A stretch of 64,000 bases of DNA from a virus, in IMG/VR virus record IMGVR_UViG_3300021964_000018, positions 64,001 to 128,000 of that record; one strand, written 5' to 3'. Shown here in pieces: positions 1 to 64,000 of this stretch. The translations under genes were made by a program, and so were the position numbers. Position 1 is the stretch's first letter. Every line of letters begins with the position of its first letter. Below the pieces are notes generated by a model. That model was not told where the DNA came from, did no database searches, and saw only the letters and a list, made by a program, of their open reading frames with translations.

Positions 1-2
1 CT

Positions 3-3000
3 GCCGGTACTGCGCTCTCCGGAGGTGGATCTTCTGGTGGTGTAACTGTCAACTTAGATTTGAGTGAATTGTCTGCTGTTACCCCTACTTTATTAGATAG
101 TTTAGCAACCCTCGATTCAGATGGCTCAACTCAACAAAGGACTACAATATCTAATTTGGCAGCAATTCAAGCAGGTTCAGGTATAGGTTCTGATTCTGGG
201 CAATTGACAGCTGACTTGAATAGTTTGTCAATAGGAACAATTGTAGGCGCTGATTCTATTGCTTTTATTGATGCAGATGACAATGTAACTAAAAAAGATA
301 CAATAGGAGACTTTTTAACAGCTGTTGCCGGGAACGGCATAAGTGTATCAAGTAATCAATTAGTAACAGATTTAAATGAATTATCAGATACCGCTATTAA
401 CACTGCAAATGATAGTATAATTTTCATTGACGCAAACGATAATGCGACAAAAAAAGACACAATCGCAGATTTTGTCTCTGGAATAGCTGGTTCTGGTCTT
501 TCAGCAAGTTCAGGACAATTGTCAGTAACAGGTTTAGATGTTTCTCAAGGTGGTACAAATTCAACTTCTTTTTCAGATAAATCTGTTATTATAACTCAAG
601 ATAGCGGCACAGATACTTTGATTGCTGAGCCTATGACGACAAACGGATCTCTTTTAATTGGAGGTACATCAGGTCCTGCTGCATCAACTTTAACTGCTGG
701 AACAAATATTTCTATAACTAATGCTGATGGTTCAATTACAATAACTGCATCTGGCGTTGCCCCAGGAGCTGCAGGAATTGATACACAAGTTCAATTTAAT
801 GATGGTGGCTCTGCATTAGGGACAGATTCTAATTTTACTTTTAATAAGGCAAATGACGCTTTGTCAGTAACAAATATTTCTGGTTCATTAACACAATTAA
901 CAGACGGTACTTCGTATCTTATTGCATCTGGGTCAACAACAATTACATCTCAGTCTAATGGTGCTATAAAAATAAGTTCTGTAAATAGTCAGTATAATGC
1001 CGGCGACGGTATAAGATTAGTCGGAGATACATTATTTGAAGCCGATCTTAAAGAAGGCGGAGGGCTAGAATTCAACATAACGCAAATTCAAGTTAATGAT
1101 TCTATTGTAGCTACACTAACAGGATCCGATTTCTCAGGCACGGTAAAGGCTCCTGCATTTTCCGGATCTTTAACTCAACTTGAGGATGGAACTTCTTATC
1201 TTATTGCAGGAGATAATGTAACAATTGTATCCGAATCTAATGGTTCAATTACTATTAATTCAATAATGAATTCAACAGAAATTGTAGCGGGTTCTGACAC
1301 ACAAGTTCAATTTAATGATGGGGGTTCATCTTTCGGTTCAGACGCTAATTTTACTTTTAATAAAACAACTGATACATTATCTGTTACAAATTTATCTAGT
1401 TCATTAACAAGATTGACGGATGGAACTTCTTATCTCGTTGCTGGTAATAATATAACAATTACAACTCAATCAAATGGATCAATCCTTTTTTCTTCGACTG
1501 ATACAAATACAGAGTATACAGCAGGTAATGGTTTAGACTTAATTGGAACAGAATTTTCGCTAGATCTTAAATCTAATGGAGGGCTTTTAATTGATTCGAC
1601 TGAATTATCAATAGATGATTCTGTTGTTGCAACATTAACAGGTTCACAATTTTCTGGTAATATTGGAGCGACCGGTTCAATTGAAGCAACGTCATTTTTT
1701 AGTGGTTCAATGTTTAAAGCACCTGTGCTAACCGGTTCATTGACTCAATTACATGATGGATCCTCTTATTTGATTGCAGGAAATAACATAACAATTACAT
1801 CCCAGTCAAATGGTTCAATTATTATTTCTTCACAAGATGATGATACATTATATACTGCGGGTACAGGCTTGATTTTAGACGCAGGTGAATTTTCAATAAA
1901 TGACTCTATTGTTGCAACATTAACAGGTTCACAATTTTCTGGAACTATTATAGCACCTTCATTTTCCGGATCTTTGACACACCTTGAAGATGGTACTTCT
2001 TATCTTATTGCTGGAACAGATATATCAATAACAACAGGATCAAATGGTGCTGTTACAATTTCATCAACTGGTGCCGGTGGCGGAGGATCAATTGATGTTG
2101 TATCAGGCTCAACATCAGTTTCTACAGTTTCAACACTTGCAGCATCTGACGGTTTCATCTTAAATGATGAAGGCAGTGGTAGGGCAGCATTAACCTCATC
2201 AATTGGTATATCAGAAGATGGCGATTACACAGATGGATTATTTACAGATTTTACACCACAAACACGTTTAGGCATTGCAATTGACCGATTTAATGAAATA
2301 CTTAAACTTCTTGCTCCTTCACCTGCACCTGCATTAGATGACATTGATGTAAATGTTGATGGAACTGATGCTTATCTTTCTTTTGGCGCCTCGAATGATT
2401 TAGGAGGCGAAGCAACTCCATATTATTCTGTTTCTACGACAGCAGGTTTTTCAGCAGTCGACGTTAATGAATTATATGAAACTGACGTAAGCAGCAATAA
2501 TTTAAGAGCAGCAATATTTGCAGGAGCAACAGAAATTGTTGGTGATCTTAATGAAGATGTTTCAGCTGATGGAGATAATTATCCTGCTAATTCTTTTGGT
2601 AATGCAGATCAAGGTGAACTAAGGTTAGAAATAAACGGATCAGTTATACACACAGTCGATCTTACTTCATTTACAGGCACAGGTGATCCAGGTAGCGGAA
2701 CCGCAGTTACAAATTCAACAGGTTCTTGCTTTACTAATTTTTCAACTGCAGCAGCAGGAACACTAGATAATGGAACAGCGTTTCCTAATTTTCAACACAG
2801 GACAGGTCGATATAAAGTAATTACATCGGATCAACGTCAAGGATGGAATTATCTTCGTGTACTGCACGTTTATGGAACAACAACAATTACAACAAATTAT
2901 GTTGAATGGGTTAACGATGCTGATTCCAATGCACTTGCAGCTGCTGATAATTCTTTAACATTTATAGGATCAGGATCATTACATCTGTCAGGAATTGAAT

Positions 3001-5774
3001 ATTTCACCAGTGGATCTGCTGAATATCTTGTTAAAGTTGATAATGCTTATCGAAATATTTATGATACAACTAACATCACTTTTACAACAGCTACCGGAGG
3101 ATCTTTAAATACTAGCCCGTCATTTTCAATTTCTGCTCAATCTAAACCAACAATAGACACAGGAGCAGGTGAAGATCATACAAAAGCTTTGCATATAACG
3201 GGATCCGCATCAATAACAGCAACTCAAATGTTAAGTGGTTCAATTACAGCTGGTGTTAGTGTAACTCATCCTCTTAAGTCAAATTTGTCAAACGCAGGCC
3301 AAGCATCCGACGAAGGTATCCTTATATATAACCGGTCTAATACTTCAACTGCGTTGGTCGAGACATTTAGAAGAGAAAATTATAGAATCATAAGTGGTGC
3401 TTATGATACGCAAGCTAGTCTAACAGACGCAGGAAATGTTTGGGATTCCACAACACATATGACAGCATCAAATGGTGGACATACAAACGGTCTCCAATTT
3501 TTTAATTCAAGATTGTATTCTCCAATCAATACGTTAAACAGTGGTGATTTTAGCACATTTTCAAATGGCCCTTCTGAAAACCCTGATTATTCAGGAGAAA
3601 CCGGGCAAAGAACATTTTATCGATGGTTTAGAAATGAAACCGGTTCTACGCAATATGATTTTACTGTTGCAATCAATGGATCTTCAACAACAATAGTAAA
3701 TGCAGCAACAGCATTAAATTCAGGCAGAATTAGAGTCTTTGTGAAATTTCCAAATAACGGAACACGAGAAACTGGTTGGTTAGATTTGGCAACAGAATTT
3801 GTTTTGGACAGTTATGCAGATAATGATGGCGCTCACACAGCAAATGGAGGGTTATCATTTGATTCTACACTCAATGCAACAAATTATGTCACACTAGGAA
3901 CTGCGGGTATTTTAGATGATGATTATATCGGTTTGAGAATTGAAGCAGATGCAAGTTGGACAGGTTACGTAAGTCAAATTACGGTTAGTTTTGGTGCTGG
4001 AACAGGCACAATAACAGCAATTCCTGACTTAGATGACATTGATTGTAACGACGACGGAACAGATTGCAATCTTTCTTTTGGTACTTCAAAGTCGATAACA
4101 GGATATACGAATTCATCCACAGCTGCAGGGTTTTCTGCAGTTGACTTAAATGGCTTATATCAAACTGCAACAAGTGGTAACAACCTAAGGCAGTCTGTAT
4201 TTCAATTAGATAGAATTGTTGAAGGTGATCTAAATGAAGATGTTTCAGCAGTATCACCTGATTATGTTGCTAATAGTTTCTCAGATGCAAACAGTGGGTC
4301 TTTAGCGCTCGAGGTTAATGGAAATACGGTGCACACTGTTGAAATAACAGGTTCCTATAATCTAGTTGGTTCTGGTGAACCTGGCAGTGGAACCGGGACT
4401 TCATTAAATGGAAACGGATCCGGATTTTTTGACCTGAGCGTATGGCGACCTGCTGAATACGACAATGGTGTTCCTTATTATTTAGAAAATTATAGAACAG
4501 GAAAGTTTAGAGTTCATACAGCTGACCAAAGAAACGGCTGGAATTATGCACGTGTGGTTCATAGTGGTTCTTGGGGCGCTCGAGCAACAAATTATGTTGA
4601 ATGGGTAAATGATAATAATGCTGATGCAATGAGTTCTGCAGGCGTAGAAATTACTTCCTTTGGTGATGATACATTTGCATATTCTTCAGGCGTTAAATTC
4701 TTTACATCGCCATCGGGAAGTATCTTATCAAGAATATCAAATATCTATAAAAATGTCTATTCAGATAGCTCGAGTGCAATTTCATTTATTAATCTTTCTA
4801 ATGCCACTGGCGCCCAAATTATTCAATCCGGATCTGGTTTATCATTAACAAAAACAACCGCAGCCTCAACAGACTCGTTGCAAACGCTAAATACGAACGC
4901 TGACTCTCAAAATGAATTATTGCACGTATCTGGCACAGTTAATTTTACACTTTCAAAATCTCTACCTGGTAGTTTTACAACTGCGTATAATTGTGCAGGC
5001 GGAATGAGATTTTTACATCCGTTTAAAACACAACTTGATTTATCAACACAAACAGCGACAGATCTTTTAGTATGGACTCCGTCAAATACATCATCAACAA
5101 ACTATAATGAATATTTTACAGATGAAACATATCGCCTGGTAAGTAGTTCATATGATTTACAGTCTGATATTACAGGTGGATCTTATGATTGGAATAGTCA
5201 ACGCTCAATAAATAATAATGCCACATACCCGGAACATGCCACTGGGTTGCTGGTTTATGACACATATATTATGTCACCGCTTAAAGGTGGCGCATCTGGA
5301 GATTTTAGAAATAATGACGATGGCGGTTCAATTGAAGGACCGGCTGGAAATCCAAACTATACGACTTTAACAAATGCAACAAGAGAATTTTATAGAGGGT
5401 TTTTAAATCCAACAACAAATGATTTGGCAAGAATTACAATAGTTATTTATGGTAGCGGAACGATCGTTCCTTTAACTACTTCTTTAGGTGCAAATGGAAA
5501 TGTGCACGTTGAATTAAAAATACCAGAAAAGACAGGCTTTTTAGATTTAGGTACAGCATCAGGAGGTTCAGGAAATATTTCAGATGGAGATGGTTGTCTT
5601 TTTGGAGATCCGGATTTTACAATAGATGCAGATGGCGCAACAAACGTTTGCACATTTAATGGGGTAACTGTAGATGGAACATCATCAGGCGCAGAATATT
5701 TTGTTATAAAGATATCTGCAGACGAAGACTGGACAGGATATATTGATCGTATATCAGTGACGTGGAGCGGCTAA
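3..5774 (+). CDS. Giant repeat-rich virion structural / tail-fibre-like protein (5'-truncated by window edge)
   Basis: Frame is open from position 3 (AGTALSGGG...). Ser/Thr/Gly-rich, with about 5 SGSLTxLxDG(T/S)SYLxA repeats, 2 DTQVQFNDGG repeats and a duplicated C-terminal module. Confidence 0.7.
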   Translation, partial: AGTALSGGGSSGGVTVNLDLSELSAVTPTLLDSLATLDSDGSTQQRTTISNLAAIQAGSGIGSDSGQLTADLNSLSIGTIVGADSIAFIDADDNVTKKDTIGDFLTAVAGNGISVSSNQLVTDLNELSDTAINTANDSIIFIDANDNATKKDTIADFVSGIAGSGLSASSGQLSVTGLDVSQGGTNSTSFSDKSVIITQDSGTDTLIAEPMTTNGSLLIGGTSGPAASTLTAGTNISITNADGSITITASGVAPGAAGIDTQVQFNDGGSALGTDSNFTFNKANDALSVTNISGSLTQLTDGTSYLIASGSTTITSQSNGAIKISSVNSQYNAGDGIRLVGDTLFEADLKEGGGLEFNITQIQVNDSIVATLTGSDFSGTVKAPAFSGSLTQLEDGTSYLIAGDNVTIVSESNGSITINSIMNSTEIVAGSDTQVQFNDGGSSFGSDANFTFNKTTDTLSVTNLSSSLTRLTDGTSYLVAGNNITITTQSNGSILFSSTDTNTEYTAGNGLDLIGTEFSLDLKSNGGLLIDSTELSIDDSVVATLTGSQFSGNIGATGSIEATSFFSGSMFKAPVLTGSLTQLHDGSSYLIAGNNITITSQSNGSIIISSQDDDTLYTAGTGLILDAGEFSINDSIVATLTGSQFSGTIIAPSFSGSLTHLEDGTSYLIAGTDISITTGSNGAVTISSTGAGGGGSIDVVSGSTSVSTVSTLAASDGFILNDEGSGRAALTSSIGISEDGDYTDGLFTDFTPQTRLGIAIDRFNEILKLLAPSPAPALDDIDVNVDGTDAYLSFGASNDLGGEATPYYSVSTTAGFSAVDVNELYETDVSSNNLRAAIFAGATEIVGDLNEDVSADGDNYPANSFGNADQGELRLEINGSVIHTVDLTSFTGTGDPGSGTAVTNSTGSCFTNFSTAAAGTLDNGTAFPNFQHRTGRYKVITSDQRQGWNYLRVLHVYGTTTITTNYVEWVNDADSNALAAADNSLTFIGSGSLHLSGIEYFTSGSAEYLVKVDNAYRNIYDTTNITFTTATGGSLNTSPSFSISAQSKPTIDTGAGEDHTKALHITGSASITATQMLSGSITAGVSVTHPLKSNLSNAGQASDEGILIYNRSNTSTALVETFRRENYRIISGAYDTQASLTDAGNVWDSTTHMTASNGGHTNGLQFFNSRLYSPINTLNSGDFSTFSNGPSENPDYSGETGQRTFYRWFRNETGSTQYDFTVAINGSSTTIVNAATALNSGRIRVFVKFPNNGTRETGWLDLATEFVLDSYADNDGAHTANGGLSFDSTLNATNYVTLGTAGILDDDYIGLRIEADASWTGYVSQITVSFGAGTGTITAIPDLDDIDCNDDGTDCNLSFGTSKSITGYTNSSTAAGFSAVDLNGLYQTATSGNNLRQSVFQLDRIVEGDLNEDVSAVSPDYVANSFSDANSGSLALEVNGNTVHTVEITGSYNLVGSGEPGSGTGTSLNGNGSGFFDLSVWRPAEYDNGVPYYLENYRTGKFRVHTADQRNGWNYARVVHSGSWGARATNYVEWVNDNNADAMSSAGVEITSFGDDTFAYSSGVKFFTSPSGSILSRISNIYKNVYSDSSSAISFINLSNATGAQIIQSGSGLSLTKTTAASTDSLQTLNTNADSQNELLHVSGTVNFTLSKSLPGSFTTAYNCAGGMRFLHPFKTQLDLSTQTATDLLVWTPSNTSSTNYNEYFTDETYRLVSSSYDLQSDITGGSYDWNSQRSINNNATYPEHATGLLVYDTYIMSPLKGGASGDFRNNDDGGSIEGPAGNPNYTTLTNATREFYRGFLNPTTNDLARITIVIYGSGTIVPLTTSLGANGNVHVELKIPEKTGFLDLGTASGGSGNISDGDGCLFGDPDFTIDADGATNVCTFNGVTVDGTSSGAEYFVIKISADEDWTGYIDRISVTWSG

Positions 5775-7309
5775 TGGCAGGAAAAACGAACACGTCAGCA
5801 ACATATTTTGCACAGAAAAAATTATTAGGAAAAGCACACACTTCTAATCTAAAAACAGATGGTGAAGAACTTATTGGTTCAAATATTCAATCTGCTACTT
5901 CACTTATTTTTGGTGAAGCAATTCCCGAAGATCCTGAAAGAACACTTTATCTTTTGCAAAGTGCATCAAATGGTGGACCGGCAACTGCTGAATATATCCA
6001 GTTTAATCTTAACGTTCTAACCGGTACAACTTATGACGCCAACAATACATCTCCTGACGGTGGCGCAGGATCTGACACAGGTGAAGACAGTCAAGTATCT
6101 GGTCCGCACGCCTATAAATTTAGAATCCCGTCAGATTACTCAAGCAATACATCAAATACTCGTGTAGGAAATGGATATTTTAATAATAGCAAATTAATAC
6201 ACGAAACGTTAGGTACGGTCCAATTAATCCCACCTTTCTTTTCACAAGCAGCTCCTAATCCCTATATCGTTAAAATCTATAAAGATGACGGTGGGGGAGG
6301 TGTAGGTGATGAAATTCCTCTTCTTGACAATATTGACTGGAATGTTGATTATTACAATGGAATTCTTTTTCTTCAAGATTACAAAGCAGATAAAATACCT
6401 GCTTTTGCAAGGGCTTTTGCCTATGTCGGTAAAATGGCAGAAGAAGTTATCTCTTCTGGGTCTGGAGGCTCCGGAGGCGGAGGAGGATCTGGAGATTCGG
6501 GCGCCGAATATGTTTTAACAACAGCAACAGGTTCTTTACCAAATGCCAAAGTCATAGAAGCAGGAACAGGAATTACAATCGTAACCGGTTCAAATTCAAT
6601 TACAATTTCATCAACTGCGGCATCAATCAACGGCAGAGAAAAAACAACTTATTTTGTAACAGCATCGCACTCTGCTAATTCTGATTTAGTTATTTCCGGA
6701 CTAGACTTTTCAACCGTACAATATGATTCGAATAAAATTGATATTAACCTAAACGGTCAATTACTACATACTGGATCTTCTTCTCAAGTAACAGCAGGTG
6801 AAAGAGACTATTACTTGTCTAATGCAGGAAGTATTGTCTTTGGATTCGATTTGGAAGCAGATGATATTGTTGATACGATTATTAGTGTTGTAGGCGGTGG
6901 TAGTGGAGGAGGTGCTGGTGAAACAGCAGCATCATATCTTGTCCTGTCAAATACAGGATCGTTGTCAAATGAACGAGCAATATCAATCGGTGCAGGATTA
7001 ACTGCAACAGATGGTGGCGCAAATGGCAATTATTCTATTGTTAACAATAACGGTAATTATGTTTTTAACGAGTATCTAGGGCAAGGAAATGGAACAAACA
7101 CTTTATTTACACTCGATAATACGCCAACAGCAAACAAAAACATTTCAATATACGTTAACGGACTTTTACAAATGCCTGCAACGGATATCACGTCAGCACC
7201 TTTTCAAGACTATTCAGTTACCGGATCAAATGTATATTTTACAACAGCATCCTTGCCTGATGCTGACACAATTATTATGGCAAATTATACAACAAACGAC
7301 GCAATTTAA
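5774..7309 (+). CDS. Virion structural protein (fibre/baseplate-associated)
   Basis: ATG overlaps the upstream TAA (TAATG). Gly-Ser linkers; NGQLL and YVNGLLQ Ig-like modules. Confidence 0.6.
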   Translation: MAGKTNTSATYFAQKKLLGKAHTSNLKTDGEELIGSNIQSATSLIFGEAIPEDPERTLYLLQSASNGGPATAEYIQFNLNVLTGTTYDANNTSPDGGAGSDTGEDSQVSGPHAYKFRIPSDYSSNTSNTRVGNGYFNNSKLIHETLGTVQLIPPFFSQAAPNPYIVKIYKDDGGGGVGDEIPLLDNIDWNVDYYNGILFLQDYKADKIPAFARAFAYVGKMAEEVISSGSGGSGGGGGSGDSGAEYVLTTATGSLPNAKVIEAGTGITIVTGSNSITISSTAASINGREKTTYFVTASHSANSDLVISGLDFSTVQYDSNKIDINLNGQLLHTGSSSQVTAGERDYYLSNAGSIVFGFDLEADDIVDTIISVVGGGSGGGAGETAASYLVLSNTGSLSNERAISIGAGLTATDGGANGNYSIVNNNGNYVFNEYLGQGNGTNTLFTLDNTPTANKNISIYVNGLLQMPATDITSAPFQDYSVTGSNVYFTTASLPDADTIIMANYTTNDAI

Positions 7310-7326
7310 GGACAAGTGAGATAATT

Positions 7327-7554
7327 ATGAATATGAACACATTTCAAACATCAGATATTGGCATAGCCGCGTATGTTATGATGAAAGGCCTTAAATTAAA
7401 ACAAGCGTCTCGAGGTCATAATGGAAGGTTTAGTTTTGAATTTTATGACCCGGACATTAAAGGCACACAGTATGCTGTTGATTATGTAAACTCAGAATCT
7501 GCAAAGTTTGATGCAAACATGAAGAACTTAAAAAATATTTTATATAAATCTTAA
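7327..7554 (+). CDS. Small DUF5659-like protein
   Basis: F-x-T-x-D-I-x-I-A-A-Y...G..L......GRF.F.F pattern recalled for this small phage family. Confidence 0.5.
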   Translation: MNMNTFQTSDIGIAAYVMMKGLKLKQASRGHNGRFSFEFYDPDIKGTQYAVDYVNSESAKFDANMKNLKNILYKS

Positions 7555-7682
7555 CATTGAGATAATTAGGATCATATATTAAAGTTATGTTTAAGATATA
7601 GAGTTTTTGTCCTGTTGTTGATCGTTTTTCATTTAGTTTAAGTATAGTTTTGTAAAACATAATTTAACAAAGGAGGAGTCAA

Positions 7683-9389
7683 ATGGCTTCAAGAACACAA
7701 ATAAGATTGGGTCAAATTACCGGTTCATTTGGTACAGGCGCAATCAACGACCAAATTGCAGCAGCTGCGACAGGTTCAATTGCAACAACAGATTTACAAG
7801 GTGTTTTATCACATCTTGCAGGTGCTATTAAGCGTATTCACGGTGAGGACAGTTTTACACAAAACGCTGCCGGTGAATTTGCAGTAACACTTAAACCTTC
7901 AACAGACGATGGAGCAGCTCTCGGTGGTGCTTCAAACAACTGGTCAGATCTTTTTCTTGCTGACGGTGCTGTTATTAATCTTGGTGATGATCAAGATGTA
8001 AAATTAACACATGTAGCTGATAAAGGTATACTTTTAACAGGTACAGGCTTGAATCAATTAGCTTTCAGAGATGCTGATCTTGTAATTAGTTCTTCTGCAG
8101 ACGGTACTTTAGATATTGAAGCTGATACTCAAATCAACATTGGTACTGATAGAAGTGGAATTGCTATTTCTCTTGGTCATGCAACTTCAGAAGTAACTGT
8201 TAATGATAATCTTACAGTAACTGGTGATTTAACTGTTAACGGTGCAACTACTACTTTAGACACAACCAACCTGCTTGTTGAAGATGTTGTAATTGCATTA
8301 GCATCAGGCGCTGCTTCTCAAAATCAAAATGGCGGTTTAGCAATTTTTTCAGGATCTTCTGATAGCGATTTGGTTTTTGGTCGAGTAGGTAACGATGTTT
8401 GGGGACTTGGTAAAAAAGCAACATTAAAAGGAACAGTAACAGATCTTTCTGACATGACACTGGTTAATGCACGTGCAGCTCGTTATGAAGTTGATGGAGC
8501 AAATGATTATTTAGATGTTGTTTCATCCGATCTCACAGCAGTTGCAGCTGCTAATTTTAAAGTAGATGCTGCTACTGACATTATTCTTGATGCTGACGGT
8601 GCAGATATTTTCTTTGATGACGGTGGTACACGTTTTGGTGGAATCAGCATGAATGCTGGTGCAAGCTACCTTATTGTATCATCATCTGCAGGTAATAATG
8701 TTGCTTTAGCTTCACAAGGTGGGCAGGTTTTTATTGGAGATAAAGATTTTAGCGGTTTAACTATTGCAGCTGATACAGCTAATCAACTTCAATTCATTGA
8801 TAGAGATGATAGATTAAGAATTAATCTTGAAAGTTCTGCAGGTAACGATAGAATCACATTGTCAGGTTCAGTTCAACTTGATAATGGTGCTGCAGCTGCT
8901 CAATTAGTTTTTGAAGAAGCGGCGGCAAATGGTTCTAATACTATTACGTTAGATATCCCAGCATCTGTAGGTACTTCATACACTATTACACTTCCAGCAT
9001 CAAACGGTTCAACTGGTCAAGTTCTCAAACTTGCTGACGGTAACGGTAATCTTGAATTTGGATCATCAGCATCTGGTGTTTCTAAAGTTCAAATGTCTGT
9101 TATTGCTCAATTGTCTTCCGGGTCAGCTCTTGATCCTAATTCTGTGACTGTGTCAAATACTGCTCCTTATACTCGTTCTGATCTAGATCTTTCTGGCATT
9201 GGCGGTTCTGACTTAGACAACCTTGTTGATGTCTATGTTAATGGTCAACTTCTTATCTCAGGTTCTGATGCGAACGTTGGTGCAGGAACAGCTGATTATC
9301 TTGTTTCAGCTCATTCAGCAACTTCACAGCTTAAGTTTGGTTTTGCTTTAGAGGTTGATGATACAGTAATCATTAATCAGAAAGGATAA
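7683..9389 (+). CDS. Virion structural / fibre protein
   Basis: Strong SD (AAGGAGGAG). VTGDLTVNGATTT beta-repeat; C-terminal VYVNGQLL...DY...FGFALE.DD module paralogous to one in 5774..7309. Confidence 0.65.
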   Translation: MASRTQIRLGQITGSFGTGAINDQIAAAATGSIATTDLQGVLSHLAGAIKRIHGEDSFTQNAAGEFAVTLKPSTDDGAALGGASNNWSDLFLADGAVINLGDDQDVKLTHVADKGILLTGTGLNQLAFRDADLVISSSADGTLDIEADTQINIGTDRSGIAISLGHATSEVTVNDNLTVTGDLTVNGATTTLDTTNLLVEDVVIALASGAASQNQNGGLAIFSGSSDSDLVFGRVGNDVWGLGKKATLKGTVTDLSDMTLVNARAARYEVDGANDYLDVVSSDLTAVAAANFKVDAATDIILDADGADIFFDDGGTRFGGISMNAGASYLIVSSSAGNNVALASQGGQVFIGDKDFSGLTIAADTANQLQFIDRDDRLRINLESSAGNDRITLSGSVQLDNGAAAAQLVFEEAAANGSNTITLDIPASVGTSYTITLPASNGSTGQVLKLADGNGNLEFGSSASGVSKVQMSVIAQLSSGSALDPNSVTVSNTAPYTRSDLDLSGIGGSDLDNLVDVYVNGQLLISGSDANVGAGTADYLVSAHSATSQLKFGFALEVDDTVIINQKG

Positions 9390-9416
9390 TTAATTTAAAT
9401 TACCGTTATAATTTAT

Positions 9417-9452
9417 ATCGCCTTAATGTATAATTAAGGCGATTTTTATTTT
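9417..9452 (+). terminator. Rho-independent terminator
   Basis: ATCGCCTTAAT-gtata-ATTAAGGCGAT followed by a T-run. Confidence 0.7.
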
Positions 9453-9463
9453 TGGAGGAATTA

Positions 9464-9754
9464 ATGCTAGAAAAAAATCACAATGATAATTCAAAACAAT
9501 TTATGCAAAAAGTTTTAATGTTTATAGACACTGTTTTAGTAAATGCTTCTTCATCAGATCAAGAAAACGTTAATAAAGTTTTAGTAGGCGGTTTGTTAAA
9601 TGTTAGAGATGCAATTTTTTCTGAAATTGTAAGAGATAATCAAGTTGCACAATTTAATCAATTTTTGCAGCAAAAAGAAGCTAAAAAAAACCAAGAGGAA
9701 GACCCAAAAAGTTTAAGTCAAGAAACCGAATCGGTGAACGACCAATCAGTATAA
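9464..9754 (+). CDS. Hypothetical protein
   Basis: GGAGG SD upstream of ATG 9464. Confidence 0.6.
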   Translation: MLEKNHNDNSKQFMQKVLMFIDTVLVNASSSDQENVNKVLVGGLLNVRDAIFSEIVRDNQVAQFNQFLQQKEAKKNQEEDPKSLSQETESVNDQSV

Positions 9755-9770
9755 AAAAGGTAAGAAATAA

Positions 9771-10019
9771 ATGTCTGTAACAACAGTAATAATTATTTAT
9801 CTTTGCTTTTGCTTAATGTATAGAAATAGACAACTAAGCCATATTTTTATTTTAAGATCATTACAAACGCTTAAGATAAGTAAATATAGGGATGACATTA
9901 GTCTTCGAATTGCAAAACACGAAAGAAGATTTAAATGGTTTCTCGTTTGGCCTCTAATTGACCTATATGAGTGGTATGAAGATTGGAAAACAGATAGAAA
10001 TAGAAACAATAAATCTTAA
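9771..10019 (+). CDS. Small hypothetical membrane protein
   Basis: Hydrophobic N-terminus; tiles between neighbouring ORFs. Confidence 0.45.
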   Translation: MSVTTVIIIYLCFCLMYRNRQLSHIFILRSLQTLKISKYRDDISLRIAKHERRFKWFLVWPLIDLYEWYEDWKTDRNRNNKS

Positions 10020-10698
10020 GCTCTTAACTGAACAATTAGATTTAGCTGAACAGCATTTAAAAGAAGGGACGGATGATTTACATTTCCGTCTTTCTCATTT
10101 TCGTAAGCGAGTTGCTGAAAAAGATATTGACAAATACGACCGGTATTTTTTTGGTGCAAAAATGGATGATATCCAAAGACAATTCGATAATCTTGAAAGG
10201 GAAATTGTTCCTTACGAAGAAAAAGAAGAATTACCTGTTTTATATGAAAAAAAAGACCGTTGGCTAAAATCAATCTACAGAAAAATTGTAGTTTCTACAC
10301 ACCCAGACAAATTTCAAAACTTTCCTGTTGAATCATTAAAAGAAAAATATCTTAATATCTATCGAAAAACAGTTGATGCATGGGCAAAAGGAGAAGACGA
10401 TAGATTATTGCTATCAGCTTATGAAACTGATATTAAAGTTGAGAATCCTAAAGCTTTACCTATTTTAAAACAAGGTAAAAGCAAAAAGAATAACCGATTA
10501 CAAGAAATCCAAAAATTGTTAGCATACCAGTGGTATCATATTCCTGTTGAAAATAGAAGTAAAACTCTTGAAAAATATCTTAAAAAACTAGGATATGAAT
10601 TTACAATAAAAGATGTAGAAAAAGTTGTTAATCTTGCAAGGAAAAGAAAAGTAGGCACTCGTCCAAAAAATTTAAGAAAGCTAAAAAATGTAAAATAA
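9976..10698 (+). CDS. Protein with internal J-domain-like (HPD) segment
   Basis: LKSIYRKIVVSTHPDKF matches J-domain helix II plus the HPD loop. Confidence 0.55.
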   Translation: MKIGKQIEIETINLKLLTEQLDLAEQHLKEGTDDLHFRLSHFRKRVAEKDIDKYDRYFFGAKMDDIQRQFDNLEREIVPYEEKEELPVLYEKKDRWLKSIYRKIVVSTHPDKFQNFPVESLKEKYLNIYRKTVDAWAKGEDDRLLLSAYETDIKVENPKALPILKQGKSKKNNRLQEIQKLLAYQWYHIPVENRSKTLEKYLKKLGYEFTIKDVEKVVNLARKRKVGTRPKNLRKLKNVK

Positions 10699-10716
10699 AA
10701 AATTACTCTTTATAAT
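10689..10716 (+). promoter_or_regulatory. TGTAAA-N16-TATAAT promoter
   Basis: Recurring motif; followed by an AAGGAG SD. Confidence 0.65.
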
Positions 10717-10734
10717 AATAATAAAGGAGTAAGA

Positions 10735-11313
10735 ATGAACATATTTGTACTTGATAAAGATCCGATCAAGGCAGCAGAATATCATTGTAATAAACATGTT
10801 GTAAAAATGATATTAGAAGCAGGTCAAATGTTATGTGCAGCACACTGGTTGCATCTTTTTAAAAACTATTATAAGGGTGAAATAACTGATTTTAAACGTG
10901 TTAAAGACCTTAAGGCTTGGCTGTCTGATGATGCGAATACACACCCACTTGAACGACCTGCGTGGAGCTTAACGCATATGCGACATCCATGCACAATTTG
11001 GACTAATGAGTCATATGATAACTATATGTGGCACTGGCGATTAGGTGTTGCTCTATGTCATGAATACACAAAAAGATATAAGCGTGTACATAAAGCAGAA
11101 CCGGTTTTTCATTGGTTAGGGCAAAACAAGCCTCGCTTTATGCAAAACAAAGGATTAACACCATTCGCAATATGCATGAAAGATGAATACAAAGTAGGTA
11201 ATGATCCAGTTGCCAGTTATAGAAAATACTACATCAAAGATAAAGTTCGGTTCGCAAAGTGGGAACCACATTCAATAACACCAAAATGGTATAAGGAGAT
11301 GTTAAATGCCTGA
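10735..11313 (+). CDS. Pyrimidine-dimer DNA glycosylase / endonuclease V family
   Basis: MNIFVLD...HCNKHVVKMILE.GQML...H..HPCTIW...EYT.RY...H...Y..YY motifs. Confidence 0.8.
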   Translation: MNIFVLDKDPIKAAEYHCNKHVVKMILEAGQMLCAAHWLHLFKNYYKGEITDFKRVKDLKAWLSDDANTHPLERPAWSLTHMRHPCTIWTNESYDNYMWHWRLGVALCHEYTKRYKRVHKAEPVFHWLGQNKPRFMQNKGLTPFAICMKDEYKVGNDPVASYRKYYIKDKVRFAKWEPHSITPKWYKEMLNA

Positions 11314-12115
11314 AGGACCTGAAGTAAAAAGAAATACTGACTTCTTAAATCGCCAACTGTCAGGAAAACAAATAGAGGAAATAAAAATTCTATCAGGAAG
11401 ATATACTAAAGCAAAAGGACCGTTTGTAGGTTACGAAAAGATGTTAGAAAAAATGCTAATAATTTCAGAAGTTCTTTGCAAAGGTAAGTTTATTTATTTT
11501 AAATTTCAAGATGGAACTTCTTTATGGTCAACACTAGGAATGTCTGCAGCTTGGCAGAAAAAAGAAACAAAACATTCTAGAATTTACATTAAAACAAATT
11601 ATGGTAACGAAGTTTTCTTTAACGACATTAGAAATTTTGGTACTTTAAAATATGTTGAAACAGAAAAAGAATTAAAGGATAAACTAAAAACACTTGGTCC
11701 GGACGTTCTAAGCTCTTATGTAGACACAGAGTTGTTTAAAAGTCGTTTAGATAAAAAACCTAAGTGGTCAATTGCAAAGGCTCTTATGAACCAAACAGTT
11801 GTATCTGGCATAGGAAATTATTTAAAGGCTGAAATACTTTATGCAGCTAAAATTTCTCCACATAGGTTATGTGAAGATTTATCCTTGGAAGAAATAGAAT
11901 TAATTGCCGAAAAATCATTTGAAATAACAAATGCTTCATATCAATCAGGCGGTGCAACAATAATGACCTATAGAGACGAAAATAATGAAAAAGGTTTGTA
12001 TAGTAGGAGGTTTATGGTGTATAATCATAAAACTGACCCAATAGGTAATAAAGTAATAAAAGAAACAACAACAGACAAGCGTTCAACTTATTGGGTTCCT
12101 GAAATCCAAAAATAG
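11306..12115 (+). CDS. mutM: Fpg/Nei family DNA glycosylase/AP lyase, zincless-finger type
   Basis: MPEGPEV N-terminus, KGK, LGM, D.RNFG, LGPD, H2TH motif (LMNQ..VSGIGNYL..EILY). C-terminal R.TYWVPEIQ lacks the four Cys. Confidence 0.9.
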   Translation: MPEGPEVKRNTDFLNRQLSGKQIEEIKILSGRYTKAKGPFVGYEKMLEKMLIISEVLCKGKFIYFKFQDGTSLWSTLGMSAAWQKKETKHSRIYIKTNYGNEVFFNDIRNFGTLKYVETEKELKDKLKTLGPDVLSSYVDTELFKSRLDKKPKWSIAKALMNQTVVSGIGNYLKAEILYAAKISPHRLCEDLSLEEIELIAEKSFEITNASYQSGGATIMTYRDENNEKGLYSRRFMVYNHKTDPIGNKVIKETTTDKRSTYWVPEIQK

Positions 12116-12123
12116 GAGATAAT

Positions 12124-12339
12124 ATGAAATTAAATGATGAAGTAATCGCACACATTGCAAAACAATTACAACTGGCAATTTTGACTGGAACTGACATTGT
12201 TGATAACCTTCGAATGATTCGTTTAACTGCAGAAAATAATGAACTTTATTTGGATGCTGAATATTCAGAAATCGCTGAAGAAAACGAAAAAAGAATGCTT
12301 CAAGAAGCAGAAAAACTTGCATCACAGTTGGAAAATTAA
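12124..12339 (+). CDS. Hypothetical protein
   Basis: AGGAG SD; 71 aa ORF. Confidence 0.6.
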   Translation: MKLNDEVIAHIAKQLQLAILTGTDIVDNLRMIRLTAENNELYLDAEYSEIAEENEKRMLQEAEKLASQLEN

Positions 12340-12340
12340 T

Positions 12341-12724
12341 ATGAGTAATTGCAAACTTAAAGAAATGTTCGATTTGAGAGAGTCCTTTATTAAAAGGATG
12401 CAAAAAGAAAGACCGGGTTCATATCCAATACCTGTACCTTTAGAAAATCTTTCAGATAAAAAATCCCAGCAAGTTTGCAGAGATCTAGCTTTACGAGGTG
12501 TTGAAGAAATGTTTGAAGCACTTCAACACCTCAAAAACTGGAAACCTCACAAACTAACAGAAGATAAAGAATTCAACAAGGAAGAATTCTTAGAAGAAAT
12601 TGTGGATGCGTTCAATTATTTCATGGCTTTGTTAATTGTTGTAGATGTTGATGAAGAAAAACTATTTGAAGCATACCTTAAAAAAGATCAAAAAATTAGA
12701 AAAAGATTAGATGAAGGATACTAA
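12341..12724 (+). CDS. MazG-like / dimeric dUTPase-type nucleotide pyrophosphohydrolase
   Basis: EE..EA..HL.NWKPH...EEFLEEIVD motifs of all-alpha NTP-PPases. Confidence 0.75.
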   Translation: MSNCKLKEMFDLRESFIKRMQKERPGSYPIPVPLENLSDKKSQQVCRDLALRGVEEMFEALQHLKNWKPHKLTEDKEFNKEEFLEEIVDAFNYFMALLIVVDVDEEKLFEAYLKKDQKIRKRLDEGY

Positions 12725-13614
12725 TGAAACTTGAAACCCTATTCCAAATGCAAAAAGACTTTCAAGATAAACACGTTGGTTTAAAAGGTGATATTGAAGA
12801 AAGAACACAAAAGTTGGCATTATGCGCGCATTCTGAATTAAGCTCCATGATGGAAGCTGTTAATTATAAAATGCATCACAAGTATAGAGACATTCAGATG
12901 AATGCTGCCTCAGACAAAGTAATGTATGAAGCTGTTGATGTTGTGCGCTACATGATTGCTATCATGAATAACTGGCAGATAACACCAGAACAATTTGCAT
13001 TAGCTTATGATAAGAAAGACACTTATCTTCGAATGACTGCAGAAATTAATGAAAAGAAATGGGAGCAACAACCTGTTGTTATTGTTGACTTAGATGATGT
13101 GGTAGTAGATTTTAGGGTTTGTTTTGCCAATTGGCTTGAAGATAATTATGGTCTTAAAATAGACGTGGAATCTGAAGAATATTATTTTATTTCAGCATTG
13201 TCATCTATTGATGTTAATCCAGAAGCTGTATTTGAAAAATTTATGAACCAAGGTGGGTTTTCTCGACCAGACATTAATTCTGGTGTGTATCGCTATCTTT
13301 GGGATTTAAAAAATCAAGGTTTCTGGATTCAATATTTAACAGCAAGGCCTGGCGATAACCTTCGATGCGTTTATGATACGTATGATTGGATTGCAAAACA
13401 TAGCTTACCTTACGACGGTATTGATTTTTCAACAGAAAAATTTAGATGGTGTGCAAGATCTCGTTACTATAAACATATTAAATTTGCAATTGATGATTCA
13501 CCAAAGCATGCCTTAGAATATGCAAAGCATGGAATAGAATGTCATGTTCCTGTTAAATCATATAATAAACAAACAATCGGAATAAATAATATTAAACGGT
13601 ATAAAATATTTTAA
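12724..13614 (+). CDS. MazG-like domain fused to HAD 5'(3')-nucleotidase
   Basis: N-terminal SELS...NYKMH...YEAVD; C-terminal IVDLDDVVVD, LTARP, K, IDDSP (HAD motifs I-IV). Confidence 0.75.
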   Translation: MKLETLFQMQKDFQDKHVGLKGDIEERTQKLALCAHSELSSMMEAVNYKMHHKYRDIQMNAASDKVMYEAVDVVRYMIAIMNNWQITPEQFALAYDKKDTYLRMTAEINEKKWEQQPVVIVDLDDVVVDFRVCFANWLEDNYGLKIDVESEEYYFISALSSIDVNPEAVFEKFMNQGGFSRPDINSGVYRYLWDLKNQGFWIQYLTARPGDNLRCVYDTYDWIAKHSLPYDGIDFSTEKFRWCARSRYYKHIKFAIDDSPKHALEYAKHGIECHVPVKSYNKQTIGINNIKRYKIF

Positions 13615-13626
13615 ACGGAGAGATAT

Positions 13627-13851
13627 ATGCTAATAATATTATTATCAACACTTTTGCTAGCTGAAGAACCTAAAGTTGTTTATAAAAAAAGGACAGAAAT
13701 TGATTTTGAAGCAGTTGACGTTGAAGGTACACTTAAAAAACCAAATCAAGCATTAATAATGGAAAACAATAGAGCAATTTTTAATCCTCTTGTTCAAATT
13801 AGAAACTCATGGCATGTTGAAATGATTGGCTCTGTTGAAGACATACAATAA
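13627..13851 (+). CDS. CglF/GltF-like small exported protein (gliding-motility family)
   Basis: Signal peptide, then YKKRTEIDFE.VDVEG.LKKP...F.PLV.IR...E...SV.DI, resembling the myxobacterial/Bdellovibrio CglF family as recalled. Confidence 0.65.
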   Translation: MLIILLSTLLLAEEPKVVYKKRTEIDFEAVDVEGTLKKPNQALIMENNRAIFNPLVQIRNSWHVEMIGSVEDIQ

Positions 13852-13874
13852 GAATAAATAAAAATTTAAATTTT

Positions 13875-13909
13875 AAGAGCTTGTACAAGCTCTTTTTTTT
13901 TGTTAAAAT
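13875..13909 (+). promoter_or_regulatory. Palindromic terminator overlapping TGTACA-N16-TAAAAT promoter
   Basis: AAGAGCTTGT|ACAAGCTCTT plus T-run; TGTACA at 13882, TAAAAT at 13904. Confidence 0.65.
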
Positions 13910-13929
13910 AAAAATAAAAAGGAGAAAAT

Positions 13930-14916
13930 ATGCCACAAAATAAAAATCTTACACCTGTTAAACTCCCAATGGAACTTAAATTTGGTCAAGAACCAAAAAC
14001 AAAATTTTATAATAATCTTGAACATCTTAAAGTTGAATTAGTTGATGCGCCCACCAGGTCCCAAGCCCTTAATGTTGCATGGCAATATGTAAAAGCAACA
14101 TGGGCTGATCATCATGACGAAACAAATCCAGCAACTGCTTCATTACAAGAATTGTCTGCAAACCTTGAAGATGTTCTTAACTTTCGTGCATTGCCAACAC
14201 CAATGGAATGTTTAGGTTTTACATTTAAGCTGTCCGGACTTTCATTTCAAGAAGTTACTCACATTATTCGTCATCGAGCCGGCTCTTTTGCAGCACAATG
14301 TACAGGTGATCGCGATCTTCGTGATGATCCAGCCGTTATCCCTGAGGCCGTTGAAAACAGTCCAGAGTTTTTGCAACGATATCGAAAAATTGTTCGTGAT
14401 TCAAAGCAACTTTATGCTGACATGTGTGACTCAAAAGACGTCTCTATGATGGATGCTCGAATGATTCTTCCAAAATGTATGACATCTTTTTATCTAATGC
14501 GTCTTAACCTTAAAGACCTATTAGGTTTTATTGCACAGCGTCAAGATATGCAAATTCAACCTGCAGCAGATAATATTCTTGCAGCTTATATGGCACGTGA
14601 GCTTTTAAAAGTTTTACCAGAAGCGTCAACACGAATTAATTTTAGTAAACCTGACATGCATTACATTAAGACTTTCCGTGTACCAGATGGTAAAGGCGGT
14701 GAAACATCACGTGGTACAAATCTTTATTGGCCAGAACCTAAAAATGATAAGTTTGAATATCACCCAAATGATACAATTTATCAGTCACGTCGAGAAGATA
14801 TTAATGGAACAAATAACCCAGGAACAAAAACAAAATTTACACAACTTTGGGAACAAGCTTTACACGAAATAGCAGGTATACAAATAGCTTATGCACAATT
14901 TATGGGTAGAATTTGA
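13930..14916 (+). CDS. thyX: Divergent ThyX-family flavin-dependent thymidylate synthase-like enzyme
   Basis: E...FTF.LSG....THIIRHRAGSFAAQCTGDR...DARMILP....N...L..FI..R. The canonical RHRx7S motif is altered. Confidence 0.75.
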   Translation: MPQNKNLTPVKLPMELKFGQEPKTKFYNNLEHLKVELVDAPTRSQALNVAWQYVKATWADHHDETNPATASLQELSANLEDVLNFRALPTPMECLGFTFKLSGLSFQEVTHIIRHRAGSFAAQCTGDRDLRDDPAVIPEAVENSPEFLQRYRKIVRDSKQLYADMCDSKDVSMMDARMILPKCMTSFYLMRLNLKDLLGFIAQRQDMQIQPAADNILAAYMARELLKVLPEASTRINFSKPDMHYIKTFRVPDGKGGETSRGTNLYWPEPKNDKFEYHPNDTIYQSRREDINGTNNPGTKTKFTQLWEQALHEIAGIQIAYAQFMGRI

Positions 14917-14992
14917 TTTTTTATAGATAAATGCCTATTTAATTTCATAATTAATAATGTTTAAAAATATTTCATTAAGGAGAAATTTAATT

Positions 14993-15904
14993 ATGAAATT
15001 AAATAGGCATAGTTTAAGAATGTTAATAGAAAGTGTACTTCAAGAAGAAGTAGATGTTTCAAAATTCAAAAAAGGTGAATCCACAATAGTAGCGACAAAA
15101 GGTGCAGCTGCTGATAATAAAGCAGCTTTTGAAGTTTCTGATGTTGACACTATAAAGAAAAAACTAGGTATAAAAATATCAGGAAAATATTATGTATGGA
15201 AAGGAAGTCAAGCAGAAGCAGGTTATAAATTAGGTTCTGTTAGATATTCTTCAGGCGACCCTTATACTTACGAAGAATTATCAAATGGGTTTTACAGAGT
15301 AATGTCCGGACCAGATAGTAACGAAAAAAGAGATAGTGGAAAAAGAATAGGTACGTCTCCAATTGGTGCTAAGTTTAAACCTTCTTCTCCTCCAGACGTT
15401 GTTGTTGATCCTACAAATGTTCTTTCGAAGTTACGCGAAACTCCTGATGGAGATAAAAGATCAGGCAATTTCGATAAAGCTGTGAACATATTGGTGGCGT
15501 GTGCATCTGACAAAAAACAACTAGGTGACGTTATAAGTGAATTAGAAAGTCTAGCAAGTAGACCAATTAGAGGAAAAGATCTTCTCGCTCATCCTGCACA
15601 TTATGTTGCAAGATTGATGATGGGAGGTGTACAACAAGGAGGCGAAGTTTCAGGAACAGGCGCAGCTGCAAGTAATTCCAAAATTATCAATAAATATTTG
15701 TCATTACTGCAGAAGAAGCACGGTATGGGACGTGGTAACGTCGATATAAAATTTGACATGCGGATTAGCCAAGATCGCGCAGATAAATCTAATTTTGGAG
15801 ATTCAGTTAAGTCTGGTGCGAAAACTGGTGGAGGTCAAGCTGAAAAAATGGATGAATCTTTATCACGCGGATCTTTACTAAGAAGACGTTATAGAAGATA
15901 CTAG
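14993..15904 (+). CDS. Hypothetical protein with MKLNR leader
   Basis: AAGGAG SD; starts MKLNRHSLRMLIES. Confidence 0.6.
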   Translation: MKLNRHSLRMLIESVLQEEVDVSKFKKGESTIVATKGAAADNKAAFEVSDVDTIKKKLGIKISGKYYVWKGSQAEAGYKLGSVRYSSGDPYTYEELSNGFYRVMSGPDSNEKRDSGKRIGTSPIGAKFKPSSPPDVVVDPTNVLSKLRETPDGDKRSGNFDKAVNILVACASDKKQLGDVISELESLASRPIRGKDLLAHPAHYVARLMMGGVQQGGEVSGTGAAASNSKIINKYLSLLQKKHGMGRGNVDIKFDMRISQDRADKSNFGDSVKSGAKTGGGQAEKMDESLSRGSLLRRRYRRY

Positions 15905-15925
15905 AATTAGCAAATTATTAATTTT

Positions 15926-15978
15926 AAAAGCGGCAATGCCGCTTTTTTTATGTAAAAAAAAAGCTAACTTAATAAAAT
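15926..15978 (+). terminator. Terminator followed by TGTAAA-N16-TAAAAT promoter
   Basis: AAAAGCGGCA-a-TGCCGCTTTTTTT; promoter boxes at 15951 and 15973. Confidence 0.7.
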
Positions 15979-15998
15979 AAAAATAAAAAGGAGCAAAT

Positions 15999-16442
15999 AT
16001 GAATAAATGTTATATTGCCAGCGGTTGGTTTTCACCTGAATGGCTAGAAGAATTAGAAACAATTAAATCTGTACTTGATAGTCTAAATTTAAAATACTTT
16101 TCACCAAAAGATGAAAATCTTTGCGAGCCGGATTCTGACGTTGGTTTTCAAGATCAAGTCTTTAACGGCAATATTAAAGGGATGGAAGAGTGTGATTGGA
16201 TGATCTGTAATACTCGTAATAAAGATATGGGTAGTATTTTTGAAGCAGGTTATTTTCATAAGTTAGGAAAACCAATTGTTTACTTTTGCGCCGGTCTTCC
16301 TCCTGGTGCGCAATTTAATCTTATGCTAGCTGCATCTGGTAAGACAGTTTGTACATCAATTAAACAACTCAAAGGCTATCTTATCGATTGCCAGGCAACA
16401 GGTGAAATTATTACTCGTCGTTATGAAGGAGATATTGAGTAA
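15999..16442 (+). CDS. Nucleoside 2-deoxyribosyltransferase / dNMP N-glycosidase family
   Basis: YIASGWF, FSP, D.GS.FEAG...GKPIV, N.ML motifs. Confidence 0.85.
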   Translation: MNKCYIASGWFSPEWLEELETIKSVLDSLNLKYFSPKDENLCEPDSDVGFQDQVFNGNIKGMEECDWMICNTRNKDMGSIFEAGYFHKLGKPIVYFCAGLPPGAQFNLMLAASGKTVCTSIKQLKGYLIDCQATGEIITRRYEGDIE

Positions 16443-17437
16443 TGAATATTTTTATTACTGGTGAAAAAGGTTTAATTGCACAAAATATTATTAAAGAAGC
16501 AAAAGAAAACTTTCCTGATGTAAATATTATTACAGGAGCTGTTGATTATCTTAATATGCATCAAGAAGGTGAACCTTGTGTTTATAAAAATTCAATTGAT
16601 CAATGGAAATTCTTTTTTGATTTAAATCAAATTGATGTAATTATTCACAATGCAGCTGTTGTTAATACAGAAGTTGTTGGCATGAATCTTGAGCGCGCAA
16701 CACGAACCAACGACGAAGGTACATATAAGATTTGCATGGCAGCACAAAAATGTGACATTCCTGTTTGTTATATGGGAACGACTGTTATCTATGATGCATT
16801 TAAATATCAAAACGAGAAAATAACAGAAGAATCATCACGTGGACCACATACACTTTACGGCTGTCAAAAGCTAGCAGCAGAATATATTGTTAAGTCTCAT
16901 GCACCGAAATGGATGATTATTCGACCTCTATTTGCATATGGCGGAGAAGGTGATATGAATTCACTAATTGCAAAGTCAATTTATGCATGTCTTAACGGAA
17001 AGCAAGTTGATATGCGCCTAGATCCAACAAAATACAAAGATTATATGCACGTTTCAGATTATGCTAATGCAGTCTTAACAGGAATTACACAGCACCTTTG
17101 GAATGACGAATGGAACATCGCGGCAGAAACACCTCATGTAACAGAAAACATTATCAAAATGATTGAAAAGATTTGTGGTTTAGACATGTCAAATACAATC
17201 AATTGGAAATCTACTTCAGACTATACAGGTAATCATAGGTTGGATTCTAGTAAGTTTAGAAATGCTACCGGCTGGTCTCCTAAAGTTATACTAACCAAAG
17301 GAATTAGAATGTCTTATGAAACAATTCTGAATTCGGAAGGTTATAATCCATTAACACACCTTGAAGAAGCAGAAAAAAGAAACATCGACGTGGGAGAATA
17401 CTTTAATGAAGCAAGAATTGCAAGAAAGTCTATTTAA
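16442..17437 (+). CDS. NAD-dependent nucleotide-sugar epimerase/dehydratase (extended SDR)
   Basis: IFITGEKGLIA (degenerate GxxGxxG), IIHNAA, YGCQK (YxxxK), R...AYG, DYMHVSD. Confidence 0.85.
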   Translation: MNIFITGEKGLIAQNIIKEAKENFPDVNIITGAVDYLNMHQEGEPCVYKNSIDQWKFFFDLNQIDVIIHNAAVVNTEVVGMNLERATRTNDEGTYKICMAAQKCDIPVCYMGTTVIYDAFKYQNEKITEESSRGPHTLYGCQKLAAEYIVKSHAPKWMIIRPLFAYGGEGDMNSLIAKSIYACLNGKQVDMRLDPTKYKDYMHVSDYANAVLTGITQHLWNDEWNIAAETPHVTENIIKMIEKICGLDMSNTINWKSTSDYTGNHRLDSSKFRNATGWSPKVILTKGIRMSYETILNSEGYNPLTHLEEAEKRNIDVGEYFNEARIARKSI

Positions 17438-17708
17438 TGCATACCCAAAGATTTTTGCGCGAAGACATATGCCAAAAGAATACACAGCGATGTGTTATGG
17501 AATTCAATGTCCAGATAGTTGGTATGATTTAATTGATACACTTTGCGGAAGAATTCAATCTTATTCTGACCAAAAAGGAATAATATGTGAAGCAAATCAA
17601 GTAAAATCAAAATTTGGTGGTTTAAGATTTTACGTAACTTATTCAGATCCCTATATTAAAGGATTGTTATCAATGGCAGAAATGATGTCGCTTAAAATAA
17701 AGGAGTAA
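17406..17708 (+). CDS. Conserved phage hypothetical protein
   Basis: YP..F...C..SW.DLI..LC...QVK.KFGGLRFY motif. Confidence 0.55.
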   Translation: MKQELQESLFNAYPKIFARRHMPKEYTAMCYGIQCPDSWYDLIDTLCGRIQSYSDQKGIICEANQVKSKFGGLRFYVTYSDPYIKGLLSMAEMMSLKIKE

Positions 17709-17710
17709 TA

Positions 17711-18457
17711 ATGTCACATTCACAATATAAATGTCAAGTTCAAGGAAAAGAAAGTTATATTGATAATCAATTTGTTATCTTTTCTCAATCTTACTTAATG
17801 AATCAGGTTCATATCTACAATAAAGAAAAAGGTCACACAACAAAAAATCGAGTTAAATTATTAGAATTGGGATGTTATAACGGTCGTGTTATGCACTTTA
17901 TGACGCAACAAATGTTATTTGTTGATTATACAGGTGTTGATGTTACTCATCAGTATCTTGCACATTCACCGGTCGCAAATCGAAAAGACGTAACCTTGCT
18001 TTGCGAAGACGTAACAAAAGGATTGTCATTGGCTGACGGTTCTCAAGATATGATTATCAGCTCAGAAGTGTTAGAGCATATCAATCCAGAAGATTTACCA
18101 GGCGTAATGAGAACACTTTATAACAAGCTTAAAGTAGGTGGGCGATGTTGTGTTGCGTTTCCGATGAATACACGTGACACAATGTTTCACAATCTTGAAA
18201 AAGAACAAGGTTTAGGTCACGTTAATTTTCCTGTCTATGAAGACTTTATTGAACTTTGTGAAAACATCGGATTTACCTTACATCATTATGATAGTGGGTT
18301 TTCGCTTAAATCAAGTTTTAGAACACCTCGTTATGGAAAAGATCCGCTATATGACAAGTTAAGAGATCGACTAGGTTCACCTGCTGCTCGAGCTGTTTGG
18401 ATGACAATAACTGATGATCATACTGGTGGAGGATATTTTACTTTTGATAAGTTGTAA
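17711..18457 (+). CDS. Class I SAM-dependent methyltransferase
   Basis: LLELGC..G, YTGVD, D.I.SSEVLEHI, LK.GG. Confidence 0.85.
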   Translation: MSHSQYKCQVQGKESYIDNQFVIFSQSYLMNQVHIYNKEKGHTTKNRVKLLELGCYNGRVMHFMTQQMLFVDYTGVDVTHQYLAHSPVANRKDVTLLCEDVTKGLSLADGSQDMIISSEVLEHINPEDLPGVMRTLYNKLKVGGRCCVAFPMNTRDTMFHNLEKEQGLGHVNFPVYEDFIELCENIGFTLHHYDSGFSLKSSFRTPRYGKDPLYDKLRDRLGSPAARAVWMTITDDHTGGGYFTFDKL

Positions 18458-18502
18458 TTATTGCGAATAATTAATTATTGATTTATACTTTGTTAAAAAG
18501 GT

Positions 18503-20314
18503 GTGCAAATGATTATAAATGAAAAATTAATTAAAAAACTCATTAAGGAGTCTATTAACAAGTTAATAGTTGAAAAAGCTAAGTTTACAAAAGCAGAAAA
18601 TTTTTTAAAAGATACTGAAAATCATTATGAAATTTTTGAAAATATAAAATATTCCTATAATATTGTCATGTTAAAAGATTTTGAAAATGACCTAGAAGTA
18701 AAAGAAGAAGCAAAGAAAAATATAGAAAACGTCTTTGCTGCTTTTTTACACTCTAGCCCCAAAACAGAAAAAGGAAAGGTATGGTTTTTAGATAAGTCTA
18801 TTAACAGATACGTTACAGACTTAAGCAATATTCCAGAATTTGGCAGTAATCCTTTTTATGATAGTCCAATTTTACTTAAAAGAATAAAGGAAAAAAATAA
18901 TTTTTCCGACCAAGAAGCAAAGAAAAACCTACTAGATAGAATTAAACGTTTCACGAAAGATATATCTAGAGAATTAATAGAACTAGTAAAGAAATCAGTA
19001 ACACATGATTTGCAAAGAAAACTTAAGTCAAATTTTATGGAAAAAAATAAAGACATATTAGAAAGTTTAAACTTTGTTCATTATCCTTATGCGTTTAGAG
19101 AATATTCAGAAACAGACACAACAGGGATCGGCGCAGTCTTAGAAGTCCTAGGAAAGCCCTTGGAATTTTTAAAAGGAACTGTAGTTAATAGTCCTGACGA
19201 ATTAGCTGGGATTGGTTATCCTAAAGGGGAGGAATTAAGAGATTCAATTGGTATGGGTAGCGAGTTAGGAGGAAAAATCGCGTTTCCATATATTGGTTTT
19301 CTTATAACGGGAAAGATTACTTATTTTGATGAAAAAGATGCTCAATCATCAACTTATCGAAGTAGCTTTGTTGGCGGTCAAAGAGACAGCAGCGGTTTTG
19401 TAAGATACCCAAAAGACATTCAAGGTTCAATGTCCAACCAGATACCAGGCGCGTACAAGACAAAGGAGGAATTAGAAAATTATCTTTCTAATTTTGATAA
19501 AAGATTTGGCGCGTTAACAACAGCTGAAAGAAGCGAATCTGAGATAAAAACTGGTTTTAAAAAACATAATTATGGTGAAGCTTTTATTGACAATTGGACA
19601 GCAGTTGGTATGATTGCGCAATGGGATTTAATTGTTAAAAAGTTTAGAGAAAAGCTTTTAGCAACTATAACAGGTTTAGAATTAGATCCTCAAAAAGAAT
19701 TTAAGCAATACCTTTATAAAAATAAAGGTTATTCTCCTTTTAATGATATTCAATTGACACATAGCTTAAGAACAGCTAAAAAAAATCTAGATATCGTTGC
19801 CTTAGGCGAACCTAAAATAGAAGACTTGTCGGTAAATAAAAACCGATACAAGACGGCAAAAGATAATTTAAGTTTTGAATATGGTGGTGACTCAATTCCA
19901 TACTTATCGAAAAAACTAGGTATTCAAAAAGAAGCAGTACCTTCTTTTATTGAAGACTTTATAAAAAATATTGATCCTGTTTTAGAACAACTTAAAACAG
20001 GCGAAATATTATATAGTGAGTTAAATAATCCTAAAGTAGAAGAATTCATAGATAAATATTATGAAGGTGATATAGCTTCAGATTTGCAAAAACAACAACG
20101 CAAAATAAAAAACTTGATTAAAAAAACAGGCTCAGCATCAATAATTTCAACTTTAACAATCGGTCTAGAAAAGATTAATGATGATTTAAGCAAATTTGAA
20201 GATATTAAACTAAAATCATATGATAAAAATTTCAATGAATATGATGTTAAAATATTTACAAATAATATGAGGCAAATAATAGCAGAAGCAATTGCGCAAT
20301 TAAAAAAACGTTAA
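18503..20314 (+). CDS. Hypothetical protein with leader motif; paralog of 54859..56463
   Basis: Shares VHY..AF.E, GGQR..SGF.RY, E.FIDNW...G.IA.W and DKNFNE with 54859..56463. Confidence 0.65.
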   Translation: MQMIINEKLIKKLIKESINKLIVEKAKFTKAENFLKDTENHYEIFENIKYSYNIVMLKDFENDLEVKEEAKKNIENVFAAFLHSSPKTEKGKVWFLDKSINRYVTDLSNIPEFGSNPFYDSPILLKRIKEKNNFSDQEAKKNLLDRIKRFTKDISRELIELVKKSVTHDLQRKLKSNFMEKNKDILESLNFVHYPYAFREYSETDTTGIGAVLEVLGKPLEFLKGTVVNSPDELAGIGYPKGEELRDSIGMGSELGGKIAFPYIGFLITGKITYFDEKDAQSSTYRSSFVGGQRDSSGFVRYPKDIQGSMSNQIPGAYKTKEELENYLSNFDKRFGALTTAERSESEIKTGFKKHNYGEAFIDNWTAVGMIAQWDLIVKKFREKLLATITGLELDPQKEFKQYLYKNKGYSPFNDIQLTHSLRTAKKNLDIVALGEPKIEDLSVNKNRYKTAKDNLSFEYGGDSIPYLSKKLGIQKEAVPSFIEDFIKNIDPVLEQLKTGEILYSELNNPKVEEFIDKYYEGDIASDLQKQQRKIKNLIKKTGSASIISTLTIGLEKINDDLSKFEDIKLKSYDKNFNEYDVKIFTNNMRQIIAEAIAQLKKR

Positions 20315-20384
20315 TAATAATTAATAGTTATTACTAGCATTATGAGGTACAAATATTATAAATTAAACTAAGTTTTGCACCACG

Positions 20385-20422
20385 TGTAAATGTGCCACAT
20401 ACAAATTATAATTTGTATGTGG
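20385..20422 (+). promoter_or_regulatory. dnaE promoter (TGTAAA-N16-TATAAT) with 28-bp perfect palindrome over the -10 box
   Basis: CCACATACAAATTA|TAATTTGTATGTGG at 20395-20422. Confidence 0.65.
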
Positions 20423-20447
20423 TTTTATTGTATTTAAAAGGAGTATT

Positions 20448-23400
20448 ATGCCAGTTCTTATCCCCCCACCGACCAAATTCGTCGGGCTTCATTGTCACTC
20501 AGGATTTAGCGTTTATGATGGTCTAGGTTATCCTGCTGATCATATTGATTTTGTGCTTGAAAATGGCATGGATGCCTGGGCTTTAACCGACCATGGAAAC
20601 GGTTCCGGTCTCGCACACGCACATAAACATGCCGAAAAACTCAGAAAGAAAGGTGTCAAGTATCGACAAATTTATGGTTGTGAATTTTATTTTGTGCCGT
20701 CGCTAAAACAATGGCGCGGTGATTATGAACAAGCAAAAATTGACCGTGCTGCTGCAAAACAAAAAGCAATCAAAGAAGAAGAGGAAGGTGGTCATATTAT
20801 TGAAAACGAAGAAGAAACCAAAACCTTTAAACTATCGAATGATGAATGGAAACGACGTTATCACTTGGTGATCACTGCGCAAAACGCCGAAGGTTTATCC
20901 AATCTCTTTACTCTGATTAAACGCGCCTATACAGATGGTTTCTACAGATATCCTCGAATTGATTTTGATCTTCTTAAAAAATATGGACGCGGTTTAAATG
21001 TGTCGACAGCTTGTCTTGGCGGCATATATTCAAATCGTATTATGCGTGGCAATGCGCTCAAATTATCAGACGAACAAATTCAATCTGAACTGTTGCAGCT
21101 ATCTGATCGTTTTGTTGATGCTGTCGGCGAAGATAATTTTTATCTTGAAGTTCAATTTAATCGACTTAAACAACAACACCTGGTAAATCATCATCTACTT
21201 CGACATGCTGATCAAACTGGTATTCCTCTTTTAGCAACAGCTGATTCTCATTACTATAGCCCGGATAAGTGGGAGGCGCGCGAATTGTATAAAAAACTTG
21301 GTTGGATGGGTGCTGATCCTAGTCCGCTACCTGAGTTTGAAGATTTAAAATGCGAACTATACCCTAAGAACGCAGAACAAATGTGGGGTGAGTTTACAAG
21401 ACATTATGATGAATACGAAGATACATACAAAGGTTATGAAGAAAAAATTAAAGGTGCCATTGAAAGATCGTATGAAATTGCCTGGGATAAATGCGAAGAC
21501 TGTTGGATTGATACTTCTGTTAAGCTTCCCGATTTTAACTCTCCTGAGTCGTCAGCTTTTCAAAAGCTGGGAAAAAAGGTCAAAGAGGCGCTTGTCAAAG
21601 AAGAATTGCACAAAAAACCAGAATATGTCGCCCGAGCAAAGGCAGAATTAGAAGATATCAAATACTTAGGATTTGAAAACTATTTCTTGGTGATGAATGA
21701 GGTATTTCATAAGGCGGCTGACCATACGCTGTTTGGTCCTGCCCGTGGTTCTGGTGGCGGTTCTTTGGTTAATTATTTGTTGGGAATTACTCAGGTTGAC
21801 CCGCTTAAATACGACCTTCTTTGGGAGCGGTTTCTCGGAAGACATCGAACATCTTGGCCTGACATTGATTCTGACGCTGGCGATCGCGATGCTCTTATAA
21901 ATGCAGCCCGAGAACTCTACGGTAATGAAGCTGTTATTCCTGTTTCAAACTTTAACACTCTTAAGCTTAAATCGCTAGTAAAAGATATTGCCAAGTTCTA
22001 TGGCATTGATTTTGGCGAAGTAAATAAAATGACCGGTCCATTACAAAGTGAAGTAATGGCTCAAGCACGCGATGAAAACACAGAAAAATCTGTGTTTGTC
22101 CTTAAACATGCGGATTGCATGAAATATTCAAAAGGCTATCGTGAGTTTATGGAAAAATATCCAAAAGTCAAAGATCACCTTGAAGCCTTATTCATGCAGA
22201 ACAGATCGGTTGGGCGTCATGCTGGCGGTGTTATTATTGGTCCACCCGAAGACCTTGAAAGGTCAATGCCTATTATCGGTGTTCGTGGTGAATTACAAAC
22301 TCCTTGGACGGAAGGTATGAACTTCAGAAATCTTGAGGATAATGGTTTTATTAAGTTTGACTTTCTTGGTTTGACGCTATTAAAAGACGTAGAAAACTGT
22401 ATTAGTCGAATTATTACTCGTGAAACAGGTAAGAAACCAACATTTCTCGAAATACGTGATTGGTTTGATAAACATCTAAATTGTCGTTATGTCACACAAG
22501 ATGATGAAAAGGTTTGGAAACATGTTTATCATCAACGAAGAAAAACAGGTGTCTTTCAATTTACTGCTGAAGGTGCTCGTAAGTTCTGTGAAAATGCCAA
22601 ACCAACTACAATTGAAGAATTAGCAGCATTAACAGCAATCTATCGTCCCGGTCCTCTTCGTGCTAATGTTCATAAAAAATATGTAAAGGATAAAGCCAAT
22701 GCGGAAAACATTGAATATGCACATCCTATTATTAAAGAAATCCTAGGCACGACTTTTGGTCATGTTACGTTTCAAGAACAGTTCATGCTTCTTGCACAGA
22801 AGCTAGGTGGATTCTCTCCGGCTGAATCTGATAAACTTAGAAAGACGTTAGTTAAAAAGTCATTGGATACTATGGGTAAGAAAGGTGATGAACGTGAAGC
22901 TGCTCGAATTAAATTCGTAACCGGTGCCAAAGAAATCAATGGTGTTCCGGAGCATGTATCACAAGAGTTATGGGAACGTATTGAATTCTTCTCGGTTTAT
23001 GGTTTCAATAAGTCTCATGCTATTGCCTATGCTTTGGATTCTTATTATGCAGCATGGTTGCATACTTATTATGAAACTGACTGGCTAGGTACTATTCTGG
23101 AATCCGAGAATAACAATCCTGATGCTTTGGCAAAGGCGATTAGTGAAATTAAGGCTATGGGCTTTGAAGTATCTACACCGGACATTAATGAATCAGGAAT
23201 TGCATGGACATGGTCCGAAAATAAAAAGGCGTTTATTCCACCCTTAACTTCGATTAAAGGTCTTGGTAAAAATGCTGTGAAAGAAATATTTGAAAATCGA
23301 CCTTACGAGTCAATTGATCAAATGTTATTTAATGAAGAAGGCAAATGGTATCACTCTAAACTTAACAAAACTGGATTTGCTGCATTGTGCAAGGTTGAGG

Positions 23401-23960
23401 CATTACATTCACTAAAAGAAATGTGGGATGGAACGATTAAAAATCACCGTCAGCTGCATGAAATTATTATTGAAAATTATGTTCTGCTTAAAAAATCTCG
23501 ATGGGGTATGACAATTCGTCAGGCCCAAAAGAAAGATGCACCTGACTTTTTCTTGCAATTAATTGATGATACAGCTGAAATTGAAGATTGGAATCGATTA
23601 GAAAAACTACAAATGTATCAGGATTTATGTTCAGCGACTCGTGATGACCTCGCATTTCCTGAAGAAATGTTAACTAAAATTCAATCATCAGGCGTCAAAT
23701 CAGTTTTACAGTTCGCGCCTGGTGAAAAATCAATTGGTTGGTTTTGTGTGATTGAATGGATTAAAAAGACAACCAAGAATAAGAAAACCTTTTATCGAAT
23801 TAAGATAACTGATAATCAAAATAATACAGGTTGGCTTCGAATGTGGGGTAATAAGCCTAGTTCAATGACTCCTTATTCTATCTGGCTGACTAAGGCGCAT
23901 AATGATCCGAATTGGGGTGCTTCAACAAGTGTCGCAAAAGTAAGACCTTTAATTGTGTAA
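20448..23960 (+). CDS. dnaE: DNA polymerase III alpha subunit (C family)
   Basis: PHP domain (LHCHS, ALTDHG, ADSHY); PARGSGGGSL, ERFL, PDIDSD, HAGG, KFDFLGL, YGFNKSHA motifs. Confidence 0.95.
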   Translation: MPVLIPPPTKFVGLHCHSGFSVYDGLGYPADHIDFVLENGMDAWALTDHGNGSGLAHAHKHAEKLRKKGVKYRQIYGCEFYFVPSLKQWRGDYEQAKIDRAAAKQKAIKEEEEGGHIIENEEETKTFKLSNDEWKRRYHLVITAQNAEGLSNLFTLIKRAYTDGFYRYPRIDFDLLKKYGRGLNVSTACLGGIYSNRIMRGNALKLSDEQIQSELLQLSDRFVDAVGEDNFYLEVQFNRLKQQHLVNHHLLRHADQTGIPLLATADSHYYSPDKWEARELYKKLGWMGADPSPLPEFEDLKCELYPKNAEQMWGEFTRHYDEYEDTYKGYEEKIKGAIERSYEIAWDKCEDCWIDTSVKLPDFNSPESSAFQKLGKKVKEALVKEELHKKPEYVARAKAELEDIKYLGFENYFLVMNEVFHKAADHTLFGPARGSGGGSLVNYLLGITQVDPLKYDLLWERFLGRHRTSWPDIDSDAGDRDALINAARELYGNEAVIPVSNFNTLKLKSLVKDIAKFYGIDFGEVNKMTGPLQSEVMAQARDENTEKSVFVLKHADCMKYSKGYREFMEKYPKVKDHLEALFMQNRSVGRHAGGVIIGPPEDLERSMPIIGVRGELQTPWTEGMNFRNLEDNGFIKFDFLGLTLLKDVENCISRIITRETGKKPTFLEIRDWFDKHLNCRYVTQDDEKVWKHVYHQRRKTGVFQFTAEGARKFCENAKPTTIEELAALTAIYRPGPLRANVHKKYVKDKANAENIEYAHPIIKEILGTTFGHVTFQEQFMLLAQKLGGFSPAESDKLRKTLVKKSLDTMGKKGDEREAARIKFVTGAKEINGVPEHVSQELWERIEFFSVYGFNKSHAIAYALDSYYAAWLHTYYETDWLGTILESENNNPDALAKAISEIKAMGFEVSTPDINESGIAWTWSENKKAFIPPLTSIKGLGKNAVKEIFENRPYESIDQMLFNEEGKWYHSKLNKTGFAALCKVEALHSLKEMWDGTIKNHRQLHEIIIENYVLLKKSRWGMTIRQAQKKDAPDFFLQLIDDTAEIEDWNRLEKLQMYQDLCSATRDDLAFPEEMLTKIQSSGVKSVLQFAPGEKSIGWFCVIEWIKKTTKNKKTFYRIKITDNQNNTGWLRMWGNKPSSMTPYSIWLTKAHNDPNWGASTSVAKVRPLIV

Positions 23961-23983
23961 ATTAAAAATATTTTAATTAAAAT
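23956..23983 (+). promoter_or_regulatory. TGTAAA-N16-TAAAAT promoter
   Basis: Recurring motif upstream of an AAGGAG SD. Confidence 0.6.
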
Positions 23984-24003
23984 AATACTAAAAGGAGTTT
24001 TTA

Positions 24004-24900
24004 ATGGTTAAGTTTCCTATTGAAAAAATTATAATTGAAGGTCCAGATTTAGCTGGAAAAACAACATTGCTTAATAAAATGCATGATATATCAAAATTCC
24101 GCTGGAATATACAAGATCGTTCTGCATTATCAATGCTAATTTATGCAAAAATGTATAATCGAGATACGTTTCACTTAGTTGAAAATCTTAAAAAAGAACT
24201 GTTTAATCTTAACAATCAAATTGTTTTATTACTACCACCTTTTGAAGTTTTATCAAAAAGGTTTCAAAAACGTGGTGATCCAATACAAAATTTAATATCA
24301 TTGCGAAAGCTTCATAAGCTATTTTCAGAATTTGAAGAAGAATATGGATCTTTACCAAACGTAACAGTTGTTAAAAAAGAAATTAGTGATCATGATTATA
24401 AATCAATTGTAGGTCGTTATCTTGCAATGGAACAACATGCTACAATACATCAATTTCCTGCTATGTGTGTTAATGCTGCTAATACACAGGATAACAAAGA
24501 AGTCGTTGGCCTTAGGTTTACTTATTTTGATGATGGCCAATTCACAGATGTTATTCCAGAACTTATGGAGTATAAAGGGGAAAAAGAATATTATCTTAAA
24601 ATTAGAGAAAAGTTGCATTATAAAATGATGCAAAATCATACTGACAGCCAAGATGTTTCTTCTAGAAGAATAATTTATAGCGATGATAGTTGTATTTCTT
24701 TGGCACATTTTTTAATACGTGAACAAATGTTTGATGCTAAGTTTTTTCTGCGATCATCAAATGTAAAAGATACTTTGAAATATGATATTAATTTTATTCA
24801 TTTTCTAACTAGTCATGTATATCAATCTTATCATTGCAATCAGCCTGTGAAAATAGAACTGACGTTAAACTCGGCACATATTTGTGATAGAATAGATTAG
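24004..24900 (+). CDS. dNMP (thymidylate) kinase fused to a thymidylate-synthase-like domain
   Basis: IIIEGPDLAGKTT, DRS, R..RGD; C-terminal SRR...SCISLAHF..R.......RSSN.....YD resembles the TS-fold core. Confidence 0.7.
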   Translation: MVKFPIEKIIIEGPDLAGKTTLLNKMHDISKFRWNIQDRSALSMLIYAKMYNRDTFHLVENLKKELFNLNNQIVLLLPPFEVLSKRFQKRGDPIQNLISLRKLHKLFSEFEEEYGSLPNVTVVKKEISDHDYKSIVGRYLAMEQHATIHQFPAMCVNAANTQDNKEVVGLRFTYFDDGQFTDVIPELMEYKGEKEYYLKIREKLHYKMMQNHTDSQDVSSRRIIYSDDSCISLAHFLIREQMFDAKFFLRSSNVKDTLKYDINFIHFLTSHVYQSYHCNQPVKIELTLNSAHICDRID

Positions 24901-24902
24901 TT

Positions 24903-25061
24903 ATGAAAAATGATAAGCTTTGGTTATTAATTGATGGCGTACTAAAAAAACTGCATCATGCAAAATTTTGGGCTACTTCTATTGATCCTCACAAAGAAGA
25001 TATAATAAAAGCAATAGAAGCTTTAGAATCTGCAAGAAAGAAAATTGAGGAAGAAAAATGA
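24903..25061 (+). CDS. Small hypothetical protein (52 aa, absent from ORF track)
   Basis: MKNDKLWLLIDG...EEEK*; fills the gap and has an ATGA overlap with dut. Confidence 0.5.
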   Translation: MKNDKLWLLIDGVLKKLHHAKFWATSIDPHKEDIIKAIEALESARKKIEEEK

Positions 25062-25468
25062 AAATTAATATTAAAAAACTGCATCCAAATGCAGTGATCC
25101 CTGCATATGCAAAACAAGGTGATGCAGGTATGGATTTAACAGCAATCGGAATAAAAGAAACCGGTTCTCACATCACATATCATACAGGTTTGGCAATAGA
25201 AATCCCAAGAGGTTATGTGGGTTTATTGTTTCCTAGAAGCTCAATCTATAAAACAGATCAGACACTAACAAATTCAGTAGGCGTTATTGATAGCGGGTAT
25301 CGAGGTGAAATTATGATGAAATTTACTCGAGGAATTAATCATTATTGTATTGGTGATAGAATTGGTCAAATTATGATTTTACCTTATCCGCAAATTGAAT
25401 TTGAAGAAGTTGATCAACTTTCAACTTCAGAAAGAGGGGCTAATGGCTATGGAAGCACAGGAGCCTAA
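25058..25468 (+). CDS. dut: Trimeric dUTPase
   Basis: AGMDL, PRSS, GVIDSGYRGEI, RIGQ, RG.NGYGSTG motifs. Confidence 0.95.
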   Translation: MKINIKKLHPNAVIPAYAKQGDAGMDLTAIGIKETGSHITYHTGLAIEIPRGYVGLLFPRSSIYKTDQTLTNSVGVIDSGYRGEIMMKFTRGINHYCIGDRIGQIMILPYPQIEFEEVDQLSTSERGANGYGSTGA

Positions 25469-25682
25469 TCTAAATTCAGAAGCATATGAATATATTATTT
25501 ATGAGAATAATAAACTAATAGTTTTTCCTTCACCTTCTGGTATGCACGCAGGAATGAAAAGACATTATTATTTTAAAAAAGTTTTTAATGAATATCATTT
25601 GACAATTGTAAATAGGAAATCTTGGGAAAAATTAAAAAATCAATATAAAGTAAAAGTTTTAAAAATTAAGGAGAAAGAATGA
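25449..25682 (+). CDS. Hypothetical protein
   Basis: Tiles between dut and the epimerase. Confidence 0.45.
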   Translation: MEAQEPNLNSEAYEYIIYENNKLIVFPSPSGMHAGMKRHYYFKKVFNEYHLTIVNRKSWEKLKNQYKVKVLKIKEKE

Positions 25683-26710
25683 AAAAAGCACTCGTAACAG
25701 GTGGCTGCGGATTTATCGGTAGTAATCTTACAAAAGAATTAATAAAACAAGGTTGGCAAGTCGATATTGTTGATGACATGTCTAATGGTCATTTAGAGTT
25801 GTTAGGCGGTTTAAAATTTAAAACGCTTCCAAATGCATCTTTTGTTTATCATTTTATGAATCAGATGAAAGGAAAAACACAAAGGGCTAAGAATACTGTG
25901 CTTGTAATTCAAGATGATTTTGCTGCACCAGCGCTTCTTGATTATATTGAAACAAATGCTTACGATGTAATATTTCACCAAGCAGCAGTTCCGAGAGTAA
26001 GTTATTCAGTTGAGTTTCCTTATGAAACTACAATTAATAACATTGCAAAAACTGTATCACTTTTCGATGCTGCTAAAGGTCATGTTAAAAGAATTGTTAA
26101 TGCATCATCTTCATCAGTTTATGGCGGGGCTGATAAATTACCTACTAAGGAAAGTGAAAATCAAAAAAGCCCAAAGTCTCCTTATGCATGGCAAAAAAGT
26201 GCGATTGAAGATTATTCAAAAATCTGTGCCGATTTATATGATTTAGACATTGTAAATTTAAGATATTTTAATGTTTTCGGCCCAGGTCAATATGGTAATA
26301 GTCCTTATTCAACGGCGGTGTCTGCATGGTGTCATGCAATTAAAAATGGATTAGAATGTAGATCTGACGGTGATGGAGAGCAAACCCGCGATATGTGTTA
26401 TATAGACAATATTGTATCAGCTAATATTTTAGCAGCATATGCAACCGGAAAATTTAAAGGTTTGGCATATAATGTTGCATGTGGAGACAGGGTCTCAAAC
26501 AATGAAATTTTAAATTATCTTAAAAACCAGTTTGGAGATCGAGTTAAAGTAAAAAATGCTCCAGAAAGACCAGGTGATGTAAAACATACACAGGCAGATA
26601 TCAGTTGTGCAACACAAGATTTTGGTTATAAACCTCTTGTTCAGTTTTGGGAAGGTTTGGAAAGAACAATCGAGTGGTGGGAAATAAAACCTGACGAATC
26701 AAATAAATAG
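25679..26710 (+). CDS. NDP-sugar 4-epimerase (GalE/WbpP-like SDR)
   Basis: VTGGCGFIGS, HQAA, ASSSSVYG, SPYAWQK, LRYFNVFGP, GDGEQTRD, RPGDV. Confidence 0.9.
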   Translation: MKKALVTGGCGFIGSNLTKELIKQGWQVDIVDDMSNGHLELLGGLKFKTLPNASFVYHFMNQMKGKTQRAKNTVLVIQDDFAAPALLDYIETNAYDVIFHQAAVPRVSYSVEFPYETTINNIAKTVSLFDAAKGHVKRIVNASSSSVYGGADKLPTKESENQKSPKSPYAWQKSAIEDYSKICADLYDLDIVNLRYFNVFGPGQYGNSPYSTAVSAWCHAIKNGLECRSDGDGEQTRDMCYIDNIVSANILAAYATGKFKGLAYNVACGDRVSNNEILNYLKNQFGDRVKVKNAPERPGDVKHTQADISCATQDFGYKPLVQFWEGLERTIEWWEIKPDESNK

Positions 26711-26736
26711 TAATAGACTTTATCCCGGAGGATTAA

Positions 26737-27579
26737 ATGAAACTTGAACCATCACTTGTTGATTGTGTAATTTATCACGCAAATTGTACAGATGGTTTCG
26801 GTGCTGCATACTCAGCATGGAAGCTTTTAGGAAATCGTGCTGAGTATCATGCATGTGTGCATGGCCAAAAGCCACCTGACGTCAAAGGAAAGAATGTTGT
26901 TATACTTGATTTCTCCTTTGACAATAAAACAACTAAAAAATTAATTGAAAAAGCAGAAAACCTTTTAATTATCGATCATCACAAATCTGCAATGGTTGAA
27001 TTACACGATATCAGCAATACACATTTTGACATGACAAAGTCAGGAGCAATGTTATCATGGGAATGGTTTCACCCAGGAAAAGAGCCACCTAAGTTTATTC
27101 AATATATCATGGATAGAGACTTATGGAAATGGGAATTGCCATACTCGAAAGAATTTTCAGCTGCGTTTGATATGGTACCTTATGAATTTGAAGAATTTGA
27201 AAAGTTTGAAGATGATTCAGTTTTTGATGATGCAGTTAAGCGAGGAAGTTTTATTCTTGCATATTCAAAAACTGTAATTAAAAAAGTTTGTGATAAAGCT
27301 GTGCCTAAAAAATTAGACAATAGTAATGTCATGGTCGTTAACAGTTCTCATTGGATGTCAGAAATTGGTGCAAGATTAGCTCCTGACTGTGATTATGCAC
27401 TTATTTGGTATTATGATCATGCAGTTCAAGAATGTCGGGTAAGCCTTCGCGCATTTCATGATAATGTCGATGTTTCAGAAGTAGCCAAAAAGTTTGGAGG
27501 CGGTGGCCACAAGAAGGCTGCTGGTTTTACGTTAAAAGGAAAAATGGTAATTGATGATATTTTTGACAAGGAAAAATAA
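26737..27579 (+). CDS. DHH/DHHA1 phosphoesterase
   Basis: YH..C.DG, LDFS, IDHH, D.DLW, SLR, GGGGH..AAGF. Confidence 0.9.
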   Translation: MKLEPSLVDCVIYHANCTDGFGAAYSAWKLLGNRAEYHACVHGQKPPDVKGKNVVILDFSFDNKTTKKLIEKAENLLIIDHHKSAMVELHDISNTHFDMTKSGAMLSWEWFHPGKEPPKFIQYIMDRDLWKWELPYSKEFSAAFDMVPYEFEEFEKFEDDSVFDDAVKRGSFILAYSKTVIKKVCDKAVPKKLDNSNVMVVNSSHWMSEIGARLAPDCDYALIWYYDHAVQECRVSLRAFHDNVDVSEVAKKFGGGGHKKAAGFTLKGKMVIDDIFDKEK

Positions 27580-28188
27580 ATGTTAACGGCAATGGGCGAC
27601 GTTATGCGAAAAGCACACGAAAAAGGATGGATTACAACAAGAGATGGTAATGTATCTGTTAAAATGACAGGAAAAGATATCCTATATATAACACCTTCTG
27701 GTTGGCGAAAGACAATATTGCATCCTGAACATATTATTAAAGTTAAATTTACCCCTGCAGGTTTAAACGTTCCAGAAGGAACAACACCTTCTGGGGAATT
27801 GCATATGCATTCAAAGCTTCAACGGTTTGCAAAATATACGAGATCGGTTGTTCACCTTCACCCCACAAATATTATTGCAGCAATGTATGCCGGCTGGAAT
27901 TTGCAATCGTTGGCAGCAGAATTTCCTGAGGTATCACGTTATACAAGGGTTGGACCAACTGTTCCAGTTCTTCCTGTCACGTCGAATATACTTGCTGAAG
28001 AAACATTTGAGGCTTTTACTGATTTTGAAGGTACCGGATCTAATAAACTTAAGTTTGATATTGTTGGTCAAAAAAATCATGGAGTTTGTGCAGTAGGCGC
28101 AAATCCATGGGATGCTTATGAACATATTGAAAGGTTAGAACACATTTGTGAAATAGCCTTAAAAAGTGGAAGAAGACCTAATGAATAG
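27580..28188 (+). CDS. Class II aldolase/adducin family protein
   Basis: GNVS, ITPSG, PSGE..MH, VVHLHP, NHG. Confidence 0.85.
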   Translation: MLTAMGDVMRKAHEKGWITTRDGNVSVKMTGKDILYITPSGWRKTILHPEHIIKVKFTPAGLNVPEGTTPSGELHMHSKLQRFAKYTRSVVHLHPTNIIAAMYAGWNLQSLAAEFPEVSRYTRVGPTVPVLPVTSNILAEETFEAFTDFEGTGSNKLKFDIVGQKNHGVCAVGANPWDAYEHIERLEHICEIALKSGRRPNE

Positions 28189-28591
28189 ACCAGAATGGGA
28201 TGATATATGGATGGGTTTTGCTCAAAGTATTGCTAAGAGATCTTGTGATTCAAAATATCAAGTTGGTGCCGTCGTTGTAAATTCAGAAAACACACAAGTT
28301 CTTTCAATAGGATATAATGGTGATCAAAAAGGTGGGTCAAATCAAAGGGACTCTACTGAAACCGGTCAATCAGGATTTATTCATGCAGAAATCAATGCAT
28401 TAATTAAGATGGACTATAATAACCCATGTAAGAAAAAAATGTATTTGACTCTTTCGCCTTGTGAAGTCTGTGCAAAAGCAATCGTCAATGCAGGAATAAC
28501 AGCAGTCGTTTATTCTAAAGAATATGAGCACGGAAAAAAAGGAATATCTATTTTAAATGATGCAGGAATAGTGGTAAGAAACATTAAATGA
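28181..28591 (+). CDS. dCMP deaminase
   Basis: RP.WD, VGAV, GYNG, HAEINA, PCEVC. Confidence 0.9.
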   Translation: MNRPEWDDIWMGFAQSIAKRSCDSKYQVGAVVVNSENTQVLSIGYNGDQKGGSNQRDSTETGQSGFIHAEINALIKMDYNNPCKKKMYLTLSPCEVCAKAIVNAGITAVVYSKEYEHGKKGISILNDAGIVVRNIK

Positions 28592-28619
28592 TGATAATTA
28601 ACTAATATAAGGTTGTGAT

Positions 28620-28886
28620 ATGAGTTATTTAAAAAAACATTTAGAAGAAAATTTGATCAAGATGGGAGGGAAAAAAATAAAAGATTCAATTTCTTTTATT
28701 AAGCCTTCTCTCTTGATTAAACATAAAGAAGCAGGTGTAAAGTATACAATTCAAAAGATATATTTTGATAAAAATCATAACCCTTTTGTTGTGTGTTATC
28801 GATATTATACACCTACAGAAAAATTTCAAAAAAAGGTCTTTGTTGTGTTAGATAAAGACGAGTTTAAAAATTATGAACCGGTATAA
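28620..28886 (+). CDS. Hypothetical protein
   Basis: ORF in operon. Confidence 0.5.
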   Translation: MSYLKKHLEENLIKMGGKKIKDSISFIKPSLLIKHKEAGVKYTIQKIYFDKNHNPFVVCYRYYTPTEKFQKKVFVVLDKDEFKNYEPV

Positions 28887-28888
28887 AT

Positions 28889-29590
28889 ATGGACATGTTA
28901 TTTAATCAAAAGGCAAAGCAAATCATTAAAGATACTCTTAAAACTAGTGAACAAGGATTAAATGAATCTTTTGTTTCGCAGGAAAAGCAATTTGATATCA
29001 ATACAGACTTTCTATCAGAAAAAAATATTAATAATCATAAAGAATTATATAAGAGTTATATTGAAAATTTCAATAAAGTCAGTGCAAAACTAGATTCAGC
29101 AGATAGGTCTAGTGCAGACAAAAATCATTCTGAGTTTCGTTCACTTAAACTTGACGAAACTTTTAATATGAACGGTGCTTATCTTCATGAATTATATTTT
29201 GCCAACATTGCAGATGCTAATTCTCAAATCAATATGGATTCTTTATCTTTTATGCGGATCAATAGAGACTTTGGCTCTTTCGATGCATGGCAAAAAGATT
29301 TGATCGCATGTGGTAAAAGTGCAAGAAATGGATGGGTTATTACATATTTGAACATGTATACACAATCTTATATGAATTGTTTTATTGACCTTCATTCTAA
29401 AAACGTACCGGTTGGAATGTATCCTGTTATTGTAATAGATATGTGGGATCATTCTTATTACAAAGATTATCTTAAAGACTCAAAAACATATTTGATTGCG
29501 ATGATGAAGCAATTAAAATGGAATGTTATTGAAGAAAGAATTAAAAAAGCAGATAAATTATTACAAGTTTTGAGAGGCCATGATGTATAG
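28889..29590 (+). CDS. Fe/Mn superoxide dismutase-like protein
   Basis: H..LY..Y, NG..LHELYF, FGSF..W, GW, H, DMWDHSYY.DY. Confidence 0.85.
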   Translation: MDMLFNQKAKQIIKDTLKTSEQGLNESFVSQEKQFDINTDFLSEKNINNHKELYKSYIENFNKVSAKLDSADRSSADKNHSEFRSLKLDETFNMNGAYLHELYFANIADANSQINMDSLSFMRINRDFGSFDAWQKDLIACGKSARNGWVITYLNMYTQSYMNCFIDLHSKNVPVGMYPVIVIDMWDHSYYKDYLKDSKTYLIAMMKQLKWNVIEERIKKADKLLQVLRGHDV

Positions 29591-30200
29591 AAAAAGATAT
29601 TTATTCGAACAAGAAGAAAAACCTCGAGGGGCCCCAGAAAAAGATATATATGTAAAGGATACTGAAATCAAGGCAAGGAAATCAAAGCATTCAGTCGACG
29701 ATCAAATTGATGCTTTGATTTTAAGATACGAAGCTAGTTCTTTGCAAGAAAAAGATAAAGAATTAAGTTTAATGGAAAGTTTATCAAAAAGGTCTTTAAA
29801 GTTTTTATTAGAACAAGAAGAAGAAGAAGAAGCCGCTGCTGAAGAAGAACCAGCTGAAGAAGCAGGAACTGAGCCGACAGGATCTGAAGAAATGAAAGCT
29901 TCGAAGCCAGGAAAACAAATTATTCCTGATCTGGATATCGATGCATTTGCTAGTCGAACCGTTCGTTTAATTAATAATCCAGAAGCTTTACTTGATATTA
30001 AAACTGCGATCGTCAATAGAATTAAAAACTTTTTAGATGAAAACTATGGTGATCAATTCGTAACCAGATATCTCAGTATTTTGGAAGAAGAATTTGGAAT
30101 AGAATCAACAGAATTTGATGATCAAGAAATGGAGCAAACTTCTGATGATACATTTGCTGTTGGCGCGAATCCTGCTGGAGCAGGAATGAGTGGAGGATAA
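29580..30200 (+). CDS. Acidic hypothetical protein (possible head core/scaffold)
   Basis: LFEQ/LMES/LLEQ motifs and a Glu-rich tract. Confidence 0.5.
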   Translation: MMYRKRYLFEQEEKPRGAPEKDIYVKDTEIKARKSKHSVDDQIDALILRYEASSLQEKDKELSLMESLSKRSLKFLLEQEEEEEAAAEEEPAEEAGTEPTGSEEMKASKPGKQIIPDLDIDAFASRTVRLINNPEALLDIKTAIVNRIKNFLDENYGDQFVTRYLSILEEEFGIESTEFDDQEMEQTSDDTFAVGANPAGAGMSGG

Positions 30201-30206
30201 GAAAAT

Positions 30207-30485
30207 ATGAAGCTTAAAAAATCACTTCATATTAACATGTCAAAAGACGTGCATTCAGAATTTAAGATTCAATGTATGCGCCGTGATCTTTCAATGCAAG
30301 AAGTAATCGAAGCTTTTGCATCACGTGTAGCAGATGAGTCAAATGATATGATGAGATTGCTCGAGCAAATAAAGAAAGATAAGCAAATTAAAGATGTTAA
30401 GCGTTATACAAAATCTGATGCCGATTCTTTATTTGCCATTTTAGAGTCAAATAACCCGTTTGGAGAAGAAGATGAGCGAGAATGA
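30207..30485 (+). CDS. Ribbon-helix-helix-like small protein
   Basis: KSLHINMSKDVH..FK..C....LSMQEVIE pattern. Confidence 0.45.
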   Translation: MKLKKSLHINMSKDVHSEFKIQCMRRDLSMQEVIEAFASRVADESNDMMRLLEQIKKDKQIKDVKRYTKSDADSLFAILESNNPFGEEDERE

Positions 30486-30756
30486 AATAATAAAAGGTAT
30501 TAAAGGCCTTGATGAAGAAAAAAGAAAAGAATTAGGAAAAAAAGTTGTTGATCAACTTTATCTTGATGACAAAGAAAAAGGTATTTTAGATGCGTTGCAA
30601 GAAAAAGCAGTTAGTCGAAAATTACTTGTTTTTATTGTAGCAACATGTTTATTGGTATGGTCAACACTTGACCCGTCTGATTGGTCATTGATTGCTTTAA
30701 TTTACATTGGTGGACAATCTGCAGTTGATATTGCCAAAGTTTGGAAAGGATTATAA
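30472..30756 (+). CDS. Holin-like two-TM membrane protein
   Basis: SRKLLVFIVAT...W..IALIYIGGQS.VD. Confidence 0.5.
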   Translation: MSENEIIKGIKGLDEEKRKELGKKVVDQLYLDDKEKGILDALQEKAVSRKLLVFIVATCLLVWSTLDPSDWSLIALIYIGGQSAVDIAKVWKGL

Positions 30757-30757
30757 A

Positions 30758-31096
30758 ATGAAATTGAATAGAAGAGAATTAAGAAAATTAATTCACGAAT
30801 CGATTAATGAAGCAATGTCGCATGAAAGAAATTTTAGAAAAGCGCAACTTGCTCATGATAATATGCAACAGCCTGATTTTTATGAAGGTGATCCATCAAG
30901 TTTTTATGCCTCGGATGAAGAAATATTTGATTTCGCTGTTGAAAATTTAATTGATTTACTAATTGATCGTGCAGTTGATGAAGGTATTTTAACTGATGAA
31001 CAAGTTGAAAACATGTCCGATGAAGAATTAATTCCAATATTAAGACAGAATTTTAAAAGTGATCTTTATAAAGATGAATATGATCAGTATAATTAA
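30758..31096 (+). CDS. Hypothetical protein with MKLNR leader
   Basis: MKLNRRELRKLIHES. Confidence 0.6.
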   Translation: MKLNRRELRKLIHESINEAMSHERNFRKAQLAHDNMQQPDFYEGDPSSFYASDEEIFDFAVENLIDLLIDRAVDEGILTDEQVENMSDEELIPILRQNFKSDLYKDEYDQYN

Positions 31097-31124
31097 TATA
31101 TATAAAAATTAACAGGAGTAAAAA

Positions 31125-31502
31125 ATGAAAATTACAAGAAAACAATTAAGAAGCTTAATCATGGAAGCAGCTGCTGACGTCGAACAAGGTGTGCGAGACT
31201 ATTTGTCTAGACCAGGGCGAGGAGATCAAGCACATTATAATCCATACCGGGATCCCAATACTGGCCGAGCAAGAGGATTCGGGACAGCAGCAGATTATGA
31301 TTTAACTGGCGAAGAAATAAGAGATCATGCTTTTGGAATGGATTCAGATATGTACGGTGAAGAAGATATTGAACGTGATCAATTTGATTCCGAAGTTCAG
31401 GCAGCATTAGATAAGCTTGTTGATGAAGGAATCTTAGAATTAACTTATGATGGTTATATCATGCTCGACCCGAAGCCTTTAAACAATAAAGGAATTTCTT
31501 AA
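31125..31502 (+). CDS. Hypothetical protein with MKITR leader
   Basis: AGGAG SD; MKITRKQLRSLIME. Confidence 0.6.
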   Translation: MKITRKQLRSLIMEAAADVEQGVRDYLSRPGRGDQAHYNPYRDPNTGRARGFGTAADYDLTGEEIRDHAFGMDSDMYGEEDIERDQFDSEVQAALDKLVDEGILELTYDGYIMLDPKPLNNKGIS

Positions 31503-31874
31503 ATGTTTTTCTTAAGAAAAGCTTGGGATTGGTGTGTTAAACACTGGAAGCTTTTATTGGTTTCCGTTGGTGGTTTTATAGCTTTTCTTATAGGGTATCA
31601 GCGTGCATCAAGAAATACACGGCGTGTTAAATTAGAATTAGACCTGACAAATAAAGACAAAGATCTTCTTGAAGAAAACAATGAAGCATTTCATAATGCG
31701 ACAATTAAACAGATTAAAGAATACGAAGTTGCAAAAGAAGATCTTCATCAAAAGAATATTAAGTCTTTGGCAGATATCGAGTTAAAAAAAGAAGAAGATA
31801 AAAAAGATATCCTAAATTCTGATGAAAAACTTGATAAAATACTTAAAGACAAATGGGGCTTAAAAAAAGAATAG
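31503..31874 (+). CDS. TM plus coiled-coil protein (i-spanin-like?)
   Basis: N-terminal TM followed by a charged helical domain; near the holin-like gene. Confidence 0.4.
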   Translation: MFFLRKAWDWCVKHWKLLLVSVGGFIAFLIGYQRASRNTRRVKLELDLTNKDKDLLEENNEAFHNATIKQIKEYEVAKEDLHQKNIKSLADIELKKEEDKKDILNSDEKLDKILKDKWGLKKE

Positions 31875-31890
31875 CCCGAGGAGAAACACA

Positions 31891-32301
31891 GTGTTAATGT
31901 TATTATTGGGCCTATTAAAACCATTGCAAGCTGAAGAAAAGTATACAGAATTAAAACAGGGAGAACCGGCGCCATATGCCGGTATTTTATTGACAAAAGA
32001 AGCAATTGCTAAAATATATGCTGATCAAGAGGCAGAAATTTCAAAATTAAAAGTCGAACATGAATATCAATTAAATAGTAGCAAATTATCTGCTGATACT
32101 AAATACAATTTACTTGACACGCGTTATAAATTAGATGTAGAAATGTATCAAGCAATGATAAAAAATAGAGATGACGCAATTAAAAAGCTACCTATATATT
32201 CACAAAGTTATAAATCTGACTTAAGTATGATTGGAGGATTTGTCTTTGGCGCAATAACTACTGTCGGAATTGTGTATTCAGTTAATAAAATCACAGAGTA
32301 A
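31891..32301 (+). CDS. Exported coiled-coil protein with C-terminal TM (spanin-like?)
   Basis: Signal peptide, G..APY.G.LL, C-terminal hydrophobic helix. Confidence 0.4.
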   Translation: MLMLLLGLLKPLQAEEKYTELKQGEPAPYAGILLTKEAIAKIYADQEAEISKLKVEHEYQLNSSKLSADTKYNLLDTRYKLDVEMYQAMIKNRDDAIKKLPIYSQSYKSDLSMIGGFVFGAITTVGIVYSVNKITE

Positions 32302-32329
32302 TAAATAATTATTTCTGTTGGAGATAAAA

Positions 32330-35272
32330 ATGAAAATACAAATTAACAAACATGTTTTAGAAGCTTTTAAAAAAAGACTACAAGAAAATAAATCGTCTCG
32401 AGGGGATATGGATTTTAATAGGACAACTGGTTTTTATGGAAATCACGGTTCTGTTAAATCTTTTACAGCGGGAGAAGATGACAGTGAAGAATTGCCTTTA
32501 GAGCCTAGCGCACACATGGCAACTCAATTATCATCCGAAGAACCGCCTGTAGATGATCCTGATTATGTTCCTGCTACAAATAAAGAGTTAGCATTAGCTT
32601 TGAGTAGAATTGCAAGGGAAGTTCCATTTGATCAAATTGAAAAATATTATAGAAAATCTCATAATACGTTAGATGATGTTTTAGATGCGCATGATGCCAA
32701 TCTATTTGAGGCAATTGATTATGAGAAAATTCATCCAATGCACCATAAGGCAATTAAAGATTTAATTAATCAGTATGTTAAAGGTAATTATTCTCCAGAA
32801 GATGCAGCTAAAATTATCAAAAACAATAGAAATGTTTCAAGATATCCAGGCGTAACACTCGATGACATTGTCGATGAATTAAATACAATAGCTAATGAAC
32901 TCGATCCACAAGAAAAAGACACAGCGCCTCTTGAGCCCTCTGATCCTTTTGTTAATCCTCCTGCTGAATTAAAAGACTTAAGCCCGGCTAAAGAAAAAAA
33001 GAAAATTGCAAAGGGTGTTGTAATTGACTATGACAAAGAAAACGCAAAAGTTAAAAAATCAAAAGCTAAGAAACGCCATAGAAAGTTAAAAGACATCGAG
33101 CCGCCCTCAGAAGAAGCAATGGATAAACGTGCTGAAGATGAAATGTTAGATATGCTAGCATCTGCATATTCAGAATTTACTGAGATGGATGAATATGCAG
33201 CAACATGGGACTGGAGCAATTATGAAAACGATGCTCCCTACTTGAAGGTCTTGTTTGATATTATTAAAGTATTGCATCAATTATCTTATAGGGTATTGCA
33301 AGCAAATTATATTAATAAGTATGGTGGTTATGTTTATGACCCGGACGCTGATGTGGGAGGAAACAAAAAAGGCGGTTTTGTTTTATTGCAACAAGGTCCT
33401 ACTTCGAGGCCTGAAGCGCAAGCAATGATAAGAAGAATATATGCAGATTTTGGATTAACATATGAAAATATGATGAGGCAGCAAAATATACTCAAAATGA
33501 GTATTGAAGATTTGTCCGCTGTAATTGAACGTGCTATGATTGGAATATTTCAAAGAGTACCACAATTATATGCTCAATATTTAAAAGCAACGCCTGTTCA
33601 CATGAAAAACGTTGGAATTGAAGGAGATCCTCAAGATGTCGCAAATGAAAACATTGGTTTTTTTGCAACAGTCTTGGCACATAAGTACAAAGGTGAATCT
33701 GAAATTTTAGATAGAGATCTGGTTAATGTTGCAATTGCAGGAATATTCAAAAGATGTTTGTTAGATTTGCCCACAGAGTTAGGAATTCAGACTTCTGTTA
33801 ATCTATCCATTGACACTTTAACTAAAAAGAAAAAACAAAAAACAGATAAAACGTTTGGTTTTAATTTAGCAGGTGCAACTCGAAGATTTGAAAAGTTAAG
33901 AAAAGATCCTAAAATTGCAAAGGTTATAAAAAAATTAATGCCTAAATTAATTTTAGGCAAAATTGAAGAAACAAAAACAGCAAAAGTCAGCAAAAAAGGC
34001 GGCAAATATAATTTTGAAGATAAGTCAACAGGATTAGGTTATGAATTAAGTGTAAAAGAACTTAAAAACAAAATTCAAATATATGTTGATGAAAGATTAA
34101 AAGGAAAGCAACCAACTTTTGATGAAGAAGAAGCAGAAAGAGAAGTAGATCTAGATCCGGAATATGATGCAGAAGCTGAAGAAAAAGAAATAAAAGGCAA
34201 ACTTTCAAAAGATGATTATGAAGTCAGAAAAGCTGTGCAGGAAATGGAAAAAATGATAGCGTCAGGTGATTGGATGCATATAGCACCACTTTTTGGATTT
34301 TCTGGAGCACCAGGTGTAAGACAATGGTATTTAAGATATCCGGAAAGAAAATTCATGATTATGACAGCTGCAAGATCTGACAATGCACCGGCCGGTGCTA
34401 AACGTTATTTAGATGTATTTAGAGAAATGAGAGAAAACTTAGGTAATAGTTTAATAACTTTAAACCAAAATACTCCTGGTGTATTAGACCTCATGATTGA
34501 TGAAATCGCCAACAAGGGCAGCTTAACAACATCAGATCAAGCAATGATTGAACTTTTAGAAGAAATGAGAGGAAACATTGAAGAATTATTAGTATTATAT
34601 GAAGACTATGATTCGTATGAAGAATTAGAAGAACAAAACCCAGAAGAACTTAAACGGCTATCAAATACACCTGGAGGATCACTTTTAAGATTTGGTATTG
34701 GAGCAGTCTTTGATAAAATCATCAAAGACATGGATACAGAATGGCATTCTGAAATGAAAGCTTATCTTGAAACTAAAAATGGTTTAAAAGAAAAAGATGC
34801 ACGTGATTTAGCATATTATTTTACCGGTCTTAAAAATAAGCCTAGTAAAGGAGACTTTTCCGAAGACAAAGATAAATTATCAAAAGCTGCTCAGGCCTTT
34901 GTTGACGTCGGAATGGAAGCTGAGGAGTTTTTTGAGGCATTAAGATATTCACAAGGATGGTTCTTTTCTACATTAGACAGGGAGCTTAGAAAAGGTGTAG
35001 AAGGAGACAATTATTATAATATGGTAAGAGATTTAACTAGTCAACCACTTTACAAAAAAGATAAAAAAGGTGTTATAAAACTTGATAAAAAAGTGTATAA
35101 CATATTTAAAAAGATGATTGAAGGCAAAAACGGTGCAATATCTGCTTATTTAGACAATTTAGCAATTGAAGAGTTTCAACAGGCAACTCAAAAAAAGATT
35201 GAAAAAATAAAGTCAGAAAAGCCTGAAATATTTATGGAAAATTTAAAAAATATTATTAGAAGGTTGATTTAG
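32330..35272 (+). CDS. Large hypothetical protein (possible head-associated)
   Basis: About 980 aa; LQE and FME motifs near the termini. Confidence 0.6.
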   Translation: MKIQINKHVLEAFKKRLQENKSSRGDMDFNRTTGFYGNHGSVKSFTAGEDDSEELPLEPSAHMATQLSSEEPPVDDPDYVPATNKELALALSRIAREVPFDQIEKYYRKSHNTLDDVLDAHDANLFEAIDYEKIHPMHHKAIKDLINQYVKGNYSPEDAAKIIKNNRNVSRYPGVTLDDIVDELNTIANELDPQEKDTAPLEPSDPFVNPPAELKDLSPAKEKKKIAKGVVIDYDKENAKVKKSKAKKRHRKLKDIEPPSEEAMDKRAEDEMLDMLASAYSEFTEMDEYAATWDWSNYENDAPYLKVLFDIIKVLHQLSYRVLQANYINKYGGYVYDPDADVGGNKKGGFVLLQQGPTSRPEAQAMIRRIYADFGLTYENMMRQQNILKMSIEDLSAVIERAMIGIFQRVPQLYAQYLKATPVHMKNVGIEGDPQDVANENIGFFATVLAHKYKGESEILDRDLVNVAIAGIFKRCLLDLPTELGIQTSVNLSIDTLTKKKKQKTDKTFGFNLAGATRRFEKLRKDPKIAKVIKKLMPKLILGKIEETKTAKVSKKGGKYNFEDKSTGLGYELSVKELKNKIQIYVDERLKGKQPTFDEEEAEREVDLDPEYDAEAEEKEIKGKLSKDDYEVRKAVQEMEKMIASGDWMHIAPLFGFSGAPGVRQWYLRYPERKFMIMTAARSDNAPAGAKRYLDVFREMRENLGNSLITLNQNTPGVLDLMIDEIANKGSLTTSDQAMIELLEEMRGNIEELLVLYEDYDSYEELEEQNPEELKRLSNTPGGSLLRFGIGAVFDKIIKDMDTEWHSEMKAYLETKNGLKEKDARDLAYYFTGLKNKPSKGDFSEDKDKLSKAAQAFVDVGMEAEEFFEALRYSQGWFFSTLDRELRKGVEGDNYYNMVRDLTSQPLYKKDKKGVIKLDKKVYNIFKKMIEGKNGAISAYLDNLAIEEFQQATQKKIEKIKSEKPEIFMENLKNIIRRLI

Positions 35273-35682
35273 TGTCTCGGTTATTAGAAAATATAATAAA
35301 TAAAAGTATGTCTATTGATTTTGACATGAGTAAAAGTTATAGTGAAAATATTAATAACAAAAACATATCAAAACTTACTAGCTCATTTAATGATGTACCA
35401 ATTGACCCAATTGAATCAACTTGGCAAGAAGTTAAATATGACAATAAATTATATTTCGAAAAAATTTATACTTTTAATGATACTAAACACATAAAATATT
35501 TTTTAAGCGAATATTTTGATGTGTATAAAAAACTAGGATATGAACCTGAATTATTTATAAAAGGCAGAAAAGTTAAAGTTTATTTAGGGAATCCAGTCTT
35601 TGGAGATGTTTCAGAGTTAGACATTCAATTTTCAAAATTCTTAGACGAAGTGTATGAAGATATATTTTATGTAAGAGATTGA
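35272..35682 (+). CDS. Pterin-4a-carbinolamine dehydratase-like (degenerate)
   Basis: W...K.YTF.D....F......P...I....V.V.L......VSELD......D pattern; the His residues are absent. Confidence 0.5.
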   Translation: MSRLLENIINKSMSIDFDMSKSYSENINNKNISKLTSSFNDVPIDPIESTWQEVKYDNKLYFEKIYTFNDTKHIKYFLSEYFDVYKKLGYEPELFIKGRKVKVYLGNPVFGDVSELDIQFSKFLDEVYEDIFYVRD

Positions 35683-35685
35683 TAC

Positions 35686-36012
35686 ATGTCTTTCTTTATA
35701 AGTGATGAGTTAAAAGATCAAATTAATATTAAAGATTCTGCTAAAGAAGAACAACCTGCAGCATCTTCTTTTTATTTCAAAATAAAAGAAACAAATTATT
35801 ATTTTGATTTAATTTCAATAAAAAGAAAAAACAGTATTTTAACAATGTTTGTCAAGGTCTCATCATACGATCCTATGTTTTTAGTAAAGCCTGATAGTGA
35901 TATTGAAGTATATGACAAAAATGAAATGTTAGGTTTTATGATATATAATGATATTTTTATTGAAAAAAAGAAATCTCATTACAAAATAAAGTTTAAAGTA
36001 TCAGTTTGCTGA
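35686..36012 (+). CDS. Hypothetical protein
   Basis: ORF in operon. Confidence 0.5.
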   Translation: MSFFISDELKDQINIKDSAKEEQPAASSFYFKIKETNYYFDLISIKRKNSILTMFVKVSSYDPMFLVKPDSDIEVYDKNEMLGFMIYNDIFIEKKKSHYKIKFKVSVC

Positions 36013-36042
36013 AATAAATATTAAAAGAATTAGGAGAAAGTT

Positions 36043-36813
36043 ATGATTAAAATTAACACCGAGCAAGAATTAATTCAGTTTTTAAAATTAATTTCTGAAG
36101 AAGCTGTTACGAAGTCTCAACAGGTTTTAGATAAAGATCCTTATATCCAACAATTTAAAATCGAAAATGAAAAAAATAACAAGATATATGAGCAAGAGGA
36201 AGAGGAAGCAGCAGAAGAAGAGGAACCTGCCGAAGAAGAGGAAGCTCCAGCTGAAGAAACTCCTGAGGATTCTGGTGAAGAAGAAGCAGAGGAAGAAGGC
36301 GGAGAAGATGTTGAAGAGGAAGATGACTTAAATCCTGCAGCAAAAAAAGCATTAGAACTTCCTGATTATAAATCAGGAGATGAAGTAACGATCGATCAAG
36401 TATTAACAGCAATTAATCTTGTTCGTGCTGGTAGTTCAACTAAAGATAAAAAGACAAAAACAGAAATTTCCGATTATTTTGATAGATTAGACAAAGAAGA
36501 AAAAGGAGTTTTATTAATCTTTTTAAAAGAGCTAGCAAAAATTATGACCGGAGCTACTGAAGGTGATGATGCTCAAGATCCTAGCGAGCCAAAAGCTTTC
36601 TTTGATATTATTACTACTAAAGATGAAGAAAAAGAAGAAAAACCCTCTCAAGATTCTGAAAAGTCTGCAGATGCTGGTTTAAAATCTAAAGAGCAAATTC
36701 AACCTGATAATCAGTCTAGGGGTGAAGAAGACACAACACCTCCAATTAGAGTCAATGAAGTACAAGATATGACAGCTCTTCGAAATAAAGTAAGAATGTT
36801 AATGAATGGATAA
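36043..36813 (+). CDS. Acidic hypothetical protein (possible head core/scaffold)
   Basis: AGGAG SD; long Glu tract; ISEE and VNE motifs. Confidence 0.55.
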   Translation: MIKINTEQELIQFLKLISEEAVTKSQQVLDKDPYIQQFKIENEKNNKIYEQEEEEAAEEEEPAEEEEAPAEETPEDSGEEEAEEEGGEDVEEEDDLNPAAKKALELPDYKSGDEVTIDQVLTAINLVRAGSSTKDKKTKTEISDYFDRLDKEEKGVLLIFLKELAKIMTGATEGDDAQDPSEPKAFFDIITTKDEEKEEKPSQDSEKSADAGLKSKEQIQPDNQSRGEEDTTPPIRVNEVQDMTALRNKVRMLMNG

Positions 36814-36816
36814 AAA

Positions 36817-37941
36817 ATGAAAATCAAAAGAAGCGACTTAGAAAAATTAATCCAAACTAATCTTATGAATGAAATTGTGTCATTATCTACTGGTGGTACA
36901 AATTATGAAACTGTAGATTATGAAAAGTGTGATATTAAAATACCACAAATTTTTAAAGATGTTTTTTTAAATACATTTTATGACGGTATAACGCCAAGAG
37001 AAGTTCGTTCTGCAATGTCCCAACATTTTGAAGAAAGCAATCCTAGATCAAATAAGGAAAAAGCAGCAAGAATAGCTGCTGTATTTAATGATGATGTTAT
37101 TAATAATATCACAAGTTTATTAACATCTTTTGCAAACATAGCAGGTGTTCCCGCTGTTGTTTGTAATTTTTTACAACTTGCAATAAATGAATTTGAAGAT
37201 CTTTTTAAGACATATGTTGATTTAGACAAAGATGAAGATAATAAGCTAGGTGATAATGTTTTACCTTTTGCTATTAAAAATTTAAAAGATGCATTGACAA
37301 TTGCAATGAGTAGGATTGAAACAGACTCGAATGGTATTAACACCGATATAATATTTATAGATCCTGCCGTTCCAATGCAAAACAACCCAGAATATAATTC
37401 TATATTACTTTTAATCTGCGGAGGTGAATTATTTGAAACACTTCCTCCAAAAGCAGGGGCCATGAAGCTTCAGGATGACGATAGGGAGTTTTTTGCTAAG
37501 CTAAAACAAATTGACAATACATTTATGGATTTTCAAGATGAAATGAATAGGCTTTATTCTAGATTAGATAAAAACTCTACATATATACGCATCGCCTCAG
37601 ATATGACGTCCATTATAAGCGAAAACTTAATTTCAAATAATTTATCTTCGGAACAGTCTAGTGTCGAAAGTGCTATCCAAAATGCATTGACAGATACTAA
37701 GCTTATTGAATCTTTAGAAAAAAATGATGCCGAAGCTTCAGAAGAAAAGGCGGTGGTTAATAAGAAAAAATATGTTAAAAGTTGTATTCAATTATTTGAA
37801 TATATATATTCAATGTGTTATTATCATTTAATAAATGTAATACCTAGAAGGTCAGGAACAAACGATATTCAAATATATTATGAAAATAATCCAAACTTTT
37901 ATACACTTCTTCGACAATTAGCACCAAAATATTTAAGGTAA
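36817..37941 (+). CDS. Hypothetical protein with MKIKR leader
   Basis: MKIKRSDLEKLIQ...MNE. Confidence 0.6.
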   Translation: MKIKRSDLEKLIQTNLMNEIVSLSTGGTNYETVDYEKCDIKIPQIFKDVFLNTFYDGITPREVRSAMSQHFEESNPRSNKEKAARIAAVFNDDVINNITSLLTSFANIAGVPAVVCNFLQLAINEFEDLFKTYVDLDKDEDNKLGDNVLPFAIKNLKDALTIAMSRIETDSNGINTDIIFIDPAVPMQNNPEYNSILLLICGGELFETLPPKAGAMKLQDDDREFFAKLKQIDNTFMDFQDEMNRLYSRLDKNSTYIRIASDMTSIISENLISNNLSSEQSSVESAIQNALTDTKLIESLEKNDAEASEEKAVVNKKKYVKSCIQLFEYIYSMCYYHLINVIPRRSGTNDIQIYYENNPNFYTLLRQLAPKYLR

Positions 37942-38007
37942 AATTTTTATATTTTAGATTTTCTCATTAATATTCCTTAATAAGTTTAACGTTATTAAGG
38001 AGAAGAC

Positions 38008-38361
38008 ATGCGTGACACAAAAAATTGGGTACCAGAAATCATGTACGAAGATGCTGAAGATGGTTTAACTTCTAAAATTCCTTTTATTATGGTTCCAAAA
38101 GAAGAAGAAATGCCAAAACTTTTATTTATGTTTGAAAGTAGAGAAACAGGTGAATATGAACCCGGGCCTGAGGGTGAGCAATTACCTATTATTGACATGG
38201 AATTACATCAATATGCTGACATGGTTTATTTGAAGCAGGGATTAACACCTGAATTATATGACCAAGTAAGACTATGTCTAGGATTAAAGCCTCTGTCTAC
38301 AGCTGTGGTTGAAGGTAAAGAAATAACTGATCGTATCAGAGAAAAAATTACTAATCAATAG
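38008..38361 (+). CDS. Hypothetical protein
   Basis: AAGGAG SD. Confidence 0.6.
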   Translation: MRDTKNWVPEIMYEDAEDGLTSKIPFIMVPKEEEMPKLLFMFESRETGEYEPGPEGEQLPIIDMELHQYADMVYLKQGLTPELYDQVRLCLGLKPLSTAVVEGKEITDRIREKITNQ

Positions 38362-38442
38362 GAATATTTAATTGCAACGTTATATGTATAACAAGTAAAG
38401 TTAAGTCGTAATTTTATTTAATAATAAAGGAGAAATTAAAAG

Positions 38443-38907
38443 ATGCGCTTAGATATGGATAGAATCTGTCAATTAGCAGGTATAAAAGGAACTAGTTCAC
38501 ACAGACGTACAGCAGGAATGCTTCGTGAAAGTGCTCATGATCAAGAAGAAGGTATGCATTACGAAGAAAAAGAAGCTGAAGAAGGTATGCATTACGAATC
38601 ATTAGATAAAGAAGAAGGCGAAGAAGGCGAAGGAGCAAACGAGATGGTAGAGATTGATGAAGTTATGTTAGTTCAAGAACTTCGTCGAGCTAAAAGATTA
38701 ATGAATGAGTCTAGAAAGAGAAAAGCCGCTAAGCGTCAACAACTTCAAGAAATGCAGCTTAAAGCTGTTATTGATCAAGAAGTTAAAAATGTTATCAAGG
38801 ACATGCAATTAAATTCTGGATGGGTTTACGGAGATAGAAAGCCAACTAGATCACGCAATGGTTTTACTCATCAAGGATCCTACCTTAAAGGTATTGGATT
38901 TAAGTAG
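38443..38907 (+). CDS. Hypothetical protein (prohead-core-like)
   Basis: R..QLAGI; LRES/MNES/LQE motifs; EEGMHYE duplication. Confidence 0.55.
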   Translation: MRLDMDRICQLAGIKGTSSHRRTAGMLRESAHDQEEGMHYEEKEAEEGMHYESLDKEEGEEGEGANEMVEIDEVMLVQELRRAKRLMNESRKRKAAKRQQLQEMQLKAVIDQEVKNVIKDMQLNSGWVYGDRKPTRSRNGFTHQGSYLKGIGFK

Positions 38908-38989
38908 GATATAATAATCTTACGACAATTTTATTTATAAATTTGTCCTATTTGACTGTATTATTACCTAGAATTAATTTGGAGGTAGT

Positions 38990-39436
38990 ATGGAGTATCA
39001 AGTAGGACAAATTTTGTATTTGTGTAATGAAAAGAAAATGAATATATTCCCAATACAAGTTGTTGAAGAAGTAATAAGAACAACTTTGGATGGAAAAGAA
39101 AAGACATATATTGTGATGTTGCCAGATAAAGAAAAAACTCAATTTAGTATTGATAAAGTCAAAGATGATTTATTTTTATCTTTGGAAGAAGTTAAAAATC
39201 ATATGATAAAAAATGCGACAACTGCAATAAACAATATGGCAAAATCAGCAAAAGATCTAGAAAGATTAGCATTTAATATCAAGCAAGAAAAAGAACAACA
39301 GCCTGTTTTAAAAGAAGTTCAAAATAATAATGACGTGCAAGTAGATACCAATGATGATATAATAACAGTGGACCTTGGCGGTGGCGTTAAGGCAAAAATG
39401 AATACAAAAAATCTAAACAAGGTAGCAAATCAGTGA
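38990..39436 (+). CDS. Hypothetical protein
   Basis: GGAGG SD. Confidence 0.6.
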   Translation: MEYQVGQILYLCNEKKMNIFPIQVVEEVIRTTLDGKEKTYIVMLPDKEKTQFSIDKVKDDLFLSLEEVKNHMIKNATTAINNMAKSAKDLERLAFNIKQEKEQQPVLKEVQNNNDVQVDTNDDIITVDLGGGVKAKMNTKNLNKVANQ

Positions 39437-40233
39437 AAGTTTTATTTTTAGACGCATATAATTTAATTTACAGAGCACGTAGCGGTTTCACACAAGGGGA
39501 GTATGCTGTTGTATATAACTTCTTCAGAGGTGTCAGGCCTTTAGTTGAAAAATTTTCACCTGATAAGGTGTACTTTGTATTGGAAGGCAATCCTAAATTT
39601 AGAAAACAACTTAGCGAAGGAAATTACAAAGGTAATAGAGAATCTGCAGGTGATGATTTTCATCGACAAAAAGCAGCAATTATTAATATTGTAGGTGAAC
39701 TGTTTCCATTTGAGTCTGTGAGACACCCAGAATTAGAATGTGATGATACAATTGCAACATTAGCAATGCAGCATGCAGCAGATGGAGATGAAATAACAAT
39801 TATTAGTTCAGATTCTGATTTTATTCAGTTGTTAAATATTGACAGGTACGATATTCAAATTTATAATCCTGTTAAAAAGAAATATTTTGAAACACCAGAG
39901 TATGATTACGTTACATGGAAGGCATTACGTGGAGATGCAACTGATAATATACCTGGTATTCCAGGTATTGGTGATAAAACTGCAACTAAAATCGTATCAG
40001 ATCCTCAAAAAATGAAAACGCTTCTTGAAAATAAAGAAAAAAGAGAAATATTTGAAAGAAATGTAAATTTAATTAGACTAGTTGATTTTTCTAACGACAT
40101 GTCAAAATTAGAAAGTAGAACCGGTTCTGGCGATTGGGATATGATCGAACAAACATTTGAAGATTTAGGTTTTGAATCAATGCTAAAAGAAAAGACATGG
40201 AACAAATACGTAAAAACATTTGAGGGGTTATAA
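39433..40233 (+). CDS. 5'-3' exonuclease / flap endonuclease (Pol I N-terminal, T4 RNase H-like)
   Basis: LDAYNLIYRA, YKGNR, ECDD.IAT, SSDSDF.QL, L.GD.TDNIPGI.GIG.KTA. Confidence 0.9.
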   Translation: MKVLFLDAYNLIYRARSGFTQGEYAVVYNFFRGVRPLVEKFSPDKVYFVLEGNPKFRKQLSEGNYKGNRESAGDDFHRQKAAIINIVGELFPFESVRHPELECDDTIATLAMQHAADGDEITIISSDSDFIQLLNIDRYDIQIYNPVKKKYFETPEYDYVTWKALRGDATDNIPGIPGIGDKTATKIVSDPQKMKTLLENKEKREIFERNVNLIRLVDFSNDMSKLESRTGSGDWDMIEQTFEDLGFESMLKEKTWNKYVKTFEGL

Positions 40234-40234
40234 A

Positions 40235-40441
40235 ATGTATTTAAGTGATGACGTACAAAAGACATTAAGAGGGTTAGGAAAAATATCCGAACAAGAGGTT
40301 GTAAAAAAAGAAGGCGACATATACGTTGCATTTAACGTTTTAACCAGCGAAAGTAGAATATTAACATCAGATCACCAACTGATTGAATCATTGTCATCAA
40401 ACAGAGGAGGTCGACCAAATCAACAAATTTTAAAGGGTTAA
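40235..40441 (+). CDS. Hypothetical protein
   Basis: GAGG SD; lacks GroES motifs. Confidence 0.5.
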   Translation: MYLSDDVQKTLRGLGKISEQEVVKKEGDIYVAFNVLTSESRILTSDHQLIESLSSNRGGRPNQQILKG

Positions 40442-40442
40442 T

Positions 40443-42062
40443 ATGGAAATCAAAAGAGAAGTAATTTTTAAAGATAGTTTTGAAAGTAAAATAAAAAAAG
40501 GAATTGACACACTTTCAAATGCAGTTAAAACAACAATGGGGCCTAAAGGAAAATTAGTTCTTATTCAGAGAGAAGGACAACACCCAATCGTAACAAAAGA
40601 TGGCGTAACAGTTGCTAATTCTATCAATCTAGTGGATGAAGTAGAAAATTTAGGCGTTAAAGTTTTAAAAGAAGCAGCATCTAGAACTGCTGATGAAGCG
40701 GGTGACGGAACAACTACCTCAACTGTTTTAGCACAAGCCATTTTTAACGAAGGCTTAAAAATGAAGTCTGCAGGATTTCAAATTGATTTAATTAAAAGAG
40801 GTATTGATTCTTCACTTAAATTAATTAAAGATTATTTACTTGAAGCAAAAAAAGATGTAACGAGTAATGAAGAATTAAAGCAAGTTGCAATGATATCTGC
40901 AAACGGTGAAGAAGAAATTGCTAATCTTATTGTCGACGCAATTCAGGCAGCTGGACCTGATGGGTCAGTCATTGTTGAAGAAGCAAAAGGATTTAAATCA
41001 GAGCTTAATGTTGTTGATGGTTTTCGATTAGAGCGCGGATATTTGTCGCCTTATTTTGTAACAGATAAAAATAAAATGACATGTGAATTTGAACGCCCTT
41101 TAATCCTAATTGCCGACAGAGAATTCAATACAATACACGACCTTATGAAACCATTGGAAACGGCTTTGGATTCATCCAGGCCTATTCTGATCATCGGAAA
41201 TGATATCCAAGGTGATGCTCTTCAAGGAATGGTATTAAATAAAGTAAAAGGATCGTTGCGGGTTTGTGCAATTAAGTCTCCGGGTTTTGGCGGGTCTAGA
41301 CATGATATGTTGGTAGATTTGCAGTCAGTTATAGGAGGTGAAGTAATTACATCTTCGTTTAATATGAGCGAATTTAAAATGGAGCATTTTGGAACGTGTG
41401 AAAAATGTATTATTCATAAAAACATGACAATGATTATTTCAAAAGACACGAAGCAAAAAAATAAAAAGATTGAGGAACGAATCGATTCAATTCGAAGCCG
41501 CCTGCTAGAAAGATATTCATTGCAAGATGGTGAAGAAAACATTTTAAAGTATCGTTTACAACAATTGTCGGGAGGTATTGCAATATTACGAGTTGGAGCT
41601 GCTACAGAATCTGAATTGATTGAGAGGTATGATCGTGTTGATGACGCATTGCATGCAACGAGGGCAGCTTTGCAAGAAGGAATCTTACCAGGTGGAGGAG
41701 TTGCATTAGCAAGAAGTTCAAAAAAGCTTAAGGAATTATCGACAACAATTGATAATCCTGATATAAAAGCTGGAGTTGAAATAATGTTAAGAGCTGTTAC
41801 GTCGCCTTTTAAGCAAATCATAAAAAATGGCAATAAGTCAGATCAAACGTTATTAGATGCTGTGATTGAAAAAGATAATAATACAGGTTATGATTCTAGA
41901 AATAATAAGTTTGGTGATATGTATTCTTTGGGAATTGTGGATCCACATAAAGTTGTTAGATGTGCAATTGAAAATGCAACGTCTGCAGCAACAATGTTGT
42001 TGAGTGTTGAATGTTGTCTTATAAGTTTGAAACAAGAAAATTCAGAAGATAATTATAATTAA
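40443..42062 (+). CDS. groEL: Chaperonin GroEL (phage-type)
   Basis: TMGPKG, TKDGVTVA, AGDGTTT, GYLSPYF, K.PGFG, DAL.AT.AA..EGI.PGGG, G.VDP.KV. No GGM tail. Confidence 0.95.
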   Translation: MEIKREVIFKDSFESKIKKGIDTLSNAVKTTMGPKGKLVLIQREGQHPIVTKDGVTVANSINLVDEVENLGVKVLKEAASRTADEAGDGTTTSTVLAQAIFNEGLKMKSAGFQIDLIKRGIDSSLKLIKDYLLEAKKDVTSNEELKQVAMISANGEEEIANLIVDAIQAAGPDGSVIVEEAKGFKSELNVVDGFRLERGYLSPYFVTDKNKMTCEFERPLILIADREFNTIHDLMKPLETALDSSRPILIIGNDIQGDALQGMVLNKVKGSLRVCAIKSPGFGGSRHDMLVDLQSVIGGEVITSSFNMSEFKMEHFGTCEKCIIHKNMTMIISKDTKQKNKKIEERIDSIRSRLLERYSLQDGEENILKYRLQQLSGGIAILRVGAATESELIERYDRVDDALHATRAALQEGILPGGGVALARSSKKLKELSTTIDNPDIKAGVEIMLRAVTSPFKQIIKNGNKSDQTLLDAVIEKDNNTGYDSRNNKFGDMYSLGIVDPHKVVRCAIENATSAATMLLSVECCLISLKQENSEDNYN

Positions 42063-42086
42063 ACATTATATTGTCGGAGATGCAAC

Positions 42087-42470
42087 ATGAGCAATAAAAA
42101 AGTTATATTAAAAGAATTAGATAAAATAGAGATGATTGCTGAATCTTTATATAAAATGGATAGAAAATTATCTTCAACTACATTAACTTTAAAATTAGAA
42201 AGAGATACTCATGTTCCAGATTTAATGACACGTATTAGAATATTACCGGGTGTAGCTGTAGTTGCACAAAAAGATAAGGTTGCTAGATTTTTTGATGGTG
42301 ATGCACAGTTAATGATAAATATTAAATTTTTGCCAAAATCTAATGCAATTTTAAAATCAATTAAACATTTAGCGAAAATGATTCGCAATTTACCAGGAGT
42401 TAAGTCGATAGCAGTTGAAACGTATGATAAAAGAAAAATATCAATGCACGGAAAAAAATTAATTTTATAA
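42087..42470 (+). CDS. Hypothetical protein
   Basis: Twice-repeated IR.LPGV motif. Confidence 0.55.
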   Translation: MSNKKVILKELDKIEMIAESLYKMDRKLSSTTLTLKLERDTHVPDLMTRIRILPGVAVVAQKDKVARFFDGDAQLMINIKFLPKSNAILKSIKHLAKMIRNLPGVKSIAVETYDKRKISMHGKKLIL

Positions 42471-42483
42471 TGTGAGGTGTTTT

Positions 42484-42684
42484 ATGGAAAAACAAAACAA
42501 TATTATTCCAAATAAAGAATTAACATATAACGAGCTGATGTCATTATCAGAAGATCAATTAAGAGAATTATTTCTTTTAACTCGATCAAAAATCATTACC
42601 GGTCAAAAGTTTAAAAAAGATACTACAGAAATTGAAATTTATAATTGCTATATTACTAAAGCAATTGAAGATAAAGCCAGATAA
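42484..42684 (+). CDS. Hypothetical protein
   Basis: GAGG SD before ATG 42484. Confidence 0.5.
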   Translation: MEKQNNIIPNKELTYNELMSLSEDQLRELFLLTRSKIITGQKFKKDTTEIEIYNCYITKAIEDKAR

Positions 42685-42709
42685 CTAAAAATTAAATTTG
42701 TAAATTTTT

Positions 42710-42748
42710 AAGCTAACTTGTGTAAGTTAGCTTTTTTTATGTTATAAT
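42710..42748 (+). terminator. Terminator overlapping TGTAAG-N16-TATAAT promoter of the sigma gene
   Basis: AAGCTAACTT-gtgt-AAGTTAGCTT plus T-run; boxes at 42721 and 42743. Confidence 0.65.
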
Positions 42749-42775
42749 AATATTGTAAAAACCAAAGGAGAAAAA

Positions 42776-43522
42776 TTGAGTTATAATACAGCAATTAATA
42801 ATTATTTTAAAAGTATAAGAAACATTCCTTTACTTACAAAACAACAAGAAATAGAGCTCGCAAAAAAGATTGAGCAAGGAGACATAAAAGCAAAAAAGAA
42901 AATGGTTGAATCAAACTTAAGGCTAGCAATATCAGTTGCTAAAAAATATGCCAAATACGGATCTAGTTTAGAAGATTTAATTCAAGAATCCAATATTGGT
43001 TTAATTAAGGCAGTTGAAAAGTTTGATTGGCGGAAAGGTTATAAATTTTCAACATATGCAACTTGGTGGATTAAACAAGCAGCAACACGTCATTTAACAG
43101 CAAATAATACTTTATTAAAAGTTCCATCTCATACAATTGCAAATGCAAGTAAAGTTTGGAAACTGATTCAGTCTTATCAAGAAGAATTTAATACAGAGCC
43201 TACAATTGAAGAAATTTCCGAGATTCTTAACATACCAGAAAAACACGTTAAGCAGGCAATTGAATCTTTAAAAACGCGTCATTTAAAATCAATCGACAAA
43301 CCTGTTAGTGATGAAAACAACAGGACTTTAGGAGATATTCTTCCAGATAATGCACCAAGCATTGAAACATTAATGGATCAAGAAATTATCAGACAACAAA
43401 TAGTTACTGCATTTAAATCTTTATCTAAACGAGAAGAAATTGTTTTAAGATTAAGATTTGGAATAACTGATATTGATACTAATAATAATGAAATACATGA
43501 AATTAATAACGAGGAGGAATAA
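42776..43522 (+). CDS. Sigma70-family RNA polymerase sigma factor (regions 1.2, 2, 3, 4.1; lacks 4.2 HTH)
   Basis: [69 protein letters not shown], then stop. Confidence 0.9.
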
Positions 43523-43525
43523 GAT

Positions 43526-43834
43526 ATGTCAATGCCAAAAGGATATAAAAAAGAAACAGGTTATGGAACAACAAAAGCATTAGGAGGTTTATCTTATCAT
43601 GCAATTGCTAATGAAATGAATGAAAGAAACTATAAAATGAACCATTCGACTGCAAGAAATTTATTTGTAAACGCATTGATGAAAATCGCAGAAAACATAT
43701 GTAATGTTTATAATCAAAAGTTTGATCAAGAAAAAATTAAAAAGATTGCAATCGATCCAAGATTTCAAGAATCAGTTGCAGAATACATGAGAGAAATTGA
43801 ATATGAAGCTGAATCACGAGATACTAATAAATAA
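43526..43834 (+). CDS. Sigma region-4.2-like HTH protein
   Basis: LSYHAIANEM...MNHSTARNLFVNALMKIA. Own GAGGAGG SD; in frame with the sigma ORF. Confidence 0.55.
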   Translation: MSMPKGYKKETGYGTTKALGGLSYHAIANEMNERNYKMNHSTARNLFVNALMKIAENICNVYNQKFDQEKIKKIAIDPRFQESVAEYMREIEYEAESRDTNK

Positions 43835-44072
43835 TATTGCCAAAGAAACAGAACTTTTAGAGTCATTAGAATGGGATTATGAAGTTTTAGATGAATTATA
43901 TAAATATTTAGATATTCACTTTTCAGGTGATAGTATTATTACACCTGATTTAATTCTTCAAGAAGTCAAAGAAAAGTTTGGTGAAGAGTGCGAAAAAGTT
44001 TTACGTAAATTATTTGTTGAGGTATCTATAACAAATGGATTACACATATATGACCCAGACATTGAAAATTAA
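43803..44072 (+). CDS. Hypothetical protein
   Basis: ORF in operon. Confidence 0.5.
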   Translation: MKLNHEILINNIAKETELLESLEWDYEVLDELYKYLDIHFSGDSIITPDLILQEVKEKFGEECEKVLRKLFVEVSITNGLHIYDPDIEN

Positions 44073-44226
44073 ACCAGGCGATTTAGTTAAAAATATAACA
44101 ATCAAAAAGAAAGAAAAAAGAGTTGGCGTTTTATTATCAAATTATTTTAAAGAGACTGACTGGTTTTATGTTCTTTGTGATGGCAAAAAAGAACGCTGGC
44201 ATATAAGTAATATAGTTTTAGTATAA
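44050..44226 (+). CDS. Small KOW/SH3-like hypothetical protein
   Basis: IKPGDLV...G motif. Confidence 0.45.
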   Translation: MTQTLKIKPGDLVKNITIKKKEKRVGVLLSNYFKETDWFYVLCDGKKERWHISNIVLV

Positions 44227-44243
44227 TATTTTGGAGATAAATT

Positions 44244-44579
44244 ATGGGAACACATTGGCCGAAACCAGGGTTAAATAGTGTAGCTGAATATCAAGCTTCT
44301 GGCTACGCTTTGCCATTAACAGGATCAACAAACATTAGGTACCTTAAATATGTTGCCAGTTCAATAACATTCACAGAAGCAACCGGATCTTTTACAGTGT
44401 ATGATTCGGCAGGTAATGCTTCAGAAGCAGCAACAATTACATCAGCTTGTACTTTTAAAGGAAAGTTTTTAACTTTCATATCAACAAAAGATTGTATTGT
44501 TGAATTGACAAATATCCCGTCAGCATCGTACGGTGAGCATAATCATATTTCTGCATCTTTTAGCGATGCTCCTTTCTAA
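44244..44579 (+). CDS. Small putative virion protein; paralog of 51282..51686
   Basis: GL..V..YQ.S..P N-terminus and LTxI near the C-terminus are shared. Confidence 0.55.
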   Translation: MGTHWPKPGLNSVAEYQASGYALPLTGSTNIRYLKYVASSITFTEATGSFTVYDSAGNASEAATITSACTFKGKFLTFISTKDCIVELTNIPSASYGEHNHISASFSDAPF

Positions 44580-44596
44580 TAATAACAGAGGTTAAG

Positions 44597-44881
44597 ATAT
44601 TTCCCCTAAAATTATTTCCAGGCGACTTAGTTGAAATAGAAAAAGCATCATTTATATTGTGTTGTACTAGGCAAGCTGTATCACATGATTGGATTGGGAG
44701 GGCGTTAGATCGCCCTTTGCTTTTTGGTTTGATTTTAGAAAAAGGGGAAAAGTCTTTTATGAAAGTTGTCTATGACGACGAATGGATGTCAACTGATAAA
44801 GAACAAAAAATTATGTACAAAGTTTATGTTCTTGGTAAAATAGTAAAATTAGATGAACGCTCTTTTGGAGAAAAATTGTGA
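44597..44881 (+). CDS. Small hypothetical protein (start uncertain)
   Basis: Frame is open upstream of TTG 44657 and reads LKLFPGDLVE; AGAGG SD precedes ATA 44597. Confidence 0.4.
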   Translation: MFPLKLFPGDLVEIEKASFILCCTRQAVSHDWIGRALDRPLLFGLILEKGEKSFMKVVYDDEWMSTDKEQKIMYKVYVLGKIVKLDERSFGEKL

Positions 44882-45333
44882 GTAAAAAGAAAAAGAAAAT
44901 AGTTGCAGTATCTGGTGGTTTCGATCCAATTCATATCGGGCATGTTAGAATGATACAGGATGCAAGAAAATTAGGGAACGTTATTGTATTCTTAAACACA
45001 GACGAATGGCTTAAAAGAAAAAAAGGTTATGTTTTTATGCCTTGGGAAGAAAGAGCAGAAATACTTTTAGGTATTAAAGGTGTAAAAGAAGTCTATTCAG
45101 CAATGGATGATGATGATACTGTTTGTGAAGCTCTCAAGTTTTATAAACCGGAGGTGTTTGCAAACGGTGGGGATAGAAAACCTGGTCATGTACCAGAATA
45201 TCAAATATGTGAAGAGTTAGGAATTGAAATGGCATTTTCAGTGGGAGGTGATGATAAACCTCAATCTTCTTCATGGTTAGTTGACAAAGCAAAATATGCT
45301 AAAATCGATCATGGCGATGGGATTGTATTTTAA
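44878..45333 (+). CDS. Cytidylyl/adenylyltransferase (HIGH family, TagD/RfaE-like)
   Basis: SGGFDPIHIGH, N.D.WL.RKKG, ER.E, NGGDR, SSS. Confidence 0.9.
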   Translation: MSKKKKKIVAVSGGFDPIHIGHVRMIQDARKLGNVIVFLNTDEWLKRKKGYVFMPWEERAEILLGIKGVKEVYSAMDDDDTVCEALKFYKPEVFANGGDRKPGHVPEYQICEELGIEMAFSVGGDDKPQSSSWLVDKAKYAKIDHGDGIVF

Positions 45334-46115
45334 TGAATAAATTATTTTTATTTGACATGGACGGAACCTTAACACCGGCCAGAAAGAAAATGAATCACAG
45401 CGTATTGACTGCATTGGAAGCATTACAAATGTCAGGTTGGGATATAGGAATAATTAGCGGTTCAGATTATGAATACATAGAACAACAGTGTAGTTTATTA
45501 TTTGATCTTACGCCTATTGACGTTACAAAAATACATTTTCTACCTTGCAACGGAACAAAATATTACTATAGCTTCAAAAAAGTTTGGGAATATGATATGC
45601 GTTCAAAGTTAGGTTCTAGTTTCATGAATAACATATATCGTAAATTATTAGAATATCAAAATACAATTGTTTCTTTATATAATCAAGATATTCCTTTAAC
45701 AGGTAATTTTTTTCAAATGAGAGGTTCTGTTTTAAACTGGTGTCCGATTGGTCGTAATGCATTACCTGAAGACAGAGAAAAATGGGTTGAAATAGACAGA
45801 AAAAAAGGAATTAGGGAATTATTCATATCAATTTTTAATAAAGTATATGATCCTAATTTAATTACGATTAAACTTGGCGGAGAAACTAGTTTTGACATCT
45901 ACCCAAAAGGATGGAATAAAACATTTCCGCTAGACAAAGAACCTTTTTTAAATTATCAAAAAATATATTTTGCAGGAGATAGATGTTTTAAATCAGGTAA
46001 TGATGAAGAATTGTATAGATGTTTAAAAGCAAAAAAGAATTGCAATGCATTTCAGGTAAATAAACCAGAAGACACAATAGAATTAATAGAAAAAGTAATT
46101 CGGGAGAAAAATTGA
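45333..46115 (+). CDS. Eukaryote-type phosphomannomutase (HAD-IIB)
   Basis: FDMDGTLT..R, GSD, NG, R...N.CPIGR, GG..SFDI.P.GW.K, GD....GND. Confidence 0.85.
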   Translation: MNKLFLFDMDGTLTPARKKMNHSVLTALEALQMSGWDIGIISGSDYEYIEQQCSLLFDLTPIDVTKIHFLPCNGTKYYYSFKKVWEYDMRSKLGSSFMNNIYRKLLEYQNTIVSLYNQDIPLTGNFFQMRGSVLNWCPIGRNALPEDREKWVEIDRKKGIRELFISIFNKVYDPNLITIKLGGETSFDIYPKGWNKTFPLDKEPFLNYQKIYFAGDRCFKSGNDEELYRCLKAKKNCNAFQVNKPEDTIELIEKVIREKN

Positions 46116-46306
46116 AAAAAGAAGAAGTAGAAAAGTTAGTTAGTTTACGTCAATTATTAGTTGAAAAATTTTCAAAATTAAGAGATTATAAAAGTAATAC
46201 AAATGCAATCATGAAAGAATTTGATCATGCACAAGTATTACACAAGACAATCGTAGAAATAGATGGACTTTTAAAAGATTATGTAAGTTTTTCAGATAAA
46301 AAATAA
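46112..46306 (+). CDS. Hypothetical protein
   Basis: GGAG SD with TTG start. Confidence 0.5.
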   Translation: MKKEEVEKLVSLRQLLVEKFSKLRDYKSNTNAIMKEFDHAQVLHKTIVEIDGLLKDYVSFSDKK

Positions 46307-46363
46307 AAACTTATTACAAGATTGTTTCAACCCCTCATATGTAAAAATATGGGGGGTTTTTTT

Positions 46364-47938
46364 ATGTTGTTTTCTTTTTTAATGCTATACTTGGGTTGTA
46401 ATGATTCTACATTAATGAAAGTCGTAGAACAAAAAACTGACATTATTGTACATCCTCAAGAATTATTCTTTGGACATATCGAATCCGGACAAGAATCCGG
46501 GGAAGAAATGTTTTCAATCATGAATACAGGAAACGCTGTACTTTATGTTGAGCCGGTCTTAATGGACGGAAGTACGAGATATATCATTCCTGAATTTGAA
46601 AATGAACAGCTTATAATACAACCAGGGGAAATATTAGATGTTCCTGTCGCTTATCTGCCAATCACCTACGAACATAATGGTGCAGTAGTTAAGGTATTGT
46701 CAAATGACGAAGATAACCCGGAAATATTTGTCAGATTAGAAGGATATGGTGATGCACCAAAAATAGAGGTCAATCCGGAATATGTTGATTATGGAGATAT
46801 TTCAATTGGCTGTGATAATGAATATCGTGTGACGATTAAAAATATCGGTAATTTAGAACTAGAAATTGAAGATGTTATACAAATGACAACATTGCCTAAT
46901 GATATTAATATTGATTACGGCAGTCTACCTGAACCTCCTTGGGAGTTGTCACAAAATGAAGAGATAGACCTTTTAATAAAATATACTCCAAATGATATTG
47001 GTCTAGACGAAAGTATTGTTAAAATTAATAGCAATGATCCAATTAATGAAAGCTTAGAAATAGTACAGGAAGGAAATGGGGATGTTGAGCACTGGATAAT
47101 TCAAGAATGGATTCAAGAAGAAGAAATGATTTATGATATTCTTTGGATTATTGACAATAGCGGATCGATGAATACATTTCAAACCCGCCTATCAGCAAAC
47201 ATGGCAAATTTTATGTCATATATAAATGCATCTGGTAATGTAAATTTTAGAATGGGTTTCATAACAACAGATCAATATCAATTAGTTGCAGCTTATATTG
47301 ACAATAATACCCCTAATGTTAATGTTGCAGCTGCTAATATCGTTGACAGTATAGGAATTCACGGATCAGGTACTGAGAAGGGTTTAGAAAAAGCAGCATT
47401 AGCACTGGAATATTTTACTTTGACAGGTACATTTTTAAGAGAAGATGCTAACTTAATTATGATATTTGTTTCTGACGAATATGACTATTCTCCGCATGGA
47501 ACTGCTGTTTATATTAATGATTATTTATCTTATAAATCTTCAGATAAAATAAAGGCATATGCAGTTATTGGTGATCCTCCAACTGGATGTCAAACTTCAA
47601 ACGGTACTTGGAGCGTAAATGCACACTTTGGTGTTGAATATTATGATGTTGCAATGGCTTTGGGAGGGAGTTGGTATTCGATATGTGAATATGATTGGTC
47701 AAATAATATGACAAATTTGGCACAAGATATTACAATTAAATCTTCATTTGGATTAGAAGAACCTGATCCGATTGTTGATACAATTGAAGTTTATGTTAAT
47801 GGACAACTAGTAACGTCAGGATGGAGTTATGACCCGGCAGAAAATTGGATACGTTTTGATCAAAATAATATTCCTGCAGGAGGTCAAACAATAAGAATTG
47901 AATATGCAACTTATGGTTGCGGAGAAATTGAACAATGA
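46364..47938 (+). CDS. Lipoprotein with two Ig-like (ASH/choice-of-anchor D) domains and a VWA domain
   Basis: Lipobox LYLGC; I.N.G...L repeats with SND; DILWIIDNSGSM MIDAS, TTD, E.GL, VSDE.D.S. Confidence 0.75.
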   Translation: MLFSFLMLYLGCNDSTLMKVVEQKTDIIVHPQELFFGHIESGQESGEEMFSIMNTGNAVLYVEPVLMDGSTRYIIPEFENEQLIIQPGEILDVPVAYLPITYEHNGAVVKVLSNDEDNPEIFVRLEGYGDAPKIEVNPEYVDYGDISIGCDNEYRVTIKNIGNLELEIEDVIQMTTLPNDINIDYGSLPEPPWELSQNEEIDLLIKYTPNDIGLDESIVKINSNDPINESLEIVQEGNGDVEHWIIQEWIQEEEMIYDILWIIDNSGSMNTFQTRLSANMANFMSYINASGNVNFRMGFITTDQYQLVAAYIDNNTPNVNVAAANIVDSIGIHGSGTEKGLEKAALALEYFTLTGTFLREDANLIMIFVSDEYDYSPHGTAVYINDYLSYKSSDKIKAYAVIGDPPTGCQTSNGTWSVNAHFGVEYYDVAMALGGSWYSICEYDWSNNMTNLAQDITIKSSFGLEEPDPIVDTIEVYVNGQLVTSGWSYDPAENWIRFDQNNIPAGGQTIRIEYATYGCGEIEQ

Positions 47939-48423
47939 AAGCTATTGCGAGTTTTCTTTTCTTTTTATCTGTCGCATGTGTATTTTCAGTAGGAAAACAT
48001 GCAAAAACATTACCGGCTTATATTTGGGATATGCCTCCGTCAATTGTGAATTGTATCGACAAAGAAGATATGAACCCAAAATTATTTGATGATGCTGTTA
48101 AATTTTGGGAATCATATGGTCATGAATTCTTGTTCAAGGAAAACAATAAAAGTGACATATGTGAATCAGATTACCCTTATGGTTTTATTATTGTAAAAGT
48201 ATCATATGATTTAGAATATTATATTTTAGGGCAAACAGAAAAAATATATAGAAAACCAACAAATAAAATGAAGGGTTCGATAATTTATTTAAATTATTAT
48301 TATATCGACGATGGTTTAATCCTTGCTCATGAAATTGGGCATGCTTTAGGATATAAACATGTAGATCAGATAGGACATATTATGAATCCAATGAGGCCTA
48401 ACGCCGATTATTACTTTTATTAA
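47935..48423 (+). CDS. Matrixin-like metzincin metalloprotease, exported
   Basis: Signal peptide; HEIGHALGYKH plus Met-turn (IMNP). Confidence 0.85.
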   Translation: MKAIASFLFFLSVACVFSVGKHAKTLPAYIWDMPPSIVNCIDKEDMNPKLFDDAVKFWESYGHEFLFKENNKSDICESDYPYGFIIVKVSYDLEYYILGQTEKIYRKPTNKMKGSIIYLNYYYIDDGLILAHEIGHALGYKHVDQIGHIMNPMRPNADYYFY

Positions 48424-48983
48424 ATATGATATCCGTTATCTGTTCCAGCATCGTAAAAATAAAAACCTGCTCCATTTGATTGCCATGTTCCAGCATCCCT
48501 TCTAAACTCAACTGTGCAAGTTCCTGGGCCAGTGTTGTTGGCAGCAAAAATACAGATAGGATAATAAATTCCTGCATTTAGCGTAATGTTTCCACTGGTT
48601 CTAGTTTGAGGGAGGTGCACCCCGCCATTATCGACAGTAGCATCAGCATTCACCATGTTTGCATTTGTTTGCTGTGCAGCATTTCTTGGTTCTCCGGTGT
48701 CTTCCCTATTAATCCAAAGAAATGATGCATCATCAGAATTAGTTCTAAATTGCCAAGTAGTGGAGTCTTGATCGGGAAGAAAATAACCACGCCATATAAC
48801 TGCATCAGTTGTAGATATTGTAAAAGAATTTATGGAAGTACTTACACTTTCTGCATCCGGGTCTCCTCCTGAAGCTGCAATTGCAGCTGGATCTGCATAA
48901 TACGCATCGTGCCAAGCTTGATAATACAAACCGGCTGTATAAACTCTTATCTGTCCAGGATTTTGTATTTGATTAATAATCAT
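48420..48983 (-). CDS. PA14/GLEYA-like carbohydrate-binding protein
   Basis: W.GYF.P....W.F...SDDAS.LWI...DNGG.H......I.L.AG.YYPI.I. Confidence 0.75.
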   Translation of the reverse strand: MIINQIQNPGQIRVYTAGLYYQAWHDAYYADPAAIAASGGDPDAESVSTSINSFTISTTDAVIWRGYFLPDQDSTTWQFRTNSDDASFLWINREDTGEPRNAAQQTNANMVNADATVDNGGVHLPQTRTSGNITLNAGIYYPICIFAANNTGPGTCTVEFRRDAGTWQSNGAGFYFYDAGTDNGYHI

Positions 48984-51217
48984 AAAGATCTCCTGTAATA
49001 TAATATTACTTTTAATCCTCTGGCTCCGGTTCCTGCGGTATCAACATCAATTGTTATTTGATCATCATCGTTAATTGTAGTTGTTGTAAGTGCAGCTGCT
49101 GTTGTTGCCGATGTTGAAGTTCCTTCATCAGCATCGATAGTGAGCTTATTTGTAGTCATGATCGTTGTTCCGTCAACATTAATGTCTACAGTTGTCCCGC
49201 TTGTGCCATTTGTTGACAAACTGGCACGAGGTATTTGATAGAGTTCCATTCCGAAAGGAGCACGAAGTGTAACTAAACCTGTACCTGTTTGTAAATCTGT
49301 GTTATCTGCTGAAACTGTGATCATCATAAAATCTTGAATGCTAGCTGTTTGTTCAACTTGTAGGCTACCGCTGATTAACATAGCGCCACCAAAAACAGAC
49401 ATGTCTTGACCGGTTCCTATAGAACCTGACACGTAAAAATTAGTATCACTCGGTAGGTCAGTCGCTGATGCATTACCATCTGATTGTCCTACTTCAAATT
49501 TTACCTTTCCGTCATCAAAAACTCGAAAAGGAAAAGTATAAGGATCCTCACCTACATTTGTTCTTTGTTGAAGATAAAAATCAGCGCCTCTACCTGGAGA
49601 AATATAAATATGCTCTGCTTGCTGGTATGCAAAATATGCGTTATATGATGTTCCGTCATCAGCATTTTTAAACTGAATAAAGCTAATTTCTGATTCTCCT
49701 TTTTGAAAGATTAAATCAGAACCATTGTCTATTTTAACATTGCCACTAACTACTAAATCTCCACCAAACAATGACGTACCGGAAGTACCTGTACCACCTA
49801 TTGATCCGGATACGTAAAAGAAAACATCAGCTCCCGGATCAGCAATGTTGGAATGCATATCATTAATTTGTATTTGTTCTCCAGCAAGAAAAGTATTGTT
49901 TTCACCACTTAAAAATAAGTCTAACGTACTCATTCCTAATTGATCATCTTTACCTGTTACAGTTCCTGACAGAACAAGATTTCCTCCGGAATCTAAATCC
50001 ATCAATTTAGTGCCAGTAGTGTTTAAATTTCCCATTCCATTTGCGTTATAATAAGGAATATTGTTTTTCCATTCAAATCCAGCTGTATTATATTGAGAAA
50101 AGAATACTATTTTTTGGTCATTGTCTGTCACAGTTCCGTTAAGTGCCATTCCTCCAAAATGTGAGCCAGTTTTATGTAATGTAAACATAACATTTTCTAT
50201 AGCTGAATTATTCGAGATATAAGTTAAACCTTCACCACTAGTATAATTTCCTAAAATAGGATTGTCTTTATTAATCGCAATCCCAAAACCACCCTGATCA
50301 TAAATTGGGTGTGTTCCTCCTAATTGTAATGATTCGAATGCTTTTAGATTATTTCCTTGAATATTCTCAAATCGATAGTTAGAACCACCTAAAGAAGCAC
50401 CACCATCTGTAATTGGAATAATACCAGCAGAACCAACAACCAATTGATCCTGAACAGTCACTTGGTTGTTATAACATTCAATTGCAATATTATCAATATC
50501 CCCTTCTTTTGTTACGTAAAATCTTAATCTTCCATCTCCATCGCTATCTGTTGTTGTATAAATCATTGCGGATCTTTTAAGTGTTGATGAACCTGTGTGA
50601 GCAAAGAATTGGATTCTTGCAATCTCATCATTTGTGTTGACACCGGTTGGAGAACTTGGTGTTCCTCTGGCTTTCGCGAAACTCCAATATGCACCACCAA
50701 CAGAATCCGCAGCGGAGTCTATAGAGAAGCTTGCCGCGTCTGTTGCATCTCCAACTACATGAAACTTATGCTCAGGACCAGTTATAGAAACCCACTGATC
50801 ACTTGCGTTTCTACCTCCGCCTAAGTCAGTTCCAACTCCTATAGCTTCTTTTGAGATAAGTGATCCGGAAACCTTTAGATTAAAACTTGAATCAATAAGA
50901 ATTCCGTTATTTCCTGCAAAAGATCCATCATCATTAAATTGAACATGTCTGTCTAAACCGCCTGGTGTAACTGCACCTGATCCTGTTTGGGCTGTTTGGA
51001 ATGTAAGATTGCCTGCGCCATCTGTTGTAAGCACTTGATTTGCATTTCCGTCTGTTGATGGAAAAGTATATGCATCTTCAATGCTTAATGAACCTTGTTT
51101 AATTGCAACTGATCCTGTTACGACTAAGGACGGAGTATCTGTTCCAGCTGAACCGGTTACAATAACACCTTCTCCGAAACGCATAGTTGCAGTTCCCATA
51201 TTTTTTATTTTTGCCAT
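48980..51217 (-). CDS. Tail-fibre-like virion protein
   Basis: FP.TDG..NQVL.TDG.GNL.F, VQFNDDG, repeated F.VSGS.G; C-terminal module ending GLKV.L. Confidence 0.65.
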   Translation of the reverse strand: MAKIKNMGTATMRFGEGVIVTGSAGTDTPSLVVTGSVAIKQGSLSIEDAYTFPSTDGNANQVLTTDGAGNLTFQTAQTGSGAVTPGGLDRHVQFNDDGSFAGNNGILIDSSFNLKVSGSLISKEAIGVGTDLGGGRNASDQWVSITGPEHKFHVVGDATDAASFSIDSAADSVGGAYWSFAKARGTPSSPTGVNTNDEIARIQFFAHTGSSTLKRSAMIYTTTDSDGDGRLRFYVTKEGDIDNIAIECYNNQVTVQDQLVVGSAGIIPITDGGASLGGSNYRFENIQGNNLKAFESLQLGGTHPIYDQGGFGIAINKDNPILGNYTSGEGLTYISNNSAIENVMFTLHKTGSHFGGMALNGTVTDNDQKIVFFSQYNTAGFEWKNNIPYYNANGMGNLNTTGTKLMDLDSGGNLVLSGTVTGKDDQLGMSTLDLFLSGENNTFLAGEQIQINDMHSNIADPGADVFFYVSGSIGGTGTSGTSLFGGDLVVSGNVKIDNGSDLIFQKGESEISFIQFKNADDGTSYNAYFAYQQAEHIYISPGRGADFYLQQRTNVGEDPYTFPFRVFDDGKVKFEVGQSDGNASATDLPSDTNFYVSGSIGTGQDMSVFGGAMLISGSLQVEQTASIQDFMMITVSADNTDLQTGTGLVTLRAPFGMELYQIPRASLSTNGTSGTTVDINVDGTTIMTTNKLTIDADEGTSTSATTAAALTTTTINDDDQITIDVDTAGTGARGLKVILYYRRSL

Positions 51218-51281
51218 TTTAACTCCACTTTAAGTATAATTATTATTTAAGAATTATAAATTAATTAAAATGAGTTAGAAG

Positions 51282-51686
51282 ATGTATTTAAATATGCCTC
51301 GCGGGCTAGGACATGTTCCTTCCTATCAGTCATCCGCTGTTCCTTATCTTACGAGTTCTTTAATTGTTCCCGGGACAAATAATGAACCAATAGAAGTATC
51401 TTTTCCAAACGTAACTAGATTTATAATCATAACAAATACTTACGATGGTGATCAAAATATTCCCTTAAGGTTTGGGTTTAGCGCTAACGGAATTAAAGGC
51501 GTTGAAAATAATAATTACGCAATACTAAACAATGGAGAAAGCTTTGAAGCAGATTTTAGAGTTTCAAAAGTTTTTTTGTTGAGCGATTCAGTTTTTTCTA
51601 CATCCGGATCTATTGTAGCCGGATTAACTGACATTAAAGAAAATTTATTACCCAATAATTGGACAGGTTCTGCCGGGATAGGATAA
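51282..51686 (+). CDS. Small putative virion protein
   Basis: GLGHVPSYQSSAVP; paralog of 44244..44579. Confidence 0.55.
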   Translation: MYLNMPRGLGHVPSYQSSAVPYLTSSLIVPGTNNEPIEVSFPNVTRFIIITNTYDGDQNIPLRFGFSANGIKGVENNNYAILNNGESFEADFRVSKVFLLSDSVFSTSGSIVAGLTDIKENLLPNNWTGSAGIG

Positions 51687-53227
51687 TGGGATTTACAGAT
51701 TTAAATAATAAAAACAACAATACAACATCAACAAAAGGTAATTCAAACATTGGGTTTGGAGGTTTAGAAATAACGCAGCTGCATCCTGTTGCGCAAGGTG
51801 ATTTTGTTTACGGCATACAAACACCTCAGACTTTTGTCACTGCATCTTTTGTAGGCTCTTCTGTTACAGCAGCAGACGGGATGGCAGTATTAAATTGTGG
51901 TACTGGTGTATCCGGATCAGCTGTTTTGAATTTAAGAAGAGGTATAAAATATAGACCGGGACAAGGTTCGATTATGAGAGCGACGGCTCTTTTTGATACA
52001 CCTGTGGAAGATAATCTTCAATTACTCGGTCTAGCAAATAACGAAACCGGTTATTCATTTGGCTATCAAGGAACAAATTTTGGAATATTACACAGAGAAA
52101 CAGGTCAGCTAGAAATAAGAAAACTAACCATAACAACCGGTGCAGCAAACGGAGATACGATTACGGTTACTTTAGACGGTGACGCATTTACTTTTGATAT
52201 TACTATTGACGGCACTACTTCAACCACACAAACAGCTTATAAGTTATCTTTGCAAGATTATACTCAACTTGGAAAAACAGGATTTTTGGTTGATGTTGTG
52301 GGTTCTGATGTATATTTTATTTCCGGAAGATGTAATCCTAATTTAACAGGAACGTATTCTATTTCAGGAGGCTCAGTCGTCGGAAATTTTACACGCATAC
52401 TAGCGGGTACGGACTATACAGAAACTTTTATTCCAACAGGATCTTTTAATATTGATAAGTTAGATGGTACTGGAACTTCAGAGATGATTATTAATCCTCA
52501 AAGAGGAAACGTATATGAAATCGATTTTCAGTATCTTGGGTTTGGTAACGCAAGATTTGCCGTTGAAGATCCCAATACAGGAAGGTTTGCTAATTGTCAT
52601 ATGATTAAAAATGCAAACAATCGAACCACTCCTGTACTTAAAAACCCAAACGTTCAAATTAGATTAGAATCATCAAATAACGGAAACACCAGTGGGGTTT
52701 CGGTTAGGTCTGCTTCTATGGCAGGTTTTATTACTGGTGAAGTAGTAAAATTAGATCCAAAATTTGCTCAAAGTTTTGCTTTTGAGAATCTCAATAAAAC
52801 AACTTATCACCCGCTAGCAATGATTAAAGCAAATAGAATTCATAAAAATCAATCTTGTTTTGGAGAGTTTGATATATTAAGGTTGGCAGGTTCAAATGAA
52901 GTAAGTTCTAAAACTTTAATTATTGGTTTCTTTTTAGGCGCAGAAATAACAGGAGATGTTAATTACGAATATGTTGATGATGAAAACAGTATTGTTTCAA
53001 TAGCAACTTTAGACCCAACAACAAACTCACCTGCGAATACAATTAGTAATTTAAGTGATATTGTTCCTTTCCATGAAATTGTTGTAGGTCCTTTGGCGGG
53101 TGTATCTGAAGATTTGGACAAGCTTGAATTTATATTCCCGCCGGGTATTCCGCTTTTAATTGCTGTTAAAGCTACAAATACCGGTGTTAATGGCTCAGTT
53201 TCTATTAATTGGTTTGAGCAACAATAA
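51686..53227 (+). CDS. Putative virion structural protein
   Basis: TAATG coupling; YRPGQG, D.LDG.G.S, FQYLG.G motifs; beta-rich. Confidence 0.55.
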   Translation: MGFTDLNNKNNNTTSTKGNSNIGFGGLEITQLHPVAQGDFVYGIQTPQTFVTASFVGSSVTAADGMAVLNCGTGVSGSAVLNLRRGIKYRPGQGSIMRATALFDTPVEDNLQLLGLANNETGYSFGYQGTNFGILHRETGQLEIRKLTITTGAANGDTITVTLDGDAFTFDITIDGTTSTTQTAYKLSLQDYTQLGKTGFLVDVVGSDVYFISGRCNPNLTGTYSISGGSVVGNFTRILAGTDYTETFIPTGSFNIDKLDGTGTSEMIINPQRGNVYEIDFQYLGFGNARFAVEDPNTGRFANCHMIKNANNRTTPVLKNPNVQIRLESSNNGNTSGVSVRSASMAGFITGEVVKLDPKFAQSFAFENLNKTTYHPLAMIKANRIHKNQSCFGEFDILRLAGSNEVSSKTLIIGFFLGAEITGDVNYEYVDDENSIVSIATLDPTTNSPANTISNLSDIVPFHEIVVGPLAGVSEDLDKLEFIFPPGIPLLIAVKATNTGVNGSVSINWFEQQ

Positions 53228-53238
53228 TTAAAATAATT

Positions 53239-53265
53239 TGTAAAAACTTTAAAAATTAGTATAAT
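53239..53265 (+). promoter_or_regulatory. Promoter of tmRNA (TGTAAA-N15-TATAAT)
   Basis: Variant of the recurring motif, 20 nt upstream of ssrA. Confidence 0.55.
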
Positions 53266-53284
53266 AAATAAGTATTTATATTTT

Positions 53285-53652
53285 GGGCCCGCAAAGGTTT
53301 CGACGGGGTAGGAGTAAGTGTTGTGGTGCATGTAGGTAAGAATCAGCCTTAATTGTTCAAAAATTTTATAAATGCCAATAATAATAAGCATTTCGCTCTT
53401 GCAGCTTAACAGCCTTTAGCGACGTCTGAATAGAATATGTATGGGTATCTATTTGGGCGTGTAAGACCATACTAATCCTGAGAGTCGTTTTAATGGTGGC
53501 GGCTTAGGGGATAATAAAGGAACCAGGTAAAATCCATTACGTGTTATTCTAGGGTTCTCTCTTCCAATTTAATACGTATAATTGAGAGTAAACATGTAGG
53601 ACCACTATTTATTTTATGCCGGACGGGGGTTCGACTCCCCCCGGGTCCACCA
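53285..53652 (+). ncRNA. ssrA: tmRNA, tag (A)ANNNKHFALAA
   Basis: 5' GGGCCCG..GGTTTCGAC; T-arm GGGGGTTCGACTCCCCC; 3' CGGGTCCACCA gives an acceptor stem with G3.U70. Tag ORF at 53374-53409. Confidence 0.95.
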
Positions 53653-53663
53653 CTTAAAAATGT

Positions 53664-53691
53664 TGTACAAATAAAAAAGACAACGTATAAT
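53664..53691 (+). promoter_or_regulatory. TGTACA-N16-TATAAT promoter of hsp20
   Basis: Recurring motif. Confidence 0.6.
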
Positions 53692-53756
53692 TATTATTGC
53701 AACGCCATAATGGGTTGTATACATAAGTCAAAACTTGCTTACATAAGGAGGATAAT

Positions 53757-54191
53757 ATGACAAGGTTTGCATTAACTCACGTACCCGCATTGTTAGGAAA
53801 CGGTGCAATTGACAGGCTTTTTGAGGAATTTTTTCAAAACCCGGAGCCCTATGTCAAACAAACAACAAACGGATATCCACTAACAGATATCTACAAAGAA
53901 GAAGACGGCAGTCAAGTGATCGAAATGGCACTGGCTGGATTTTCTAAAGAAGACATCCTTATTAATACTGAGGCGAATAAAATTACTATCAGCGCTGACG
54001 GTTCTAAATTAAAGGGTCAACTAGCAGAAAATCGACGTCGAATTGCAAAGCGAGCATTTAAGAAATCATTTGTTGACTACCACAATACACTTGATTTTGG
54101 AAACTCAAATGCAACATTTGAAAACGGTTTGTTAAGAATTCAAATTCCTTTGCGGGATGAAGTTAAACCACGTCAAATTACTATTAAGTAA
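53757..54191 (+). CDS. Small heat-shock protein Hsp20 (IbpA-like)
   Basis: YP..DI, IEMALAGFSKEDI, IA.RAF..SF, A.FENGLL.I.I, P..I.I. Confidence 0.9.
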   Translation: MTRFALTHVPALLGNGAIDRLFEEFFQNPEPYVKQTTNGYPLTDIYKEEDGSQVIEMALAGFSKEDILINTEANKITISADGSKLKGQLAENRRRIAKRAFKKSFVDYHNTLDFGNSNATFENGLLRIQIPLRDEVKPRQITIK

Positions 54192-54269
54192 ATAATTTTA
54201 TATAAATCTTTAATATCTCTAACTTTAACAAATAGTTATTGTTAGAGATATTTTTTAATTGGAGAAAAA

Positions 54270-54779
54270 ATGAAACTTAATAGAAAAAACTTAAGAAAAT
54301 TAATTAACGAAGTTCTCACTGAATCTAAAGTTAATAGAAACCCTATTTACGCTAGAAACCCTGCATTTCTTTATCAGAACATTGCAAAGCCTGGACCTGG
54401 TAACGTGGAACTATATCAAAATATGGCCAAACCATCACAGTTTAAAGTAGACGGTCCTGATTTAGAAAGTGCATTAAGAGCTATGAAAAAAGAAAACAAT
54501 GTAAAGAATTTAGAAGGGCGCTACGAAGTTATTCTTCAACACTTAGTAGATTCTCGTTATTATACACCAGCTAATAAATCTTTCTTAATGGATGAATTTA
54601 GATTAATATTAAGAGATATGGAAAATTATATGACACACGAATTAGACGCTAATACCTTAGCACGAATTACCAGCGCAGGAAAAGATGATGATGATCCTTT
54701 GAGCCCAAGAAAAATTATTTATGACTTTTTCAAGTTTGGTAAGGGAAACTTAGAACATGATGGATTTGCAGGATTTTAA
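54270..54779 (+). CDS. Hypothetical protein with MKLNR leader
   Basis: MKLNRKNLRKLINEVLTE; LYQNxAKP duplication. Confidence 0.6.
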   Translation: MKLNRKNLRKLINEVLTESKVNRNPIYARNPAFLYQNIAKPGPGNVELYQNMAKPSQFKVDGPDLESALRAMKKENNVKNLEGRYEVILQHLVDSRYYTPANKSFLMDEFRLILRDMENYMTHELDANTLARITSAGKDDDDPLSPRKIIYDFFKFGKGNLEHDGFAGF

Positions 54780-54811
54780 TTAATTGTATAAAAGCTAAAA
54801 AGCTAAAATCT

Positions 54812-54853
54812 TTATAAACCTCTGTTTGTAGCAAATAGTTATAAACGGAGGTT
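54812..54853 (+). repeat. 33-bp direct repeat / RBS-sequestering hairpin, copy A
   Basis: TTATAAACCTCTGTTTGTAGCAAATAGTTATAA (54812-54844) is identical to 56481-56513. Confidence 0.85.
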
Positions 54854-54858
54854 GTTTT

Positions 54859-56463
54859 ATGTTTATAAATGAAAATAGAATTAATGAAATTATACGACAT
54901 GTAATTTTAGAAAACATGGCACAGATGGGCCGAGCTTTTTTTGATAGTAAAGAAAGGAAAGCACAAGTTGAAAAAGAGCATCAAAGAAAAAGTAAAATTG
55001 CATATAAAAATCTAATACAAAACATGCATGCATTTATTAAAAACGAAGATTTGAATTCTATTATTTCATTCATTGTAAATAAGTCAGACACATATCTATT
55101 AGGTCCAGCTTATAATTATTACTTTAAAGGAAAGATTAATTATGTGCCATCTGGTACATCAGGTTATGCAGGATCAGACGCACTTAAAAAAGAATTTTTT
55201 GATTATATGTCTGAAAACGGGAAGGAAAAGTTATCAAAATTTTTAAATAGCTTGATCAAAAAAATAGGTCCCGGTTTAGAAAATGTCAAGCCAGGTTCCG
55301 GAACTAGTTCTGCAGATGAACAATTTTTAAGAGTGTTGGAGGATTACAAAAGACAGTTTTATAGTGCAATTGAATCTAACAAAAAAGATTTGGAAAAAAT
55401 AATTTCGCTTAATGAAAAGTCTATTAACTACATAGAAAACTTTAAAAACAAATATGACAAGCAAGGTTTTGATTTTGATGCACCAGGTGATTTTGAAAAA
55501 AGAGCGACTAAAAAAGAGTTTGATAATGTTGAAAAGGCAGAAGAATATAAGAAATTAACATTTGAAAAGTTTGAAGAAAAAATAATTTCAATAACTAAAA
55601 ACGAATATATAAGTTATAATTTAATTGCAGTTTTACAACAGATTTTAAAAAAACACATAAGTGATTTAAAAATTTCAAAGTCTGATAATATTATTGCACA
55701 AGCAAGAGTTGATAAGCGAAACTATTCAGAAGTAATAAAAAACAACCCCGGTTGGTTTATTGTACATTATATTAATGCATTTACTGAGCAAGACTATCAG
55801 GACGTTTTTCCTGGCGTATTATCTTGGGTCAACTATTTTGGAGGTAAAAGATCAAAAGATGAATTTGCAGGTGTTGCTTATCACAAAGATAATAAATACT
55901 TAGGAGATAATATTGGAAGAGGGACAGGAACAAGAGACAAATTACCAAGAGTAGGCGCTATACTGCAGGGATATGTTACTGCTATTTATGATGGCGATGT
56001 TGGGTCAACTACTTTTTCTCAAAGTAACCCTTATGGCGGTCAAAGAGAAGAAAGCGGATTTACAAGATACGCAGGTGATATGGGTGATTATTCTAGTCAA
56101 AGTAAAAGATTAATTATCGATTTAGAAAAATATAAAGAAAGTGTACAGGGAAAGGATTTTCTTTACAATGAAGGTTTTATAGACAATTGGCAGCCAACAG
56201 GAATAATAGCTGATTGGGAAGAAATTAAAAAAGTTTATATTAATAATGCAAATTCATTTTATCCAGAGTTAAGCGGGAAAGAAAAACCAGAAATTGTTAA
56301 AGCGTTATCAAACATTCTTTTGAGGATACCGCTAGCTTGCCAAGAAAAAGGCATGAAAATATTTGATAAAAACTTTAATGAAATTAACGCAAAAGATTTT
56401 ATAAAAATACTTAAAGATATGATAGATAACATATCTAATGTTTTATCTAGTCCTGGAAAATAA
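54859..56463 (+). CDS. Hypothetical protein; paralog of 18503..20314
   Basis: Shared C-terminal motif blocks. Confidence 0.65.
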   Translation: MFINENRINEIIRHVILENMAQMGRAFFDSKERKAQVEKEHQRKSKIAYKNLIQNMHAFIKNEDLNSIISFIVNKSDTYLLGPAYNYYFKGKINYVPSGTSGYAGSDALKKEFFDYMSENGKEKLSKFLNSLIKKIGPGLENVKPGSGTSSADEQFLRVLEDYKRQFYSAIESNKKDLEKIISLNEKSINYIENFKNKYDKQGFDFDAPGDFEKRATKKEFDNVEKAEEYKKLTFEKFEEKIISITKNEYISYNLIAVLQQILKKHISDLKISKSDNIIAQARVDKRNYSEVIKNNPGWFIVHYINAFTEQDYQDVFPGVLSWVNYFGGKRSKDEFAGVAYHKDNKYLGDNIGRGTGTRDKLPRVGAILQGYVTAIYDGDVGSTTFSQSNPYGGQREESGFTRYAGDMGDYSSQSKRLIIDLEKYKESVQGKDFLYNEGFIDNWQPTGIIADWEEIKKVYINNANSFYPELSGKEKPEIVKALSNILLRIPLACQEKGMKIFDKNFNEINAKDFIKILKDMIDNISNVLSSPGK

Positions 56464-56480
56464 AATATTTTATCATAATC

Positions 56481-56521
56481 TTATAAACCTCTGTTTGTAG
56501 CAAATAGTTATAAGCAGAGGT
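56481..56521 (+). repeat. 33-bp direct repeat / RBS-sequestering hairpin, copy B
   Basis: Same 33-mer as copy A. Confidence 0.85.
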
Positions 56522-56527
56522 ATTTTT

Positions 56528-57562
56528 ATGCAAGCAAGAAAAGGTGAATGGTTTTCTTTATCATGGGATATTATAGGTACTCATGATGAAAAAGCATATA
56601 GTCATTTTTATAATGCTCCTAAATTTTTGTATGCAGAAGAAGACAGCAAACAAATTGAAGCTGAAGTCATTAATGAATTTTATCGATTACGGCTGGCCAG
56701 AATATTTATCACATCAGTTTTCGTAACTGATACAGAAGGAAATAAAGTCCCTACACATTATCGAATTGGTGAATTTATGCCAGGAGATAATAAATCTTAT
56801 GACAAATGGTTGGCAAGGTACCATAAGATTAATTTTGAAGTTACGGAATATGTTCGTGCTAAAGAAGCACTAAATCAAAAAAATGTATATCTTGAACATT
56901 CGGCTAAAATTATTCGTCATGATATGCATAGCGGAATTAATACTTACATTCCACGAGGATTTAAAAGTTTAATTCGTAGATTACCAGAAAACATAATTAA
57001 AGAAAACCGTTTAGAAACTGCGCTTAAGCTATTAAAAGAAGGTATTGATCACGCCCAGAGAGTTTATAGTGGAGTTTATGCATTCACAAACTTGGTAAAA
57101 GAAGATAGCGTTTTAGAACAAGAAATATGCGATTTGAGAGAAGTAATTAAAGATTATCTCAGAGGAACAGCATATTCAGACCAAGTTATTGTTGAAGAAT
57201 TAATTGAATTAGAGGTTAATAGTTCTTTATTTTGCACAGCAATCGACAACTTAATAAGAAACGGTTTAAAATATAATGACAGTCCAACCAAATTTGTTCG
57301 TATATATATGGAAGATGAAGAAACAATCTGTGTCCAAGATAATGGTAGGGGATTGTCCCGAAGAGACTTTTTATATTTTTGCAAACCTTATGTAAGAAAA
57401 AGAGGTCAAGCTGAGTCTGGCTCAGGTTTAGGGCTTAACATCGCAGCTGCTATATTTACAGAGCACGGTTTTTCAATTGACCCAGAAAAGTTAGAAAATG
57501 GCACAATTATGAGGATAAAATTAAATGCAGGTGATAAAAAGTATATTATTAGTGGACGATGA
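56528..57562 (+). CDS. Sensor histidine kinase (cytoplasmic)
   Basis: IRHDM H-box, NLIRNGLKYN N-box, DNGRG G1, GSGLGL G2. Confidence 0.9.
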   Translation: MQARKGEWFSLSWDIIGTHDEKAYSHFYNAPKFLYAEEDSKQIEAEVINEFYRLRLARIFITSVFVTDTEGNKVPTHYRIGEFMPGDNKSYDKWLARYHKINFEVTEYVRAKEALNQKNVYLEHSAKIIRHDMHSGINTYIPRGFKSLIRRLPENIIKENRLETALKLLKEGIDHAQRVYSGVYAFTNLVKEDSVLEQEICDLREVIKDYLRGTAYSDQVIVEELIELEVNSSLFCTAIDNLIRNGLKYNDSPTKFVRIYMEDEETICVQDNGRGLSRRDFLYFCKPYVRKRGQAESGSGLGLNIAAAIFTEHGFSIDPEKLENGTIMRIKLNAGDKKYIISGR

Positions 57563-57962
57563 AACTCTATTTCATCTTGTTTTTGATGACGCATGCAACA
57601 TCTTAGACATCTCTTTAAATCTTGAAACTGTATCTTCTTCAGACACAGCTGAAAATATGTTTAAAGGGTTTCAAACAAATCAAGATGATAAGCCTGAATG
57701 TGTTTTTGTTGACCTAAACATTATTGGGTCATCATTTGATGGGATAGAATTGGTTCGTAGAATTAATTATCAATACGGAAATGGTGTTGTAATAGGGATT
57801 ATTTCAAGTTCATCAGATCCTATTGAGATTGATAAGGCAAAAGGTGCAGGTGCGCAGTTTTGGATTGTAAAATCAGATGATATTGAGCCTCGCTTGGAAC
57901 AATTTAAAGCTGATTATCCTAATTATAAAAACAGGACAGGTGCTTTTAAGGTGTACAAATGA
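57525..57962 (+). CDS. Single-domain response regulator
   Basis: ILLVDD, VFVDLN, DG.E, ISSS, GA..WIVK. Confidence 0.9.
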   Translation: MQVIKSILLVDDETLFHLVFDDACNILDISLNLETVSSSDTAENMFKGFQTNQDDKPECVFVDLNIIGSSFDGIELVRRINYQYGNGVVIGIISSSSDPIEIDKAKGAGAQFWIVKSDDIEPRLEQFKADYPNYKNRTGAFKVYK

Positions 57963-58522
57963 TTAAAATCTTAGATGAAGATAAAGCAGCTTTTATAAGG
58001 CTCGCTTTAGAAAATAAAATATATTTAGAAGGTCCTGTTTTAAAAATGATCGACACAGAGGATGATCAAGCATTTAAGATTTATCTTGCTGAAGCGATTG
58101 AAAATGATCAAAGTAATAGAAAAAAAAGATTAGCAATTACAAAGCAAATCCAGGCGCAAAATGCAGAGCTCCAGAAAAAAGCAGAAGAAAATGATAGTTT
58201 AATGGACGAGTTAAAAGATGCAGTGCAAAAAGCTGAAGACGCAAAAAAAGCTGCAATTAATGATTTAGATTTAGTTCAGAAGAAAACTCAGTTTGAATTA
58301 ATTGGTAATATTGTCAATGTTGCTTTATACACAATTATGGGCGTAGGTATTATTACAACTGGACTATACGCCGCGGCATTGTTTTGGGGGAATACTCAAG
58401 ATACAACGTTATTAGGAAATACCTGGAGTAATCTTTTTGGTATTTTGTTAACAAACTCTTTTAGTATTATTGGCACAATTATGGGTGTCAAATATGCCAG
58501 CGAAAAAGGTGAAGGAAAATGA
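57959..58522 (+). CDS. Coiled-coil plus two-TM membrane protein linked to the two-component system
   Basis: ATGA overlap; C-terminal hydrophobic helices. Confidence 0.6.
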   Translation: MIKILDEDKAAFIRLALENKIYLEGPVLKMIDTEDDQAFKIYLAEAIENDQSNRKKRLAITKQIQAQNAELQKKAEENDSLMDELKDAVQKAEDAKKAAINDLDLVQKKTQFELIGNIVNVALYTIMGVGIITTGLYAAALFWGNTQDTTLLGNTWSNLFGILLTNSFSIIGTIMGVKYASEKGEGK

Positions 58523-58707
58523 AAAAGCATTTAAAAGAAATTAACATGTCTTATTTTCAGCATATGAAATGCGCATTAGGCTATGCTAAAGAAAGTGGAA
58601 AAGCAATGATATATTTTTTTATTCACGCTTTCTTACCTGATATTTGGGTTGTAAAAGGCTCAAAAAAACTTAAAGAAATAAATAAGTCAATTGAGGATAG
58701 AAAATGA
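58519..58707 (+). CDS. Small DUF6356-like protein
   Basis: HL.E..MSYF.H...A.......IHA..P. Confidence 0.55.
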   Translation: MKKHLKEINMSYFQHMKCALGYAKESGKAMIYFFIHAFLPDIWVVKGSKKLKEINKSIEDRK

Positions 58708-59141
58708 AATTAACAAGAAACGGATTAAGAAGATTGATTTTAAAAGAATTTAAAGATGTAGCAGGTGGTAGCAACTATCGAATTGGAGGTGGCGGCTTTG
58801 GTTTGCCACCTGACGAACCTGACGACGGTGAAGGACCAGGAAAACCATTGACACCTTGTGAAAATTTTGACTCTAAATCACATAAAAAATCTCTTGAAAT
58901 AGTTCAATCATTATTTCAACAAGCATATGAATTAAGAGGTGAGTCAGATATATTTTTAAATCAATCTGGTTTTTTTAGCGAAGATCAGTTATTTTCAATT
59001 GACAAAGACGCAGAAATTTATTTGGAGTCTGATTTGGCTACGGAATTGTGTAAGGCTGGAAATACTTTAGAAAAAAGAATGGAAATACTAATTAGACTGA
59101 CTGATCCTAAAGCTTTATTTAGTATGCTTAACGACTATTAA
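58704..59141 (+). CDS. Hypothetical protein with MKLTR leader
   Basis: MKLTRNGLRRLILKEF. Confidence 0.6.
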   Translation: MKLTRNGLRRLILKEFKDVAGGSNYRIGGGGFGLPPDEPDDGEGPGKPLTPCENFDSKSHKKSLEIVQSLFQQAYELRGESDIFLNQSGFFSEDQLFSIDKDAEIYLESDLATELCKAGNTLEKRMEILIRLTDPKALFSMLNDY

Positions 59142-59187
59142 AAGTTTTAATTTTTATAGATATAATTAAAAACAAACAGGAGTTTAT

Positions 59188-60141
59188 ATGTTAGAAGAGT
59201 TGCGCCAAAAAATCAAAGACAAGGGCGGTTTTGTCAATGCCCATTCCCATTTAGATCGAGCCAATACGGCTCGTTTTTTTTCGAAAGAAGAACAGTATAA
59301 GTTCTTAGAAGAAAAATGGAAATTGGTAGATCGAATTAAAAAAGACAGCAATTACTGGTCTTACTATTCCCGTATCGATCAAGTCGTTTCTGATCAAATT
59401 GAAAAAGGTGTATCAACTATTTGTACATTCGTTGATGTTGATCCTATTACAACAAATAAGGCATATATTGCGGCACATGAAGTTGCAAGGGCTAGAAAAT
59501 TCGATGTTAATCTTTTGACTGCAATGCAAACACTAAAAGGTGTATTAGATCCAAGTTTAAAATCAATAGTTGACAATGCTGCTTTTTCTGTTAATATTAT
59601 AGGTTCTTTACCCGGTGCTGATCGAGGTAGAGAAGATGAACATATTGATTGGGTTATGAATGCAGCAAAGAAGTATGGAAAACGTGTACATGTGCATGTC
59701 GATCAATTAAACACTCCAAAAGAAAAAGAAACAGAATGGTTAGCAAGAAAAACAATTGAGCATGGACTAGAAGGACGGGTAACGGCAGTTCATTCAATTT
59801 CATTAGCATGTCATCCAATTGCATACAGAAAAGAAGTCTATAAAATCTGTCAGGATGCAGGATTAAGTTTTATTACTTGCCCCGGGGCTTGGATCGACCA
59901 CCAAAGAAGAGAAGACCTGGCACCGATTCATAATGCAATTACACCTGTTGATGAATTGCTTGAACATGATTTAGTAGTTGCTATTGGATCTGATAACATC
60001 TATGACGTTTATAAACCATTCGCTGACGGTGATATGATGTTTGAGTTACGATTGCTTCTTGAAGCTTGCAAAATTTACGACGTTAATGAGTTGGTTAAAA
60101 TTGCTACAATAAACGGAAAAAAAGTCCTAGGATTAAGATAA
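59188..60141 (+). CDS. Cytosine deaminase-like amidohydrolase
   Basis: GFVNAHSHLD, HVHVD, VTAVH, P..EL, GSDN..D...PF. Confidence 0.85.
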   Translation: MLEELRQKIKDKGGFVNAHSHLDRANTARFFSKEEQYKFLEEKWKLVDRIKKDSNYWSYYSRIDQVVSDQIEKGVSTICTFVDVDPITTNKAYIAAHEVARARKFDVNLLTAMQTLKGVLDPSLKSIVDNAAFSVNIIGSLPGADRGREDEHIDWVMNAAKKYGKRVHVHVDQLNTPKEKETEWLARKTIEHGLEGRVTAVHSISLACHPIAYRKEVYKICQDAGLSFITCPGAWIDHQRREDLAPIHNAITPVDELLEHDLVVAIGSDNIYDVYKPFADGDMMFELRLLLEACKIYDVNELVKIATINGKKVLGLR

Positions 60142-60162
60142 TTATCCTAGAGGGATAATTTT

Positions 60163-60642
60163 GTGAAGTTAACCAAGAAACATTTAAAGCGCCTGATTAA
60201 AGAAGCATATCAACAGCATGCTTTTATTGATGCATTACACGATAAGTTCTCAGTAGAAGATGTAACTCCTGCTGAAGAAGCACCATATCGAGGTTATTAT
60301 AAAATAACCAAACAGTTTAGAATATGCAAGGTTATTTTATTTTTTACGCAATATGATGACGGTCACATTTATATATCAGATCTTTCAACAGTAGATGTTT
60401 TTGGCAGACCTAACGAAAATTGCTTTAGAAAAGGATATGCGAAACATGTATTACAAGATTTTGTAAGTTTGGCCGATCAGTTTGATATTGACATGTCTTT
60501 AACTGCTGCATCACTGGACAAAGAAAGATTTCCAAATCCTGAACTGATTAAGTTTTATGAAAAGCACGGGTTCGGAGGTGGAAATCCAAATTCAGACTGG
60601 GTTGAAATGATAAGAGATAGAAAAAGTGAGAGATCTATATGA
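60163..60642 (+). CDS. GNAT acetyltransferase with MKLTK leader
   Basis: FRKGYA...L, LIKFYEKHGF. Confidence 0.7.
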   Translation: MKLTKKHLKRLIKEAYQQHAFIDALHDKFSVEDVTPAEEAPYRGYYKITKQFRICKVILFFTQYDDGHIYISDLSTVDVFGRPNENCFRKGYAKHVLQDFVSLADQFDIDMSLTAASLDKERFPNPELIKFYEKHGFGGGNPNSDWVEMIRDRKSERSI

Positions 60643-61532
60643 AACTAACCAGAACACATTTACAAAACTTACTTATTGAACAAGTCCTATTCTCTGAGGG
60701 ACTACGTTATCATATAGAGAACTCTATTCCTCTTTATGATTGTATATATAGGCCTGGCTCAAAAGGTTTCTTCAGCCTTATTTCTGAATCACGCAAGATG
60801 TACAATAGTGGCCTGTTGCGTGTGGATGAAGATGAATTAGATATGTTAAATTCTGACATGGGGAGATTTGCAAACTACGGAAACAGAGAGGTTGCATTAG
60901 ATTTTCCAATCAGTCAAGAAGCCGATGATATGATGATGTTAAATAGCCAAGGTTTTCATAAATCAGAAGAGATGATGACTCGAGTTTTTAATAATGAGTT
61001 TGGAAATGAAATTGAAGTTGAAGTTCGAGGCTCTCATTATAATGACTTTATGGACGGTGAAAAACCCTATGAAGGAGTTTTTATTAGAATAACCGGGCCA
61101 GATAGTGAATCAAGTCAAGTTATAACAAGAATGGAAGCAGAAACGCTATTAGAGCTTTTAAGCAACTATTTCAATGAAGAACCAGAAAGACTTGATGAAA
61201 AGAAAAGACGCAAAAGAAAGAAATCAAAAGCAAAGAAATCGGGAAGCTACTATAAAGGACGCAAAGTAAAATTAAATAAACCAAAGCGTAATTCAGGTTC
61301 AGGTGGTAAATTTGTTGTTTATGTTAGAAATCAAAAAACAGGAAATATAAAGCGGATTACATTTGGTGCCCGTGGTATGACAACCGGATTAAGAAATCCT
61401 GCGCGTCGTAAATCATTTGCTGCTCGTCATCGATGTGCACAGAAAAAAGATAAACTTGCACCAGGCTATTGGGCATGTCGAATAGGTCGATACCCAGCTG
61501 TTTCTGGCGCTCCTTATACAACATGGTGGTAG
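60639..61532 (+). CDS. Leader-bearing protein with basic, conserved phage C-terminal domain
   Basis: MKLTRTHLQNLLIE; KVKLNKP...KF.VYV...I.FG..G...P.RR.SF.ARH.C...K..PGYWAC. Confidence 0.6.
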   Translation: MKLTRTHLQNLLIEQVLFSEGLRYHIENSIPLYDCIYRPGSKGFFSLISESRKMYNSGLLRVDEDELDMLNSDMGRFANYGNREVALDFPISQEADDMMMLNSQGFHKSEEMMTRVFNNEFGNEIEVEVRGSHYNDFMDGEKPYEGVFIRITGPDSESSQVITRMEAETLLELLSNYFNEEPERLDEKKRRKRKKSKAKKSGSYYKGRKVKLNKPKRNSGSGGKFVVYVRNQKTGNIKRITFGARGMTTGLRNPARRKSFAARHRCAQKKDKLAPGYWACRIGRYPAVSGAPYTTWW

Positions 61533-61533
61533 T

Positions 61534-61905
61534 ATGAAAATAACAAAAAAACAATTAAGAAAAATAATACTTTTAGAAATGCAAAATGACAACCTAAATG
61601 ATCATAGTCGTCATTACCCAATAATAGCTCAGTTTTTACTTAGCCCTGATCATGAAACGTTTAAGCATGGGATTCTCCTAGGAGAATCATTAGAGTTGCT
61701 CGTAATAAGTGATGACCACCCAGGATACTATCATGATAGATCGTCTAGACATGTATACGAGCTTAGGATATGGTCTTCAGATTTTGCCCAATATCTTCAG
61801 CAAAACCATCCAGACGGTCCACAGCAGTCTGGTACTCAATACATTAATTATAAATTTCGTCCTGATATTAATTATTATAGCATGACAGTAAATATAGACA
61901 CATAA
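61534..61905 (+). CDS. Hypothetical protein with MKITK leader
   Basis: MKITKKQLRKIILLE. Confidence 0.6.
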   Translation: MKITKKQLRKIILLEMQNDNLNDHSRHYPIIAQFLLSPDHETFKHGILLGESLELLVISDDHPGYYHDRSSRHVYELRIWSSDFAQYLQQNHPDGPQQSGTQYINYKFRPDINYYSMTVNIDT

Positions 61906-61917
61906 TTTAGAAAAACA

Positions 61918-62418
61918 ATGAAATTAACAAGAAAAGCATTAAGAAAAATTATAAGTGAGTTTAGATTACCAGAAAAGATGTATACACCTAATATTACTTC
62001 TGGTGATGGGTTTCCTCCTCCAGTTGACAATCCTGGAAACGGTGATGGTCAAAATAAATGTCAAAACTTTGAAGAAGTTCATGACGCAATATCTTATTTG
62101 CATGGTGAATTAACAGAATATTTTATCAATATGCCTATTGCTGATTATGAACACCTTAACGTTTATGAATTTACAGATATACCTTTTGACATAGCAGCTA
62201 GAAATCACGGTATACAAGTTGCTAAAGAATTAATTGCTAAATGTGGTAGATATAATTCTAGTGTTATGGTATTAATGACAAATCCGAAAGTACTTTTAGG
62301 CGACGATCCAATACGTTCTTATAATCAAAACTTTCAAAACATGTCGAGGCAAGGAATTGAAAGAAATGAATTAAAACATACAATTTTAATACTTCGTCAA
62401 GCGATACGGATGGTATAA
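61918..62418 (+). CDS. Hypothetical protein with MKLTR leader
   Basis: MKLTRKALRKIISE; Gly/Pro linker plus C.NF shared with 58704..59141. Confidence 0.6.
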   Translation: MKLTRKALRKIISEFRLPEKMYTPNITSGDGFPPPVDNPGNGDGQNKCQNFEEVHDAISYLHGELTEYFINMPIADYEHLNVYEFTDIPFDIAARNHGIQVAKELIAKCGRYNSSVMVLMTNPKVLLGDDPIRSYNQNFQNMSRQGIERNELKHTILILRQAIRMV

Positions 62419-62419
62419 A

Positions 62420-63232
62420 ATGAAGTTAACAAGAAGACAACTTAGATATTTAATTAGCGAAGCGGTTTTTAAAGAATCAGCCGGTGCATCTCCACCTGTT
62501 GATTTCATGTATGATATGATTGATGTAGGATCACCAATGGTTAAGCAACTATTTAAATATGTTTTTCCTCACAAGAATAAATTAAGTTTTAAAATCGAAC
62601 AAGATGATTTCAATGTTAAAGTTTTTATGTATTATAACAATATACAAATAGGGTCGGTGAAATCTCGTCTTGCTAATCCAAGACACGGAAGACAAGATCC
62701 TAAATTCAACCCTAGAAAAGAAAAAATAAATTTATTTGAAATTAAATCAGCTTTTCTAAGTTTAGGAAAAGATGTTCCTGAATTATTTAAAGAAAAAGGT
62801 TTTGGTCCCATTTTGTATGAACTTTGTTTAGAAGTAGTTTCTGCGAAAGGTAAAGATTATTATTTAACTTGCGACAGATATTCACTTCAACCAGACGCAT
62901 ATAATGTCTGGGCTTTTTATTATCACAATAGAAGAAACGATGTAGAGCAAAAACAACTAGACAATTCTTTTCTTCCAAGTCAATATAGCATAACAGACAA
63001 TCCTAATTTAAGATATCCTGGTTTTACCTCAGAAGATTTTTATGATGCATTCACAGAAAAAACAATTTTCCCACAAGGAGCTGACGAGGACGAGGACGAA
63101 ACAATTGGAGATTATATGGAGTATGCAAAAAAGAAAGATCCGTTAATGAAAGCATATCGAAAAGATGACGCGCCGTTTTTGACTATGCTAAAACTATATG
63201 GTGTCAAAGTAGAAGAAATTAATTTAACATGA
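62420..63232 (+). CDS. GNAT-like protein with MKLTR leader
   Basis: KGFGPILYE..LE...LT.DR.S...A..VW. Confidence 0.55.
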   Translation: MKLTRRQLRYLISEAVFKESAGASPPVDFMYDMIDVGSPMVKQLFKYVFPHKNKLSFKIEQDDFNVKVFMYYNNIQIGSVKSRLANPRHGRQDPKFNPRKEKINLFEIKSAFLSLGKDVPELFKEKGFGPILYELCLEVVSAKGKDYYLTCDRYSLQPDAYNVWAFYYHNRRNDVEQKQLDNSFLPSQYSITDNPNLRYPGFTSEDFYDAFTEKTIFPQGADEDEDETIGDYMEYAKKKDPLMKAYRKDDAPFLTMLKLYGVKVEEINLT

Positions 63233-63489
63233 ACCCGTACAAAGAAATACAGCAAGGTGAAATAACAATTCGAACATTTAAAAAAGATGTGGAAGATAAT
63301 GAGTTAGTGTGGCATAGAGACAGAGAAGATCGAGAAGTTAAAGTAGTTAAAGGTAGTGGGTGGCAATTTCAAAGAGAGGATCACTTGCCTATTTTACTTA
63401 AAGAAGGCGATGTTATACAAATAAAAAAAGAAGAATGGCATCGAATAATTAAAGGAAGAACAGATTTGATTGTAGAGGTAAGAGAATGA
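63229..63489 (+). CDS. Small cupin-fold protein
   Basis: LVWHRD.EDR...V.G.G...L..GD.I.I....WHR. Confidence 0.65.
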   Translation: MNPYKEIQQGEITIRTFKKDVEDNELVWHRDREDREVKVVKGSGWQFQREDHLPILLKEGDVIQIKKEEWHRIIKGRTDLIVEVRE

Positions 63490-64000
63490 AAATTACAAAT
63501 AAAAAAATTAAAAAATTAATTAAAGAATCGATCGAAAATATTTTATTTGAAGAATACAAAGGAATAATCGGAGGGGAGCTTAAAAAAGATCCGGAAACAG
63601 GAAAGTGGATTAGCGACAGAGATGAAGATGAATCAGGTGAACCAATAGTTTTTGATTCAGATGAAAGAAATCAGTTGTCTGCAGCATTTAGTGATGAAGA
63701 ATTTGTATCAAAAATACCTGATGAAAGAACTAGAAAGGCTATCGGGCCCGTACCTAAAGCCCCCGCTGCTAAGCAGAAAAAAACAGGTGCCAGACTATTT
63801 AAAGGAAAAAAGTTTAAAGATGCAAGATGGATGTGGGGTGAAAAAGCATTCCCAGGATCCAACGTATATTTAATTCCAGTTTTAGGTGGATCAAGAGAAG
63901 CAGCAAAATTAATGTTCGGAACAGATCCAAGTAAAAGAATAGGAGCTGATTCAATTGAATTTAGTAGGGCTGATCTAGTATATTCTGATAGTGAAAATAA
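63486..64000 (+). CDS. Hypothetical protein with MKIT leader (3'-truncated)
   Basis: ATG 63486 reads MKITNKKIKKLIKESIENILFEE; missing from the ORF track because it runs off the window. Confidence 0.6.
   Translation, partial: MKITNKKIKKLIKESIENILFEEYKGIIGGELKKDPETGKWISDRDEDESGEPIVFDSDERNQLSAAFSDEEFVSKIPDERTRKAIGPVPKAPAAKQKKTGARLFKGKKFKDARWMWGEKAFPGSNVYLIPVLGGSREAAKLMFGTDPSKRIGADSIEFSRADLVYSDSEN

Follow-up and report, generated by a model that had tools for sequence, protein, structure and literature searches.

A phage sigma factor cut after region 4.1 and its conserved small neighbour: a candidate two-subunit sigma split inside domain 4

The DNA described here comes from an uncultured marine jumbo phage, in which an RpoD-like sigma factor ends shortly after region 4.1 and is followed by the gene for a small protein, referred to as ORF2 in the following, with a predicted helix-turn-helix (HTH). 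The split is genuine, of ancient origin and conserved, and more than 100 relatives share the arrangement. The pair probably constitutes a two-subunit sigma factor split inside domain 4, in which both polypeptides would contribute to a composite domain 4 with GTGYAA -35 specificity; a two-subunit sigma had already been suggested in a preliminary description of the locus, and it is the best reading in light of the composite domain 4 predicted by AF2. In sigma factors, recognition of the -35 box and anchorage to the beta flap are normally both tasks of domain 4, which forms one compact unit. If our reading is true, this would be a natural and widespread system in which two polypeptides build that domain, an architecture new to bacterial promoter recognition, and it would let the phage keep host-like -10 reading while installing a -35 specificity of its own. 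In the literature that we searched, we found no description of a sigma factor split inside domain 4.

The window, that is, the whole stretch of 64,000 nucleotides that was analysed, corresponds to positions 64001-128000 of an IMG/VR virus record of 141 kb, with an estimated completeness of 54% (CheckV). It has a GC content of 33%, and nearly all of its genes share one strand. Upstream of the sigma gene lie the genes for a 5'-3' exonuclease and a GroEL-like chaperonin, together with two small ORFs; downstream follow ORF2, further small ORFs and the genes for a cytidylyltransferase-like protein and a phosphomannomutase. Other marine contigs, and a scaffold of 261 kb from Tara Oceans, have this gene order too. 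No RNA polymerase subunits were detected across the 141-kb record. Since ORF2 has no homologue in approximately 50,000 GenBank phage records, nor in bacterial genomes or prophages among 185,579 species genomes, the sigma-ORF2 lineage is known only from metagenomes.

The truncated sigma factor, ORF1, is encoded at 42776..43522 on the + strand and comprises 248 residues. It starts with a TTG at 42776, preceded by AAAGGAG at 42764-42770, and stops with a TAA at 43520-43522. In Pfam, it scores above the respective cut-offs for Sigma70_r1_2 (PF00140; E 1.6e-11, 44.4 bits), for region 2 (PF04542; E 3.3e-22, 78.5 bits against a cut-off of 24) and for region 3 (PF04539; E 2.1e-9, 37.8 bits); the PF04542 match is the only one in the 141-kb record. 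Likewise, ORF1 belongs to PHROG 351, 'RNA polymerase sigma factor' (E 1.4e-69). It thus carries regions 1.2, 2, 3 and 4.1 and is devoid of the region 4.2 HTH; its sole Sigma70_r4 match falls on residues 139-161, where the profile cross-reacts with the HTH of region 3. Alignments with the full-length sigma factors SigA, RpoD and RpoS (tblastn and PDB profile) end at residues 230-236 of ORF1, past the RFGI motif, and the best PDB matches, SigA and RpoD, end at profile positions 231-242. Pfam and these alignments therefore confirm the earlier observation that the RpoD-like ORF stops shortly after region 4.1. The polypeptide extends about 16 residues beyond 'LRLRFGI' and closes with a conserved acidic tail of the D..NIYEI type. 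Region 4.1 is well conserved in the ORF1 family, and the nearest 120 sigma homologues are all 212-280 residues long. A complete region 4, with both region 4.1 and the 4.2 HTH on one polypeptide, is present neither in ORF1 nor in the sigma ORFs of 106 related loci nor in these 120 homologues.

ORF2 (43526..43834, + strand) encodes 102 residues, as described here from family alignments and an AF2 model. Its Shine-Dalgarno sequence, GAGGAGG at 43511..43517, had been noted in the preliminary description and can be read within the last codons of the sigma gene; the protein includes LSYHAIANEMNERNYKMNHSTARNLFVNALMKI, the stretch quoted in that description. The N-terminal peptide, MxMPKGYK..GY, is conserved across the family and predicted to be disordered. 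It is followed by the predicted HTH, with helices at residues 24-33 and 40-61, and the most invariant stretch of the protein, KMNHSTARN, spans the turn together with the opening turns of the predicted recognition helix. The turn of this HTH is longer than usual. Two further helices carry a conserved C-terminal IAIDPRFQ motif. Region 4.2 has no counterpart of these two extra conserved helices or of the N-terminal peptide.

One search returned 248 ORF2 homologues of 89-104 residues, and the ORF2 profile retrieved 311 clusters at 50% identity from 1.84 billion representatives. Among the best 150 of these 311 clusters, for which lengths were surveyed, nearly all proteins have 46-160 residues; the two longer matches listed are a protein of 216 residues, of which only the first 68 are matched, and a 4429-residue repeat protein with a weak, partial match. 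ORF2 has no Pfam assignment, and its best PHROG match (E 0.0037) is a family of unknown function.

The two genes occur together to an extent that chance does not explain. In loci gathered from IMG/VR, from JGI and Tara metagenomes and from ENA/Logan contigs, a truncated sigma ORF directly precedes ORF2 in 106 cases, and ORF2 adjoins sigma in 106 of the 107 loci with enough upstream DNA for judgement. Given these 106 loci, the 248 homologues and the 311 clusters, the pairing is far beyond chance. It also extends to distant ORF2 relatives (26-31% identity) in differing gene contexts, where it is kept in four of six informative cases (L011, L032, L134 and L136), GC-rich and soil contigs included. 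On a 42-kb contig (L011), the sigma factor ends ...LPEKERDVLLLRYKII... and an ORF2 relative comes next; in a GC-rich phage (L032), it ends ...LTDKEAAIVKLRFGLL...; in L136/L137, the pairing is likewise kept. In a soil metagenome (L134/L135), the pair is again present, and the sigma factor matches only positions 1-17 of the 50 positions of Sigma70_r4. Two other distant homologues (L033 and L138) have no sigma gene within about 2.4 kb upstream, and one locus (L139) was left out of the count as too short for judgement.

At the level of sequence, ORF2 is not recognizable as a region 4.2. Pfam, including PF04545 and PF08281, returned nothing for ORF2 alone or for its read-through fusion with ORF1, and the profile search of 43526..43834 against Sigma70_r4, which the preliminary description had put forward as a check, found no match at or above the gathering score. 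Among 73 members of the ORF2 family, three matched Sigma70_r4_2 (PF08281), with a best E of 0.07. PDB profile searches with two family alignments (A1 and A2) returned no sigma factor, and the alignment of a read-through fusion profile (A3) with the PDB ended at region 4.1. In a direct comparison by hhalign, ORF2 and a region-4 profile derived from 10 complete sigma factors of phages or prophages gave P values of 0.17-0.39; the only aligned stretch placed ARN..M.KIA over (V)RQI..AL.KL, which is the register that had originally been proposed by eye. That alignment of ORF2 with region 4.2 thus has no statistical backing from sequence, and what speaks for it is structural, in the form of the AF2 composite domain, and contextual. 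The proposed origin of the pair by gene fission is unsupported, given that the sequences of ORF2 and region 4.2 show no significant similarity. One detail of the read-through fusion profile sits uneasily with a clean cut: the NIYEI tail of sigma shows a weak alignment to TLEEV, with which region 4.2 begins.

The evidence from predicted structures is positive. Folded alone by AF2, ORF2 yields a model with a pLDDT of 82 and helices at residues 24-33, 40-61, 68-75 and 78-99, the first two of which form a helix-loop-helix, the predicted HTH. This model has weak matches to sigma domain 4 and to other HTH domains (Z 3.2-4.6), with Z 3.2-3.9 for domain 4 of SigL, SigW, SigE and SigR. In Foldseek, ORF2 alone returned nothing at E <= 0.001 in the PDB or BFVD, and its best viral match is an uncharacterised protein of 72 residues (E 0.08).

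Co-folding with the sigma ORF, as had been suggested for this pair, was approached by a proxy: 19 natural in-frame read-throughs, with their stops written as Gly, were aligned (A3), and the version from the window was folded by AF2. The model has an overall pLDDT of 72 and a pTM of 0.41, with a disordered linker (residues 233-267) and a pLDDT of about 80 in the ORF2 HTH, and residues 200-232 and 272-313 come together in one composite domain. In a search of 48,161 PDB representatives, model residues 200..313 matched region 4 of E. coli sigmaE on -35 DNA (2h27_D; Z 8.2, rmsd 1.5 Å, 69 of 69 residues aligned, 28% identity), and domain 4 was also matched in SigC (2o8x_A; Z 6.8, rmsd 1.5 Å, 61 of 61 aligned) and in SigL (3hug_A; Z 6.9, 79 aligned). 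Furthermore, full-length sigma factors are collinear with the read-through model up to their C-termini, over 240-254 residues compared with 232 in ORF1 through RFGI; sigma70 93..612/613 and RpoS 53..323-329 align with model residues 1..313-320. On the basis of these superpositions and this collinearity, the model assembles a canonical sigma domain 4, with the region 4.1 helices provided by ORF1 and the HTH by ORF2. The composite domain 4 is thus predicted in a single AF2 model of an artificial fusion, from a shallow alignment of 19 sequences and without interface confidence, and AF2 may just be completing a familiar fold.

If the composite domain is correct, the division of labour would be as follows. 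The 248-residue subunit would be responsible for core binding and -10 reading, through regions 1.2-3 and their RpoD-like motif, and would contribute the two region 4.1 helices. The 102-residue subunit, made from its own ATG and tightly coupled to the sigma gene, would dock its HTH on these helices and thereby complete domain 4 non-covalently, as the AF2 model predicts, so that its recognition helix (HSTARN...) could read the -35 position. In the proposed register, R44 and N45 of ORF2 stand at positions that we take to be those of R588 and Q589 in sigma70. The conserved tail of sigma and the conserved N-terminus of ORF2 may additionally form a clasp between the two subunits. The likely target would be a lineage-specific promoter, GTGYAA-N17-TATAAT, which drives the sigma operon itself and the genes for DnaE and nucleotide metabolism; we infer that ORF2 would contact the GTGYAA box and that the pair would bind the beta flap and act with the host core RNA polymerase.

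This promoter is evident from the DNA of the phage and its relatives. Ahead of the sigma operon, a GTGTAA hexamer stands at the -35 position (42720..42725, + strand), identified by motif counts in the genome and in relatives, followed by the extended -10 element TGTTATAAT (42740..42748, + strand; read from the sequence) with TATAAT at 42743-42748. In intergenic DNA, TATAAT occurs 22 times against 5 expected, and several of these boxes have GTGTAA at the -35 position; neither TTGACA (1 against 3.4 expected) nor Bacteroidota-type promoters (TTG-N19-TAnnTTTG) are enriched there. The combined motif GTG[TC]AA-N16-18-TAnAAT has seven copies on the + strand, against 0.95 expected in this genome, and none on the - strand. 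Five of the seven copies are intergenic and lie 12-35 nt ahead of a start codon, among them those of the sigma operon (window 42720-42748), of a DnaE-like gene of 1170 codons (20384-20412) and of a kinase-TS fusion gene (23955). Of 60 distinct relatives, 43 carry GTG[TC]A[AT]-N17-TAnAAT ahead of the sigma gene, always with a spacer of 17 nt, compared with a mean of 0.15 in shuffled sequences; positions -23 to -18 are near-invariant upstream of the sigma genes, while the sequence of the spacer is free. In the 349 kb of collected loci, all 63 copies of the motif lie on the gene strand, and the opposite strand has none. GTGYAA-N17-TATAAT is a true bipartite promoter whose -35 hexamer departs from the canonical one, and it fits a sigma factor with normal -10 reading and a replaced -35 reader. 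The new -35 specificity that had been attributed to the small partner is hence plausible in view of the conserved box. As the sigma operon itself is driven by a GTGYAA promoter, both positive autoregulation and reading by a host sigma are possible. Because the candidate cognate promoter comes with the system, the proposed recognition is directly testable in vitro. A terminator-like hairpin, AAGCTAACTT / AAGTTAGCTT with the loop GTGT and a subsequent T-run (42710..42739, + strand; read directly from the sequence), stands after the upstream 70-residue ORF; the -35-like box overlaps with the loop and the 3' arm of this hairpin.

The same promoter data bear on an alternative that we consider unlikely, in which ORF1 is a -35-independent sigma acting on extended -10 promoters and ORF2 is a cofactor, either a gp33-like flap binder or an activator or repressor, with domain 4 not being rebuilt. 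Such a role would agree with the lack of sequence similarity between ORF2 and region 4, with the two extra helices and the N-terminal peptide that set ORF2 apart from region 4.2, and with the extended form of some promoters (TGnTATAAT, found in three intergenic copies against 0.2 expected). However, a conserved hexamer that lies upstream of the -10 element at a distance of exactly 17 nt argues for a -35 reader, and the well-conserved 4.1 helices of ORF1 would expose their core if they had no partner. The predicted composite domain, with its rmsd of 1.5 Å to known structures, also speaks against this alternative, and ORF2 matches no gp33-like PHROG or Pfam family.

A different partner for the truncated sigma is conceivable as well, and we regard this as rather improbable: domain 4 could be completed by a small Cys-rich region-4.2 HTH protein encoded elsewhere, which would leave an accessory role for ORF2, for instance as a regulator, a chaperone or an anti-sigma-like protein; in a variant of this scenario, both small proteins would be alternative, exchangeable -35 readers. 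The candidate was found in the most complete related record (G001; 237 kb, 77% complete) as a Cys-rich ORF of 81 residues (L126:1375-1620) ending ...TLQDIGDIFKVTRMRICQIEKNAIKKLK. Its HTH is a genuine one of the region-4.2 type: it matches positions 18-49 of Sigma70_r4 with 38 bits, the exact complement of positions 1-17/18, which the sigma ORFs retain; relatives of it occur on thirteen viral contigs, and the window's own record is only 54% complete. Yet the protein was found in only one of the nine related records searched, of which the eight without it are fragmentary, and the 141-kb record of the window contains neither a homologue of it nor any other region-4 sequence. Whereas ORF2 adjoins its sigma gene almost without exception, the 81-residue protein is encoded about 165 kb away from the sigma-ORF2 pair of its record, and in the AF2 model domain 4 is already complete with ORF2 as the partner. 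Because of this strict linkage and the fold prediction, we favour ORF2 over the 81-residue protein as the partner.

A broader version of the exchange scenario, with an equally small chance of being correct, would treat the sigma core (regions 1.2-4.1) as a docking platform for exchangeable -35 modules: ORF2 would direct it to GTGYAA-N17-TATAAT, whereas the Cys-rich region-4.2 protein, or no partner at all, would direct it to other promoters. If this were true, the swapping of half a domain would time phage gene expression.

That sigma and ORF2 are separately translated cistrons encoded together follows from the junctions, which were measured in each locus. They range from a 14-nt overlap, present in thirteen loci, to a 58-nt gap in 104 of the 106 loci; the outliers are L032, with 210 nt, and L109, with 303 nt and only a partial sigma ORF match. 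In the window, GAT alone separates the TAA of ORF1 from the ATG of ORF2 at 43526, and both ORFs are in frame; the shared frame pointed out in the preliminary description is thus correct for the window but incidental, as the relatives use all three frames (0/1/2 in 32/39/35 loci) and even overlap. The sigma stop codon may be TAA, TAG or TGA, and every ORF2 of the 106 loci begins with ATG except that of the GC-rich L032, to which GTG was assigned. A single fused sigma produced by read-through, frameshift, an alternative code, or a sequencing or assembly error, for which only the in-frame TAA GAT arrangement of the window speaks, has a negligible probability, as the frame and junction statistics over 106 loci, with their overlaps, three stops and near-universal ATG start, exclude these possibilities, and as ORF2 has its own Shine-Dalgarno sequence in the window, the assemblies are independent and come from many samples, and TAA ends most other genes here (table 11).

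No fused sigma-ORF2 protein was found in a word-indexed search limited to longer proteins, among the best 150 of the 311 clusters from 1.84 billion representatives, or among the nearest 120 sigma factors. The outcomes that had been named beforehand as speaking against the split, namely an assembly error, fused relatives or a small ORF devoid of an HTH, were all examined, and none of them occurred; rather, the split is kept in relatives throughout the 106 loci. An apparent fusion of RNAP-omega with ORF2 (P0243) is confined to a single scaffold of 622 bp and was set aside as evidence.

Several sigma factors are known to be divided over two proteins: T4 gp55/gp33, SPO1 gp34/gp33, B. subtilis SigO-RsoA and Tn916 Sig7-Sig8, and Francisella MtvS1/2 has been proposed as another. 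Each of them is divided between domains. In SigO-RsoA (YvrI-YvrHa) and Sig7-Sig8, which are minimal and group-4-like, region 2 and region 4 reside on separate proteins (bioRxiv 10.64898/2026.10.01.756105). As in these systems, the genes described here are adjacent, and the -10 and -35 functions would be divided over two proteins. Unlike in these systems, it is an RpoD-like factor with regions 1.2, 2, 3 and 4.1 that is cut, the cut lies inside domain 4, and a single four-helix domain would have to form from two chains; furthermore, we saw no sequence relationship of ORF2 to RsoA or Sig8.

With T4 gp55 and gp33, and with SPO1 gp34 and gp33, the pair shares the combination of a phage sigma that lacks a -35 reader with a small helical protein, which, in T4 and SPO1, is believed to sit on the beta flap in the position of domain 4 (reviews). 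In T4, gp55 consists of region 2 only and gp33 is not a DNA reader; the late promoters lack a -35 element and depend on the sliding clamp gp45 (reviews). By contrast, the sigma factor described here is nearly full length, its partner has a predicted DNA-reading HTH, and its promoters have a conserved -35 box. The parallel to gp55/gp33 drawn in the preliminary description therefore holds as regards a split sigma with a small partner, but it is a loose one, given that the division in T4 falls between domains and gp33 reads no DNA. As domain 4 itself is cut, behind region 4.1, we regard the pair as a variant of the SigO-RsoA, Sig7-Sig8 and gp55/gp33 families rather than as a member of them.

The kinship with canonical sigma factors is closer. 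ORF1 has approximately 37-42% identity to RpoD, SigA and RpoS over regions 1.2 to 4.1, and the fold of the read-through model is collinear with theirs to the C-terminus; in contrast to canonical group 1/2 sigma factors, none of the clade members examined carries region 4.2 on the sigma polypeptide. Finally, small stand-alone viral Sigma70_r4/HTH proteins have been described as the 'minimal sigma' of jumbo phages (PMC7824862); the 81-residue protein of G001 is of this type. The named clusters nearest to ORF2 in the ESM Atlas are all small viral Sigma70_r4 proteins (scores 0.81-0.87), which we take as a lead only. Like the 'minimal sigma' proteins, ORF2 is a small phage protein with a predicted sigma-4-type HTH; unlike them, it is not recognized by Sigma70_r4 in Pfam, has extra conserved ends and is strictly linked to a truncated sigma gene.

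The truncated sigma factor and ORF2, the adjoining small gene predicted to encode its HTH partner, are strongly conserved in the segments that face each other across their junction, namely the D..NIYEI motif in the sigma tail (window 43475-43519) and the MxMPKGYK..GY motif at the ORF2 N-terminus (window 43526-43594). Both segments are predicted to be disordered in the AF2 model of an artificial in-frame read-through of the two genes (pLDDT <50), and together they may form an inter-subunit clasp or contact RNA polymerase. At its 3' end, ORF2 overlaps by 38 nt with a 91-aa ORF (window 43797-44072), whose position is kept in relatives by genes of 83-88 aa with the identical overlap; the 91-aa product could be placed in no family. 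The pair of truncated sigma and ORF2 is also carried by two contigs from soil metagenomes (L134, L135), and the arrangement is therefore not limited to marine phages.

One relative of ORF2 occurs in a two-part protein of 118 aa, P0243 (L009:130-486), in which RNA polymerase omega makes up the N-terminal half (Pfam RNA_pol_Rpb6, E 4.4e-16) and the C-terminal half is matched by positions 23-92 of the ORF2-family profile (E 1.4e-9). P0243, whose sole source is a single 622-bp scaffold, either results from chimeric assembly or represents a natural fusion (omega::ORF2); in the latter case, the ORF2 family would be tied to RNA polymerase.

A genuine Sigma70_r4 HTH (38 bits, profile positions 18-49) is found in an 81-aa protein of G001 (L126:1375-1620), the most complete related record (236,652 bp), where its gene is unlinked to the sigma-ORF2 pair. 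The N-terminus of this protein is rich in cysteine (six in 32 residues) and possibly metal-binding, and relatives of it are carried by 13 viral contigs.

Upstream of the sigma gene, a perfect 10-bp hairpin followed by a T-run (window 42710-42739) resembles a terminator and lies 3' of the preceding gene. GTGTAA, the -35-position box of the sigma promoter, falls within the loop and 3' arm of this hairpin. Hairpins also enclose several, though not all, of the other copies in this promoter class (e.g. those at genome 61,4xx and 84,384). Intergenic copies of GTGTAA-N17-TAWAAT immediately precede a DnaE-like gene (window 20384-20412), a kinase-TS fusion gene (window 23955-23983) and two genes beyond the window (genome 5729 and 137010). 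They look like a promoter class for replication and nucleotide metabolism. In many relatives (L018, L021, L022, L076, L111 and others), the sigma leader, from the promoter to the start codon, is made up of tandem A/C-rich repeats, with 3-6 copies of units such as AAACATTAAAC or ACTAAAAACTAAAC directly 5' of the Shine-Dalgarno site; such repeats are not present in the window's own sigma leader.

A second intergenic motif, CAAATAGTTA, is located at hairpin apices (window 54232, 54835 and 56504; genome 132569) and directly precedes structural-looking genes; it is a candidate for a second promoter or regulatory class. ATAGTTA is enriched ~19-fold in intergenic DNA.
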